Source of the DNA: Mobula hypostoma | Lineage: Eukaryota | Reading direction: 5' to 3' | DNA: 64,000 bases | NCBI RefSeq assembly: GCF_963921235.1 | Contig: NC_086097.1 | Coordinates: 122,018,001 to 122,082,000 of the forward strand | Shown: piece after piece, positions 1 to 64,000 of the stretch | How positions within the stretch are numbered: position 1 is the stretch's first letter | Layout of the letters: each line of letters starts with the position of its first letter | The notes under the pieces: model-generated | The model's input: only the letters and a program-made list of their open reading frames with translations | Told to the model about the DNA's origin: nothing | The model's database searches: none | Made by a program: the position numbers and the translations under genes

Positions 1-454
1 TCAAAACAGAGGATGCCAGAGGATACTTCATTAAGGCGTGCAAAATTATGAGAGGCCTAGATGTGGTAAGTAAGACAGACCTATTTCCCTGGGCAGGGAG
101 CACAATGTCCAGTCAGCAAAGGTTTAATGATATGGTGGAAAAATAGTGGGGGCGGAGATGGGGGTCATTTGGCAAAATTAAAATTTCACACAGGGAGATG
201 CAGGACTCAAGACATGTCAGAGGCAGAAGTTCTCATTATACTTACTATGTATGTGGCCTAGAACTAGATACCCCTGACCTTGAACTGCCTACTCAGTAAT
301 TGTAATGTTCAATTTAGGCCATATTCCTTAGATTTTGGAAGGCATTTAAATTTGTCATGAAACTTAGTTAACTGAAGAGAGACAGAGATTGTCAGATCTA
401 GTAGTAAAATGCTTTCTCACTGCTACAGAACAATCAAGGTTCATAAAATCACAG

Positions 455-680
455 ATACAAGAAATTCTGCAGATGCTAGAAATCCAGAGTAACATGGGGG
501 AAAAAAAACGGTGGAGGAACTCAAACATGAGAAAATCTGCAGATGCTAGAAATCCAAGCAACACACACAAAATGCTGGAGGAACTCAGCAGGCCAGGCAG
601 CACCTATGGACAGGAATAAAGGGTCGATGTTTCGGGCCCTTCATTCAGTCCTGATGAAGTGTCTTGGCCCAAAACTCAGG
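455..680 (-). mobile_element. Penelope-like element terminal-repeat fragments, partly duplicated and inverted, with a decayed minimal hammerhead
   Basis: Recurrent motif acacacaaaatgctggaggaactcagcaggccaggcagca, followed by CTGATGA-agtgtcttggccc-AAAA at 651-674 (GAAA decayed). Same motif family as the GIY-YIG-bearing copy at 11.7-12.3 kb. Confidence 0.6.
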
Positions 681-829
681 TTTTGAATGAATTCCCTTCA
701 TTTACCCTTTGAAGTAGCATGTTCTTAATCTCCAGTGCTTTCAGTAAAATCTGCCACAAGCCCCTCTCGACAATTAGGTTTCCTATCCAATCGGATTTGC
801 TTCACCCCAACAAGCTCTTTCCCAGTCTA

Positions 830-1460
830 AGTGTGCGAGTCTACATCGGGGGCTTGGCGGTGGAGGGAGTCAGCAGCTTTACATTCCTGGGTAATAACAT
901 ATCAAATGATCTTTCTTGGGCAATCATAAGGAAAGTGCACCAGTATCTTTACTTTCTTAGGAGGTTAAGGAGGTTCAGCTTATCACCGAACACCCTGACA
1001 AGCTTCTACGGATTTACGGTTGAGTATCCTAATTGGCTGCATCGTGGTCTGATACGGCAATTCAATTGAGTAGGGATGAAAGAAGTAGTGAGCACATTCT
1101 CCCTACTGTTGGTAGTACCTGCAGGGGGCACTGTCTCAGGAGGGCAACATGCATTATCACAGATCCCCACCCTCCAGGACATGCTATTTCTAGGCATGTG
1201 TATCAGAAGCCTGAAGCTCCACGTGACTAGATCCAAGACAGCTCCTTCCCCTCAAAAGTGTTGTTCTTAAACCAACTGACACAACTCTAAACACTGCAGT
1301 TCAGAAATACTATGATTACTGTGCCCTAAAATGGACTATGTACTTCCATGTAAAGAGTGTGTATAATTCATGTTTAATTAATGTTTTACTTGTGAATGTT
1401 GCTCAACTGATGTTATGTGCCTGTAAAGCTGCGGCAAGTACGCTTATAGTTGCATCTAAG
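830..1460 (+). mobile_element. Rex1/Babar-type LINE 3' fragment (degraded)
   Basis: Peptide remnants VEGVSSFTFLG...LSW...YLYFLRRLRRF and IITDPHPPGH typical of the RT C-terminal region of this clade; frameshifted. Confidence 0.65.
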
Positions 1461-1462
1461 CA

Positions 1463-2041
1463 CAGATATCCCACCCTGCAAAAACTCATTTCAGGGAGGT
1501 AGCACCTCATACCCATATCCCCACCGCCCCCCCCCCATCGACCTCCAAGGGTGTATGTTGTTTCGTGATTTTGTCTAATCTGTAAACCAAGTTGGGTATA
1601 TGCAGAAAATGTGACATTAAAATATGTACTTATATTATATTATCATGTTTATTCTATTACAACTTTAAGCAAGTCTACAGGAAGTTTGGCCTTTTGGCTT
1701 TATCATATAAGATATCAATAGAGTAGCTCCTTAGCAACTAGCCAGCTAGTTTAAATAACGTTAGCTATGTTAATGAACAAACGACACCTGTTAAACTCAC
1801 CTCAACATGTCTTTTAGCGAGCAACACTGTCATTATTTTTGAGGTCACTGTAAAGTCCGCCGACACAGAAAACTGATAGGTCTACTTAGCATGAAGAGAG
1901 ACGACCAATCAGGATGCTCGCTCTCGCTCTCCCTCTCAAAAGAATCGACTTCCGGGATATTGTTTTTAATTTCTGGGTGTCAGGGAGCTGCTATCAATAT
2001 GCGGGAGACTCCCGGAACTTCCGGGAGTGGTGGGATGTCTG
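1463..2041. mobile_element. Non-autonomous DNA transposon (MITE) with CAG...CTG termini
   Basis: 13-bp TIRs CAGATATCCCACC / GGTGGGATGTCTG (1 mismatch), flanked by a TAAGCA direct repeat (1457-1462 and 2042-2047). Confidence 0.75.
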
Positions 2042-3719
2042 TAAGCATACATGTACTGTATGGCAGTAAACCGGGCATATGACCTATCACTACCTCTCTC
2101 CTCCTTTTATTCTTCTAAACTTCATTGAGTACAGGCCCAGAGCCATCAAACACTCCTCATACATTAATCTTTTAATTCCCAGGATCATTCTCATGTATCT
2201 ATTAAAGAGCACCGGTTTGAATGAGGACCACGAGCACTAGGCCTCTAATCCCGTACTCGCTGATGATGAGACCCCAAAAACAAGGCCTTGAACTCCTGCC
2301 TCGCAAACTCACATACCTAGCAGCCCTTGTGACTCTTGTCCACATGAAACTCCGATCTTGGAATCTGCCTACAGTTCATTAACCTGGTCAGGGAACCACC
2401 AGTCCTTATTCTTGCTGGTGTGCCAGCCTTACACCAACCACAGATGTCCCACAACTGTGTCGCTAGACTTCAAACGCAAAGCGGAGGCCTAGTCTCTGGC
2501 CTGACCTCTAATTCTTCCACATCCCTGACCCTTAATCCTAATCTGACCCCTAATTCCCCTCTTTATCCCTTTACGAATCTAAAATAAAATATCAAAACAA
2601 CAGCCAGGTTCTGAGCCATCTTATCCATTCATTCATTTATGCTTTCTTCAGAGCATCAATAATATCCGAATTGCATACTTAGTTTGATTGAATTTGTTTT
2701 GTTACACCAAGGTACAATGAAATTCTTTGTTTGCATGAAGTTCAGAGTAAACTGTAGACATAATGCTAAATACAAATATAATGATAAACAGAACAATGAA
2801 TGCAGAACAGCTGAATGGTACAAAGATTGTAGTGGATTCTGAAACAGTGCAAAGATAATACTGGAATAACAATAACAGAACAACAGAGAGGTAGAATTAG
2901 CTGGGTACGAGAATTTGGCAGCTCCACCAGGAAGTGGGTGTGAGGGAGGTGATTGATTCGGGAGTCTGACAGCAGTGAGGAAGAAACTGTTCTTGAGTCT
3001 GATTGCCCGGCTTTCAAGCTCCTGTATGTTCTCCCAGTAGGGGGAAGAGGGAAAAGGGAATGGCCATGAGCATGGCTGACATTCTTGACCATACTGTCAG
3101 CCATGACCATGATGCTGGACTTGATGGAAGGATGTGATGAGTTCATGACTGATTGGGCTGAGTTTACCACTCCCTGCAGTTCCTGCTATACATTGTGGAT
3201 TCTAACTCAGTATGTGTACTGATTATTAAGCAAACCAATCTCATTGTATCCACTAACAACTTAATAAATGGCAATAACAGATCAAAGACTGCTGTTTTAT
3301 ATCCCACTTCATGCACATTTTATTCATCATTCAACAAATATTCCTTTACCTTACTGTATTGCTTAACATTTGGGGGATGTAATGACCTCTCCAGGATTAT
3401 ACGATGTAAATGCACAACTTTGACAAATAACACCAACAAGTAATTAAAGCTTCATCAAAAAGGCATAAATTTTATTGTTTGAAACATAGAGAATTAGTAG
3501 AAGGAGTATGGTATTTGGCCCTTTGCGTTTTCTCCTACATTCAATATGTCCATGATCATCCATTGCAATAATCCCATTCTCTCCCATGCCATTGAGACTA
3601 GAAATCTATCTAACTCTTTTTTGATCTCTGACAGAGAATTCATCAAGTTTACCACCCTTTTTGTGAAGAAATTTTTCCTAGCTTCTGTCCTAGATATCTT
3701 GCCTCAGGATAAGAGGTAA

Positions 3720-5596
3720 TTATATCCTGAATTCTTTTTTAAAATTCTTCATTAGCAAAGTTGGAGACATTAGAATGAACATTTCCCCCCTGACCCGTGA
3801 CCTAACTGTCTCACTGGTCTGTTCATCTAAATTGGACTGTTTCCAACCCCTAACGCTACCCTCCCTTACAAAGATTGTTTCCACCATGAAACCTGCAACC
3901 TGCCCCCTTGACATTATCCCCATTGCCCTCTTGAAGGATGTCTTTGACATAGCTGGTCCCAGCATCCTCTCTGTTATCAACAACTCCCTGGCCACTGGTA
4001 CCGTTCCAACCTGCTTCAAGTCCAGCCCCTCCTGAAAAAAAACCAACTTAGACCCCACCTTACCTAGTACTTCAGAACTATTTCTAAACTTCCATTTCTG
4101 TCAAAGGTTCTCGAAAAGGTTATTCTTAGTCAATTGCTACCCTACCTACACCAAAACAACATCTTGGAAAGATTTCACTCAGGTTTTAAGGCTTGTCATA
4201 GCACAGAGTCTGCCCTGCTGAAAGTGTACAATGATCTCCTCCTCTCTACTGACTCAGGTGACTCTGCCATCCTAATTCTTCTTGACCTCAGCATAGCATT
4301 CGATACTGTGGATCATGCCATTTTAATGGACTGTCTCCAGTATGGGGTTGGTGTTGATGGCACTGCCTTGAACTGGTTCACATTCTACCTCAAACATAGA
4401 AGCTTCTCTGTCAACATAGGCAAATTTTCCTCTTCTCTAGCTAGTTTTTCCTGCAGGGTCCCACAAGGTTCCATCCTAGGTCCCATTCTTTTCTCTATAT
4501 ACATTCTTCCCCTCAGCCAAATCATTCAAAAACACAACATTTCCTTCTATTGTTATGCTGACAACACACAGCTTTATCTCCCCTTGAAACCAAACGACCA
4601 GTCCAATCTAGTCAGCCTCATGAACTGCCTTGAGGACATAAAGTGTTGGATGGCACAAAACTTCCTACAGCTGAATGAAGGCAAGTCTGAAGTTGTCCTG
4701 TTTGGTCCCCCTGACTCCATCAAAGTGATTAGCAACAGTCTTGGTAACCTGTCCACACTTGTCAAACCCCATGTCAAAAACCTTGGTGTGATATTTGATT
4801 CCGCCTTTAAGTTCAACAAGCAAGTTAATGCAGTAGTAAAAGCCAGTTTTTTCCAGCTTTGTACTATTGCTAAAATCAAGTCGTTTCTCTCTTTCAAAGA
4901 TCTCGAAAAAGTCATCCACATCCTTATATCCTGCCGCTTGGACTACTCCAACTGCCTGTATACTGGGATTAGTCAGTCGTCCCTGTCCCGCCTGCAACTG
5001 GTCCAGAACGCCGCAGCCAGGCTCCTGACAGGTGCCTGGAAGAGGGACCATATTACTTCTATCCTGGCCTCTCTCCACTGGTTACCAGTACGGTTTAGAA
5101 TTAATTTTAAGGTTCTCCTGTTGTTTATAAAGCCCTAAATAGGCTGGCCCCCTCCTATATCGCAGACCTTCTAATCCCTTATTCAACTTCCAGGTCCCTC
5201 AGGTCGGCTGACTTGGGGCTCTGGCTGTCCCGCGATCTAAATTTAAGCTTAGGGGTGACCGTGCCTTTGCTGTTGTAGCCCCTAGACTGTGGAACAGCAT
5301 TCCCCTCCCTATCAGATCTGCCCCCTCCATTGACTCTTTTAAGTCCAGGCTCAAAACTTACCTTTATTCACTAGAGTTTGAATCTTCCTGATGTGGCTAA
5401 TTTTTGGCTTGTGCCTAGGCTCATGTGTTGTTTATTTTGTGCTTATAAACTGTGTGCCTTGTTGTTTATATCTGTGTTTCTTGTATTTGTGATTTTAGCT
5501 ATCTGTTATGGTTTGTACAGCACTTTGGTCAACATGAGTTGTTTTTAAATGTGCTTTATAAATAAATTTGACTTGACTTGACTTGACTTGACTTGA
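3720..5596 (+). mobile_element. L2-clade LINE, 5'-truncated, inserted in an older CR1 remnant
   Basis: RT ORF 4134-5138 (LLDLSIAFDTVDH, VPQGSILGPILF, YADNTQLY, LHWLPVRFRINFK), frameshifted upstream piece 3775-4035, 3' UTR with AATAAA and a (TTGAC)n tail at 5568-5596. Minus-strand CR1-like sequence lies on both sides. Confidence 0.92.
4134..5138 (+). pseudogene. L2 reverse transcriptase remnant
   Basis: 334-aa ORF with RT motifs; catalytic YADD reads YADN; frameshifts at both ends. Confidence 0.85.
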
Positions 5597-5785
5597 ATCT
5601 ACACCCACACACCCTTGAAATATCCTCCCTGCATCTAGCCTGTAAAACATTGTCAGAATCTTGAATGTTTTAGTTGGATCTCCTCTCACTTTTCAAAGCT
5701 CTGGTGAAGCCTAGTAGACTCATTCTTTCCTACCATTCCAGGAATTAGTCAAAGAAATCTCATTGCCACCCCTCTGTGAAGTGTA

Positions 5786-6035
5786 CAGTCATTGGCCACA
5801 ATATTGGGGTACCTCCTGTACTTGATTTCTGAACAATCGTGGTCTTCTGCTGCTGTAAGCCATTCACTTCAAGGTTCGAAGTGTTGTGCATTCAGAGATG
5901 CTCTTCTGCACACCACTGTTGTAATGTGTGGTTATTTGAGTTAATGTCACCTTCTATAGGCTTAAACCAGTATGGAATCTCGTCTTACCTCTCTCATTAA
6001 CAATCCATTTTCACACACAGAACTGACACTCACCA
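5786..6035 (-). mobile_element. Tc1-like transposon remnant
   Basis: Reverse complement of the Tc1 transposase N-terminal segment at 43.6-44.9 kb (gtcttctgctgctgta...ctcttctgcacaccactgttgtaa). A left-end fragment (tagtggctactttattagatacacc) is at about 8028-8130. Confidence 0.65.
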
Positions 6036-6943
6036 AACTTTTTTTTTGGTTATACATCATTTCTTAGATAAGGGGACCAGAATTATGCACAATCTCTGGG
6101 AGAGGCCTCATTGAGGCCCTATACAATTACAACAAGATATCCTTGTTTCTGTACTCAAAGTTTCCTTCAGTGAAGCCAACATACATTTGCTTCTTTAATT
6201 AGTTGGTGCAACAGCAAGTTTGCTTTTAGTAACTCATTAATAAGCACATCTGGGTCTCTTTATTCTTCAGTATTTTTCAACTGATTGCCATTTAATTACT
6301 CCTCTTTTGTTTTTCCTACAAAGTGGATAATGTCACATTATTTTATGTTATATTGTATCTGCAGTCCAATTAGGTATAATGTGTAGGGCTGCATTCTATC
6401 GAGTTGACATCATTCAGTATTAAAAGGGCACCTCTCACTCCAATAATCAAGAGTGCACAGGAGGCTGAAGGCCCGCTGACGGCCTGTCCTGGATTTGGAG
6501 GACTGTCTCTGTGTGTGGGATTGGAGTAAGGGGCTTGTTTTGCTGTTGTTGTTTAATAGCTGTTGTTCTGTTGTTGTAGTGGTTGTTTTTCTGCATACAT
6601 GGTGGGCATGCTGAGGTAGCAGTGGCAACACTTGTGGGCTGCCCCTGGTACATACTTAGGTTGTGTCAGTTGTTTATACAAATGATGGAATTAGCAGTAT
6701 GTTTCAATGTACATGTGATCAATAAATCTGAATCTGACTATATGCCACGGTGCAAAATGTGGGGCGAGCCTCAAGCGGTTAAGGCTTTGGTTATCTGTCA
6801 CCTGTAACTCTTAAAGCAATGGCTGGCTTCTCAAGGTTGAATAGTCAAGTCAGGCTAAGTCAAATTTATTGTAATTGTTACCATATACATGAATACCACC
6901 AAATGAGAGAACATTTCTCCAGACCAGGGTGTAAAATACAGTA

Positions 6944-7427
6944 TGGGGGGGGGGGGGTGATTGATAAGTTTGTGGCCTAAGGTAGAAGGAGTCAATTTTA
7001 GAAAACCTAGCACATTTTTATTTTTGCACGTAGACCCCTCCTACATGTACACACTTAGTCCAGTGGTCGTGGAGCATACGGATCCCTTCTTTATAGAAGT
7101 GGTCCACAGCAGGGGTAAATTGATAAGTTTGTGGCCTGTGGTAGAAGAAGATGAGTTATACAGCTCTTGTTGCATGCATGTGCAATTCAACTCTTTGAGT
7201 GAAAATGCAGAAAATTTGAAGTTAATAACTCATCTCCTACCTTAGGCCACGAACTTATCAATCACCCCTGCTGTGGAGCACTTCTGGAGGTCCAAGGCAC
7301 CAGCTTCTACAAAGTCCATGCTCCACGACCGCTGGACTAAGTGTGTAAATGTAGGAAAGTAAATGTACTAGGTTTTCTAAAATTGACTACTTCTACCTTA
7401 GGCCACGAACTTATTAATCACCCCTCG
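6944..7427. mobile_element. Mariner-type MITE, nearly fully palindromic, with internal second copies of the TIR
   Basis: TA on both sides (6942-43, 7428-29); termini ggggtgattgataagtttgtggcctaaggtaga / tctaccttaggccacgaacttattaatcacccctcg; about 200-bp inverted arms; inner TIR copies near 7111-7150 and 7235-7270. Confidence 0.85.
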
Positions 7428-8749
7428 TATTACACATAATACACGTATAGAACACAGTAACTTAGGCTATAATATGAAACAATATACACACAAGAAAGAA
7501 AGAAAATGGGAATTGGGTTGACTGGCTATGATGAGATGGGACGGGAGAAGGTTTGTGCCAAGGCAACGTAAGATAGTTGTATTGGATGGTCAAACCTCTA
7601 GGGTGTACAATAGATTCAATGGCAGAAACAAGTCACGTAAACAAAGCTGCAACATTCCAAGATAATGGCTTTAGGGCTTTTGTGCAGACATGGAGTATTG
7701 TGCAGTTTTAGATGAAAAGGACTTCTCCTTATAAAAGGCAGCAGGAACACATAGAAGATCAAGTAGCAACAAACAAGATGCTGTAGGATCTCAGCAGGTC
7801 AGGCAGAATTTGTGGAGGGAGATGGACAGGTAATATTTTGCATCAAGACCTTTCATTTGATTGTCCATTTTCCTCCACAGATCCCTCTAAATTGGTCAAG
7901 TTACTTCAGCATCTCGCTTATTGATCCAGATTCTAGCATCAGCAGCCTCTTCTAAGAGGAACAGATAAAAGTAGGTTAATGAAGTTCAGTCCCTCAGTTA
8001 CTAGGGCAGAAAACATATAGCTTATGTTAGTGGCTACTTTATTAGATACACCTTTACGCCTGCTTGATAATGCAAATATCTAATAAACCAATCACGTGGC
8101 AGCAATTTAATGCATAAAATTGCATTGACATTCAAAGTTCAAAATAAATTTAATATCAAAGTACATATACAACCATAAGATTAATTTTATTGAAGGCATT
8201 CACAGTAAATACAAGAAACACAATGGAATCAGTGAAAGACTGTACCCAACAGGGTGGCCAAACAATCAATCTGCAGAAGACAACAAACTGTGTAAGTCCA
8301 AAAAGGAGAAATAATAATAATAAATAAGCAATAGATATGAGGAACATGAGATAAAGAGTCCTTGAAACTGAGTCAATAGGTTGTGGGAACAGTTTATTAA
8401 CGGGATGAAAGAAGTTCATCAGGTTCAAGAGCCTCATGGTTGAGGAACAATAATTGTTCCTGAACGTGGTGGTGTGGGCCTTGACATGGTCCAGCTGTTC
8501 AGTTGTTGTTCACTCCAGTGTCTTTCTCTGAATTAGTCTAACGTTTTGAAGTTACATAACATAACAGTAAACCATTGCTTTGAAGAATTACAGTCCTCCT
8601 GATGAAGATACTTGTACAGTGCTGCTGGATGAGGAACTTGGATCCAATGGCAATACGACAATGGTATAGCTCCAAGTCTGGAGGATGCACATTTTGGTGG
8701 GGAACCTGCAGGAGCTGTTGTTTCTATGTGCCTGCTGCACTTGCTCTTC

Positions 8750-9810
8750 TTGAGATCAACACTATCATCACCTCAAAACTAATCAATAACTTCCAGTACC
8801 TCAGCCTTTACACCTTGTATGCAACTGGATCTTCGATTTTCTTACTTGCAGACCCCAGTCAGTTCAGAAGGCTCTGTGCTTAGCCTCCTGTTCTACTCAC
8901 TTTATACTGTATGCATAACTGCGAGGATAAGCACAGTTTGCTGATGACATCACTGTTGTTGGCCAAGTCAAAGGTGGTGATATATCAGCATATAGGAGGG
9001 AGATTGAAAAGCAGTTTGAATGGTGCCACAACAATAACCTCTCACTCACGTCAGCAAAATCAAAGAGCTGATAGAGGATCGAAGTTGGAGGGGGTCAGTA
9101 ACTTTAAATTCCTTGGTGCTATCATTCAGAGGGTCTGTCTGGAACCAGCTCATATGTGCCATCACAAAGAAAGCAAGGCAGCACTTCTTTCTTGGAAGTT
9201 GTACAGATTCGGCATGTCATCTAAAATTTTGGTAAACTTCTAAGGATGAACAGTGGTAAACGCCTTGTCCTGGTATGGAAACAACACTGCCCAAGAATGA
9301 AAAAGCTGCTAAAAGGTAATGAATACAGCCTAATCTATCACAGGTAAAGCCCTTCCCAATACTGAGTGCATCCACAAGAAAGCAGACTCCATCATCAAGG
9401 ACCTTACAGTCCAGGCCATGTTCTCTTCTGCTGCCATTGGGAAGCAAGTACAGGAGCCTTGGGGCCCACACCACCAGGTTCAGGAACAGTTATTACCCTT
9501 CAAACATCAGGGTTCTGAACCAGCGTGGATAACTTCACTCACCTCAACTCCGAACTGATTCGACAACCTATAGGATCACCTTCAAATACTCTACAATTTA
9601 CACTCTCAATGCCATTTATTTATTTGTTTATTATATTTGCATAGTTTGTCTTCTTTTGCACATTGGTTGTTTGTCAATTTGTGTTTGTAGCTTTTCATTG
9701 ATTCTATCGTATTTCTTTGTTCCACTGAGAATGTCTGTAAGAAAAGGAATCTCAGGATAGTACATGGTGACATATATGTACTTTGACAATAAATTTATAT
9801 TGACCTTTGA
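8750..9810 (+). mobile_element. Rex1/Babar-type LINE fragment with 3' UTR
   Basis: Degenerate FADDITVVGQVKGGD, WCHNNNL and NFKFLG motifs; 3' end gacaataaatttat...tttga shared with other copies (e.g. 21000-21570 minus). Confidence 0.7.
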
Positions 9811-10054
9811 AGTCACTGCAAAGCACTGGCAAAGTTCAATGTTTCTGTCACGGATCTCAAACTAATTAACTTGACTAAAACTAAACCTGAATATTTGCAG
9901 GTCCTCCCTCTCAAGGCTGAAACTCCAATAATACGATTGTGGTCAGCTTCGGCAGAATGCATTTATGCATCAATTTTAGCACTGAGATCAAAATGTGAAT
10001 AACACTTTACTCTCACTGATTCAGTACAGAAAGTAATATAACATATCAACCTAC

Positions 10055-10174
10055 CATTTTGTTCCCTTTGAACGCCGGCTGCCAAAAGATCAGGCTCCCC
10101 GAAACTGATGTCATTGAGTCTGGATCCTAAGCATTCAACAGAGAGAAGCTTACACCATTCTTCTGCCTCCAGTT
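10055..10174 (-). CDS. DOK6: Single internal coding exon of a docking protein (DOK4/5/6 subfamily), C-terminal PH domain to PTB linker; most likely DOK6
   Basis: Translates to (E)[39 protein letters not shown](x), matching DOK4/5/6 as I recall them (DOK6 [39 protein letters not shown]). Canonical acceptor (ttcttgcag) and donor (G|gtaggt) on the minus strand; 120 bp, phase 1-1. I found no neighbouring exons in the window, which fits the very large introns of DOK6. Family call is firm; paralog call is less so. Confidence 0.85.
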
Positions 10175-10319
10175 CTGCAAGAAAGCACATGGTAAAATGT
10201 GAGAGCATTACACTCTGCTGCTCACCGGAGAACTTATTTTAATTTTAAATAGAATTATTAACAGCAAAACACAACTGTAGCTTGTGGCATGTATAATATA
10301 CAAATCAGCTGTTTTGAGT

Positions 10320-11260
10320 TTCAATATTCAAGTTTATTTGTCAGGTGCACATTGAAACATACAGTTAAATGTGTTGTTTATGTTAATGAGCAACATATCT
10401 GAATCTGTGCTGGGGGCAGCCTGCAAATGCTGCCAAATTTTCCAGCTCCAACATAATAAGCCCACAATATTTGGCAGAGCATCACAGAACAAAACAAACA
10501 ACAAAGCAACAACAGCAAAAATCTTCCCACCCACACACATACACAGTGCTTAAATCCCAGGAAAAACCTCCAGCGACATGGACGGGACCTATAGGACCTG
10601 CAGGACCTTCGACGTCTTCAGTGGACTTGCAGAGTTTGGAAGACTCAGGTCCAGCCAGTGAGCTTCAGCTTCTGGACTTACAAAACGACCTTTGTCCCTC
10701 GACCCAGAGCATTGACCCCAGGACACGTCAATCGCCGGATATTAGGCCATGATCTCCTGACTTGCCAATGACGGGACCCTGGACACAATGCCTCTAACTT
10801 CAGTCTCACCAATTTTCAAACCCAAGGGACATTGGAAGGTATTTTCTCCCGCTCACACAGAACACTGACTCTGAAATCCACCAAAAAAATTGCTGACCCT
10901 GGTGGTGGCCCCTCGTCCACTCTCTGCCCATCACCAATGTCCCACACCTGCGTTGCTGGTCTTCAAATGTGGAGCGGAGACCTAGATTCCAGCCTGATCT
11001 CTAATTTCTCCTACATCCCTGTCCCTGAACCCTAACCTGACACCGAACTCTGCCTGCTGAGTTCCTCCAGCATTTTGTATGTTTTGCTTTGGATTTCCAG
11101 CATCTGCAGATTTTCCTGTGTTTGTGATGCCCCGACTCTTCTCTCTGTTTCCAAAACCATCCTTATGAAACTCAAAAAAAATTAAAAATTAAACAATCCA
11201 AAGGCAACTAAACCTGAGCTGAGACTTAACGGAGGCCTCAGTTTGGCACTATTTTAGGAA
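10320..11260 (-). repeat. Non-coding interspersed retroposon-like repeat; related copies at about 2200-2620, 6470-6740 and 51300-52640
   Basis: Shared blocks (gggggcagcc...caa.tg.tgcc, ccctaa-rich segment, tcaagtttattt tail) recur among these loci; no coding capacity. Confidence 0.5.
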
Positions 11261-11724
11261 GTTTAGTGTTGACATATTCTGAGACCTATGTGTACTCACC
11301 TCTGTTAGCCTGTGTTCCTTTTAACCAGAGCCTGAGATTAGTTAAGTAAACCAATGTTTCAAATAGCTAAAATGAGGGACACTTCCATTAAAAGATGGTC
11401 AAATTAAGTGTAATAGTTTTTAATACATTTAGATTGAATTTTACTCAATTTAGATTGAATTTCTCCAGCTGACATGACAATGAAGTTCACACAAGGTTGC
11501 ACAGCTGTCAACAGGTAGGAGGTACAGTGGAAACTTGTGGCTCATAGTATATCATTTGACACTTACTTAGGGTGTAGCCAAACCTTTCTATGAACTGAAA
11601 ATTAATCAGCCCATTTAACAAGAAGTCTATTACTTAGATGCATTGGTCATACAATCTTCAAACAAGCTGCTTGAAATATTATTTTATGAGGTAGGAATGA
11701 TACTCTAAGCAACACAAATTCATT

Positions 11725-12310
11725 ATCACAAACACAAGAGATTCTGCAAATGTTGGAATTCCAGAGCACCACACACAAAATGCTGGAGGAACTCAGCAGA
11801 TTGGGCAGCATCTATGCAGAGGAATAAGCAGTCGAGGTTTTGGGCCGAGATACTTCATCAGAACTGGAAAGGAAAGAGGAAGAAACCAGAATTAAAAAAG
11901 TGGATGGAGGGGAAGGAGTACAAGCTGGAAGTTGACAGGTGAACCCAGATGAGGGGGAAAGTGGGTGGGTCTGGGAGGGGGGATGAAGTAAGAAGCTGGG
12001 AGGTGATACGTGGAAGAAGTAAAGGGCTGAAGAAGAAGGAATCTAATGGGGAAGGATTGTGTATTGTGGAAGGAGGAGGGGCACCAGAGGATGGGATGGT
12101 CAGGAGAAGAGAAGAAAAGGGATAGGAGGTGAGCTCGAGTTGGGAATGGAAGAAGAAGGAAGTGTGAGGTGGAAATATTATGAAAGTTAGAGAAATTAAT
12201 ATTCATATAATCAGGATAGAGGCTAATTAGATAGAATATGGGGTGTTCCTCCTCTGACCTGAGAGTGACCTCATTGTGACAGTCAAGAAAGCCATGGCTT
12301 GACATGTCAA
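11725..12310 (-). mobile_element. Penelope-like element 3' end: GIY-YIG endonuclease C-terminus, pyrimidine-rich UTR, terminal repeat with decayed hammerhead
   Basis: HGFLDCHNEVTLRSEEEHPIFYLISLYPDYMNINFSNF resembles the PLE GIY-YIG tail (E..LI..LG.L.P.G.N). Minus-strand CTGATGA-agtatctcggccc-AAAA-cctcgac at 11831-11861. Confidence 0.75.
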
Positions 12311-13084
12311 ATTCATTAATGAATTCATTATTTGACAATTAGAATAAACTTGGTTTGATCTAGTCTTTCACTTTAAAATTGTCACTTGCTGTGAACATAC
12401 ATATTTTTGGGTCAATTAGAAATGTCATTCTTTGATCTTTTAAACTCAGTCATTTATTGCTGTAGAAAATTTCAGTCTAATAGTTGTTCAGTGACTCTAA
12501 GGGAGCTTGGATCAGTTTTGTGTGTGGCTTCTCTGGCTGATGCAGACTACTGTGAGCAAGACCGAAAGCATCAATTAATGAAGAAGAAACCAGGGGTTAA
12601 AAACCTTTGAGGACTCAACTGAATGGGTATATGATCAGATGGGGTGAGGTGTAGTTATGGTGAGAGGGTGGATGGGTATGGCAACCCAAGGCCAACGATA
12701 GAGTAAGTTGGTGGAAGAGTCCACTCAGAAGAAAATGAATGCCTTCATCTTGCAGGTCTCAACTCCTCAGTTATGTGTGTTTCAGTGTACAATTAGCAAA
12801 CCTCATCCACTTGGAATAATTATGCACACAACTTTTTTTTTAAGTGTGATGCATGCCTTGCAACACAGTCATGCAACAAAGACACGGAGGCTGTAAGATA
12901 AAACTGGAAGCAAACTGCAGTTATGTTTCATACATGCTCATATTTAGCAATGAGATTTTTGATAAAATTCTGTCACATACAAACAAAATGTTGCATACAA
13001 ATGATAGGGCTTCTTGATCGTCAATCTTAATGATCAGTTTCAAATATAAATGCTTCCAGTGGAAAAAAAACAATAGAGCAGGGT

Positions 13085-13330
13085 TTCATAGCATAGCGGT
13101 TAACACAACGCTTTACAGTACCAATGACTTGGGTTCAATTCCTGCTGCTGCTTGTAAGGAGTTTTACATTCTCTCTGTGTGGGTTTTCTCCGGGTGCTCC
13201 GGTTTCCTCCCACAGTCCAAAGACGTACCGGTTGGTCGGTTAATTAGTCATTGTAAATTGTCCAGTGACTTGGCTTGGATTAAATCAGGGGATTGCTGGG
13301 CAGAATAGCTTGAACGGCCGGTGGTAATGG
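13085..13330 (+). mobile_element. tRNA-derived V-SINE
   Basis: A-box-like gcatagcggtt, B-box ggttcaattcc, and V-domain gtgggttttctccgggtgctccggtttcctcccaca. Confidence 0.8.
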
Positions 13331-13389
13331 GTTGGGGAGTGGCACTGAAGCCATTACTATCAACGGCGGGAATCTCTGTCAGTGGAGTG

Positions 13390-13778
13390 AAGGAAGATGA
13401 GAGATGACTTGATAGAGGTGTATAAGATGATAAAGGGCATAGATCAAGTGGATAGCTAGAGATTTCTTCCAGGGCAGAAATGGCTAAAATGAGGGGCCTA
13501 ACTTTAAGGTGATTGGAGGAAAATATAGGGGGGATGTCAAAGGCAGCTTTTTTTATACACAGAGTGGTAAGTGGATGCAATGAGCTGCAGGATTGGTGAA
13601 GGAGACAAGTACATTAGAGCCATTTAAGAGGCTCTTAGACAGGCACATGCATGATAGGACAACAGAAGGCTATGTGGAGGGGAATGGTTAGACTGATCTT
13701 CGAGTAGGTTAAAAAAATCAGCACAATATCATGGGCCAAAGGGCCAGTACTGCGCTGGAATGTTCTATGTTCTATGAA
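13390..13778 (+). mobile_element. CR1 LINE 3' fragment
   Basis: Degenerate LIEVYKMI...FFTQRVV region and (TTCTATG)n tail. Similar remnants at 1-300, 18500-18980, 23040-23390, 27590-28460 and 53620-54170. Confidence 0.8.
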
Positions 13779-14258
13779 ATTGGTGAAAGTAGCAAAGTGC
13801 CTTCATACACAACAAGTGTCAGTAATGCAAACCAGTCCAGCATTGTTAAGGAGCAAGAAAAAGGCCTTTAAATTGTAAAGTACACCGAAAAAGACCTTCT
13901 CCTTCTATGATAGGCAAACATCCATTTTCACTACATTAGCAGAAGTAGGTATTCCACCTGCAAACTGTATATTAGACCAACCCAGGATATCTCTTCTCTG
14001 CAAAGTCTGTTATATCAATGGAGCAGCTTATAACCAAAATTTTGCAGAGGAGTTTGTTTTTATCATGATATATGTATTAGACAAATAAATTCATTCATGA
14101 AGCAATAAATAACCTATAAAATTATGGCTCTTAGGTTCAGAGGCTTGATACTTATGTTCCAAGTGAACAAGTTTATAATGCTAAAGTGATAAATTAGTTG
14201 TAAGATCACTTTTGATAAAATAGCACTTGTAGTTCTTAGTAAGAGGCAGTTGTGGACG

Positions 14259-14670
14259 TTATAGAAAACGAGAAAGTCTGCAGATGCTGGAAATCCAAAT
14301 CAACACACACAAATTAATAGATAATCGAAGTTTTAGGCCAAGGCCCTCCATCAGGACTGAGAAGGAAGGGGGAAGATGCGAGAATAAAAAGGAAGGGGTG
14401 GGTGAGGGGAAGGAGGATAGATGGAAGGTAATACGTGAAGCCAGGTGAGTGGGAAAGGAAAGGGGGAAGAAGAAGGAATCTGATAGGAGAGGAGAGTGGA
14501 CCACAGGAGAATAGGAAGGAAGAGGGGACCCAGGAGGAAGTAATAGCCGGGGAAAAGAGGTAAAAGGTCAAACTAAGGAATAGAGGAAGGAAGGGTTGGT
14601 GGGGACAGTGGTGATTTTGTTTTTACCGGAAGGAGAAACCAATATGGGATATGAGGTGTTGCTCCTCTCC
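14259..14670 (-). mobile_element. Penelope-like element terminal fragment with decayed hammerhead
   Basis: Paralogous to 11725-12310; minus-strand ctgatggagggccttggcctaaaacttcg near 14326-14356. Confidence 0.65.
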
Positions 14671-15012
14671 CCTGATATGACTAACATTGCTGATGTTACT
14701 GTATTGAAGGCAAGTGAACTAAATCCTGTTCAAGCTATTTTCTCATCACTGGCAAATCTGCTGTCACCACTCCTCTCCTCAACTTCATAAATTCTGACTT
14801 CTTCAACTTCATAAATTCTGAATAACTCTCTATCTATAACCCTCTTCCCACTCCAAACCCTAGTTCCATTAGTTCTGAAGAAAAACATTCTATCTTACAG
14901 CTGACTAGACTTGATCTGCTGGCCTCTAGCCCCTCAGGTAGTAAGTTGTGATCATGCAGTGATGGTGCAGGAGCATAACGTCACCTCTTGCTCGAATCTT
15001 ACTTGTTGTTAA

Positions 15013-18000
15013 TGTAATGCCCTGGTTCACATCTTTACTGTTATGCTGTAGGTATTTCATTGAGCAACTCTGTAAGGGCAGCTGTTCTGCTTTTCAGCCT
15101 GTTTGGTTTATTGATGAAGATACGGGATGATGTGGAATGTGTGCTATCTAATTAGCAGGAAGCTTTCTTAGTGAAGGACACTAAGGTTGGGTTTGGGGCT
15201 TTTGTCTGAGAGGAGATGAAGAGAGAAGACGCTGGGGAGAACTGGTCGTAGTATATGATCCGGTTGGAGACCTGTTGTTCGAGATGGATTGCGAGTGACG
15301 TTCGGAAGGTGGTGTGTGCTTTCACGTTGACAGAGGATCCAGCGCGTGAGTGACAGAGAAGTTCAAGATGAGCTCCAACTTGTGCACATTTGACTGTTTA
15401 ATTAGAATGGGCCCTTTTCTTTTTGTTATTCTTTACTAACTCTTCAGTTAAGATTCATAAATATACAGTAATTCCTTTAATCGTATGCAGTGCACTATCT
15501 GTTACTTCGTGGCATTAGTTTGTAACAGGGTAGCAAATGACACAGCATCCACACAAACCGGGGTTTGGGCTGGGATCAAGCACGCCCCAATCTCACCAGT
15601 TTGGCGGGGCTGGAGGTGGCTTCCCTAGACTTGCGCAGCCAAAGAAACCAGGGCGGTTTCATTGTGGGGGCTTGTCTGGGATCGATCTCATTGAATGCTA
15701 TATGGTTGTGTGTTTAAGTCTGTTTTAAACTATTGGTCAGTAAAGTGATCACGATACGTGGTTATTGATGCTGCAGGGGTGGAGCGAAGGCTTGATAAAA
15801 TGGTGGGCAAAGACTTTGTTCTAGTTCAGACTAGCACTGACGTAACGGCAGTAGAACTGCCTGGTACGATTGGTGCCCAGGAGAGGGGGGCCATCAGTTG
15901 TCCGTACTCCCTGGGAGAGGGGGGCCGTCAGCTGTCCGTACTCCCCGGGAGTAGGGGAGTGACGGTGAGCATGCCGAATCAGAAGCCGAGTTTCCCATAG
16001 CTGGGATGAAGACTTTAATGACACATTGTTCTTGTCTCTGCTGAGCGAGGAGAAGGAGTGGTCTGATGTAGGTCTAATGAATCCTCCAGTGAGGGCTGAG
16101 CATTCTGAGTTGGTGGCAATAGAGTAAGGAACGTCCTAAAGCAAAATACCCTATTCCTGAAGGCTTACTGGGGCCAAGCTTAGTGCATTGCTACGGATTG
16201 TGGGTATTTATGCTAGAGACATACTTGATACTGGCTCTCGGATTACTCTGCTGTACCGCTCATATTACAACCGGTACTTGATGCATTTTTCATTTGCGCT
16301 AGAGATGACTATCCGTACAATAGTTACTTGTCATTGAAGTTAGAAATTTTGGAGGCAGATGTGGGAGTAGCCAAGGTCCTTGATACATTAGTGCCGGAGA
16401 AAGCTGAAGAAAGCTTTCTGAAAACATTGTCCATTCACCCTGTGTTCCGAGCTGCCTTTGAGGAAGCGTGTGGCCGCACTGGGCTGGACTTGAGAAGTAT
16501 GTATTACTAGATACCCACGAGTGAGGGTGATAAAGGGAGAACCGATCTGAAGTATGTGTCTGATATGAGAAGGGAGCTGAAAAAGGCTTATGAATTAGCA
16601 GAGGTCTCAACTACCAAGCAGAATCAAGGACATAAGAAGAGGTATGATCAAAAGGTTAGGTTCTCCCAACTCATGTTGGGAGACCGTGTCCTCAGCAAGA
16701 GTTTGGGTCTACCTGGGAAGCATAAGCTGACTAACTGCTGGGTGGCCAAAGTCAAATGCTAAATGTATCAGTTTTCCGGATGAAACCAGAGGACGGGAAT
16801 GGTCCTGTCGAGATTCTCCATCGGAACCAGCTTCTACCTCTGGGACGAGGTGTGTGTTAACCCAGAATCTGACCTGGACCCTACACTTAGTAAGAGGACT
16901 CTGCAGCAATGTGGTGAGACTGAAGAACCAGCAGCAAGAAGGATTAAACTGGTGGCTGCCCCTGAATGAGATACAGACCCGGAGGATGAGGAAATGGGGG
17001 TGTGGTGTATGCTACCTTTTGCCAACTCCACAATAATTGAGGAAGAGATTCCCAACATTTCTCATGCTGAGGCAGGTGAAATGGGGAAGGGGGTTGGGGG
17101 CGGGGACTAGCAGTGCTTAAGCAGGCTTACAGCTGGACCATGAAGTGGGGCTGGGCTCTAAAGTAACTGGGGATGAAACTGAGCTCAGACAAGTGACTGA
17201 AGATGTAGATGATGGGATAAAGAGGTCTCAAAGAGTCAGGAGATCCCCAGATAGGCTGGCCTATGTAGCACCAGTGGAACAGAGGGTTGCGACTATCACC
17301 TAGTCAGATATGTCACTACCATTTAAAAATGAATTGGAGGTTCTGACATCATGAAATTCCTTTGAAAATGTAGTTATTAATGACAGGATGACAAATTATT
17401 TCAAAACCATGAGGACATGACTATTTATGGTGTGGGGAGAGTGTAATGGCCTAGTTCACATCTTTACTGTTATGCTGTAGGTATTTCATTTGGCAGCTCT
17501 GTAAGAGCAGTCTGTTCTGCTGTCAGTCTGTTTAGGTTATTGTTGAAGATAAGCGATGATGAGAAATATGTGCCATCCAATTAGCGGGAGGCTTTCCTGG
17601 TGAATGACAATAAGGTTGGGCTTGGGGCTTTTGTCCGATAGGAGGTGAAGAGAAACGATGCTGGGGGAACCGGTCGTAGCATACAATCCAGTGGGAGACC
17701 TGTTTGCTTGAGATGGATTGCAAGCGACGTTTGGAAGGTGGTGTGTGCTTTCATGTTGACTGAGGATCCAGTGTGTGAGTGACAGAGAAGTTCAAGATGA
17801 GTTCCAATTTGTGCATGTTTGACTGTTTAATTAGAATGGGACCTTTTCTTTTTGTTATTCTTTACTAACCCTTCAGTTAAGATTCATAAATATAATTCCT
17901 TTAATCATATGTAGTGCACTCTGTTATTTCGTGGCATTAGTTTGTAACAGGATAGCAAATGATACAGCATCCACACAAACCGAGGTTTGGGTTGGGATCA

Positions 18001-18084
18001 AGCACGCCCCAATCTCACGAGTTTGTCAGGGCCGGAGGTTGTCTTCCCTAGACTTACGCAGCCAAGGAAACCAGGGTGGTTTCG
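15013..18084 (+). mobile_element. Internally deleted Gypsy LTR retrotransposon (PNMA-like gag lineage) with both LTRs
   Basis: LTRs 15013-15661 and 17442-18084 (TG...CA and TG...CG); PBS-Pro-like TGGGGGCTTGTCTGGGAT 15665-15682; PPT ggtgtggggagag 17429-17441; protease remnant ILDTGSRITLLY; integrase C-terminal remnant KKRYDQKVRFSQLMLGDRVL; flanks TTAA/CTAA. Confidence 0.9.
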
Positions 18085-19044
18085 CTAAGTTTGCAGGAGT
18101 TGGAATCTAATTGGATGACATGAGTCGGGGGAGGAATGGGAGGGAAGTTACAGAGTCAAACAGAGACGGCTGGTACATTGGAGCAATTAAAAATGATGAG
18201 AAGAAAAAGATGAAGGAGCTGAGGGGACAGAGCTGGCAGTCTTCATCTGAAAATCCATGAGCACATTATATCTGATATCCACAAATAATTCTCATCCTTA
18301 TCATCCATCTTGTGGACATAGTTGCACTATCTGCTGAACATTACAAATATGAAAATTTTTGCCAATTTATCACACTCACAGAAACTATTCTAATGAGTAA
18401 TAAATTCAATACCAATTGGGACCTACTTTTTTACCAGATAGTATTGAGTTTTCTGTTTATCCTAATGCAAAATACTCCTTCAGGCAAAAGGATGCAGTAT
18501 ATTAAAGGTTATAATAGAGTCATACAGCAGACTTGCCCACACTCTCCCCAATTTTCCTAGATTTAACCTAAACCCCCTGTTCCTTTACTATCTACATAGC
18601 TACAGTATGTACCTTTCAAAGTGTTTTCTAGATGTTCTGATTGTAACTGGATCCAATACCTCCACCAGCAGCTTGTTCTGCATATATCCACCATCCCCTG
18701 TGTGAAAAAGATTGACCTGAGACCTCCTTTAAATACTTCTCTTCTCAACTTAAACCCAGTTTTAAACTCCCCTATTCTTGAAAAATGACTGTGATAACAT
18801 CATCTGTCTATATCCCCCATAATTTTACAAGCCTTATTGAAGTCATCCCTCAGCCTCCTATGCATCAGTAAGAACAACCGCAGCCAGCCCAATCTCCCCT
18901 TTTACCTGAAGCCCTCCATTGCAGGCTGCATTTTGATAAAGCTCTTCTATACTCTTTCCAGCACTACCACATATTGAACTAGAAAACCTGTGGTTATGAA
19001 GTTACATCCTAACTTCAATAAATATGTAGATACTTGACATGCTT

Positions 19045-20810
19045 AAGGTTGTGACAGTCGGTAGTATTGTGAAAACAAGCCCTCACTACCTATTAAAGGC
19101 TGCCAATGGCGTGCAATTCAAATAGCCTCTGACAACTAAGTCCAACTCCTGGCCTTCATGCGTGGCTTAGCTACTAAGCCAGGCCGCACCATTTCTACTG
19201 ACAGGAGAAGCGGCAAAAGCGGGTTACTGGTACCTTAAAACCATACACTTTGGGCGGATGGAGCTCATCAGCTGCGTTTGGAGAAGGAAAACTCTGATCT
19301 CAAACCTCCGCTGCCTTGCAGCTATACCCACTCATGGGGAAGACTCAAGAGTAAACCCTGCGGAAAAATCCGGAGCTGGAGTCTGTAAGGCAGTCCTACA
19401 TTGAGTTCAATGCGAACTGGCACCTCCTGTGAAGCTGCTGGTGCCAAAATGTATCGGCTTCTGCCATTCCTTTAGATTTATCAGAGGGGGAGCTTGCTAC
19501 CTGGACAACAGCTCGCTCTCTGTGTTGTACTGCCCTGGCTTGCGCATCATTTAGACCAGTGGGCCGCGGACCGGTACCGGGCCGCAAAGCATGTGCTACC
19601 GGGCCACGAGGAAAAGCTATGATTTGGTGATATGAGTCAGCTGCACCTTTTCTCATTCCCTGTCGCGCTCTGTTGAGCCATTACGCATTCAAGGTCATGA
19701 CCCGCGGGTCATCCATGTCAGCGCGGGAAGGAGATCAACTCCTTAAGCTTGCAAATGACGGCGGGCTGAAAAGTATGTTTGACATAACATCTCTGCCGGC
19801 ATTCTGGATCAAAGTCAAGGCTGAATACCCTGAGGTAGCCACGAAAGCACTGAAAATGTTGCTTCCATTTCCGACATCATATCGCTGCGAAGCAGAGTTT
19901 TCTGCAATGGATGCAACGAAAACTAAATTGCGGAACAGACTGGACACAAGGAACCCCCTTCGAGTATCGCTGTCTCCCATCACCCCTCGATAGGATCGTC
20001 TTGTTGCAGGAAAACAAGCCCAGGGCTCCCACTGATTCAGCGATATTGGAGTGTTGCAATGATTTTATATGTTCATATGGGAAAAATATGTGCTGTGTGT
20101 TTAATATTCAAATGTTACTTAAAATGTTATGATGCTATTGACTTATATAACCATATAACAATTACAGCACGGAAACAGGCCATCTCTGCCCTTCTAGTCC
20201 GTGCCAAACACTACTCTTACCTAGTCCCACCGACCTGCACTCAGCCCACAACCCTCCGTTCCTTTCCTGTCCATATACCTATCCAATCTTTCTTTAAATG
20301 ATAATATCGAACCTGCTTCTGCCACTTCCACTGGAAGTTCATTCAACATTTACTTCAAGCTCCCTGTCCTCTCCTGATAATTGACTTATCACTATATTCA
20401 TGCAAGGAAAATATGCGCTGTGTTTAATATTAAATTCATTAGATAAACCCTTTTAGAAACGAAATTGAGTGGATTAGCCACTTATCATCGATATTCCGGT
20501 CATGATTAACACCCCACCCCACCGAACAGAATCGCCAAAAACAATTTGCAGAAAAAAAATTGGCAGGTAAACGCATGCGCAATGGTGCCCGTGCAAGGCT
20601 ACATGGTCATTGTAGTCTTTCTCGGGGTAAATACAACGTACTTGACTGCTACTCTTGGCCGTTGGCAATCCTACTACCTCCACCCCCCACCCGGTTAGCT
20701 GGTCCGCAAGAATATTGTCAATATCAAACCGGTCCACAGTGCAAAAAAGGTTGGGGACCCCTGATTTAGACAACTGAGGCTGTTAGTTGACTCTGACCAT
20801 CGGAAGGCCT
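19045..20810 (+). repeat. Non-coding dispersed repeat (possibly a LINE 5'-leader derivative), split by a hAT insertion; uninterrupted copy at about 29762-30310
   Basis: 19045-19548 aligns by eye with 29762-30260 (ctcactacctattaaa..., cctggccttca, gcttagctactaagcc, ggagaagg.aaact, gagctggagtc). Confidence 0.7.
19557..20763 (+). mobile_element. hAT/Charlie-type deletion derivative carrying the transposase dimerisation domain
   Basis: Perfect 8-bp TSD ATTTAGAC (19549-56 and 20764-71); right end aaaggttggggacccctg; peptide FWIKVKAEYPEVATKALKMLLPFPTSYRCEAEFSAM...KTKLRNRL (19673-19993). Confidence 0.92.
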
Positions 20811-23469
20811 CTCTTAAAATGGTGTACTAAAATACTGGGTGTCCTTAAAATGGAGCAACTAGTAGAGGAAGTGAAAGGCTGTTGATTTCATAGGGCCATG
20901 GAGTGGTACAGAACAGAAAGTACTGGAGCCCATGAAGTTCATGTTAACTGTCAAAAGAACCAATTATAACCATCAACAAAGAAAATATGTTGTTCCATTT
21001 ATTCTGTTCCAAAAGTTCAATTTTCAAAGTCAAAGTATCTACAAAGTAAATTTATTACCAAAATACATATGTGTTACCTTGAGGTTCAATTTTTGACAGG
21101 CATTTACAAGAAAAGAAAGAAATACATAGAATTTCTGAAAGACTATACACAAAGACTGACAAACACCCAATGTACTAAAGAAGACAAATTGTACAAATAC
21201 AAATAATACTGATAGCATAAGCTGTAGAGTCCTTGAAAGTGAGTCTCTCGGTTGTGGAATCAGTTCTCTGTTGAGTTTATTCAGTAGCTTGATGGTTGAA
21301 GGGTAATAACTGTTCCTGAACCTGGTTGTGTGGGACTTAAAGCTCCTGTACCTCTTCCCCAATGGCAGTAGTGAGAAGAGGGCATGGCCTGGATATATAT
21401 AGATGCTGCTTTCTTGTGGCAGCACTCCTTGAAGGTATCCTCAATTGTGAGGAGGGTTTGGTCTGTGATGGACTGGGGTGTATCTATCTCTTTCTGTTTT
21501 TGGCCATTGATGTTTCCATACCGGACCATGATACAACCAGTCAGGATACTCTCCACTGTGCATCTAAAAAGTTTATACACTTCAATGAAATTTCAACTCA
21601 CGTTTTTTTTTATTCTTAAAAAAATATAATGCTGGTCAAACTCTTCCCATAACTACAGCTTCCACACCTGCAGTGACCTTGTAAATCTGCCTTGTACCTT
21701 CCCTGGTGCTATCACAGACTTATCTTCACTTCAATCCTTCATGATGCAATTGATTCTTTTTGGCCTCAGATAACGAAAGACATGATCAATAATTCTATGG
21801 TCTTTCCAATGCTGAATGAAAATAAAAGACAGTGCATATGCCAGAAATTGAAAACAAAACAGAAATGCTGGAAACACCTTGCAGATCAGCCAGCAACTTC
21901 GGAAAGAGAATTAAAGGCTTAATCTGATGCATGAATTTTGTTTTTCAATCAATTGGCCTGATGAGTGTTTCCAGTATTTTCTTGCTTCCTAATGCTACAC
22001 TCCATGAAAGAAATGTCAGTCTGGTGACACTGAAAGATGGCTGACTCTCAAAGCTGAGAAGCAATTGATTATTTTTTTGTCACACATGCTGAGAGACAGT
22101 GAAACACTTTTGCTTCCAAAGCCACATTGTCTCCGATTAAATGGACTCAGAAAGCTGGCGTTAATTCCTCAATTATACTTCACTTGTGCAGAAGGGGAAC
22201 AGCATGGATCCTGTCACCACTCTGTTCTGAATTTTGAACAGAGAAGTACAATTTTTATACAGGGTTGACAAGTAGTTATGGATTTTGACCATTTGGTAAA
22301 CTGTGTAGGTTTGGTAACTGTGCTGTTCCTTACTTGAAAGTTTAATAGCCATTCACAATACAGGTGTTAAAAGGTAGTAGAAATGAAGCTAACAACCAAT
22401 CATACCTTGAAGTTAGTAAAGTCATTGTCCCTTAGTTGGCCTGTGTGCTTCGCATCGTTCCATAACATTATCTCGTCTCCGTAAACAAAATGGATCTGAC
22501 AACCTGCTGTTCAAAAGCAAGTTATACTATTCAAAGACCTTTCTTGCCTAGGCTTTCTGTGCTCTATCTGCAGTCTATCCTTGCCTGGACATTGTTAACC
22601 CTTGCCTTACTGCAACTTTCACAGCCAACCAGACAGATCATTTTGTACATAAGTGCATTGAAGTTCTACAGAAGGGGTGGGGGCAGACAAAATACTGAAT
22701 ATATACTATAGTTACAATTACAGATGAATTGCAGTGAAGGTAGTCAAATAAAATTGAAGTAAACCAAATGTCCATCATTGGTCAGTTTTTGCCATTACTT
22801 AATGGCCACCTTGAGAATTAGTAACCCACTAAATTCTGGTCTTCAGAATGTGGCCAAACTCGGGAAGAATTGGAAAAGTAGTGATGGGGACAATATGCCT
22901 GTATGTCTGTTTCAAGTTCCTTTTATTCCACTAAAATTTGTAACAAGTTTGTTTTAGTCAATACATACATGGCATAGATATCTCAGAAGAAATTGCAACT
23001 CCAAATCACAAAGGATCGAGGAATTTGATGAAAATAGGCCAGCATAGATGGAGTGGAGAGCCAGTGAATTTTTCCTAGGGTATAAATGACTAATACAAAG
23101 GGCAGAATTTAAGGTGATTAGATAAAACTATCGGGTGGGGGGGGGGGGTCACATGTCACTTTTTTACACAGAGAGTGGCAGGTATGTGGAACACCCTGCC
23201 AGAGGTGGTAGTAGGGCAATGATACATTAGGGCATTTAAGAAACTTTTTGATAGGCACATGGCTGGTAGAAAAATGGAGAGCTATATAGGAAGGAAGGGT
23301 TAGATGATCTTAGAGTAGGTTATAAGGTTGGCACTACATTGTGAGCAGAAGAGCCTTTACTGTGCTGTAATGTTCTATGTTCTATGAACTATGTAGCTCT
23401 CTCTATTGTTAATGGACAGAAAACAAAGCAACATCAATATCCATTTGGCAGGCGAACTACTGGATACAC

Positions 23470-23890
23470 CTGAAGTTGATAACCATTTCCTTTGTCCAGT
23501 TAACATTAAGGAAATGGTTATTTGCTTGGCACAGGCCTCGAGCTCTTCCACCTCTGCTCTGTAGGCCATCTCATCATTATTGGTGATGAGCCCCACCACT
23601 GTCGTGTCATCGGTGAATTTGACAATGTGATCACTTGGGTGCTTAACCACGCAGTCGTGTGTGAGCAGAGTGTATAGCAGTGGACTCAGCATACAGTGGA
23701 GGGGGGCACACCCATGTACCCATGTTGAAGATGTTGGGGAGGGAGGAGCAGTTGTGATTCCTGAGGTCTGTTGGTTAGGAAGTCTAACACCCAGTTGCAC
23801 AGTGGTGTATTTAGACTAAAGTAGGAGTTTGTTCACCAAGGTCTGTGGGACAATAGTGTTCAATGCCGAACTGAAATCCAGGAACACCAT
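23470..23890 (-). mobile_element. Rex1/Babar-type RT fragment
   Basis: LSPLLYTLLTHDC...KFTDDTTVVGLITNNDEMAYRAEV. Confidence 0.8.
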
Positions 23891-23894
23891 ATTA

Positions 23895-26220
23895 GAGGAC
23901 TTAATAGCTTGTCAGCTTGCTATGACCATCAAAACATGGAGGAGCCATCACGTACTCCCACAGCCCCCAATGATCCAGCAATTTCAGTCTCTGAGGCTGA
24001 CGTATGAGCAGCCTTTAGGGGGATGAATCTGGCCAATTACCTGAATTACTAAAAACCTGAATCAGGCAAATTACTAAATACCTAAATTACTAAAAATTGC
24101 CGATCAATTGGCTTGGAGTATTTACTGAGAGCTTTAACCTCTCACGTTGGCAGTCTGAGGTACCCACTTGCTTCAAGCAGGCTTCAATTATACTGATGCC
24201 TACTAAGAATGTGGTAACCAGTCTCAATTACTATCGTCCAGTAGCACTTACATCTACAGTGGTGAATTGCTTTGAGAGGTTGGTAATGAAACCTATCAAC
24301 TCGTGCCTGAGAAGCAGCCTGGATCTGCTCCAGTTTCCCTTATGGAACAGCAGGTCCACAGCAGATCCCATCTCATTGACTCTTCACTCAATCCTGGAAC
24401 ATCTGGACAGCAAAGATGCATACACCAGGATCTGCTTTATCAACTACACTTCAGCATTCAATACTATCATCCCCTCAAAGTGGATCACTAAGCTCCAAGA
24501 TCATGAACAATTGGATCTTCAATTCCCTCACTTGCAGACCCCAGTCGGTATGGAACGGCAACAACATCTCCTCCACGATTTCCATCAGCACAGGTGCACC
24601 ACAAGACTGTGTGTTTAGCCCCCTGTTCTATTCACTTTACACTCATGATTGTGTGCCTAAGCACAGCCATATCAAAGTTTGCTGATGTCACCACTGTCAT
24701 AGGTCAAATCAAAGGTGGTGATGAATCAGCATATAGGAGGAAGATTCAAAGTCTGGCTGAATGGTGCCATAACAACAACTTCTTACTCTGTGTCAGCAAG
24801 CCCAAGGAATTGATTATTGATTTCAGGAGAAGGAAACCAGAGGTCCATGAGCCAGTCCTCATAAGAGGATCAGAAGTGTACATAGTCAGTAACTTTAAAT
24901 TCCTCAGAGTTATTATTTTGGAGGACCTGTCCTGCGCCCAGCATGTAAATACAATTATGAAGAAAGCACAGTAGTACGTTTACTTTCTGAGAACTTTTTC
25001 AAAGATTTGGCACGACGCCTAAAATGACAGATTTCATTGGATGTGAGGTGGAGATTATATCGACTGGCTGCATCACAGCCTGGAATGGAAACACTAATGC
25101 TCTTGAATGGAAAACCCTACAGAGAGTAGGGGATATAGCCCAATACATCACAGGTAAAGCCCTCTCCACCATTCAGCGCACCTACACGAAACATTGTTAC
25201 AGGAAAGCAGCAAGAACCCCCAACACCCTAGCCATGCTCTCTTCTCACTGCTGCCATCAGGAAGAAGGTACAGGAGCATCAGGAATCACACCACCAGTTC
25301 TGGAACAGTTATTATCCCTCAACCATCAGGCTCTTGAACCAAAGGAGATAACTTCACACTCAATTACACTTCCCCACTGCAGCCCTCCAGTGAAAAATGA
25401 TATCGTATCTGTTAAATAGGGGCCATGGACAATTCTGATTTGATGGAGAATGGACACGAAAGCACAGAGGAACATCTGGAGAAATTTCTGAAACGCCCAT
25501 CCACTGCTGCTGTTACTGCGTGGTTGGAAATCTTTTGGAGGGTAGGCCTCAAAATCTCCGGCCTTGCCTGCTTATGACCACCTAGAAGGAGGTCAAATCA
25601 TCTGGACAGAGATGGCACTCAGTACTCGGTGTCGGAGAGCTGATCGGAGCTCAAAGTTTTCGGACGACTCAGAGTGGGATTGTGGTCGGCATGGCAGGGA
25701 GAGTTTTTCTTCCTTCTCCCGTCTGCGTGAGATGTGGGACATTTGAGAAGCTTTGAACTTTTACTGTGCTCATGGACTTCTTCATCAAGTTATGGTATTG
25801 TTGCACTGTTGTAACTATATGTTATAATTATGTGGTTTTATCAGTTTTTCAGTCTTGGTTTGTCCTGTATTTTGTGGTATCATACCAGAGGAAATATTGT
25901 ATCATTTCTTAATGCATGCATTACTAAATGACAATAAAAGAGGACTACATGTCTTCATAATCATAAATGTTCCCACAACCTACAGACTCTTCAATGCATG
26001 TTCTTGATATTTTTTGCATATATTTTTTATTATTATTTCTTTTTGTATTTGCACAGTTTGTTGTATTTTTCATATTGGTTGAATACCCAAGTTGGTGCAG
26101 TCTTTCATTGATTATGTTATGGTTATTATTCTGTTATGGATTTATTGAGTTTGCCTGCAAGAAAATGAATCTGAGGATGGTATATGGTACTTTGATAAAA
26201 AAATTTTCTTTGAACTTTGA
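23895..26220 (+). mobile_element. Rex1/Babar-type LINE (degraded RT and 3' UTR), interrupted at about 25365-25965 by an unrelated non-coding insertion
   Basis: YRPVALTSTVVNCFERLV, TGAPQDCVFSPLFYSLYTHDC, KFADVTTVIG, WCHNNN; tail ttgaactttgaa near 26210. Confidence 0.85.
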
Positions 26221-26779
26221 ACTAGAAGACGGAATGGAATTATCAGCAATGAGCCAAGCGATGATGAATAGCCAGGGTGTAAACTGGCAGCAAACATAAT
26301 GATGCCTTTGAGTACTTCCAAATGAGGGCTGAAATAGTCATAGTCATAGTCATACTTTATTGATCCCGGGGGAAATTGGTTTTAGTTACAGTTGCACCAT
26401 AAATAATAAATAGTAATAGTAGTCCAGGACCAGCCTATTGGCTCAGGGTTTCTGACCTCCAAGGGAGGAGTTGTAAAGTTTGATGGCCACAGGCAGGAAT
26501 GACTTCCTAAGATGGTCTGTGCTGCATCTCGGTGGAATGAGTCTCTGGCTGAATGTACTCCTGTGCCCAACCAGGATGGGAGACATTGTCCAAGATGCAT
26601 GCAACTTGGACCACATCCTCTTTTCAGACCACCATCAGAGAGTCCAGTTCCATCCCCACAACATCGCTGGCCTTACGAAAGCATGAATATAGACATCAGA
26701 AATCAAGGACCAACTTTATTTGCCTTATGCATTTACGTGTATTAGAAAACTGCTGTGGTGCTTTGGTCAGAGTGTGACA

Positions 26780-27350
26780 TTAGATTAGATTAGATTCAAC
26801 TTTATTGTCATTGTGCTGAGTACAGATACAAAGCCAATGAAATGCAGTTAGCATCTAACCAGAAATGCAAAGGATAGTGTTATTTACAAAATAACTGTGA
26901 ATAAAAAGTAAGTGCTACAGCACACAAATATAAAAGTACTGAGACACTACAATATGGGTGCAATACTGCTTAGCGCCGTGATGTGACGTTCAGCTGGGTC
27001 ACAGCCTCAGGAAAGAAGCTCTTCCTGTGCCTGCTGGTGCAGGAGTGGAGGCTCCTGTAGTGCCTACCAGATGGGAGAAGAGTAAAAAGTCCATGGTTAG
27101 AGTGAGATGCATCCCTGATAATACTTTTCGCCCTGCCCAGGCAGTGTTTATGGCAGATGTTCTCAATGGCGGGCAATTGGGTGCCGATAATCCGCTGACC
27201 AGTTTTCACTACACACTGGAGTGCTTTGTGATCCCATATGGGACAATTTTCATACCACACTGAGATGCAGTTGGTGAGTATGCTCTCAATGGTACAGCGG
27301 TAAAAGTCCGTCAGTATCCTGGACAGAGGTGAGCTTTCTTGATCTTGTCC
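26780..27350 (-). mobile_element. Rex1/Babar-type LINE 3' fragment with (TCTAA)n tail
   Basis: LTDFYRCTIESILTNCISVWY...FTLLPSGRHYRSL...SFFPEAV. Confidence 0.8.
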
Positions 27351-30300
27351 CCACAAGCTTCAAGATCGCCACCATCGAGTGACATGCAACATGATATAAC
27401 AATATTCAACAGTTATGAATAATAAGGAATTAGATAAAATACTGTAAGCTAGAGGTTAAAATATGGATATGGAATAAGATATGCATTAAGACATAAACAG
27501 CAGCATGAATTTAAAATGTAACCAACATTTTAAAAACCTATTCAAAGTGTTTACAGTGCAATTCAGTATCTGATACAGTAACAGAGAAGTACAGAACAGA
27601 AACAGGCCCTTTGCTCAATCTAACGCCAAGAACATTTAGACTGCCTACTCCCATTGACCTGCACTGGGACCATAGCCCTCCATATCCATGTACCTATCCA
27701 AACTTCTCTTAAATGTTGAAATTGAGCTCCTATGGACTAATGCTCGCAGCTCAATCCACACTCTCGCAACTCTTTGAGTGAAGAAGTTTCCCTTATGTTC
27801 CCCTTAAGCTTCGCACCTTTCACCCTTAAGCAATGACCTCTGGTTATAGTCTCTCCCAACCTCAGTGGAAAAAGCCTCCTTGCATTTACCCTATCTACAT
27901 CCCTCATAATGCTGTATACCTTTATCAAATCTCATCTCAGTCTTCTATGTTCTAAAGAACACAGTCCTAACCTGTTCAATCTTTCCTTAGAGCTCGTGCC
28001 CTCCAGATCTGTCATCATCTTCACAAATTTTCTCCGTACTCTTTCAATCTTGTTTACATCTTTCCTGTAGGTAGGTAATTGAAACTGTACACAATACTCC
28101 AAATTAGGCCTCATCAACATCTTATACAACTTCAACATAACATCCCATCTTCTGTACCCAATACATTGATTTATGAAGGTCAATGTGCCAAAAGTGTTCT
28201 TTATGTCCCTGTCTACCTGTGACACCACTTTCAATGAATTATGGACCTGTATTCCCAGATCCCCTTGTTCTACCACACTCCTCAATGAACTGTGTAAGTC
28301 CTACCCTGGTTGGTCCTGCTGAAGTGCAAAACCTCACAATTGTCTGCATTAAATTCCATCTGCTATTTTTCAGGTTATTTTCCAGCTGATATAGATCTAT
28401 CTGCAAGCCATGATAACCTTCCTCACTGTCCACTACACCCCCAATCTTGCTGCCATCCACAAATGATAGAGGTGGGGGAGGTGTGTGTGGGGGGTCTAAC
28501 TAGAATGGTTGATCAGATTAACTGTCTGGGGAAGAAACTTTTAAATTGGCATGAAGTTTTTGTTTTAATAAGTGCTTTCCAGAAGGGACCGCTTTCAATG
28601 TAGCAAAAAAAAACATCCTTTACTTGGGTGAGATATAAAACGTTTCACCAATTCAGACCCAATACACCCCTTTATTTGGTGTTGACTTGGTAGCTATCCC
28701 TTTAAAAATAATTTTGCATTCATATTTTATCTTTCTTCTGTAATTAATACAATTTATTTGAGGGTTGTCTTAACAGTTACAGCCCATTTGGACAAGACAA
28801 AGTAAGCCACTTTCAACAACCATATTGCATGACCTTCTTAGTTATATGGAAGACTTCAGTTCAGAACACTATTTGCTTGCATTTATTGTTTGAATGTCTT
28901 TTTTTCTCTCTGCACATTGGTTATTTGATGGTCTATTTTTAATGGGTTCTGTTGGGTTTCTTTGTTTTGTGGCTGCCTGTAAGGAGACAAATCTCAAGGA
29001 TGCATAATGTATACACAGTTTGATAATAGATGTACCTTGAACTTTGAATCTTAAACTGAATAATTGATAACTCTTGTGAATCCATGTGGTGATTGCAAAA
29101 GATTGATATAGCTTTGGCAATAATAATGAAATGAAAAAGTGGAGAATCAGATTTAAGACTTTTTAACTCAAAAGTAATTTAGACTAAGAATGTAATATCT
29201 TATTAAATGCAGTGACATAGTTCAACTAGCAGTGCAAAAATAAATGTGCTTACGTTATTTCTTTGTTCCTTAATAATAACACTTAAAAGTTTAACCCTAA
29301 AAGAAGTTGAAATATTGTAGAGATACTGAATAACTTTACTAGCTAAAATAACTAGCTGTATTTATTTTTGGCCGTTGTTATTCCAGGTATTTCACTGCAA
29401 CTTTACAGACATTAAAGCTGTTGAATAATGGAGCTGGGATTCCCTGCTGAATGAAAATTAAAAATGTGTACAGATCCCTGAGGTTCCCAAAGATCACACC
29501 AGCTAACAGACTGGTACAGAAATATTCTTAATATATCATTACTTACATCTGATTCCTAAGAAAAACTTTCACCAATTCAGTGAGCTTCCATTTTTGTTAA
29601 GACTAGTTTGAGGAAACTTGTATGCTTTTGGGGAGTTTATATCAACACATCTATGCAAACCCCCTTTTCTACTATGCTTCAAAAAATCCAACTAGAGTTT
29701 CAAATACAGAATATCTGCCAGCTTGTTCTATTCTATTGATATTTGTCCAAATGCAGTTCCTTAAGGTTGTCATAGTTGAGGGAGGTAGTGGGTATAAATT
29801 CTCACTATCTATTAAATGCTCCTGATGGTGTGTGTCTCAAAAAGTCTCTGACAACCAAATCCATTTCCTGGCCTTCACGTGTAGCTTAGCTACTAAGCCA
29901 GCAGAACCGTTCCTACTGACAGGAGGAAGGGCAAATGCGGGTAACTGGGGCCTAAAAGCCAGTCACTCTGTGCAAATAGGGCTCATCAGCCATGGGTGGC
30001 GAGTTATCTAGGAGAAGGGAAACTTTACTTCCTTGTAGCTATAGCCACTCATGGGGAAGGCTTCAGCAGTGAACCCCGAAGAAAATTCCAGAGCTGGAGT
30101 CCCTCAAGCATCCTATGTTGAGTTCAATGCTGACTGGTAACTTCTGCGCTGCCGCTGGTGCCAAACTCTATCAGTTTCTGCCATTCTTTTGGATTCAACA
30201 GCTGTGTGGAGAGGAGTATCCTGATGCATGGTCAACAGCTTGCTGCCCTGGCTTCTGTACACGCAAATAACTAGGATGCAACATCCATGGCCAACACCGA

Positions 30301-31949
30301 CAAAGGCCTCTCTGTCCAACTGCTCTCTCAATCTATCACAATAACACATTCAAGTATCTTCTCCACAATGAATTTCATAGCAATATGTATACAATTTCAT
30401 GTTTCCTTCTCCAAGCCCTCTTCAGGTATAGTGAGGTATAGTGAAAAACATTGTTTTGCATGCCATCCATACAAACCACTTTATCACATCAGTACATTGA
30501 GATAACACAAAGGAACAGTAATTGCAGAATAAAGTGAGATAGTTACAAAGTGATGTACAGGCAGACAGTAAGGTCAAGAGTCCCTCTTACCATACAAGTT
30601 AAATAATCTTATGACAGCAAGATAGAAGTTGTTCTTCAGCCTGGTGATACATGCTTTCAGGCTTTGAATCTTTTGCTTGATGGGGAGAGGGGAGAAGAGA
30701 GAATGGCTGAGATCTTTGATTATGTTGGCTGCTTCACCAAGGCAGCAAGACATGTCTATGAAAGTGAGGTTGTTTTTTGTGATGTGCTGATCTGTGTGAA
30801 TCTAAGTGAATTAAGTGAAAAAGAATTTCCAATCCAAGTGATTGGTTCCTGAACTTTCAGAGCACTATGGTTAAAGTATCTGCAATATCTTCAGCTTTTT
30901 CTTCTATGCCACAGGATCTAAGGCAAGAAGTCCTGGAGATTATTTATCTTGAAACTCATTGCCTTCTTCATACTCAAGCTGATTAGACACACTCCAGATG
31001 AATTTCCAGTTTTCTTAAAATTATGTCAATTTATCCTCCCTTTTTAGGAAAGACCAAAGAAGTAACAGCTTAGGAAATTTTTCATTTCTAAAGTTTCAAT
31101 ATTTACAAATAAACAATGTTGTCTGTCCTAAGGGTGCCAAATTAGTCCAAGTTATTACCCATACTCCTGAAATACTCCTAGGATGTTTGACTGTTATCTT
31201 TGATATCTCACAGAGTTGTCTGGCCAAAGTCATGAAACCAAGCACTTACCTGAATAAAACATTTCAGTTTGATAAGATTAATGGAACAATCTGAATGAAA
31301 TATACCATCAATGTTAAGTTTATTAAGAAGACAAGTGACAAAATGCAGAGATTGCCTGAGGGAAAGGAAAACAAACTGGAAAATGTGGGCTAAAGATACA
31401 AACACATGGTCAGTTTGATCAAACTTGTGAGCAAGTGGAAAGTTAGTAGGGTGAGTAAAGATGTTTTCTAATCAATTGGGAAAGAAAAGTGAAATGTGCA
31501 ATAAATTACAAAAGCAGTATGATAGACACAGTAAAAAGTCCAAAGAACAAATTTCTGCATTAACTGAATGAATGAAAAAATAGCATGATTAGTGTAATCA
31601 AATCAAAGTGATTTGCACAGAGCTTCAAGAACAAGTGAAGCAATATGAGAAAACTCACTAGAGGCTTCAAGTGGGTGGTCCTGCCTGTGACACTTCTCCA
31701 CTGGAAACAGCCCCTATGTTGGACAGTCCTCCGAGACAGCACCACCATCTGAACTCTGGGTATTTACTGGATAGATATGACATGGACTCTACAACGGCCT
31801 CTAATGGATCCCAGAGAGAGTGACAATGATGAAATAATAGAATTGGTAGCTGTGTCACAGCTAACTCTAATAAAAAACGAGGATGTGAAGACACACTGGA
31901 CTGAAGATAGAACTATGAAAGAAGACTGACAGTGAATTATTGGTTTGCT

Positions 31950-34310
31950 AATCAATATATTGACAACCTGATCCCTCTAGTATCAGATCCATCAACTATT
32001 TTCAATGCCCTGAATCCATCAGAGAAGTGGTTCACAATTATTGAAATGGAAAATGGATTCTGATCTGTACCACTAACGTCTGACATTCACAATTGATGGT
32101 CAACAATACCAGTGGACAAGGCTACCATAACGGCCCCATAATAGTCCTACTGGCTATCACGTGGCTTTGGGACAACATCCGAGGAACTTAACAGCCATTG
32201 ATTTTACTATGATACTCTATGTGGATAATGTCCTGGATGCATCCGAAGTTGCAGACCAGCATGATCATTATGCAACTTATTTGCTTGATTATCTATCCTC
32301 CAAAAGTCAGAAAGCAAATATGGACAAGTCACAATTGCAACAAGAGGAAGTAGCTTACCTGGGATAGAAAATTTCCCAAGGTAAACTGGAAGTCACTGAG
32401 GGTTGTGCAAAAAATGTTAAGTGAGGAAAGCCACCTACAACAGTCTAGAAAATCCGATCATTATTGGGTTTGTGTAACTACAACAGAGCATGGGTCAATT
32501 TGTATGCTGAAATTGCCCAACCACTCAACAATCTGCTGAAGGGCAGTAAGTGCTTAGACGACCCTGTGATTCTTAATGAAGAACAACAGAAAGTGTTTCA
32601 AACCTTAACAACAGCATTATGTACTGCACCTGCATAAGGAATTACTGATACTGGAAAACCATTTACTCTGCATGTCAACGACAAACACATGGTGGTCTTA
32701 ACTCAAGAACCCGGAGACTGCGGTGTCCTGTTGGTTATTACTCTGCCAATTCTGTATATCAATGGCGCCTCAAAGATTTATAGAGAAATTTGAATGGCTG
32801 GATGGGCTGTTCTTTCTGAAACTGAAGATCTGGTATCAGGAAGCATGGCAGAACTGAAAGTTCTGATTAAGCTCTGTACTATGGTAGGAGGAAGATCATC
32901 CAATACCTATACCAATTCTTGATGGATAATTTGGAGTTGTTCATGGTTTTGGAAACTTATATAGAGACGAAAAGGATTTCTTATGGCTGTAGGCCAATCA
33001 AGAATGGCCAACTAATTCAAAACTAATGAATGTCATACATGTTACTGTGTTAAATGCAAAGCCATGGAAATGCATTTACAGATGAAATTGTGAAAAAGGC
33101 AGCACAGGAAGAAGTAAAAGGAATAAAATAAGTTAGGAAGTTCAAAACACTAAAATAAGCATCAGGAGCATATGCAGTGAACCCAACAACATGAATTATG
33201 GAAATGAGGTTGTACTCTGTATCACAGATGAACATACAAGGTATTTGAGAAATGCAGTGTCAGTGCTCTAACCAGGAAAAGTGGTTCTGGATGGAGAATA
33301 GTGGGAGGTTAAACAGTGATGGAGTGTGGAGATATGGCACTAGTCATAGACTAGTAGCTTCAACTACATTGCTTCCTTATCTGGCACAGCAGGTACACTC
33401 CCTAGAACATATTAGAATGGAAAAGATGATTAGCAGATTCTCCCTCTGGTGGTGGAATCCAAAGGTCAGGGCACAGGCTCAACAAACATTTGAACGATGC
33501 ATGAAAACAAATCCAGAGCAGTGGAAAAACTACCACAATTGAGTGCTCCTGCCTCACCTAGTCCATTTTCACACTTACAAATGGACTACATTGCATTGCC
33601 AAAGTGTCAAAGATACTCAGATATACTCATGATAGTGGTCAAGTTTTCAAGATGGGTGGAAGCTATTCCTGCAAAGAAAATCACTGCCATACACACAGCA
33701 AAAAATGATCGGAAGGACAATATTCCTAAATGGGGCTTGCCATGTTACATTGACTCTTACCAAGGGACACATTTCACTGGAAGTGCTTGTCAGGAATTAT
33801 GTCTACTGATGAACATCGAATGGTATCTTCACTGTCCATCTCATTTAGAGTCATTGGGACAAGTTGAATGAATGTAACCACCAAACACTGTCTGACTAAG
33901 TATTATGAGGAAGGTGTACCATGGCCTATGACTCTTCCTATTGTATTTTAGCAACAGAGCAACCCCAAACACAAAAACTAAATTAAGTTCATCTGAGGTA
34001 GTAACAAGGCATTCTATGTCACTGCCAGAAGCCCTCGATCGCAGAGAGCCTGATATACACATTATGGCAGACAATTACCCTAATTAACCCAAGCTCTTCA
34101 GTTTGCTTCTCAACAAGTTTCTGCTGCTTGGAGTGATCTCTGATTCCTGGTGAGGGGGTCCTGATAAGGAGCCACATGAGGAACTGCTAGGAGTTCGATG
34201 GGCAGGTCCTTATCAAGTGCTGTTAACTACAAACTCAGCGATGAAAGTAGAAGTTAAAAGTCAGTGGATACATGCCAGCCACCACAAGCAAGCTAAAGTG
34301 GTTTACGATG
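31950..34310 (+). pseudogene. Decayed endogenous retrovirus pol (RT, RNase H, integrase)
   Basis: QYQWTRLP, LYVDNVL (YVDD decayed), RNase H LYINGAS...AELKVL, integrase PFSHLQMDYIALP...SRWVEAIP...WGLP..IDSYQGTHFTG, and C-terminal [27 protein letters not shown]; many stops and frameshifts. Confidence 0.9.
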
Positions 34311-36458
34311 AGGACAACAAGTGCACGGTTCATTGCCAGTAACTTCTGACCCTGGGCATATGCTACTAGGCTACAGTGAGAAAATCACTAACCAGCTGGA
34401 AGACCTCAACAGAGTCGACAACTGCTGGACATTATGATGTTTATTCTAATATTGTTTGTTGTTGTTATATTTTTGCCAATTTTCCCTACTCACAATATAC
34501 CGATGAGAAGACTTATAGTGTATACTTGTGTGTATCACATAAAGAAGTGGTCTAAGCTCATGGAACAGTACGCACTTAATATGCGGAAATGGAGCTTATA
34601 CCTATCTTCCACCTAATTGGTTAGGATCTTGATATTTGGGCAATGTCCTTCCTGCTATGAGACATACACAGTCTTTATTTTTGCATGCTATGTCTAGAAT
34701 TTGTTACGTACCCCGTAACTGGGTTGCCAAACCAGCAGAAATGGATCACTCAGTTGGAGTCTGGATTACTGGAACTAAGAAAGTTTTATTAAAGAAATAA
34801 GCAACACAGTACTCTAATCAAAAGGATAATAAATGCAACAGTTCAGCAATGATAAACACACATGTACACAGAATTGGGATAACAGGATCAATCAAGCTCT
34901 ATCGTCGTCTAGGGGTAAATGACCAGTGTCAAAGTGACGCAAAGTTCAGTTCAATTGAGTTCAGTTCAGTTCACAGTAATCACTGCCGTGGCTGTGGACG
35001 GGGCGGGGGGGAGGGGGGAAGGAGCGAGAGAGCAAAAGCGAATGAATATTCAAACGGCTTCCACACAGACCTTCGATATTCTTCGCAGTCAGCTTTCAGG
35101 TGAGCCCTTTGTAATGTCTTCTGAGGTCACCGACTGTGACCCCTCCATTTTCAGATACGATCGTTTCTCTGCAGTGAACCGGGCACTCAGGCAAGGACGG
35201 ACACACACCAGGTTCCCGCCGATCGTACCTTTCCACCCTGTGCGTCTATGGCTTGGTCCCGCGACCAGCCTTCCAAAACTTCCCACCGACTTGTGGGAGG
35301 CGCACCACTTCCAGGGTCTCGTTACCTCTTGGTGTCGTGTGTGTCTTGCCTTAGCGAACCTGTCCCTTTTTATCCCCTTGCTGGGGTATCACCTGTCCAT
35401 CACTTCAAGCAGTTCAGGGTTCAAAGAGGAGCCGATCTTGACAGCTCTCAGACCGTGTCTCCTTCCGTTAAACTCTCCCATTCCTTCATTAACATCTCCG
35501 AATGCTGCTCCATTGTTTTCCTTATCTCACTTTCTCCTGAAGACAGGTGACAGACCAACTGCTGATCCCACTGGTGCCAGCACAGGACAGTTAACATCTT
35601 AGTCTATGTGTACTTTCGTCACACCCCTCACCTTTAAGGATTTTTACCGGGGTAAAAATTACAAACATGAATACATTATTTGATACCCACAAATATACAT
35701 CTTTATCAGCTGTTTAGCTAATACAGCGAATTTGAAGTTGTCAACACCTGACAGACAGTCAGCCATCACATTTTCTGTTCCTTTTATATGTGTTATTAAT
35801 AATCCCTTAAACCAGGCTCCAACTTAACAAACTTCATAGTGGCCGAAAACACTGATGAATTGCGATCAATGTAACCTCTCATTGGGTTTCGTCCCGGACC
35901 ACAATAACAAGGGTCGTCCCATCCCGACTTAGTTTTCTTTCGCAAGGGCTTAGTAGGAGGGGGAGGGGTAGTAACCGCAGAGTTATTGCAAAACTTCCTA
36001 CAGTACCCCACCATCTCCAAGAGCCTTCTGAGGGCCCTCTTGTCTGTCGGGGTTGGGATGTCAGAGATAGCCCACACCTTAGCTTGCATCGCTGCCAGCT
36101 GCCCCTGTGTCACCACAATTCCCAGATAAGTGACCTTCGTGTGGCCGAGCTCATTTTTTTCAAGGTTCATTATCAAGCTGGCTTCAGACAGCCGTATTAC
36201 ATCGCCAATACACACCTCTGTGTTCGTCAGCCCTTTCGTCACTGAATTACTCATTCTATTGCTCACTAGGCTAACCTAGCGTAACAAACACCACCCAACG
36301 TTCCAGTTCTTTGCATCGCCTCGGGACAATCAAACACACGTGTGCGAGCCGTTTGATTACTTCCCCTAAAGAGTCGCTTTGTTCGGGGATTAAGGGAGAG
36401 ACCTTATCAGCAGAGCTGGCCAAAACAATAGCCTTCTCCCATCTGGTCAATACCATAC

Positions 36459-38703
36459 TCATCTTTTCAAAATGTTTTTTTCTCTTATCAGGGGGACCCT
36501 AGCTTCATTGATTTCCGCACTAACACCGACTAGGTTTGTTAGCATATCAAAAGCCTGTGACCGTCTCAGTTCGCGTCTGCCATAATCAATAACATCCTTC
36601 CTCCTGTGCAGCCGGTAAACCTCTTTCATGATTCCACCAACTGTTTCCTCCAGCACCTCAAAATGTCCACCGAGGGGTACGTTGTGGGCCAGGTTAAAAA
36701 TCTCATCCCCATAACTCTTTTGCACCACCCCCCATTCCTCATCTGTGGGTACGGTACTTGGTCTCCCTTTCTTCCTTAGCACTTCCTCCTCCACACAATA
36801 GCCTACTGGCTCCTTTCTTAATTCTGCGTCAGAGAGAGCTGTCTCTGCCAAAACTATCAGCCCCTCGTCTCGCTCCTGCACCTGCACAAATTCCTTCCTG
36901 GCTAATGCTAAGTCTGTCTCAGCTCCCTCACTACCTCTTGTTTCACTACACTCCTTCTTTTCACTTTCTACCTCCTCCTGGTACGTCTCAGCTAAATTTA
37001 CTTCGGCAGTCCCGGGATGAACCTGTGAGTCCATGGGTGGGGCCTCAATGCTGGCAGGCTGACCTGTCAATCTCACGGCTGGGAACACGATTCCCCCGGC
37101 GAGGTCATTACCGAGCAGGACTTCCACACCTTTCATCGGTAATTCGGGCCTCACCCCGATCGTGACTAGTCCAGAGACCAGGTTGCTTTGTACGTGTATC
37201 TGGTGCAAAGGGACTGCCTCTGTCCTTCCCCCAATACCTTTTACCTTGACCTCCCCAGTCTGGGTCTCTGAGCTAAACTCTAATACACTCTTCAATATCA
37301 ATGACTGACACGCTCCCGTGTCTCTCCAGATCCGCACTGGAACTGGGTTTAACCCCTCCTTCACCGACACCAATCCAGCCGACATAAACCTCTTGCACCC
37401 TTCCTGAACTTTGGCAGACCTTTCCTCTCCTAGCGGTTCGTTTACCAGCTCGATACAGCCAGTCAAAATCGCCGTTTTTCCTTTTCCCATCTCCTTCTTT
37501 GGGGCAAAGCACCTGGACGCAAAGTGTCCGACTTTCCCACAATTATAACAGACGACCCCAGGAGACTTCCTACCAGACTGCTCCCGGTCTACCTTATCCT
37601 TCTCACTAGTCCCCGGCTTACTTTCTGACTTTTCTGGCGGACTCTCCCCGCCGCCCTTCTGGTAGCCTTTACTCGAGGCAAACTTCATTTTATACGTCAA
37701 TGCATACTCATCCACTAACTTAGCAGTTGCGGCTAACGTGGCTGCCTCTTTCTCATCTAGGTAGGGTCTCATACCCTCAGGGACACAGCCTTTAAACTGC
37801 TCAATCAGGATCAGCTGTAGCAGTCTGTCATAATCCCCCTCTACCCCCTTCGAGGCGCACCAACGCTCACAATATGTCTGCATCTCACGGGCAAACTCTA
37901 AATACGTGCGGTCCCACTGCTTCCTCGCATTCCGGAACCTCTGCCGGTATGCCTCCGGGACCAACTCATAAATCCTGAGGATGGCCTCTTTCACCACCTT
38001 ATACCTCTGGGCATCTTCCGCAGACAAAGCTGAGTAAGCTTGTTGGGCTTTTCCCTTTAGTACACTCTGAAGCAAAAAAAGCCCACTTATCCTTCGGCCA
38101 GTCCTGACTTATAGCAACTTTTTCAAAATGGAGAAAGTACCGATCCACATCGGTATCGTCAAATGGGGGAACCAGCCTAACCTCCTGGGTCACCCTGAAC
38201 CCTCCACCTTGGTTTGGCATGGGCCCCTGCTCTGCCCTTACCTTTAACTTCTCCAGCTCAAATTCCCTTTCCCTCTGCCTCTCTTCTCGCTCCAACTGTT
38301 TATCCCTCTCTTCTCACTCCAACTGCCTCTTTCTCTCTTGCCATTCTAACTGTCTCTCTCTCTCCTGCCTTTCTAACTGTTTCTCTTTCTCCTGCCTTTC
38401 TAACTGCTTCTCTTCGTGTTCTAGCTGCCATACCCGGAACTCGTGCTCGAGTCTCAGTTTTTCAAGCTGCACCTGTACTGCATCTCCAGCAGGTTTTTCA
38501 ATAGACACCACCTCCAGCTCCCGTTGGGGAAACACACCTTTGGATACATAGTGCTCTACGATAGCTCTGTGTATCTCCTCTCTCCTCATTGTCGACTTCC
38601 CCTTAACAAGATTCAACCATTTGGCCACAGCTGCCAATTCCGCTTTCCTGGCATCCTCTAATGCCTCCAAGGTCGGCGCCTTTAGAAATTCCTCAATCTC
38701 CAT
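36459..38703 (-). pseudogene. gag-pro of the Gmr1-like element: coiled coil, SCAN-like capsid domain, CCHC knuckle, aspartic protease, truncated integrase Zn domain
   Basis: PEAYRQRFR...LLQLILIEQF (SCAN-like), CYNCGKVGHFASRC, RDTGACQSLI, AHNVPLGGH. Two lesions: in-frame TGA at 38314-16 (probable CGA>TGA) and a frameshift in the A7 run at about 38074-38080. Confidence 0.9.
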
Positions 38704-38779
38704 TTCTGCTGTTTGCCTTTTCTTTCTTTCGGGAATTTTAACCCAATCAATTTACTCCGTCCCAAATTTAGCGTTCAAA

Positions 38780-38797
38780 ATCCCGGACGAGCCCCCA
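38780..38797 (-). promoter_or_regulatory. Primer-binding site, tRNA-Pro
   Basis: TGGGGGCTCGTCCGGGAT, identical to the classical MLV PBS-Pro, 4 nt from the 5' LTR end. Confidence 0.92.
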
Positions 38798-39723
38798 CTT
38801 ATGTTACGTACCCCGTAACCAGGTTGCCAAACCAGCAGAAATGGATCACTCAGTTGGAGTCTGGATTACTGGAACTAAGAAAGTTTTATTAAAGAAATAA
38901 GCAACACAGTACTCTAATCAAAAGGATAATAAATGCAACAGTTCAGCAATGATAAACACACATGTACACAGAATTAGGATAACAGGATCAATCAAGCTCT
39001 ATCGTCGTCTAGGGGTAAATGACCAGTTTCAAAGTGACGCAAAGTTCAGTTCAATTGAGTTCAGTTCAGTTCACAGTAATCACTGCCGTGGCTGTGGACG
39101 GGGGGTGGGGGGGGTGCGGAGGAGAGAGAGAGCAAAAGCGAATGAATATTCAAACGGCTTCCACACAGACCTTCAATATTCTTCACGGTCAGCTTTCGGG
39201 CGAGCCCTTTGTAATGTCTTCTGAGGTCACCGACTGTGACCCCTCCGTTTTCAGATACGATCGTTTCTCTGCAGTGAACCTGGCACCCAGGCAAGGGCGG
39301 ACACACACCAGGTTCCCGCCGATCGTACCTTTCCACCCTGTGCGTCTATGGCTTGGTCCCGCGACCAGCCTTCCAAAACTTCCCACCGACTTGTGGGAGG
39401 CGCACCGCTTCCAGGGTCTCGTTACCTCGTGGTGTCATGTGTGACTTGTCTTAGCGAACCTGTCCCTTTTTATCCCCCTGCTGGGGTATTGCCTGTCCAT
39501 CACTTCAAACAGTTCAGGGTTCAAAGAGGAGCTGATCTTGACAGCTCTCAGACCGTGTCTCCTTCCGTTAAACTCTCCTGTCCCTTCATTAACATCTCCA
39601 AATGCTGCTCCATTGTTTTCCTTATCTCACTTTCTCCTGAAGACAGGTGGCAGACCAACTGCTGATCCCACTGGTGCCAGCCCAGGACAGTTAACATCTT
39701 AGTCTATGTGTACTTTCGTCACA

Positions 39724-40190
39724 AATCAAATGAGACATTTCAGAAGGAGCCCATTTTGCATCAATTTTATTCCCATTTTGTGGTGTTGCAAGAAATATAA
39801 GAGAGCTAAAAAAATGTTGCTGCAGCCTTAGGAAGGGTAAGCAATGACACTGCAGATGCCACGCGTAATATATTTTTTCAAAATCATGTAGTATTAAATC
39901 TTCTGCTCACTGTTAAGGGGAAACATACACAGTTATAGGTAAAGAGTGTTGAACTTACATACCTAATGAGTCTGAAGACAAAACTAATTTTTCAGTTCAT
40001 ATTTGTAAAGCAGCAACTCAAGAATATTAATCTGATGAATGGGATTTCTTTCATTGGATTCATTTAAGTCTAGGTACCTGGGGTTACTCAATATTGTATA
40101 TCATAATATTTGTCCTGATGTTCTTTACTACAACTTACATAATTTTTACTTGCATAAGGGTCATCATTATTAGAGTAGTTCAAGCTCATA
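39724..40190 (+). pseudogene. ERV env transmembrane-subunit remnant
   Basis: SNDTADATRNIFFQNHVVLNLLL (ISD-like), YTVIGKEC*TYIPNES (decayed CX6CC), then hydrophobic anchor WGYSILYIIIFVLMFF. Confidence 0.8.
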
Positions 40191-40636
40191 AGTGTGCCTA
40201 TTATTCTACCTCAGAATGACATAACCCTATGAATACTCTTTGATATTCCATAACATAAGTAGTTTTTAAAAAAATTTGTGGTATCTATATTAAGTCTAAA
40301 ATTTAAACTTGGTATCTATATTTTTCTGCCTCTGAATATTCAATTGTAATGATTCTAAATGTGTGATTTAGAATCAAAGGAGTGAATGTTGGATTAGACT
40401 GTATAATTGTTACTTCCTATGCAGTTTAACTCTTCAATGCTTGTTGTATTTTATATAATTACCTTTATACATTAATTTTTCAGTATGTTTCCTAGTGGTT
40501 CCAATACATATATACAATTGTTTGGTATCTGCTTTACTGGTTACAATTCTGTCTCTTTCTGGAAGCTTCTTTAATATTGCATTATTTGAATAGATACTAT
40601 CTGATTGGTTAACTCTTATCTACAAGTTTAAATGTA

Positions 40637-43094
40637 GAAACATAGAAACATAGAAACATAGAAAATAGGTGCAGGAGTAGGCCATTCGGCCCTTCGAGCC
40701 TGCACCGCCATTTATTATGATCATGGCTGATCATCCAACTCAGAACCCAGCCTTCCCTCCATACCCCCTGACCCCTGTAGCCACAAGGGCCATATCTAAC
40801 TTCCTTTTAAACATAGCTAATGAACTGGCCTCAACAGTTTGCTGTGGCAGAGAATTCCACAGATTCACCACTCTCTGTGTGAAGAAGTTTTTCCTAACCT
40901 CGGTCCTAAAAGGCTTCCCCTCTATCCTCAAACTGTGACCCCTCGTTCTAGACCTCCCCAACATCGGGAACAATCTTCCTGCATCTAGCCTGTCCAATCC
41001 CTTTAGGATCTTATACGTTTCAATCAGATCCCCCCTCAATCTTCTAAATTCCAACGAGTACAAGCCCAGTTCATCCAGTCTTTCTTCATATGAAAGACCT
41101 GCCATCCCAGGAATCAATCTGGTGAACCTTCTTTGTACTCCCTCTATGGCAAAGATGTCTTTCCTCAGATTAGGGGACCAAAACTGCACACAATACTCCA
41201 GGTGTGGTCTCACCAAGGCCTTGTACAACTGCAGTAGTACCTCCCTGCTCCTGTACTCGAATCCTCTCGCTATAAATGCCAGCATACCGTTCGCCTTTTT
41301 CACCGCCTGCTGTACCTGCATGCCCACTTTCAATGACTGGTGTATAATGACACCCAGGTCTCGTTGCACCTCCCCTTTTCCTAATCGGCCACCATTCAGA
41401 TAATAATCTGTTTTCCTATTTTTGCCACCAAAGTGGATAACTTCACATTTATCCACATTAAATTGCATCTGCCATGAGTTTGCCCACTCACCCAACCTAT
41501 CCAAGTCACCCTGCGTCCTCTTAGCATCCTCCTCACTGCTAACACTGCCACCCAGCTTCGTGTCATCCGCAAACTTGGAGATGCTGCATTTAATTCCCTC
41601 ATCCAAGTCATTAATATATATTGTAAACAACTGGGGTCCCAGCACTGAGCCTTGCGGTACCCCACTAGTCACCGCCTGCCATTCTGAAAAGGTCCCGTTT
41701 ATTCCCACTCTTTGCTTCCTGTCTGCTAACCAATTCTCCACCCACACCAATACCTTACCCCCAATACCGTGTGCTTTAAGTTTGCACACTAATCTCCTAT
41801 GTGGGACCTTGTCAAAAGCCTTTTGAAAATCCAAATATACCACATCCACTGGTTCTCCCCTATCCACTCTACTAGTTACATCCTCAAAAAATTCTATGAG
41901 ATTCGTCAGACATGATTTTCCTTTCACAAATCCATGCTGACTTTGTCCGATCATTTCACCGCTTTCCAAATGTGCTGTTATCACATCCTTGATAACTGAC
42001 TCCAGCAGTTTCCCCACCACCGACGTTAGGCTAACCGGCCTATAATTCCCCGGTTTCTCTCTCCCTCCTTTTTTAAAAAGTGGGGTTACATTAGCCACCC
42101 TCCAATCCTCAGGAACTAGTCCAGAATCTAACGAGTTTTGAAAAATTATCACTAATGCATCCACTATTTCTTGGGCCACTTCCTTAAGCACTCTGGGATG
42201 CAGACCATCTGGCCCTGGGGATTTATCTGCCTTCAATCCCTTCAATTTACCTAACACCACTTCCCTACTAACATGTATTTCGCTCAGTTCCTCCATCTCA
42301 CTGGACCCTCTGTCCCTTACTATTTCTGGAAGATTATTTATGTCCTCCTTAGTGAAGACAGAACCAAAGTAATTATTCAATTGGTCTGCCATGTCCTTGC
42401 TCCCCATGATCAATTCACCTGTTTCTGTTTGCAGGGGACCTACATTTGTCTTTATCAGTCTTTTCCTTTTTACATATCTATAAAAGCTTTTACAGTCCGT
42501 TTTTATGTTCTCTGCCAGTTTTCTCTCATAATCTTTTTTCCCCTTCCTAATTAAGCCCTTTGTCCTCCTCTGCTGAACTCTGAATTTCTCCCAGTCCTCA
42601 GGTGAGCCACTTTCTCTCGCTAATTTGTATGCTACTTCTTTGGAATTGATACTATCCCTAATTTCTCTTGTCAGCCACGGGTGCACGACCTTCCTTGATT
42701 TATTCTTTTGCCAAACTGGGATGAACAATTGTTGTAGTTCATCCATGCAACCTTTAAATGCCTGCCATTGCATATCCACCGTCAATCCTTGAAGTGTCAT
42801 TTGCCAGTCTATCTTAGCTAATTCATGTCTCATACCTTCAAAGTTACCCCTCTTTAAGTTCAGAACCTTTGTTTCTGAATTAACTACGTCACTCTCCATG
42901 TTAATGAAGAATTCCACCATATTATGGTCACTCTTACCCAAGGGGCCTCTCACGACAAGATCGCTAATTAACCCTTCCTCATTGCTCAAAACCCAGTCCA
43001 GAATAGCCTGCTCTCTAGTCGGTTCCTCGACATGTTGGTTCAAAAAACCATCCCGCATACATTCCAAGAAATCCTCTTCCTCAGCACCTTTACC
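40637..43094 (-). mobile_element. Young 5'-truncated CR1 LINE
   Basis: Uninterrupted 775-aa ORF2 segment, (TTTCTATG)n tail, AATGTA direct repeat on both sides (40631-36 and 43095-100). Confidence 0.95.
40740..43067 (-). CDS. CR1 ORF2 (endonuclease C-terminus plus complete reverse transcriptase), open but 5'-truncated
   Basis: ILDWVL...SDHNMV, KSPGPDGLHPRVLKE, YLDFQKAFDKVPH, GVPQGSVLGP, KFADDTKL, RPHLEYCVQFW. Confidence 0.9.
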   Translation of the reverse strand: MECMRDGFLNQHVEEPTREQAILDWVLSNEEGLISDLVVRGPLGKSDHNMVEFFINMESDVVNSETKVLNLKRGNFEGMRHELAKIDWQMTLQGLTVDMQWQAFKGCMDELQQLFIPVWQKNKSRKVVHPWLTREIRDSINSKEVAYKLARESGSPEDWEKFRVQQRRTKGLIRKGKKDYERKLAENIKTDCKSFYRYVKRKRLIKTNVGPLQTETGELIMGSKDMADQLNNYFGSVFTKEDINNLPEIVRDRGSSEMEELSEIHVSREVVLGKLKGLKADKSPGPDGLHPRVLKEVAQEIVDALVIIFQNSLDSGLVPEDWRVANVTPLFKKGGREKPGNYRPVSLTSVVGKLLESVIKDVITAHLESGEMIGQSQHGFVKGKSCLTNLIEFFEDVTSRVDRGEPVDVVYLDFQKAFDKVPHRRLVCKLKAHGIGGKVLVWVENWLADRKQRVGINGTFSEWQAVTSGVPQGSVLGPQLFTIYINDLDEGIKCSISKFADDTKLGGSVSSEEDAKRTQGDLDRLGEWANSWQMQFNVDKCEVIHFGGKNRKTDYYLNGGRLGKGEVQRDLGVIIHQSLKVGMQVQQAVKKANGMLAFIARGFEYRSREVLLQLYKALVRPHLEYCVQFWSPNLRKDIFAIEGVQRRFTRLIPGMAGLSYEERLDELGLYSLEFRRLRGDLIETYKILKGLDRLDAGRLFPMLGRSRTRGHSLRIEGKPFRTEVRKNFFTQRVVNLWNSLPQQTVEASSLAMFKRKLDMALVATGVRGYGGKAGF

Positions 43095-43377
43095 AATGTA
43101 AGGTCTGATTATCTATGGTATGAGAAGAGATGAACATGTAGTCTTTCATTGCTTCTTCTTTTCCTTCCCCTACTAGGTTCTTGTCACTCTCCATTTCCAA
43201 TTCCATTGTTCTGTTTGTAGTTAATAAAATGGTGCAGCAACAAGCTTTATACCTTTTTCTTGACTTCTGAAAGAACCATGGATCAAAAACATCAGAACCC
43301 AACAGCTATCTTTTAGAGGATTGTACACGTCTCAAAGTCAGAATCAGAATCAGTTTTATTATTACTAACATAAACTC

Positions 43378-44940
43378 AGAGGTATCTAATCAGCCAAATA
43401 TGCAGCAGCAACTAAATGCATAAAAGCATGCAGGCATGGTCATGAGGTTCAATTGTTTTTCAAACCAAACATCAGGATGGGGAAGAAAGAAACTTTGACT
43501 GTGGGATTGTTGGTGGTTTGTGTATCTCAGAAACTACTGATCTCCCATAATTTACACACATCTCTAGACTTTACAAAGAATGGCAAGAAAAGCAAAAAAA
43601 TATATATCCAGCAAGTGACAGTTCTATGAGCAAAAAAGCCTTGTGAATGACGGTGTCATGGTCTGGTCCATGAAGTCCACATTCTGGTTCATAGTCCGGT
43701 CCATGGACTCAGGACTCTGGGTCTTCCAGCTGTCCCTTGTTTGAGTTAATCACAGGCACCTGATTCCCATCTTGAGGCTTGGAATATAGGTAGCCTTGGT
43801 GTTGAGTGTGAGCTGCTGGTTTGTTTTGCCAAGAACCCCTGGGAGCAACCTGCTGGTAGAAGGCTAGAGCAGCCAATTTCCATCTTTAGGTCGTGTTGTG
43901 GAACCGTCCCCTCATGGAGCCTCGCTGTCAGTAGTCAGAGCAGTCTTTGTGGTATGGATTCGGCTGTTTCCTGGGCCAGCTGAATGGCTGCCAGCTACTC
44001 TGAGCTAGGTAGGGATCCGGCTGTTTCCATAGCTAGCTGAGGTTGCTGGCTGAACTGAGACTCGCAGCTACCCCGGAGCAGAGAAGGAACTGTCTGTTGT
44101 TCTTTGGTGTCTCTTCTTGTCCTTGCCTCTGTGGGGTAAGTCTGGCCGTTCTGCTATTACCCAATAGGTGGAGCTGTCCCACCTTGGTGTGGAGAGGTTG
44201 AGTCCCAGCTTATTTAGTATAAGTCCCGGCTCTATGTCGATGTACTGTCCTGTCTCATGTTGGTGTCGCGTTAAAGATGAGTCCCGGCTTTTCGAAGGAC
44301 AAGTCCCAGCTCTATGTTGATGTTCGGTTCCCAGTCTGTCTCTTAGCTCCAAGATACCCAAGCCTCGAGGATCCTGCAGCCAAGCTCCGAGACACCCAAG
44401 TCTCAAGGATCCCGCAGCCAAGCTCCAAGACACCTAAGACCCCAGTCTCAAGCCAAGCTCAAGACCCAAGACCCCAGCCACGTCCTGTCCTGAAGTCATG
44501 TCATGTCCTTGCCTGGTTCTGGGGTCCGAGCCCGAGGCAAGACCCAGGTTCTGGGTCCTTGTCCAGTCTCAGGCTCGGAGTCCAAGCCTTGTCTCCTAGT
44601 CCATGGTTTCTAGTCCTGGTCCCGCTTTCCCTAGCCCAAATCTGTGTTCTCGTCCTTACTCTAGTCAAGTCCTGTTCCTTGTACTTCAGTGTCTGTGTCT
44701 TGCATTTGGTTCTGTTACTAGCACCCCATTGTGACAGAGAGAGGTCAGAAGAGAATGGCCAGACTGATTTAAGCTGTCAGGAAGGCAACAGTAACTCATA
44801 TAATCACACGTTACAACAGTGGTGTGAAGAAGAGCATCTCTCAATGGATAACACATCGAATCTTGAGGTGGATGTGCTACAGCAGCAGAAAATCACAGAC
44901 TTGCACTCAGTGGCCACATTCTTAGATACTGAAGGTACCC
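43378..44940 (+). mobile_element. Tc1-like non-autonomous element interrupted by a solo LTR
   Basis: Transposase HTH-region remnants (GLCISETTDL; RGQKRMARL...KATVTHIITRYNSGVKKSISQ) on both sides of the insertion; cagtggccac motif at about 44909. Confidence 0.7.
43654..44736. mobile_element. Solo-LTR-like element with internal short tandem repeats
   Basis: TGTCA...TGACA termini; cleanly interrupts the Tc1 sequence; ccaagc/ccaagac repeats at 44345-44480; no clear TSD. Confidence 0.65.
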
Positions 44941-46997
44941 AGTACCATGGTACGAAGTGTATGTCATGTTGCTTTGCAACTGCAGTACAGTGCAACATAT
45001 AAAATATGCTATAAATTACAAAAAGAAATATTTATATATAAAGTATAGTGCAAAAAGAGAGTAAAAGTAATGAGGCAGTGTTCTTTGGCCTTTCTGAATT
45101 CTGATAGAGGAGAGGAAGAAGCTATTTCTAAAACTGAGTGTCTGTCTTCAGGCTACTGTACCTCCTATCCAATGGAAGCAAAGAGAAGAGGGCATATCCT
45201 GGGGTGGGGGCCATTAATTATAATCTTCTACCAAATAATTCTTTCAGCAACTTACATTGTCCATTGTGAATCTTATTCATTAATAACTTTACCCAGACTA
45301 CCACAATCAATTACTGTCTCATTCATTCATATCAAGCCTTAACAATCCATGATGCGTGTTTGTGATTCAACCTTCCCCCACTCTAATCCAGTATTAACTC
45401 CATCATATTACTGAGTATCAACTAATCAGGTGCTTCCTAACTTTTTTAATGGCTAACTTGGACATTGCTCATCTCTACATTTTTATTCTAAATTAGTTAT
45501 TCTAATACTGCCATGAAATCTGTAATCAAACCCATTCAGGGACACTGGATATTTAGGTACACAGGATGTAAACTATCCTGATTGTTTGCATCATGGTCCA
45601 GGATGGAAGTTCAAATGTGCAGGAAAGTAAGAATCTACAGAGAGTACTGGACTCAGCTTAATACATCATGGATACATCCCTTTTCATCATCAGTAGCATC
45701 TACAAGGATGCTGCCTCAAAAAAGCAAAAAATATCCCCGCGCATGTTGTTTTTTGTTGCATATCGTGCTCTTCCTAACACACCACAGAAAATTCCTAATC
45801 CACATAAATGCATATGATGAATAGAGTTGAGTCTTGTATCTACACATTAGAAGTTTGAATTTAATAATATTTTAGGATCTCCTTTGAATGGAAATTGTGT
45901 CCATACATTGGGAGTTTGTGACCGAGAATGGCGTCTATGTGATATGAAGCTGGAACTGCTCTCCTAGAATGATACAATTAAAAGGGCATTCATTGAAATT
46001 TAGTTTGAACTTCAGAATCAGAACCAAAATCAGAATTAGAATCAGAATGAGGTTTAATATCACTGAAATTTGTTGTTTTGTGGCAGCAGTATGGTGCATT
46101 AACTATCACAAAATCTATAAATTACAATATAGTTACAAAATTATAGCCAGTAGTGCAAAATAGAGTAAAACTGGTGAGGTGGTGTCCTTGGATTCATTAT
46201 CCATTTGGAAATTTGATGTCGGAGGGAAAAAGCTATTCTTGAAATGTTGAGTGGATGTATTAGGTGTCCAGTACCTCCTCCCTGATGGTAGCAATGAAAA
46301 GAGGGCATGTCCTTTCTGAGGCAGTGTCTTTTGAAGATGTCCTCAATGTTGGGATGCTTGTGCCCCTGATAGAACTAACTGATTTCAAAATTTTCTGCAG
46401 CTTTTTTCAATCCTATGCAGTGACCTCTTCATACCAGATAGTATTGCAAATAGTTAGAATGCTCCCCACAGTACATTTGTAGAAATTTACACCACGAGCT
46501 GGTCAAAAAATATCCTAATGTTGCAAGGCTTCTGAGGGCAGTTCTGAGGGCAGGAAAGTGAACCATGGTGGTGTGGGCTTTCAACAGACCAGAACTTTTT
46601 CCCTCTAAAAATCAATGATGAACCAGTTTTTTAAAAAATATAAGCTTGCTACTTCATCATTGCATATAACTGCTGTCATTATGAAGAAAGTACGGTAGTA
46701 CCTCTACTTTCTTAGAAGTTTGCATAGGTTTGGCATGTAATCTAAAACTTTGACAAACTTCTATGGATGGCTGACGCAGAGTATATTGACTGGTTGTATA
46801 ATACCCTTGTATGGAAAAGCCTACAAAAAGTAGTGGGTATAGCTAAGTCCATCACGGGTAAAGTCCTCCCACCATTGAGCAAAATTACATGAAGTGCTGT
46901 CACAGGAAAGGAGCAAAGACCCCCATCATCTAGGCCATGCTCTCTTCCCACTCACTTTCAAGGACTCACTAGCTCATGTTCTCAATATTTATTGCTT

Positions 46998-47905
46998 ATT
47001 TATTACTATAAAAATACAAAAACATTTTTTCTCAGCTCAAGCTGGTACAAACTGAGGTGCAGTCATAGCCAAACCATGGGCATTTCTCGATTGCTACGAA
47101 CTTTTGGACTATTCTAGTGGTGGTTAGTATTGTGGCTTTCTGAAGATTTACAGAGATATTGCTGTGTAGCCCTGATTGTTAAAAGCTATTGTATAGTGAC
47201 TTTGGGATGGTATCAGTTGTAGATATTACTATCGGGACAATGAGTACCCTGTTCATGCTCCATAGTCTTTCAATTTCCTCTTTCAGTTTTAGTATATTTC
47301 TGGTAGTTCTCACTTATTAATTTCTGTAAGTTACGTGTGCTTGGAATGGCTATATCTATCAAGTGAGTTGTTCTTGCTTGTTCATCCTGTATTGTTATAT
47401 CCGGATGGTTATTATGGATTGTCCTATCAGTAATAACATATCGATCATAATATAATTTGTGGTATTCTGACTCTAAAACTGGATCAGGCTTGTACTTATA
47501 GTACAAGGTACGATTTCTTTTATGAGTTTGTATTTTAAAGCAAGATTTTGGTGAATGATGTTTGCGCCTGATTGTGTCTGTGGAAGTAATTAGATTATGT
47601 TAAACTGCTACAGGATCCGGTAATGTGTTGGATTGTTTCTGGCTTTCTTTGGCATTTTCTACATTTATCATCTTAAATCTCTTGGTCTTTTATGATGTAT
47701 TTTTGGTTTGTTTTTGTGTTAAGCACCTGATCCTATATTGCTGCAAGGAGCCCTTCTGTTTCTGTGAAGAGGACTCCAACTCTGAGCCAGGCATTCGACG
47801 CTTCCTTGTCAACAACTAGTCTACTCAGATTGGGAGGACGTCTTCCATGGAGGGTCATGTTCTTCCACTGGTTAACTTTTTCTTCAATAGTATCCTCAGT
47901 ACTTA
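46998..47905 (-). mobile_element. R4/Dong-like (RLE-class) non-LTR retrotransposon 3' fragment
   Basis: CRKCQRKPETIQHITGSC knuckle (47610-47663), RHNQ, and TDRTIHNNHPDI...LIDIAIP restriction-like endonuclease motifs. Confidence 0.8.
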
Positions 47906-47909
47906 TCAA

Positions 47910-48790
47910 CAAACTCTAAAACCTCTGCACCTCCCTCTACAAATGGATCCTAGACATCCTCATCGGGAGACCACAGTCAGTGCCGATCCCAAATAACGTC
48001 TCCTCCTCAATAACAATCAACACTGGCACACCTCAAGGATGTGTACTTAGTCCGCTGCTCTACTGTCTACACCCGTGACTGTGTGGCTCTATTGCTATCT
48101 ATAAAGTTGACAATGACATAACTGTTGACAGCAAAATCTCAAATGGTGATGAGAAAGCATGCAGTGGTCAGACAGATCAGCTGGTTTCACAACATATGCC
48201 GGTGATATTAAGTCTGATTTTGATTCTGGTCGAGTGGTGTCACAACAACCACCTTGCACTCAATATCAGTAAGACCAAGAAATTGATTGTGGACTTCAGG
48301 AAGGGGGAAATGAGGGAACACACACCAGTCCTCATCAAGGGATCAGCAGTGGAAAGGGTGAGCAGTTTCATGTTCCTGAGTGTCAGCATCTCTAAAGGTC
48401 TATCCTGGGCCCAACATATTGAAGCAATTACAGACCAACTGCAACATTTCGACTAGCAACTTGAGGAGATTTAGAATGCCAGCAAAGACTCTAGCAAATT
48501 TCAACAGATGTACTATGACATGTACATAATGACAATGATGATGGCTGCCGAGAGCATTCCAACCGGTTGCATCACCATCTGGCAAGGAAGGGCCAACGCA
48601 CAGGATCGAACAAATCTGCAGAGGGTTGGAAACTCAGACAACACTATTATGTGCCCTAGCCTCCCAACCATCTTTAAAAAGGATGGGTCAAAAAGGGGTG
48701 ACATCCACCATTAAGGATTTCCAGCACCCAGGATATACTCTTGTCTTATTACTACCATCAAGGAGTGGATACAGGAGCCTGAAAACATGC
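47910..48790 (+). mobile_element. Rex1/Babar-type RT fragment
   Basis: [36 protein letters not shown]. Confidence 0.8.
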
Positions 48791-49046
48791 ACTGATGCTT
48801 TGCTGCACACTTGAGTGCTTGGTGGGGGGTGCTGATGCTTTTGTGCTGGTGGGGGAGGGAGGGTTGTTGCTTTGCTGCTGCTTGTGCATGGGAAGGGGTA
48901 GCTGGGGGTGCCTTTCGGGTTCTAACGTTTAACTGTCTTTTGCTCTTCCAGGCACTCCTCTATTTTCGTGGATGTTTGCAAAGAAAAAGAATTTCAGGAT
49001 GTATATTGTATACATTTCTCTGATATTAAATTTATCTATTGAACCT

Positions 49047-49736
49047 ACCATATAACATCAAAAGATGTAAGCATACTGCAGGTTGCTCAGGAGTGGAAAA
49101 TGGATGTGGACTTGGAAAAAAAGCTTGTGTTTCCCCCAGACATTGCGGCTACAACACTCCGGCCAGACATGGTTCTGTGGTCCACAACAGCCAAACTGGC
49201 ATATGTTGTGGAATTGACAGTACCATGGGAAGATAGTGTCAAAGAAGCTTATGCGAGGAAAAAGACTAAGTACTCTGAATTGGCAACTGAAGCTGCCCAG
49301 AATGGCTGGAAGACCAAGGTTTTCCCTGTAGAAGTGGGATGCAGGGGATTCGTTGCTATATCTACGACCAGTCTATTGAAGAAGATGGGGGTGAGGGGTC
49401 ACTCCCTCCAACAAGCAATCAAGTCCTCGTCAAATGCAGCAGAAGAAAGCAGCAACTGGATTTGGATTAAAAGGAAAGACAACAACTGGGTTGCAAGATG
49501 AAGACAGGAGGGTATGGAACTGAGGGGGGTGAATCACGGATGCCAGGTAGCAACATTGAGCCCTCTGGAGACGTTGTGGGCTTATCAACGAAACGTCAAA
49601 GAAAGAGGGTGCCCACCTGATGACCCCGATGACGTACTTATACTCCCTCCTTTGTCACCATTCCAAACTCACTGCCAACATTGAGAGTGCCGACTTACCA
49701 TAGGGATTGAAACATCAAGTCCTAGTAGCTCTACTA
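49047..49736 (+). mobile_element. Hero-clade (RLE-class) non-LTR retrotransposon, 5'-truncated
   Basis: Open frame to 49501 with LRPDMVLWS...VELTVPWE...KKTKY..L...GWK...PVEVGCRGF; 235-nt 3' UTR; 9-bp TSD ATTGAACCT (49038-46 and 49737-45). Confidence 0.88.
49561..49632 (+). ncRNA. Candidate hammerhead-like ribozyme with non-standard topology and a kink-turn, in the Hero 3' UTR
   Basis: GAAA 49590-93, CTGATGA 49617-23, stem III GACGT/ACGTC, NUH triplet GTT 49573-75, stem I GTGGGC/GCCCAC, k-turn GGA / AAA-GAA closed by CCCTCT/AGAGGG. The base of stem II is mismatched; activity is unknown. Confidence 0.6.
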
Positions 49737-51409
49737 ATTGAACCTCAATTTTTAGAAAGAGCCTATTTCCCCATTACCATTACACTACCTCTCTACTTTT
49801 GCTCTCTTTGTGCAATACACACACACACACACATACACTGTATACTTTTACTGTGATTTATAGTATATTTTATGCATTGCGCTGTGCTGCTGCCACAAAA
49901 ACAAATCATGACACATGTCAGTGATAATAAACCTGATTTTGATTCTGATTCTGTCTGTCAGTCTGCCCTCCATTATCAATAGCAACATAATGTGGATTGA
50001 GTATTCACGTCAACATATCCCCTGGGGCCAGTGGTGCAGCAGAGTGCTGGGGCTTCCTGATTTCAACCCCGCAAGGCTGGCTCTGCCGTTAATACCGCTC
50101 TCCAATGTTCATTCCCTGGAAAACAAACTGGATTACCTTCGTCTACAACTGACCCAGTGAGAGATGAGGAACTGCTGTGTGCTTATTCTTACAGAAATAT
50201 AGCTCCAGGCCAACATTCAATGCACCATCAATCTTCAGGCCATGCCACACAGGGACTTGAACAAATGTTATTTTGTGACTGTACCACAACTATGATAACC
50301 ATATCGAGTACGCAGAGCAGACACAATGGGTTGAATGGCCTAATTTTGCTCCTATGTCTTACGGTCTTATATGTGCTATATTGTTACTATAGGTGCTGCG
50401 TGTGGTTATATAACTGTGTTTTGCACCTTGGCCAGAGAGGAACGATGTTTTCAGTAGCTTTACATAAGTATATGTCTTGATGACAATAAACTTCGACTTG
50501 AATCTCAACTTGAAAGATTCATCTGATTTCCTTTTTATAACATTTGCTCTGCAAAGCACAACTGAGTTTGCATCCTCCTTCCTTTTGTTCTCCAGTAAGC
50601 AACTGAGCAGCTGGTTGCACTAAATTGCATTTGTTGACAGAGTGCAGCCAGAATCCATTTATCTGAAAGTAGAAATCTGTTCACTTTCTAATCGAAAGTG
50701 CTATATTTCCTGCTGCTATTAATTGACATTGAATTCACTGGTTTTTTTTTGGAATTAAGGGCCATTGTGATGTAGTTCAGTTTTGTTCAAAGTACTCAGA
50801 CACCCATCTATCCGCATAAGATATTGATGATATTGCTGAGCCTAATCACCTTTCTCAATCGTGGTCCATTTCGGCTTTGCATTAGTGGAAAGCCACATTT
50901 CACAAGGCAAAACAATTTAGGAACAGTCTATTCCATCAGGCTTTCTCTCACGGTAATTGTTTTTAAATCAAATCAAAATGTGTATGTATCCCGAAGCCCA
51001 GGGAATTGTCATTAGTATTATTGACCTCCATAGGGCAGTACTTCCCGCTATCAATTGGCAGCCAGCTCCTGCAGCCAGACTTGATGTGAGCCAGACAACT
51101 CACTTATTATGAATCAGGAACGAGGTGACCTCAAAGGCACAGGAAAGTGTGGCTCTGGCAAGCACTAAATCCAAACTGCCCTGCTTTCAATTAAGTACTA
51201 TATATTCGCCCCAATGCCACTGACATCTTCCTGTATGAGAGATGAAAAGAGCAACCAATTATTTATGTAATGTGCTTTTACAGTGCGGTCGCTGCTCCAT
51301 CAAGATTTCAGGATTCAAGATTCACGTTTTAAGATTCAAATTTATTTATCACTGAAACGTGTCCTTTGTACAAACAACCAACAATGGTGTGTTGGGGGCA
51401 GCCCACAAG

Positions 51410-51957
51410 TAAGGTTGCCAACTGTCCCATAATAGTCGGGGCATCCCATATATTGGGCTAAATTGGTTTGTCCCATACAGGACCGCCCTTGTCCTGTATT
51501 TCCCCCGCTAAGGTAGAGCGTTCCTATGAAACCTTTCGTGCTGAAATGGCATAAAGAAAAGAAGCAATTATCATTAATTTATATGGGAAAAATTTTTGAG
51601 CGTTCCCAGGCCCAAAAAATAACCTACCAAGTCATACCAAATAACACATAAAACCTAAAATAACGCTAACATATAGTAAAAGCAGGAATGATATGATAAA
51701 TACACAGCCTATATAAAGTAGAAGTAATGTATGTACAGTGTAGTTTCACTGAACAGAATCACAAAAACCGATTCATAGAAAAAAAATCGGCACGTACACG
51801 CATGCGCACGTCATGTATGCGCACGTCACGCATGTGCACACAAGTGCTCACGCAAGGCTTCGTGGTCATGGTAGTCTTTCTCGGGGTAAACACAAGCGTC
51901 CCATATTTGACTGCTACTTTTGTCCCTCATTTGGGTGTGAGAAAGTTGACAACCCTA
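51410..51957. mobile_element. hAT-type MITE (TAGGGTTGCCAACT-like TIRs)
   Basis: TAAGGTTGCCAACT / AGTTGACAACCCTA termini; 8-bp TSD CCCACAAG / CCCGCGAG (differences fit CpG decay). Confidence 0.8.
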
Positions 51958-54900
51958 CCCGCGAGTGTCGCCACACATTCCAACACTAACATAGCAAGCA
52001 ACGAAACAGCAACAAAGCAAGCCCTGCTCCTTGTCCCACTCATGCAAGAACACAATCTTAACCCCAGCACAGGTCTCCAGCCTCCAGCTCTAAGCGGGCT
52101 TGGACTCAGGCCTGCAGACAAGCTTCCCAAGCGGACTCTGTCCAATAGGCCTAAACTTCCATGCTTCCAATTTGACCCTCTGACCTCGATCTTCGGCTTT
52201 GATTGCAGGACATGTCAATCACCGCAGACTAGGCTTTGGACTCTGGGCTCGCTGATGACGCGAGCCTGAACACTGGACCTCAAACCCCAGTCTCATTAAT
52301 TCGCGAACCCAGGGGATCATTGGAACTTGTTCCTCCTGCCCACAAAGAACTCCAACTCTGGAATCTGCCAACAACGTGATGACCCAGGGGCAGGGGCCTC
52401 ATCCATTCTCTGCCTGCTCAACATCCAACATCCAACAATGGATGTCCCATCTTGCGTTGCTGGCCTTTGAATGCCTGACCTCTAAGTCACCCCTGTCTCT
52501 GTCCCTAAACCCTAATCTGGCTCTTCCTGTCCTCTATGTCTGCCAAACATGCCTTACAGAGCTAAAACCAATCTTTTTTTAAAAAAATCTGAGCTGTCTT
52601 TCAACGCAGGCTGCTGCTCAGTGCCACCTTGAACTAGACTTGAAATTAAGGTCTATCATACCTCAAGGGAAAACTAACAGCAGCACATCTGCACTAAAAT
52701 ATTTACATGTCGGGCCATTTGTCTACAATACTCATTTCTGGAAAACTTCAAGTTCTGATGCATGTTATAACCGGAAAAAGTGAGGATTCAAAATCAAGGC
52801 TGCCCATTTTCTCCTGGATGAACGCCCTTCTCAAGTAAATTGAGGCTGAAGGTTTGGGGATAACTGGACTGGTGAACGTAGCAGTAAGAGCTACCTTTTA
52901 ATATCAGGCATCCTTTGCTTAATCTTACACTGTAATTTTAAATTTCTATATACTTCTTCCCCAGCCAGGAGGCCATAATTACAGTGTCAGATTTATATTG
53001 AAAGTTTCCTTTAGACGTGTAAAACTTAAAAGGCTACAGTAGATTTAAGAAATAGACTCTATTTTGGATAACTAAGCGTGTGGTTGTCTATGGTCCTGGT
53101 GCAGGTGCAGGTCGATGTCACTAGGCAGAACAATAGTCTGGCACAGACTAGATGGGCTGAAGGGCCTGTTTCTGTGCTGTAGTGCTCTATGCCACTAATA
53201 AATAAATATTTAAAAGAAATGCATGCAGATGAGAGAATTTCAATTTAGTGTCAATAAATCTCCTTTGACATTCATGTCGAGTTTAAGTAATTTGTGTTTC
53301 ATAATCATTTTGATACTCTTGTATAGAAATTAGACATGACAATTTTGTCTTCTTAGTAATTCTGACTCTAGATTTAAATCATTGTTTTCCAGACAGACTT
53401 CCACAAGCATCAGTCAATGAAAATTATCAGCATTAGCAGCCTTATTTTACTTTTGCTTCATCTTTCATCAATGAAATCAAATTTCATTGGCACCTGCTGC
53501 TCTTGCTCTTCCTCCCCTACCAATGGAGTCGTTAGCAAAGCAACCTCACTGGCCAATGCTAGTCAACTATATGATGCAGTCTGATGCAGGCCAGAGTGGA
53601 GTCCTGAAAGACGCCATTGAATTGGATGTGCCTGCAAACAGCCTCAGAATAGATGAGTGTCCCTCTAGAACAGAGATGAGGAAATTTCTCTAGCCAGAGG
53701 GTGCTGAATCTGTGGAATTCCTTGCCATTGACGGTTGTGGAAGCCAATTTATTGAGTATATTTAAAGGCTTGAAGGTTCAGCAGTTCATCTATTTTCAAA
53801 GTATGTATCCACATACAACTCTGAAACTCGTAAATCTGAAGAAAGTCCACAGGCCATAAATGCAGTAGTCCAATCCGTAAACTCAGCACCACGATGCCAT
53901 CGTACAATATCACCAACGTTCATCGAAAGAGAGGGACACCATGCAAGGCAGAGGCCTCTTCGCCTGCCACAGCGAGCTACACAGTGAAAGGCCACTCACA
54001 GAATCCTTCTCTGAAGGTTGATGAGTTCTTGATTAGTAAGGGTGTCAAAGGGTGACGGGAGAAGACAGGAGAATGGGAGGGATAAATAATCAGCCCTTCC
54101 ATCAAAGCAGAACAGACTTGATGGACCAAATGTCCTCATTCTGCTTGTACGTTTTATGGTTTTATCATCTTAAAACTGGCAGAATAGAGTTCCCTAAATA
54201 ATTATAATGCTATTTGTAGTTGTCACCCATTGATAGCTAGTTTAATCTCAATCCACTGTACTTTGAATCTGATTAGCGACTTTCATAAAGACAAGAAAGT
54301 GTGCAGATGCTGAAAACTTCCATGTAACTTTTCCTGTGTACAGTATACAATATTATTCCAAGCCAAGTCCAAAACTGAGGACTCACAACAAAATTAAAAT
54401 ACATTAAATGTTCACACATATTTGGGGACTAAAGTCAGATGCAATGCGGAGTAAGTATGGAATGGAAAGACGGGTGAATGGGACTTGGTGCGTGTTTGAC
54501 ACAGGCTAGTGTAAATTTTGATGGACCCTGTCACAGATTATCTCAGTTTACTTGACAGCCTGTTTAGAAGGTCACTGGAAGTGTCAAGTTTCCCTCACCC
54601 AGAGCACAGAATGAAAAGGGGAACAAATAAAACTGCAGAATATTAAACAAAAATAGAAACGCTGGAAGAACTTGGCCAGTCAAGCAGTATCTATGGAAAC
54701 CAATTAATGTTTCAAGTTGAAGAAATCAGTTAATGTTCATGTTGAAGGCCCTTTGACGTGAAACATTGATTAGTTCCTCTTTTCCATAGATGCTATCCAA
54801 CTGGATGAGTTCTGTCAGCATTGCTTTTTGCGTCATCGATAAAGCATATGGTTTTAAGAGAGCAATGGTGGCCATGGAGGAGGGAGCAATCTGGTGGAAC

Positions 54901-55119
54901 ACAACTCTTGCAGACTTTTTTTCCAGTTGACAGGGAATCAGCCCCAGTTGCCTGCATGCAATGTGTCTAGCACCGGTGCCTGTCTTGGTGAAGGAATGTC
55001 CTAGGAGTCATGTGTCTCTTGGAGGAGACTTTGTTGGGTAAAATGGTTGCACTTCCACTGTTTGCTGCCCTGCTATGGTGGCCATGGGACACACCTGGCA
55101 TCTGAGTTAGCATTAAGTG

Positions 55120-57140
55120 TAAAACCTTTTCAGATATGTAAGAGGAAAAGAGAGACGAGAGTAGATATCCGACTGCTGGAAAATGACGCTGGAGAAGTAG
55201 TAATGAGGGACAAAGAAATGGCAGATGAATTTATTAAATATTTTGCATCAGTCTTCACTGTGGAAGATAACAGCACTTTGCCAGAAATTCCAAAGTATAG
55301 GGGGCAGAAGTGAGTGTAGCTGCTATTACGAAGAAAAAGGTGCTTGAGAAGCTGAAAGGTCTGAAGTTAGATCAGTTATCAGGTTCTGAAAGAGGTAGCT
55401 GAAAAGATTGTGGAGGCATTACTAGTGATCTTTCAAGAATCACTGGATCCTGTAATGTTTCCATTGGACTAGAAAATTGCACGTGTCACTCCACTCTTTA
55501 AAAAGTGAGAGAGGCAGAAGAAAGGAAATCTTAGGCCAGTTCGCCTGATTTCAGTGGTTGGGAAGATGTTGGTGTCCAGTATTAAGGATGAAGTTTTGGT
55601 GTACTTGGAGGCACATGATAAAATAGGCCAAGGTCAGCATGGTTTATTTTAGGGGAAATCTTACCTGACAAACCGTTGCAATTCTTCGAAGAAATGACAG
55701 GCAGGAATGACAAAATAGAATCAGTAAATGCTGTTTACTTGGAATTTCAGAAGGCCTTTGACAGCGTGCCGCACATAAGCCTGCTAAACAAGATAAGAAC
55801 CCACGGTATTACAGGAAAGATACGAACCTGGATAGAAGATTGGCAGATTGACAGGAGGCAAAGAATGGGAATAAAGTGAGCCATCTCTGGTCGGCTGCCA
55901 GTGACTGGTAGTATTCCGCAGAGGTCGATATTGGGACCATTTCTTTTCACGTTTTATGTCAATGATTTGGATGATAGAATTGATAGCTGTGTGGTCAAGT
56001 TTGCAGACAATACGAAGATAGGTGGAGGGACAGGTAATGTTGAGGAAGCAGAGAAATTGCAGAATTCCTCCACTCCCCTTGGCGCTCAGGTTGAGGCTAG
56101 GTCATGCTCTGGCTGCTCCAGGCTTCGTGTCCGTGAGCTTCACGACGATTTGCCTAGCTGTGTGATGATCTGAGACTGAGGCTATGGACCTACTTTTGCT
56201 GCTCTGGGCTTCAAGTTTATGGACTCAACTTCATTCTGAATGCTGATGCTTGCTTTATTGTTTGCATGATTTGCTTTTTTTTCTCTGTAGGCTGGGTGCT
56301 GATCTTCTTTTAAATGGGGTTCTTTCCGGTTTCTTTTTTTGTGGCTGCCTGTAAGCTGGCAAATCTCATGCTTGTATAATTTATACATGCTTTGATGATA
56401 AATGTACTTTAAACTTTGACTTGGACAGATTGGGAGAATTGGCAAGAACTGCCAGATGGAACATAGTGTAGGGAAGTGGATGGCCATGCACTTTGGTAGA
56501 AGGAACAAAGACATAGATTATTTTCTAAATGGGGAGAAATTTCAAAAATCAGAGGTGCAACGGGACTTGGGAGTCCTTGTGTAGGATTTCCTAAAGGTTA
56601 ACTTGCAGGTTGAGTCAAATGCAACGTTAGCATTCATTTTGAGAAGACTAGAATATAAGAGTGAGGATATAATGCTAGAGCTTTATAAGGCATTGGTCAG
56701 ATCGCATTTGGAGTATTATGAGCAGCTTAGGGCCCCTTATCTCAGTAAAAAAATGTGCTGGCATTGGAGGAGGTCCACAGGAGGTACATGAGAATGATTC
56801 TGGGAATGAAAGGAACTGGGCTTGTACTCGCTGGAGTTCAGAAGAATTATGGGAGATCTCATTGAAACCTATTGAATGTTGAAACGTCCAATTAGAGTGG
56901 ATGTGGAGAGGAAGTTTCCTATCAGGGGAGCCTCTAGGACCAGAGGACAGCCTCAGAATAGAAGGACTTCCTTTTAGAATAGAAAAGAGGAGGTATCTCT
57001 TTAGCCAAAAGAATGTGTGGAATTCATTGCTACAGATGACTGTGGAGGCCAAGTCATTGAGTATACTGAAAGCGGAGGTTTTATAAGTTCTTGATTATTC
57101 AGGGTGTCAAAAGTTACAGGGAGAAGTTAAGAGAATGGTC
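55120..57140 (+). mobile_element. Older CR1 LINE, degraded, with an insertion at about 56060-56418
   Basis: MADEFIKYFASVFT, YLEFQKAFDSVPH, KFADNTKIGG, LELYKALVRSHLEY; many stops. Confidence 0.9.
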
Positions 57141-58389
57141 AGGATCCCATGTTAAGTGAAACGTTAACTCTGTTCCCTTTTCTACAGATGCTGCCTGACC
57201 TACTGAGTTACTGCATCGTTTTCAGTTTTTAGTTCAGATTTCCATCACCTGCAGATTTGTTATTTTGATCAAGTAGACTGTTAGTTGCCTATTGGCCACT
57301 TGCACTTCAGAAATAAAAATAATTGCTGCACTTAAAATAATTTGTCACCACTTGACATGACTGATACATGCTCTGTTTAAATTTCCGCATTGTCGATAAA
57401 TATTTTATTGTAGAGTAGCCTCGAGTCTTTTCACTTTAACTTTTTAAAACTGCTAAACATCAGTTATCATACCTCAGCCAGAAATTTCTACATCTGAGGA
57501 ATGTCACTTTATACAAAACAAAGATGTTTCTTCCTCACCTAACTAAAAACTAATGAAATGTGAGTGACAAATCAATGAATCAGCTGCAGTTGCAGAGATT
57601 ATTTATAACAGCGTGAATCCGACATAATCAAGAGAGCCCACCAATGCCTCTACCTTCTGAGGCAGCTGAAGAGAGCCATACTATAGACATCTATACTCAC
57701 ATCCATCTACAGATGCACAGTAGAGAGCATCCTAACATGCTGCATCACTGCATGGTATGGAAATGGCACTGCGGCAGATAGAAAGGCTCTCCAACGGGCA
57801 GTCAAGAATGCCCAACACATCACCGGCATCAGTCAACTGGCACTTGTTTAATTATTTATTTAAGTTTGAATATTGATATTTGTGCGTGTGACCGTTTTGC
57901 TAATCATTGATTGCTCATGGCAGTTTGTACTATTTTCTTGTAAATTGTTGGCTGCTATTGTGTTGTCTGTTGCGAAATTGTCCTGTGTTTTATGCTTTGC
58001 TGTGAATCACAATCAATTCTGGTATGTTTCATCTACTGGCAATAACTGATTCTGATTCTGATCAAGGGTACGTACTATATACAGGAAGGTGCAGAGAAAA
58101 GGCCAGTAACATCATGAACGATTCCACCCACCCTGCTCATGGCCTGTTTGTCCCACTCTCATCAGGGAAGAAGCTACATAGCATCCGTGTCACGACCACT
58201 AGACTCAAAAACGGTTACTTTTCCCAAGCAGTAAGCCCGATCAACACTTCCATCCACCAGCCCCCACCACAACTTTATCATTTCCTGTCAAAGTCACCTT
58301 ATGTACTGATACTCCTGTACTTAGTATCACTTTATGGACATGCAACCAATCTATGTATATAAGCTATCTTGTGTATTTATATTTATTGT

Positions 58390-59345
58390 ATCCTGAATGC
58401 CTTTGCTAAGGCATATAGAGTCCTGGGTCTTGTTTTGAATATAAAAAAGACACAGGTCCTATATCAGCCACCACCTAACCAGCCATTTATCCAGTCCTCC
58501 ATAAAAGTTGACGATATCACACTTGAAAATATAGACTACTTTCCCGACCTTGGCAGCATTCTCCACTCAAATGCAGAGATCGACTCAGAGATCAATCACT
58601 GCCTGAGTAGTACTTTGAAAGATTAGCCTATGCAAAATTAAGGAAAAGAGCATTTGAAGAACACAACCTACAGGTCCAAACAAAGCTTCTGGTCTATGGA
58701 GCTGTCATCTCTTCTACATTCCTGAATGGAGCTGAATCATGGTCCACCTACGGTAGGAAACTGAAAGCCCTGGAACAATACCACTAAAGATCCTTAGGAA
58801 AAATTTTGTTGATCAGCTGAAGGACAGACACACTAACAGCAGTGTGCTGGAGGAGGCAAAGATGAACAAATTTCCACCACGATAAAGCAACACCAACTCC
58901 AATGGATAGGTCATGTCACCCAGATACCTAACTCACATTTCCCCAAACAGATCCTTTATTTCCAATTAAAGGAAGGTCAGTGAGCCCCTGGTGGGCAAAG
59001 GAAAAGCTTCAAAGATAACATCCAAATCAGCCTTAAGAAATTCAGCATTACATCTAAAAACATGGAAGACATTGCACTCAATAGATGCACGTGGAGGAAA
59101 CCTGTACAAGAGGGAACTGCACTAGGTGAGAACGACCTTGGCTGTGCTACAGAGAACAAACGGCAGCTATGAAAGGAGAGAGTGAAAAACCAAATGACCC
59201 AACCACTACCCACAACCATCGCTTGCTCTTGGCAACATTGCATCGGAATATGTGGATCCCAGATCAGCATCTACCGCCATCTGAGGACACACCAATAGAC
59301 TACACCTTAGGGGAACATCTTACTCGTTTTGAGTGATCACACTAA
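58390..59345 (+). mobile_element. RTE-clade LINE 3' fragment nested in a Rex1-type 3' end
   Basis: FAKAYRVLGLVLNIKKTQVLYQ...FPDLGSIL, LQWIGHV, and a degenerate C-terminal Zn finger ending YRHLRTHQ*. Confidence 0.8.
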
Positions 59346-59519
59346 AAAAAATATATTAATTGTGTTTTTTAAATCATTGTCTTCTTTATCATATTGTGTT
59401 TCTTTTTGAGCTGCATCAGATTTAGAGTAACAATTATTTTGTTCTCCTTTACATTTATGTACTGGAAATGACGTTAAATGATCTTGAATCTTGAATACAC
59501 ATTAGTATATATTAGCTTC

Positions 59520-62500
59520 TGTAAAGGGGTTTTGTCTTTATGTTACTATGTAGGCTAATTAAAATGGCTTCTTTTTTATGTTATACTTGTGAATGCTTCT
59601 TTGTTATGTTATACTTGGGAATTCTCCTTTGTTATGTTAAACGCTGAGAAAGTTTGTTTTGGGTTAGGCGGTGATATGAAGATGTTACAAACCAATTGGG
59701 ATAGTTGTTATGATTTTGGTGTATAGAAACATAGAAACATAGAAAATAGGTGCAGGAGTAGACCATTCGGCCCTTCGAGCCTGCACCGCCATTTATTATG
59801 ATCACGGCTGATCATCCAACTCAGAAACCCGCCCCAGCCTTCCCTCCATACCCCCTGACCCCCGTAGCCACAAGGGCCATATCTAACTCCCTCTTAAATA
59901 TAGCCAATGAACTGGCCTCAACAGTTTCCTGTGGCAGAGAATTCTACAGATTCACCACTCTCTGTGTGAAGAAGTTTTTCCTAATCTCGGTCCTAAAAGG
60001 CTTCCCTTCTATCCTCAAACGGTGGCCCCTCGTTCTGGACTTCCCCAACATCGGGAACAATCTTCCTGCATCTAGCCTGTCCAATCCCTTTAGGATCTTA
60101 TACGTTTCAATCAGATACCCCCTCAATCTTCTAAATTCCAACGAGTACAAGCCCAGTTCATCCAGTCTTTCTTCATATGAAAGTCCTGCCATCCCAGGAA
60201 TCAATCTGGTGAACCTTCTTTGTACTCCCTCTACGGCAAAGATGTCTTTCCTCAGATTAGGGGACCAAAACTGCACACAATACTCCAGGTGTGGTCTCAC
60301 CAAGGCCTTGTACAACTGCAGTAGTACCTCCCTGCTCCTGTACTCGAATCCTCTCACTATAAATGCCAGCATACCATTCGCCTTTTTCACCGCCTGCTGT
60401 ACCTGCATGCCCACTTTCAATGACTGGTGTGTAATGACACCCAGGTCTCGTTGCACCTCCCCTTTTCCTAATCAGCCACCATTCAGATAGTAATCTGTTT
60501 TCCTATTTTTGCGACTAAAGTGGATAACTTCACATTTATCCACATTAAATTGCATCTGCCATGAATTTGCCCACTCACCCAACCTATCCAAGTCACCCTG
60601 CATCCTCTTAGAATCCTCCTCACTGCTAACACTGCCACCCAGCTTCGTGTCATCCGCAAACTTGGAGATGCTGCATTTAATTCCCTCATCCAAGTCATTA
60701 ATATATATTGTAAACAACTGGGGTCCCAGCACTGAGCCTTGCGGTACCCCACTAGTCACCACCTGGCATTCTGAAAAGGTCCCGTTTATTCCCACTCTTT
60801 GCTTCCTGTCTGCTAACCAATTCTCCACCCACACCAATAGCTTACCCCCAATACCGTGTGCTTTAAGTTTGCACACTAATCTCCTGTGTGGGACCTTGTC
60901 AAAAGTCTTTTGAAAATCCAAATATACCACATCCACTGGTTCTCCCCTATCCACTCTACTAGTTACATCCTCAAAAAATTCTATGAGATTCGTCAGACAT
61001 GATTTTCCTTTCACAAATCCATGCTGACTTTGTCCGATCATTTCACCGCTTTCCAAATGTGCTGTTATCACATCCTTGATAACTGACTCCAGCAGTTTCC
61101 CCACCACCGACGTTGGGCTAATCGGTCTATAATTCCCTGGTTTCTCTCTCCCTCCTTTTTTAAAAAGTGGGGTTACATTAGCCACCCTCCAATCCTCAGG
61201 AACTAGCCCAGAATCTAACGAGTTTTGAAAAATTATCACTAATGCATCCACTATTTCTTGGGCTACTTCCTTAAGCACTCTAGGATGCAGAACATCTGGC
61301 CCTGGGGATTTATCTGCCTTCAATCCCTTCAATTTACCTAACACCACTTCTTTACTAACATGTATTTCACTCAGTTCCTCCATCTCACTGGACTCTCTGT
61401 CCCTTACTATTTCTGGAAGATTATTTATGTCCTCCTTAGTGAAGACAGAACCAAAGTAATTATTCAATTGGTCTGCCATGTCCTTGCTCCCCATAATCAA
61501 TTCACCTGTTTCTGTCTGCAGGGGACCTACATTTGTCTTTACCAGTCTTTTCCTTTTTACATATCGAAAAAGCTTTTACAGTCCGTTTTTATGTTCCCTG
61601 CCAGTGTTCTCTCATAATCTTTTTTCCCCTTCCTAATCAAGCCCTTTGTCCTCCTCTGCTGAACTCTGAATTTCTCCCAGTCCTCAGGTGAGCCACTTTC
61701 TCTGGCTAATTTGTATGCTTCTTCTTTGGAATTGATACTATCCCTAATTTCTCTTGTCAGCTACGGGTGCACTACCTTCCTTGATTTAATCTTTTGCCAA
61801 ACTGGAAGATTTGTATGCATGGGGTTTAGGGGGCAGAAGGCAGGTGAGAGAGACAGAGGATGGACAAGGTGCTGTGATGTCCGCTAACGGGGTCGGACCG
61901 CGAGGAGGGCGTTCAGCGAGGAGACGGAGACGGACTTGTGTGGAGCATCTGGTTGACCACCATTTTTGGTCCCAGGCAGCCGGTTGAGCTGGTCCGAGGG
62001 GTCGCAGGGTGAAGAAGGGTCCTGGGCTCCAACTGTTTGTACACGAAGAGATTGATCTTTGATAAGTGTGGTGCCTTTGATTTTCCTTTTTTAATTATAT
62101 AGTTTCATTAATATCTATAAACTGTAAATCATTTAATCGTATCTAGTGTATTGTCTGTTATTTGGACGGGGTGGGGTACATCACGCAGCATCCACACAAA
62201 CTAATTACCCAGTTTGGCGGGGCCAAGGGCTGTTCCCCTAGACGACAGTGAGCCGAGCGACCCTGAGGTCGGCCAGGGGGGCTACATTGTGGGGGCTCAT
62301 CCGGGATTGGGTCTACTGGTATGCTGTGTGGGTGCCCTGGTTAAATTTGTAATGTGTGTCTCTGTGGGTTATTTGCTGGTTATTGCTGTATGCGTGGTGG
62401 GTGCAGTTTTTGTTCAAGTTCAGGCTGGCATTGACGAGTTGGAGCTGGCACTTGGGGCTGCCTATGCTGTTGGGAGAGAGAGGAAAGAGTGGTCTGATTT

Positions 62501-64000
62501 GGAGGTAGTGTGTGCAAATAAATGTTCTAGCTCTGGCAGGCTCCGCCTGGTGCTTGGGATAGTGTCCACCCCAAGAGGGGCGGAAGCATGCGAGACGTGG
62601 GTGGCGCGGATCTCTCAGTTGTTAGATGAGTGGCAGTGCTAGGTTGAGGGAGAGTGACAGGGATTGGTTGAAAGTTTAAGTAGTTGGGCTGGTGACGGTG
62701 TTAGAGCTGTCAGGTTCACTTACACCGTACTGACAGCTGTCAGTTATTTGAAAGAGGGGGAAAGTTTTCAGTGTGCCTTCTCTGGCTAGGAGGGCGGCTA
62801 AATTGCTTGCAGTGCCAGGGGGATCATTTCAGGGGATCAGCCCCTCCTTCAGTTGTTCAGATGATCAGAGAGGTGTTGAGAAACTTAGTGGAGGCCCAGT
62901 GGGGGAACGGCTTGGGGTCTCTGGGGAAGCACGTTCCCAGCAATGTACCAATGAACTTCCTCAAGGAAAAGACCCTATTCCTGAAGGCTTAGAGGGACCA
63001 CGCCCCAGGGTGTCGTTATGGATAGAGGGAAGCGATGTTAAAGCCATCCTCGACCCCGGGGCGCAGGTCAAGTTGTTGTACAGTTCGTTTTACAACCGGT
63101 GTCTGAAGCATTTACCCCTGACTACCGCAAGGGCACCGGAGATTTTGGGTACCAGTGCCAGTAGTTATCCAGAAGATGATGATTGGTAAATGACCCTGGA
63201 GTTTATGGGGGCATTGTCTGGGCACCCAGCGTGTCGAGTTGCTTCTGAGGTCGTGTGTAGCAGCCTTGAGCCGGTACCGAATTTAAGCGAGACCCAGCGG
63301 TGGAACGGCTTGGGGAAAATAGCTGAGGGTGAGACCCTCTTAGTAGATGCTCCGAACTACCACTCGGGAGGGGAGTTGACCGCTGAAGAAACCTCAGTGA
63401 GAGAGAGGTCGCGGCAACTGGACCCTGGCGCCATGGAAAATGGAGGCAGTGTGTGTGTGGATTGTGTGACGTGGTTTAATGTGCTGGATCTGAGGAGTGG
63501 ATGTTGCTAGATCCCAAGGAGGGCGGCTGTTGAGCCGAAAATGGCTGTTATTAGTTCCCTAAGATTATTCTGATCCAAAAAGATGCCCAAGGGCATATCC
63601 GGAGCCCCTGCATCCTTCCCGCGCGGCATGAGGAAGACCATGGGGGAAGTGAAGGTGTGTGGAGTTTTGGCATATATGGATGACTGCCTAGAGCTTGGAT
63701 TCGCCTGGGGTGACTATGAGGCGAGGCGAGTGGCTGAGCCTGGGTGACAGAAGCAAAGTGTCACATGTGGAGGAGTTTCTGGCCGGAGGATTTTGGTGCA
63801 ATGTGAGAAAAATGACCCGACATACCAGTTGAACTTCCTGGTGTTGGAGCAGACGGTGGTGGACCTGGGGATGGAAACCCAGGTCGTCAATCTGAATGAG
63901 ACACAGGGAAGAGAGGGGATTTGCACCGCACTGCGGTCATGTACTGATGAATTAATCCAGCGAGAAGAAACAATGACCCACCTTCGAAGGGATCAGCAGA
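59520..64000 (+). mobile_element. Gypsy LTR element (PNMA-like gag lineage); 5' LTR 59520-62286 split by CR1; runs off the window
   Basis: TGTA...TACA LTR ends; PBS-Pro TGGGGGCTCATCCGGGAT 62290-62307; gag RLRLVLG...ETWVARISQLLDEWQ; protease [28 protein letters not shown]...LAYMDD. U5 and protease resemble the 15-18 kb element. Confidence 0.88.
59723..61805 (-). mobile_element. Young 5'-truncated CR1 LINE, close relative of the 40637-43094 copy
   Basis: Near-identical RT peptides (60472-61500, 59944-60456) with a few stops and frameshifts; same (TTTCTATG)n tail. Confidence 0.95.

Follow-up and report, generated by a model that had tools for sequence, protein, structure and literature searches.

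A predicted, rewired hammerhead fold just past the open reading frame of Hero-like retrotransposons

The window analysed here is a stretch of 64,000 nucleotides from Mobula hypostoma (NC_086097.1, positions 122,018,001 to 122,082,000 of the forward strand), and it holds a 5′-truncated and decayed copy of a Hero-like element. What is left of the protein is an ORF remnant (Table 1), which matches the C-termini of ~1100–1180 aa reverse-transcriptase proteins from fishes and others at 52–83% identity in a protein search; a Pfam scan of these 152 residues gave no family match. The architecture of the Hero protein is judged on full-length relatives, the window keeping only the last 152 codons. These relatives have a single ORF of 984–1173 aa with PF00078, followed by a C-terminal Cys/His knuckle and a PD...ELT motif. 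The flanks differ among 29 element copies and give no sign of target specificity, and fish HERO elements are described as not site-specific in PMC3636483. The label “Hero” appears to fit both the protein architecture and the absent target specificity. The genome contains 1401 3′ ends of this element family.

At or just after the ORF end of this R2-group, Hero-like non-LTR retrotransposon lies one RNA domain of ~100–150 nt. Its strands follow in the order P0a, hairpin Pa, IIa, X5′, kink-turn-like strand, IIIb-H17-Ib, IIb-GAAA-IIIa, kink-turn-like strand, X3′, Ia-CUGANGA, and P0b. A single nucleotide separates stem II from helix X, and the stem I–stem II linkers are 3–6 nt long. The window copy differs from other copies at positions 49532, 49536, 49537, and 49553 of Pa, and it has A at 10.1 (49555) where other copies read G. 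P0 is short in the sub-family of the window and reaches 9–15 bp in most relatives.

Table 1. Features of the Hero-like copy and its RNA domain, in window coordinates.
Feature	Positions	Strand	Basis or remark
ORF remnant, last 152 codons, PD-(D/E)xK restriction-like endonuclease domain	49043–49501	+	Reading frame; stop TGA 49499–49501
P0 5′ strand, GGGG, partner 49624–49627	49524–49527	+	Helix contiguous with A9
Hairpin Pa, between P0 and stem II, decayed here	49528–49554	+	16–28 nt hairpin at the same place in most relatives
Stem II 10.x strand, ATTGA	49555–49559	+	Covariation; 10.1 is G in 66/68 relatives
Helix X 5′ strand, CCCTCT	49561–49566	+	Covariation; counterpart of the stem I/II “interaction” stem in the published type-SGC alignment
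Kink-turn-like loop, non-bulged strand GGA	49567–49569	+	A in 58/68, G in 47/68 rows
Stem III 16.x strand, GACGT, ending with U16.1	49570–49574	+	Covariation; U16.1 in 67/68 rows
H17 (T), predicted cleavage 49575/49576	49575	+	Never G in 68 rows
Stem I 1.x strand, GTGGGC	49576–49581	+	Covariation
Stem I–stem II linker, TTA, 3 nt	49582–49584	+	Linkers of 3–6 nt
Stem II 11.x strand, TCAAC	49585–49589	+	Covariation
G12 A13 A14 (49590–49592), then stem III 15.x strand ACGTC (49593–49597), first = A15.1	49590–49597	+	Core conservation
Kink-turn-like bulged strand: AAA (L1–L3), then G.A, A.G, then A	49598–49603	+	G 58/68, A 59/68 rows
Helix X 3′ strand, AGAGGG	49604–49609	+	Covariation
Stem I 2.x strand, GCCCAC	49611–49616	+	Covariation
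Core C3–A9, CTGATGA	49617–49623	+	Each kept in 64–68 of 68 rows, N7 free
P0 3′ strand, CCCC, abutting A9	49624–49627	+	Helix pattern in relatives
Remaining 3′ UTR to element 3′ end (...GTAGCTCTACT, without poly-A)	49628–49735	+	Similarity among 30 copies stops there, flanks differ

Relatives of the element were taken from 80 metagenome loci fetched on protein similarity alone (endonuclease domains 42–74% identical), which stem from a handful of metagenome projects, so that the number of loci does not imply a number of independent lineages. With a covariance model restricted to helices X and III, the motif is placed (E ≤ 0.01) just 3′ of the ORF in 71 of the 80, in every case on the coding strand. 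Five of the nine loci lacking it have fewer than 140 nt beyond the ORF. Two alignments were derived: A2, a MAFFT alignment of 60 rows filtered for CTGANGA (with at most two changes), a GAAA-like word, and stem I/III pairing; and A3, which comprises 68 distinct rows fitted to a model built from A2. Stems II and X, as well as the identity of H17, played no part in the choice of rows.

The helices are maintained by compensatory change. In A2, 94.0% of the cells of the four helices are paired compared with 30–46% when partners are slid; both partners vary in 20 of the 23 pairs, and none of 500 shuffles attains the score. In A3, which is only partly free of the row-picking bias of A2, the values are 94.8% against 29–46%, with both sides changing in 21 of 23 pairs. 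Each of the stems I, II, and III is paired in 94–96% of cells and has 4–6 pairs per helix that change on both sides; within that range, stem I (95%) does so in all six pairs, and stem II, formed by 49555–49559 with 49585–49589 (94–95%), in four of five. Helix X is paired in 92–93% of cells, with both-side changes in five to six of its six pairs. Outside these helices, a P0 of at least 7 contiguous bp is present in 46 of 59 loci, starting 0–2 nt beyond A9, and the helix has a mean length of 9.4 bp versus 5.7 bp in shuffled controls. Among the 46 loci with a P0 of this length, the stop codon falls within Pa in 22 and within P0a in seven, and it lies at most 15 nt before P0a in another seven.

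An initial annotation of the window, made from its letters, had already picked out much of this structure. Every word that it quoted (CCCTCT, GACGT, T, GTGGGC, GAAA, AGAGGG, GCCCAC, and CTGATGA) is found at the place it gave. The core that it read as being in register, comprising stem I, stem III with A15.1-U16.1, H17, and the CCCTCT/AGAGGG helix, recurs with compensatory changes in distant relatives, as does the G.A/A.G kink-turn-like loop that it saw between stem III and the extra helix. Conservation of this kind puts all these parts well beyond chance, and the crossing of strands, which the annotation considered necessary, is borne out by the same conservation and covariation. Stem II as the annotation drew it is not borne out, a point taken up below.

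The conservation of the core resembles that of a catalytic RNA. Among the 68 full rows, U4, A13, and A14 are kept in all, G5, A6, and A9 in 67, G8 in 66, and G12 in 64. U16.1 and A15.1 are each present in 67. The exact CUGANGA is found in 61 rows, with N7 free (U 30, C 22, A 10, G 6), and at H17 the counts are U 26, C 22, A 20, and G 0. Of the 66 lettered cells at 10.1-11.1, 56 hold G-C and eight G-U, and the pair is never swapped. C3 is kept in 64 rows, and two of the four rows with U3 carry A8, which preserves the 3-8 pair. Core changes occur in seven of the 68 rows, including two U3 sub-lineages, UUGACAA (L039, L041) and UUGAAGA (L035, L036), which may be inactive. Among the 56 copies that could be parsed out of 58 others in the genome of the window, H17 reads C 41 times and T 15 times, which confirms the earlier suggestion that the GUU triplet of the window copy is a CpG-decayed GUC.

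Classical hammerheads are represented in Rfam by the families Hammerhead_1, Hammerhead_3, Hammerhead_II, HH9, and HH10. No hammerhead of Rfam 15 matches the window stretch at E ≤ 10 or eight relatives at E ≤ 1, as expected because the helices cross. Nor did these scans bring up any other relevant family: the one match among the eight relatives, isrG on locus L103, is spurious and sits on a tandem repeat.

Stem III and helix X are linked by a loop that resembles a kink-turn. The Kt-7 consensus consists of a 3-nt bulge and tandem sheared G.A/A.G pairs next to a Watson-Crick helix. Here, a 3-nt bulge is followed by G.A and A.G beside a regular helix; the GA of the bulged strand is kept in 58–59 of the 68 rows, and the opposite strand has G in 47 and A in 58. 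Some lineages deviate, having the bulge on the opposite strand or a 1×4 loop with a longer helix X. The likeness to a Kt-7-type kink-turn is therefore a sequence pattern shared by most, not all, rows.

Judged by this pattern of conservation and covariation, the domain is a hammerhead fold with a previously undescribed strand connectivity, that is, a type-SGC fold reopened between A9 and G10.1. A9 runs into P0, and G10.1 is preceded by Pa and lies ~60 nt upstream in sequence, so that the two nucleotides are not adjacent. To our knowledge, A9 and G10.1 are contiguous in every described hammerhead, with at most 1–2 inserted nucleotides. P0 and Pa look like they form a four-way junction at this point. 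No stem among I, II, and III is open-ended or capped by a simple hairpin loop; their far ends come together with helix X in a second junction, and helix X connects to stem III via the kink-turn-like bend. The chain comes in and goes out through the catalytic core, between A9 and G10.1. Readings of the pseudoknot and of the 5′-leader hairpin array as HDV-like, pistol, twister, or hairpin ribozymes misfit in helix order when compared by eye with those folds.

The domain has the core nucleotides and the three stems of type I, II, and III hammerheads, follows the NUH rule, and keeps the G10.1-C11.1 pair, but it lacks an open stem and hairpin-closed stems, and its helices cross. Its closest published counterpart is the type-SGC hammerhead, a non-circular permutation with the block order S-G-C (Eckert, Friedrich, Weinberg and Weinberg, Nucleic Acids Res 2023, PMC10085705). 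According to that paper, type-SGC cleaves in vitro at the predicted site, and its examples are metatranscriptome contigs found via hairpin ribozymes; no link to a retrotransposon is made in the text and supplement consulted. The two share the core, the order of cleavage-site block, GAAA block, and CUGANGA block, a stem I–stem II link of ~3 nt, a fourth helix (X here) by which stems I and II are joined at their far ends, and a link from the far end of stem III to that helix. Type-SGC has its 10.x strand and its second X strand after CUGANGA, with the termini of the RNA located at stem III and X; here both strands are upstream, the link of X to stem III is a kink-turn-like loop, and the chain is open at A9/G10.1 with P0 and Pa inserted. 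The same paper assumes that hammerhead blocks “cannot be interrupted” (PMC10085705). The initial annotation held the topology to be undescribed; this stands for the connectivity, which differs from published forms, and not for non-circular permutation as such, the S-G-C order among others having come out in 2023 (PMC10085705). A search of the literature outside subscription-only papers found no report of a hammerhead in Hero, R2-group, or restriction-like-endonuclease elements, or of one opened at A9/G10.1.

Self-cleaving RNAs of other retroelements offer two further comparisons. Penelope-like elements and retrozymes, as described in PMC4209133, PMC7229834, and PMC11167929, likewise bear a hammerhead downstream of an ORF and are repeated in head-to-tail units; their hammerheads are type I or minimal and occur in elements that encode another kind of reverse transcriptase and, in the Penelope-like ones, a GIY-YIG nuclease, whereas here an R2-group host with a PD-(D/E)xK nuclease carries a rewired ribozyme. 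With the HDV-like ribozymes of R2 and other non-LTR elements (PMC3774820 and PMC3383444), the domain shares a self-cleaving RNA, predicted here, that frees the RNA of an R2-group element from a co-transcript. The HDV-like fold is different, stands at the 5′ end of the element, and cuts at the ribozyme’s own 5′ edge, whereas the present domain is at the ORF end.

The predicted cut at 49575/49576 is ~160 nt upstream of the element 3′ end (~49735). A search for 5′ ends at this position in 29 solo copies and 12 junction copies found none in either set; all 29 solo copies and seven of the 12 junction copies span it. An earlier proposal, that the RNA processes or protects the 3′ end of the Hero transcript, is at odds with a cut so far upstream at which no examined copy ends. 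The templates of these spanning copies would accordingly have escaped cutting, been religated, or been bridged. Head-to-tail arrangement of the element is common: the N-terminus of a next copy follows in 17 of the metagenome loci, and it does so in 14 of the 38 that extend 1000 nt or more downstream. In the genome of the window, a 3′ end meets a 5′ leader at 24 junctions, and 22 of 27 copies of the leader’s first hairpin sit at such a junction. The seven spanning junction copies extend upstream across the ribozyme of the preceding unit and are longer than one unit. Head-to-tail junctions are rare in this genome (24 versus 1401 3′ ends), with most copies solo. The arrangement suggests processing of longer-than-unit transcripts.

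The fold, conservation, covariation, and position of the domain being established, the window stretch is a decayed copy of a widely conserved, rewired hammerhead just past a Hero-like ORF, the intact copies of which probably self-cleave and process longer-than-unit transcripts. Cleavage would occur after H17, and the ribozyme would cut long transcripts into unit-length RNAs, a role proposed because the element is often head to tail and longer-than-unit copies exist. The two ends of a unit RNA would stay clamped by ~20–35 bp, contributed by stems I–III, helix X, and any long P0, and because they are clamped, religation or reverse transcription across the cut would be possible. Hammerheads of Penelope-like elements and retrozymes are similar in this respect. 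A terminating ribosome would open the domain because the stop codon is usually inside P0 or Pa, which suggests that folding and translation may be mutually exclusive.

If intact copies cleave, a helical junction at A9/G10.1 is tolerated by the active site of a hammerhead, contrary to the working assumption on which the six-permutation scheme and motif searches rest; Rfam models do not see ribozymes of this sort. Non-circularly permuted ribozymes would then no longer be just a curiosity of environmental circular RNAs, having thousands of copies in vertebrate-type genomes. R2-group elements, which are being engineered for gene insertion, would acquire a second type of self-processing RNA that could serve to set RNA ends or produce circular templates. 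With its multiple pseudoknots and rich covariation, this compact natural RNA also lends itself to structural studies.

A more far-reaching form of this reading is tentative. The domain would be a further natural connectivity beyond the six block orders of 2023 and active in animal genomes, the chain crossing A9/G10.1 via the four-way junction and all three stems being tied into a closed cage with the kink-turn. Its products would religate into circular or end-joined unit RNAs of an autonomous R2-group element, and copying round these more than once would produce the head-to-tail arrays and longer-than-unit copies.

It seems rather unlikely that the fold is hammerhead-derived and cleaves no longer or rarely, acting where ORF and 3′ UTR meet as a rigid structure that proteins recognise, for instance to bind the element’s own reverse transcriptase or to assemble RNPs. 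Such a role would agree with the fact that every genomic copy examined spans the cut site and with the pseudoknotted RNA that related R2 elements are reported to bind (PMC12222951). The two sub-lineages with U3, accompanied by A8 in one and by G8 in the other, retain all helices, and the cage-like closure of the stems would keep cut products together anyway. Against a purely structural role, the conservation looks catalytic and goes beyond shape, with G5, A6, G8, G12, A13, and A14 near-invariant while N7 is free; H17 may be any base except G, and one of the two U3 variants preserves the 3-8 pair.

An active ribozyme that regulates single units is improbable. By severing the 3′ tail with its priming end from the ORF, and being switched off by ribosomes that end in P0 or Pa, it would set the balance between mRNA and template. 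The placement of the stop codon within P0a or Pa in 29 of 46 loci, or at most 15 nt before P0a in seven more, would suit such a switch, as would the excess of solo over head-to-tail copies in the genome of the window. However, the cut would part the ORF from the end at which reverse transcription starts, at a cost to the element, no copy among the 29 solo ones starts at the cut, and the longer-than-unit copies are left unexplained. Processing of multi-unit transcripts is the preferred reading.

The strand order given in the initial annotation (IIIb-UH-Ib, IIb-GAAA-IIIa, Ia-CUGAUGA-IIa) can be rejected. Its stem II, TTATC (49582–49586) with GATGA (49628–49632), pairs 5/5 in the window copy, but the equivalent positions average 2.2/5 in 59 relatives and in none reach 5/5, whereas 49555–49559 covaries with 49585–49589 and supplies the G10.1-C11.1 pair. 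The exact strand order falls with this assignment, and the C.C that the annotation had to accept at 10.1-11.1 vanishes under the corrected stem II. A canonical hammerhead with stem II downstream of CUGANGA was rejected on the same pairing counts. The possibility that CUGAUGA, GAAA, and short complementary words fell together by chance in a repeat, favored only by the prior that scanning many windows will meet such words, is negligible and can be ruled out: 71 of 80 relatives chosen by protein similarity have the motif at the same place and strand, and four helices show compensatory changes.

A first look at a second lineage, where the ribozyme claim rests on one copy, a 251-nt piece, yields 11,736 candidates.

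The hammerhead-like stretch sits in the 3′ UTR of a 5′-truncated retrotransposon copy, and the strings quoted in the initial annotation, which proposed a crossing-strand hammerhead, are all present in the window where it placed them. The remaining piece of the ORF encodes the C-terminal PD-(D/E)xK nuclease domain of proteins of 984–1180 aa with a reverse-transcriptase domain, and the species carrying such proteins include many fishes together with a lamprey and a ray. This pairing of domains is the architecture of R2-group non-LTR elements (PMC3636483). Because the protein architecture is that of the R2 group, the element is plausibly named "Hero", by architecture rather than tree placement. 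The window copy ends in ...GTAGCTCTACT and lacks a poly-A tail. The 27-base 3′ end of the element has 1401 matches in the genome (3.5 Gb; up to 3 mismatches), the same search with the reversed 27 bases gives 0, and family copies within the genome are ~92–94% alike.

Features of the Hero-like remnant and its surroundings in the window
Feature	Position	Strand	Basis
Unrelated LINE reverse-transcriptase fragments with frame shifts, just upstream of the remnant	47920-48456		
ORF remnant, last 152 codons	49043 to stop at 49499-49501	+	reading frame
Upstream strand of stem II	49555-49559		pairs with nucleotides just 5′ of GAAA
Predicted cut	49575/49576		
3′ end of the copy	~49735		loss of likeness and diverging flanks among 30 same-genome copies
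(CA)n run, 3′ of the element	49805-49830		

Relatives were drawn from metagenome contigs by nuclease-domain protein similarity only, and the best 80 of 323 confirmed stretches (42–74% identity), which stem from few projects, were kept. In most of the 80 loci the word CTGANGA, with all four letters at N, is found ~100–130 nt past the protein match. Aligned with MAFFT, the window and 59 loci show four helices with abundant compensatory change; the rows had been chosen with a filter on CTGANGA, a word resembling GAAA, and base pairing in both stem I and stem III. Here 94.0% of 1333 cells are paired, versus 30–46% with the 3′ partners slid by 1–3 columns; both sides change in 20 of 23 pairs, and 0 of 500 shuffles match the observed pairing or covariation score. 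Since these rows were chosen by a motif filter, a covariance model encoding two nested helices only was built and run against all 80 loci. At E ≤ 0.01 it matched 71 of them, every hit lying on the same strand as the ORF; four of these loci had been blank to the filter, three with an exact CUGANGA (L095, L097, L110) and one with UUGAAGA (L035). Five of the nine missed loci have less than 140 nt 3′ of the ORF. The alignment made with the model (68 distinct rows) is 94.8% paired, versus 29–46% when slid, with both-side change in 21 of 23 pairs. Stem covariation among relatives had been proposed as a check in the initial annotation, and the four helices covary in both alignments; the hammerhead fold itself is close to certain.

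The strand order differs from the one first drawn in the placement of stem II. The original stem II, TTATC/GATGA, pairs at 5 of 5 positions in the window with a mean of 2.2 of 5 at the equivalents in the 59 relatives, and it is wrong. The true partner of the nucleotides just 5′ of GAAA is a strand upstream (ATTGA in the window), which begins with G in 66 of 68 relatives and is followed, after 1 nt, by the CCCTCT strand. From 5′ to 3′, with a and b denoting the strands of a helix and H17 the predicted cut nucleotide, the domain reads P0 5′ strand, hairpin Pa, IIa, X 5′ strand, G-G-A, IIIb-H17-Ib, a linker of 3–6 nt, IIb-GAA-IIIa, NNN-G-A-N, X 3′ strand, 1–3 nt, Ia-CUGANGA, and P0 3′ strand. Helices II, X, III, and I thus take the bracket form ( [ { < ) } ] >.

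The closing helix P0 is highly variable in sequence; 46 of 59 loci have 7 or more bp without a break, and the longest run averages 9.4 bp, versus 5.7 in shuffled controls. Its 3′ strand starts 0–2 nt past A9, and the 16–28 nt hairpin Pa lies between P0 and IIa; both the entry and the exit of the RNA chain thus lie between A9 and G10.1. This site probably forms a four-way junction of the core G·A pairs, stem II, Pa, and P0, as nearly no unpaired nucleotides separate the four arms. Stems I and II meet X at their far ends in a second junction, which has three arms. The loop connecting X and III carries a kink-turn signature (GA on the bulged strand in 58–59 of 68 rows; on the opposite strand G in 47 and A in 58) and appears kink-turn-like from this pattern. 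Some lineages (L055, L070, L083, L099; L089, L098, L102, L108) have in its place either 6–7 bulged nt on the other strand or a 1×4 loop with an 8-bp X. A small conserved hairpin, GCAG(U)...(A)CUGUAU, stands 10–20 nt past the P0 3′ strand in many lineages (L065, L066, L057, L076, L088, and others), with compensatory changes in its stem.

Rfam gives no hammerhead match for the window stretch or eight relatives; a tandem repeat of ~21-nt period in L103 (1–123) yields a spurious isrG match. Natural non-circular permutations, of types SGC and CSG with one GCS candidate, are described from metatranscriptome and metagenome data by Eckert et al. 2023 (PMC10085705); the paper shows in vitro cleavage at the site predicted, and compensatory mutations rescue it in each of the four stems. 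The type SGC order given there is IIIb-H-Ib, ~3 nt, IIb-GAAA-IIIa, 0–44 nt, Xa, Ia-CUGANGA-IIa, 1 nt, Xb. The Hero-like fold has the same helices and short links but, unlike type SGC, carries the IIa-Xb segment 5′, joined to IIIb, and has its chain opening at A9/G10.1. The fold thus amounts to type SGC circularly permuted by a cut within "block C", and the six-type scheme of that paper rests on the stated assumption that blocks are uninterruptible. The main text of that paper and the supplement examined tie non-circular hammerheads to neither retrotransposons nor eukaryotic genomes, and a search of full-text literature found no hammerhead tied to Hero, R2-group, or restriction-like-endonuclease elements. 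The earlier remark that no description of this topology was known holds, within that search, for the A9/G10.1-open connectivity and has to be narrowed for its kind, related type SGC permutations being published.

The hammerhead core recognized at the outset is borne out by its near-invariance in the 68 full rows. U4, A13, and A14 are present in all 68, G5, A6, A9, U16.1, and A15.1 in 67 each, G8 and G10.1 in 66 each, and G12 and C3 in 64 each. N7 takes every letter (U 30, C 22, A 10, G 6), while H17 is U (26), C (22), or A (20) and never G. The 10.1–11.1 pair is G-C in 56 of 66 cells and G-U in 8, never swapped, and 15.1–16.1 is A-U throughout. This pattern of conservation points to catalysis, not mere shape, and intact copies are likely to cleave. 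The main rival, a hammerhead-derived, non-cleaving structure that binds protein, would share the fold and is considered unlikely.

The 3–8 base pair belongs to the active hammerhead fold. U3 occurs in four rows, two with A8, which retain this pair, and two with G8. The former (UUGACAA; L039 2965–3042, L041 1553–1630) save it by a double change, and in the latter (L035, L036) UUGAAGA replaces CUGANGA; all helices are kept, and these variants are sub-lineages near the window's family. The window copy is dead, and its ORF is cut down to 152 codons. It has A at position 10.1, a decayed Pa, and T at H17, versus C in 41 of 56 parsed family copies; self-cleavage by this copy is not expected, and it serves as a fossil pointing to its family.

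The predicted cut lies a median of 46.5 nt past the stop codon in relatives. A role in 3′-end processing, as initially suggested, does not fit: the cut falls ~160 nt before the element end in the window family and cannot produce the 3′ end. A probe lying entirely 3′ of the cut was used to sample 29 solo copies; every one of them extends across it, and their 5′ ends are scattered, none at the predicted cut. Where P0 is clear (46 loci), the stop codon lies within Pa in 22 and within P0a in 7, so that a terminating ribosome would melt the closing junction.

Units are often arranged head to tail. The N-terminus of a next copy lies downstream in the same orientation in 17 metagenome loci, and in 14 of the 38 with at least 1000 nt downstream; the overlap between adjacent units is 90–96% alike in three loci and 68% in one. 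One 9.1-kb contig (L064 and L069) bears two different elements, ~68% alike, in direct head-to-tail order, which in this case suggests insertion beside an existing copy, not multimer copying. In the window's genome, 20 loci were retrieved through the protein N-terminus, and 5 of them have 3′-terminal element sequence just upstream, four with an identical join of the 3′ end straight into a conserved leader. The genome has 24 such joins, and the leader's first hairpin, present in 27 copies, lies at one of them in 22. Seven of 12 join-bearing copies extend upstream across the preceding unit's ribozyme and five fall short, with no upstream stop at the predicted cut (0/12). Longer-than-unit templates with a ribozyme ahead of a complete unit therefore exist.

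The ribozyme would cut such longer transcripts into unit-length RNAs, and both RNA ends would stay clamped by I, II, III, X, and, where long, P0, an arrangement that would permit religation or bridging. The hammerheads of Penelope-like elements and retrozymes, as described in PMC4209133, PMC7229834, and PMC11167929, offer a parallel. Given the cut-spanning copies, the head-to-tail units, and the stop position, unit cutting is proposed, tentatively, as the likeliest role. Fold, catalysis, and role taken as one statement are favored with some caution.

The 5′ leader is an array of 4–5 short CUGG-loop-CCAG hairpins, with loops often GAAAG or GAGAG and UGAC spacers (L142 ~1310–1400, L149 ~1317–1400, L145, L148). 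It stands ~50–100 nt past the ribozyme in L057, L064–L067, L073, L075–L077, L094, L100, and L103. The array has no Rfam match, stays conserved across lineages with freely differing ribozyme helices, and could be a protein-binding or translation element. The window's genome also holds a second Hero-like lineage, far more abundant than the window family (11,736 first-look nuclease-domain candidates). Its one representative is a 251-nt piece, whose own ribozyme version looks intact in sequence, with A at H17 and helices of another sequence.
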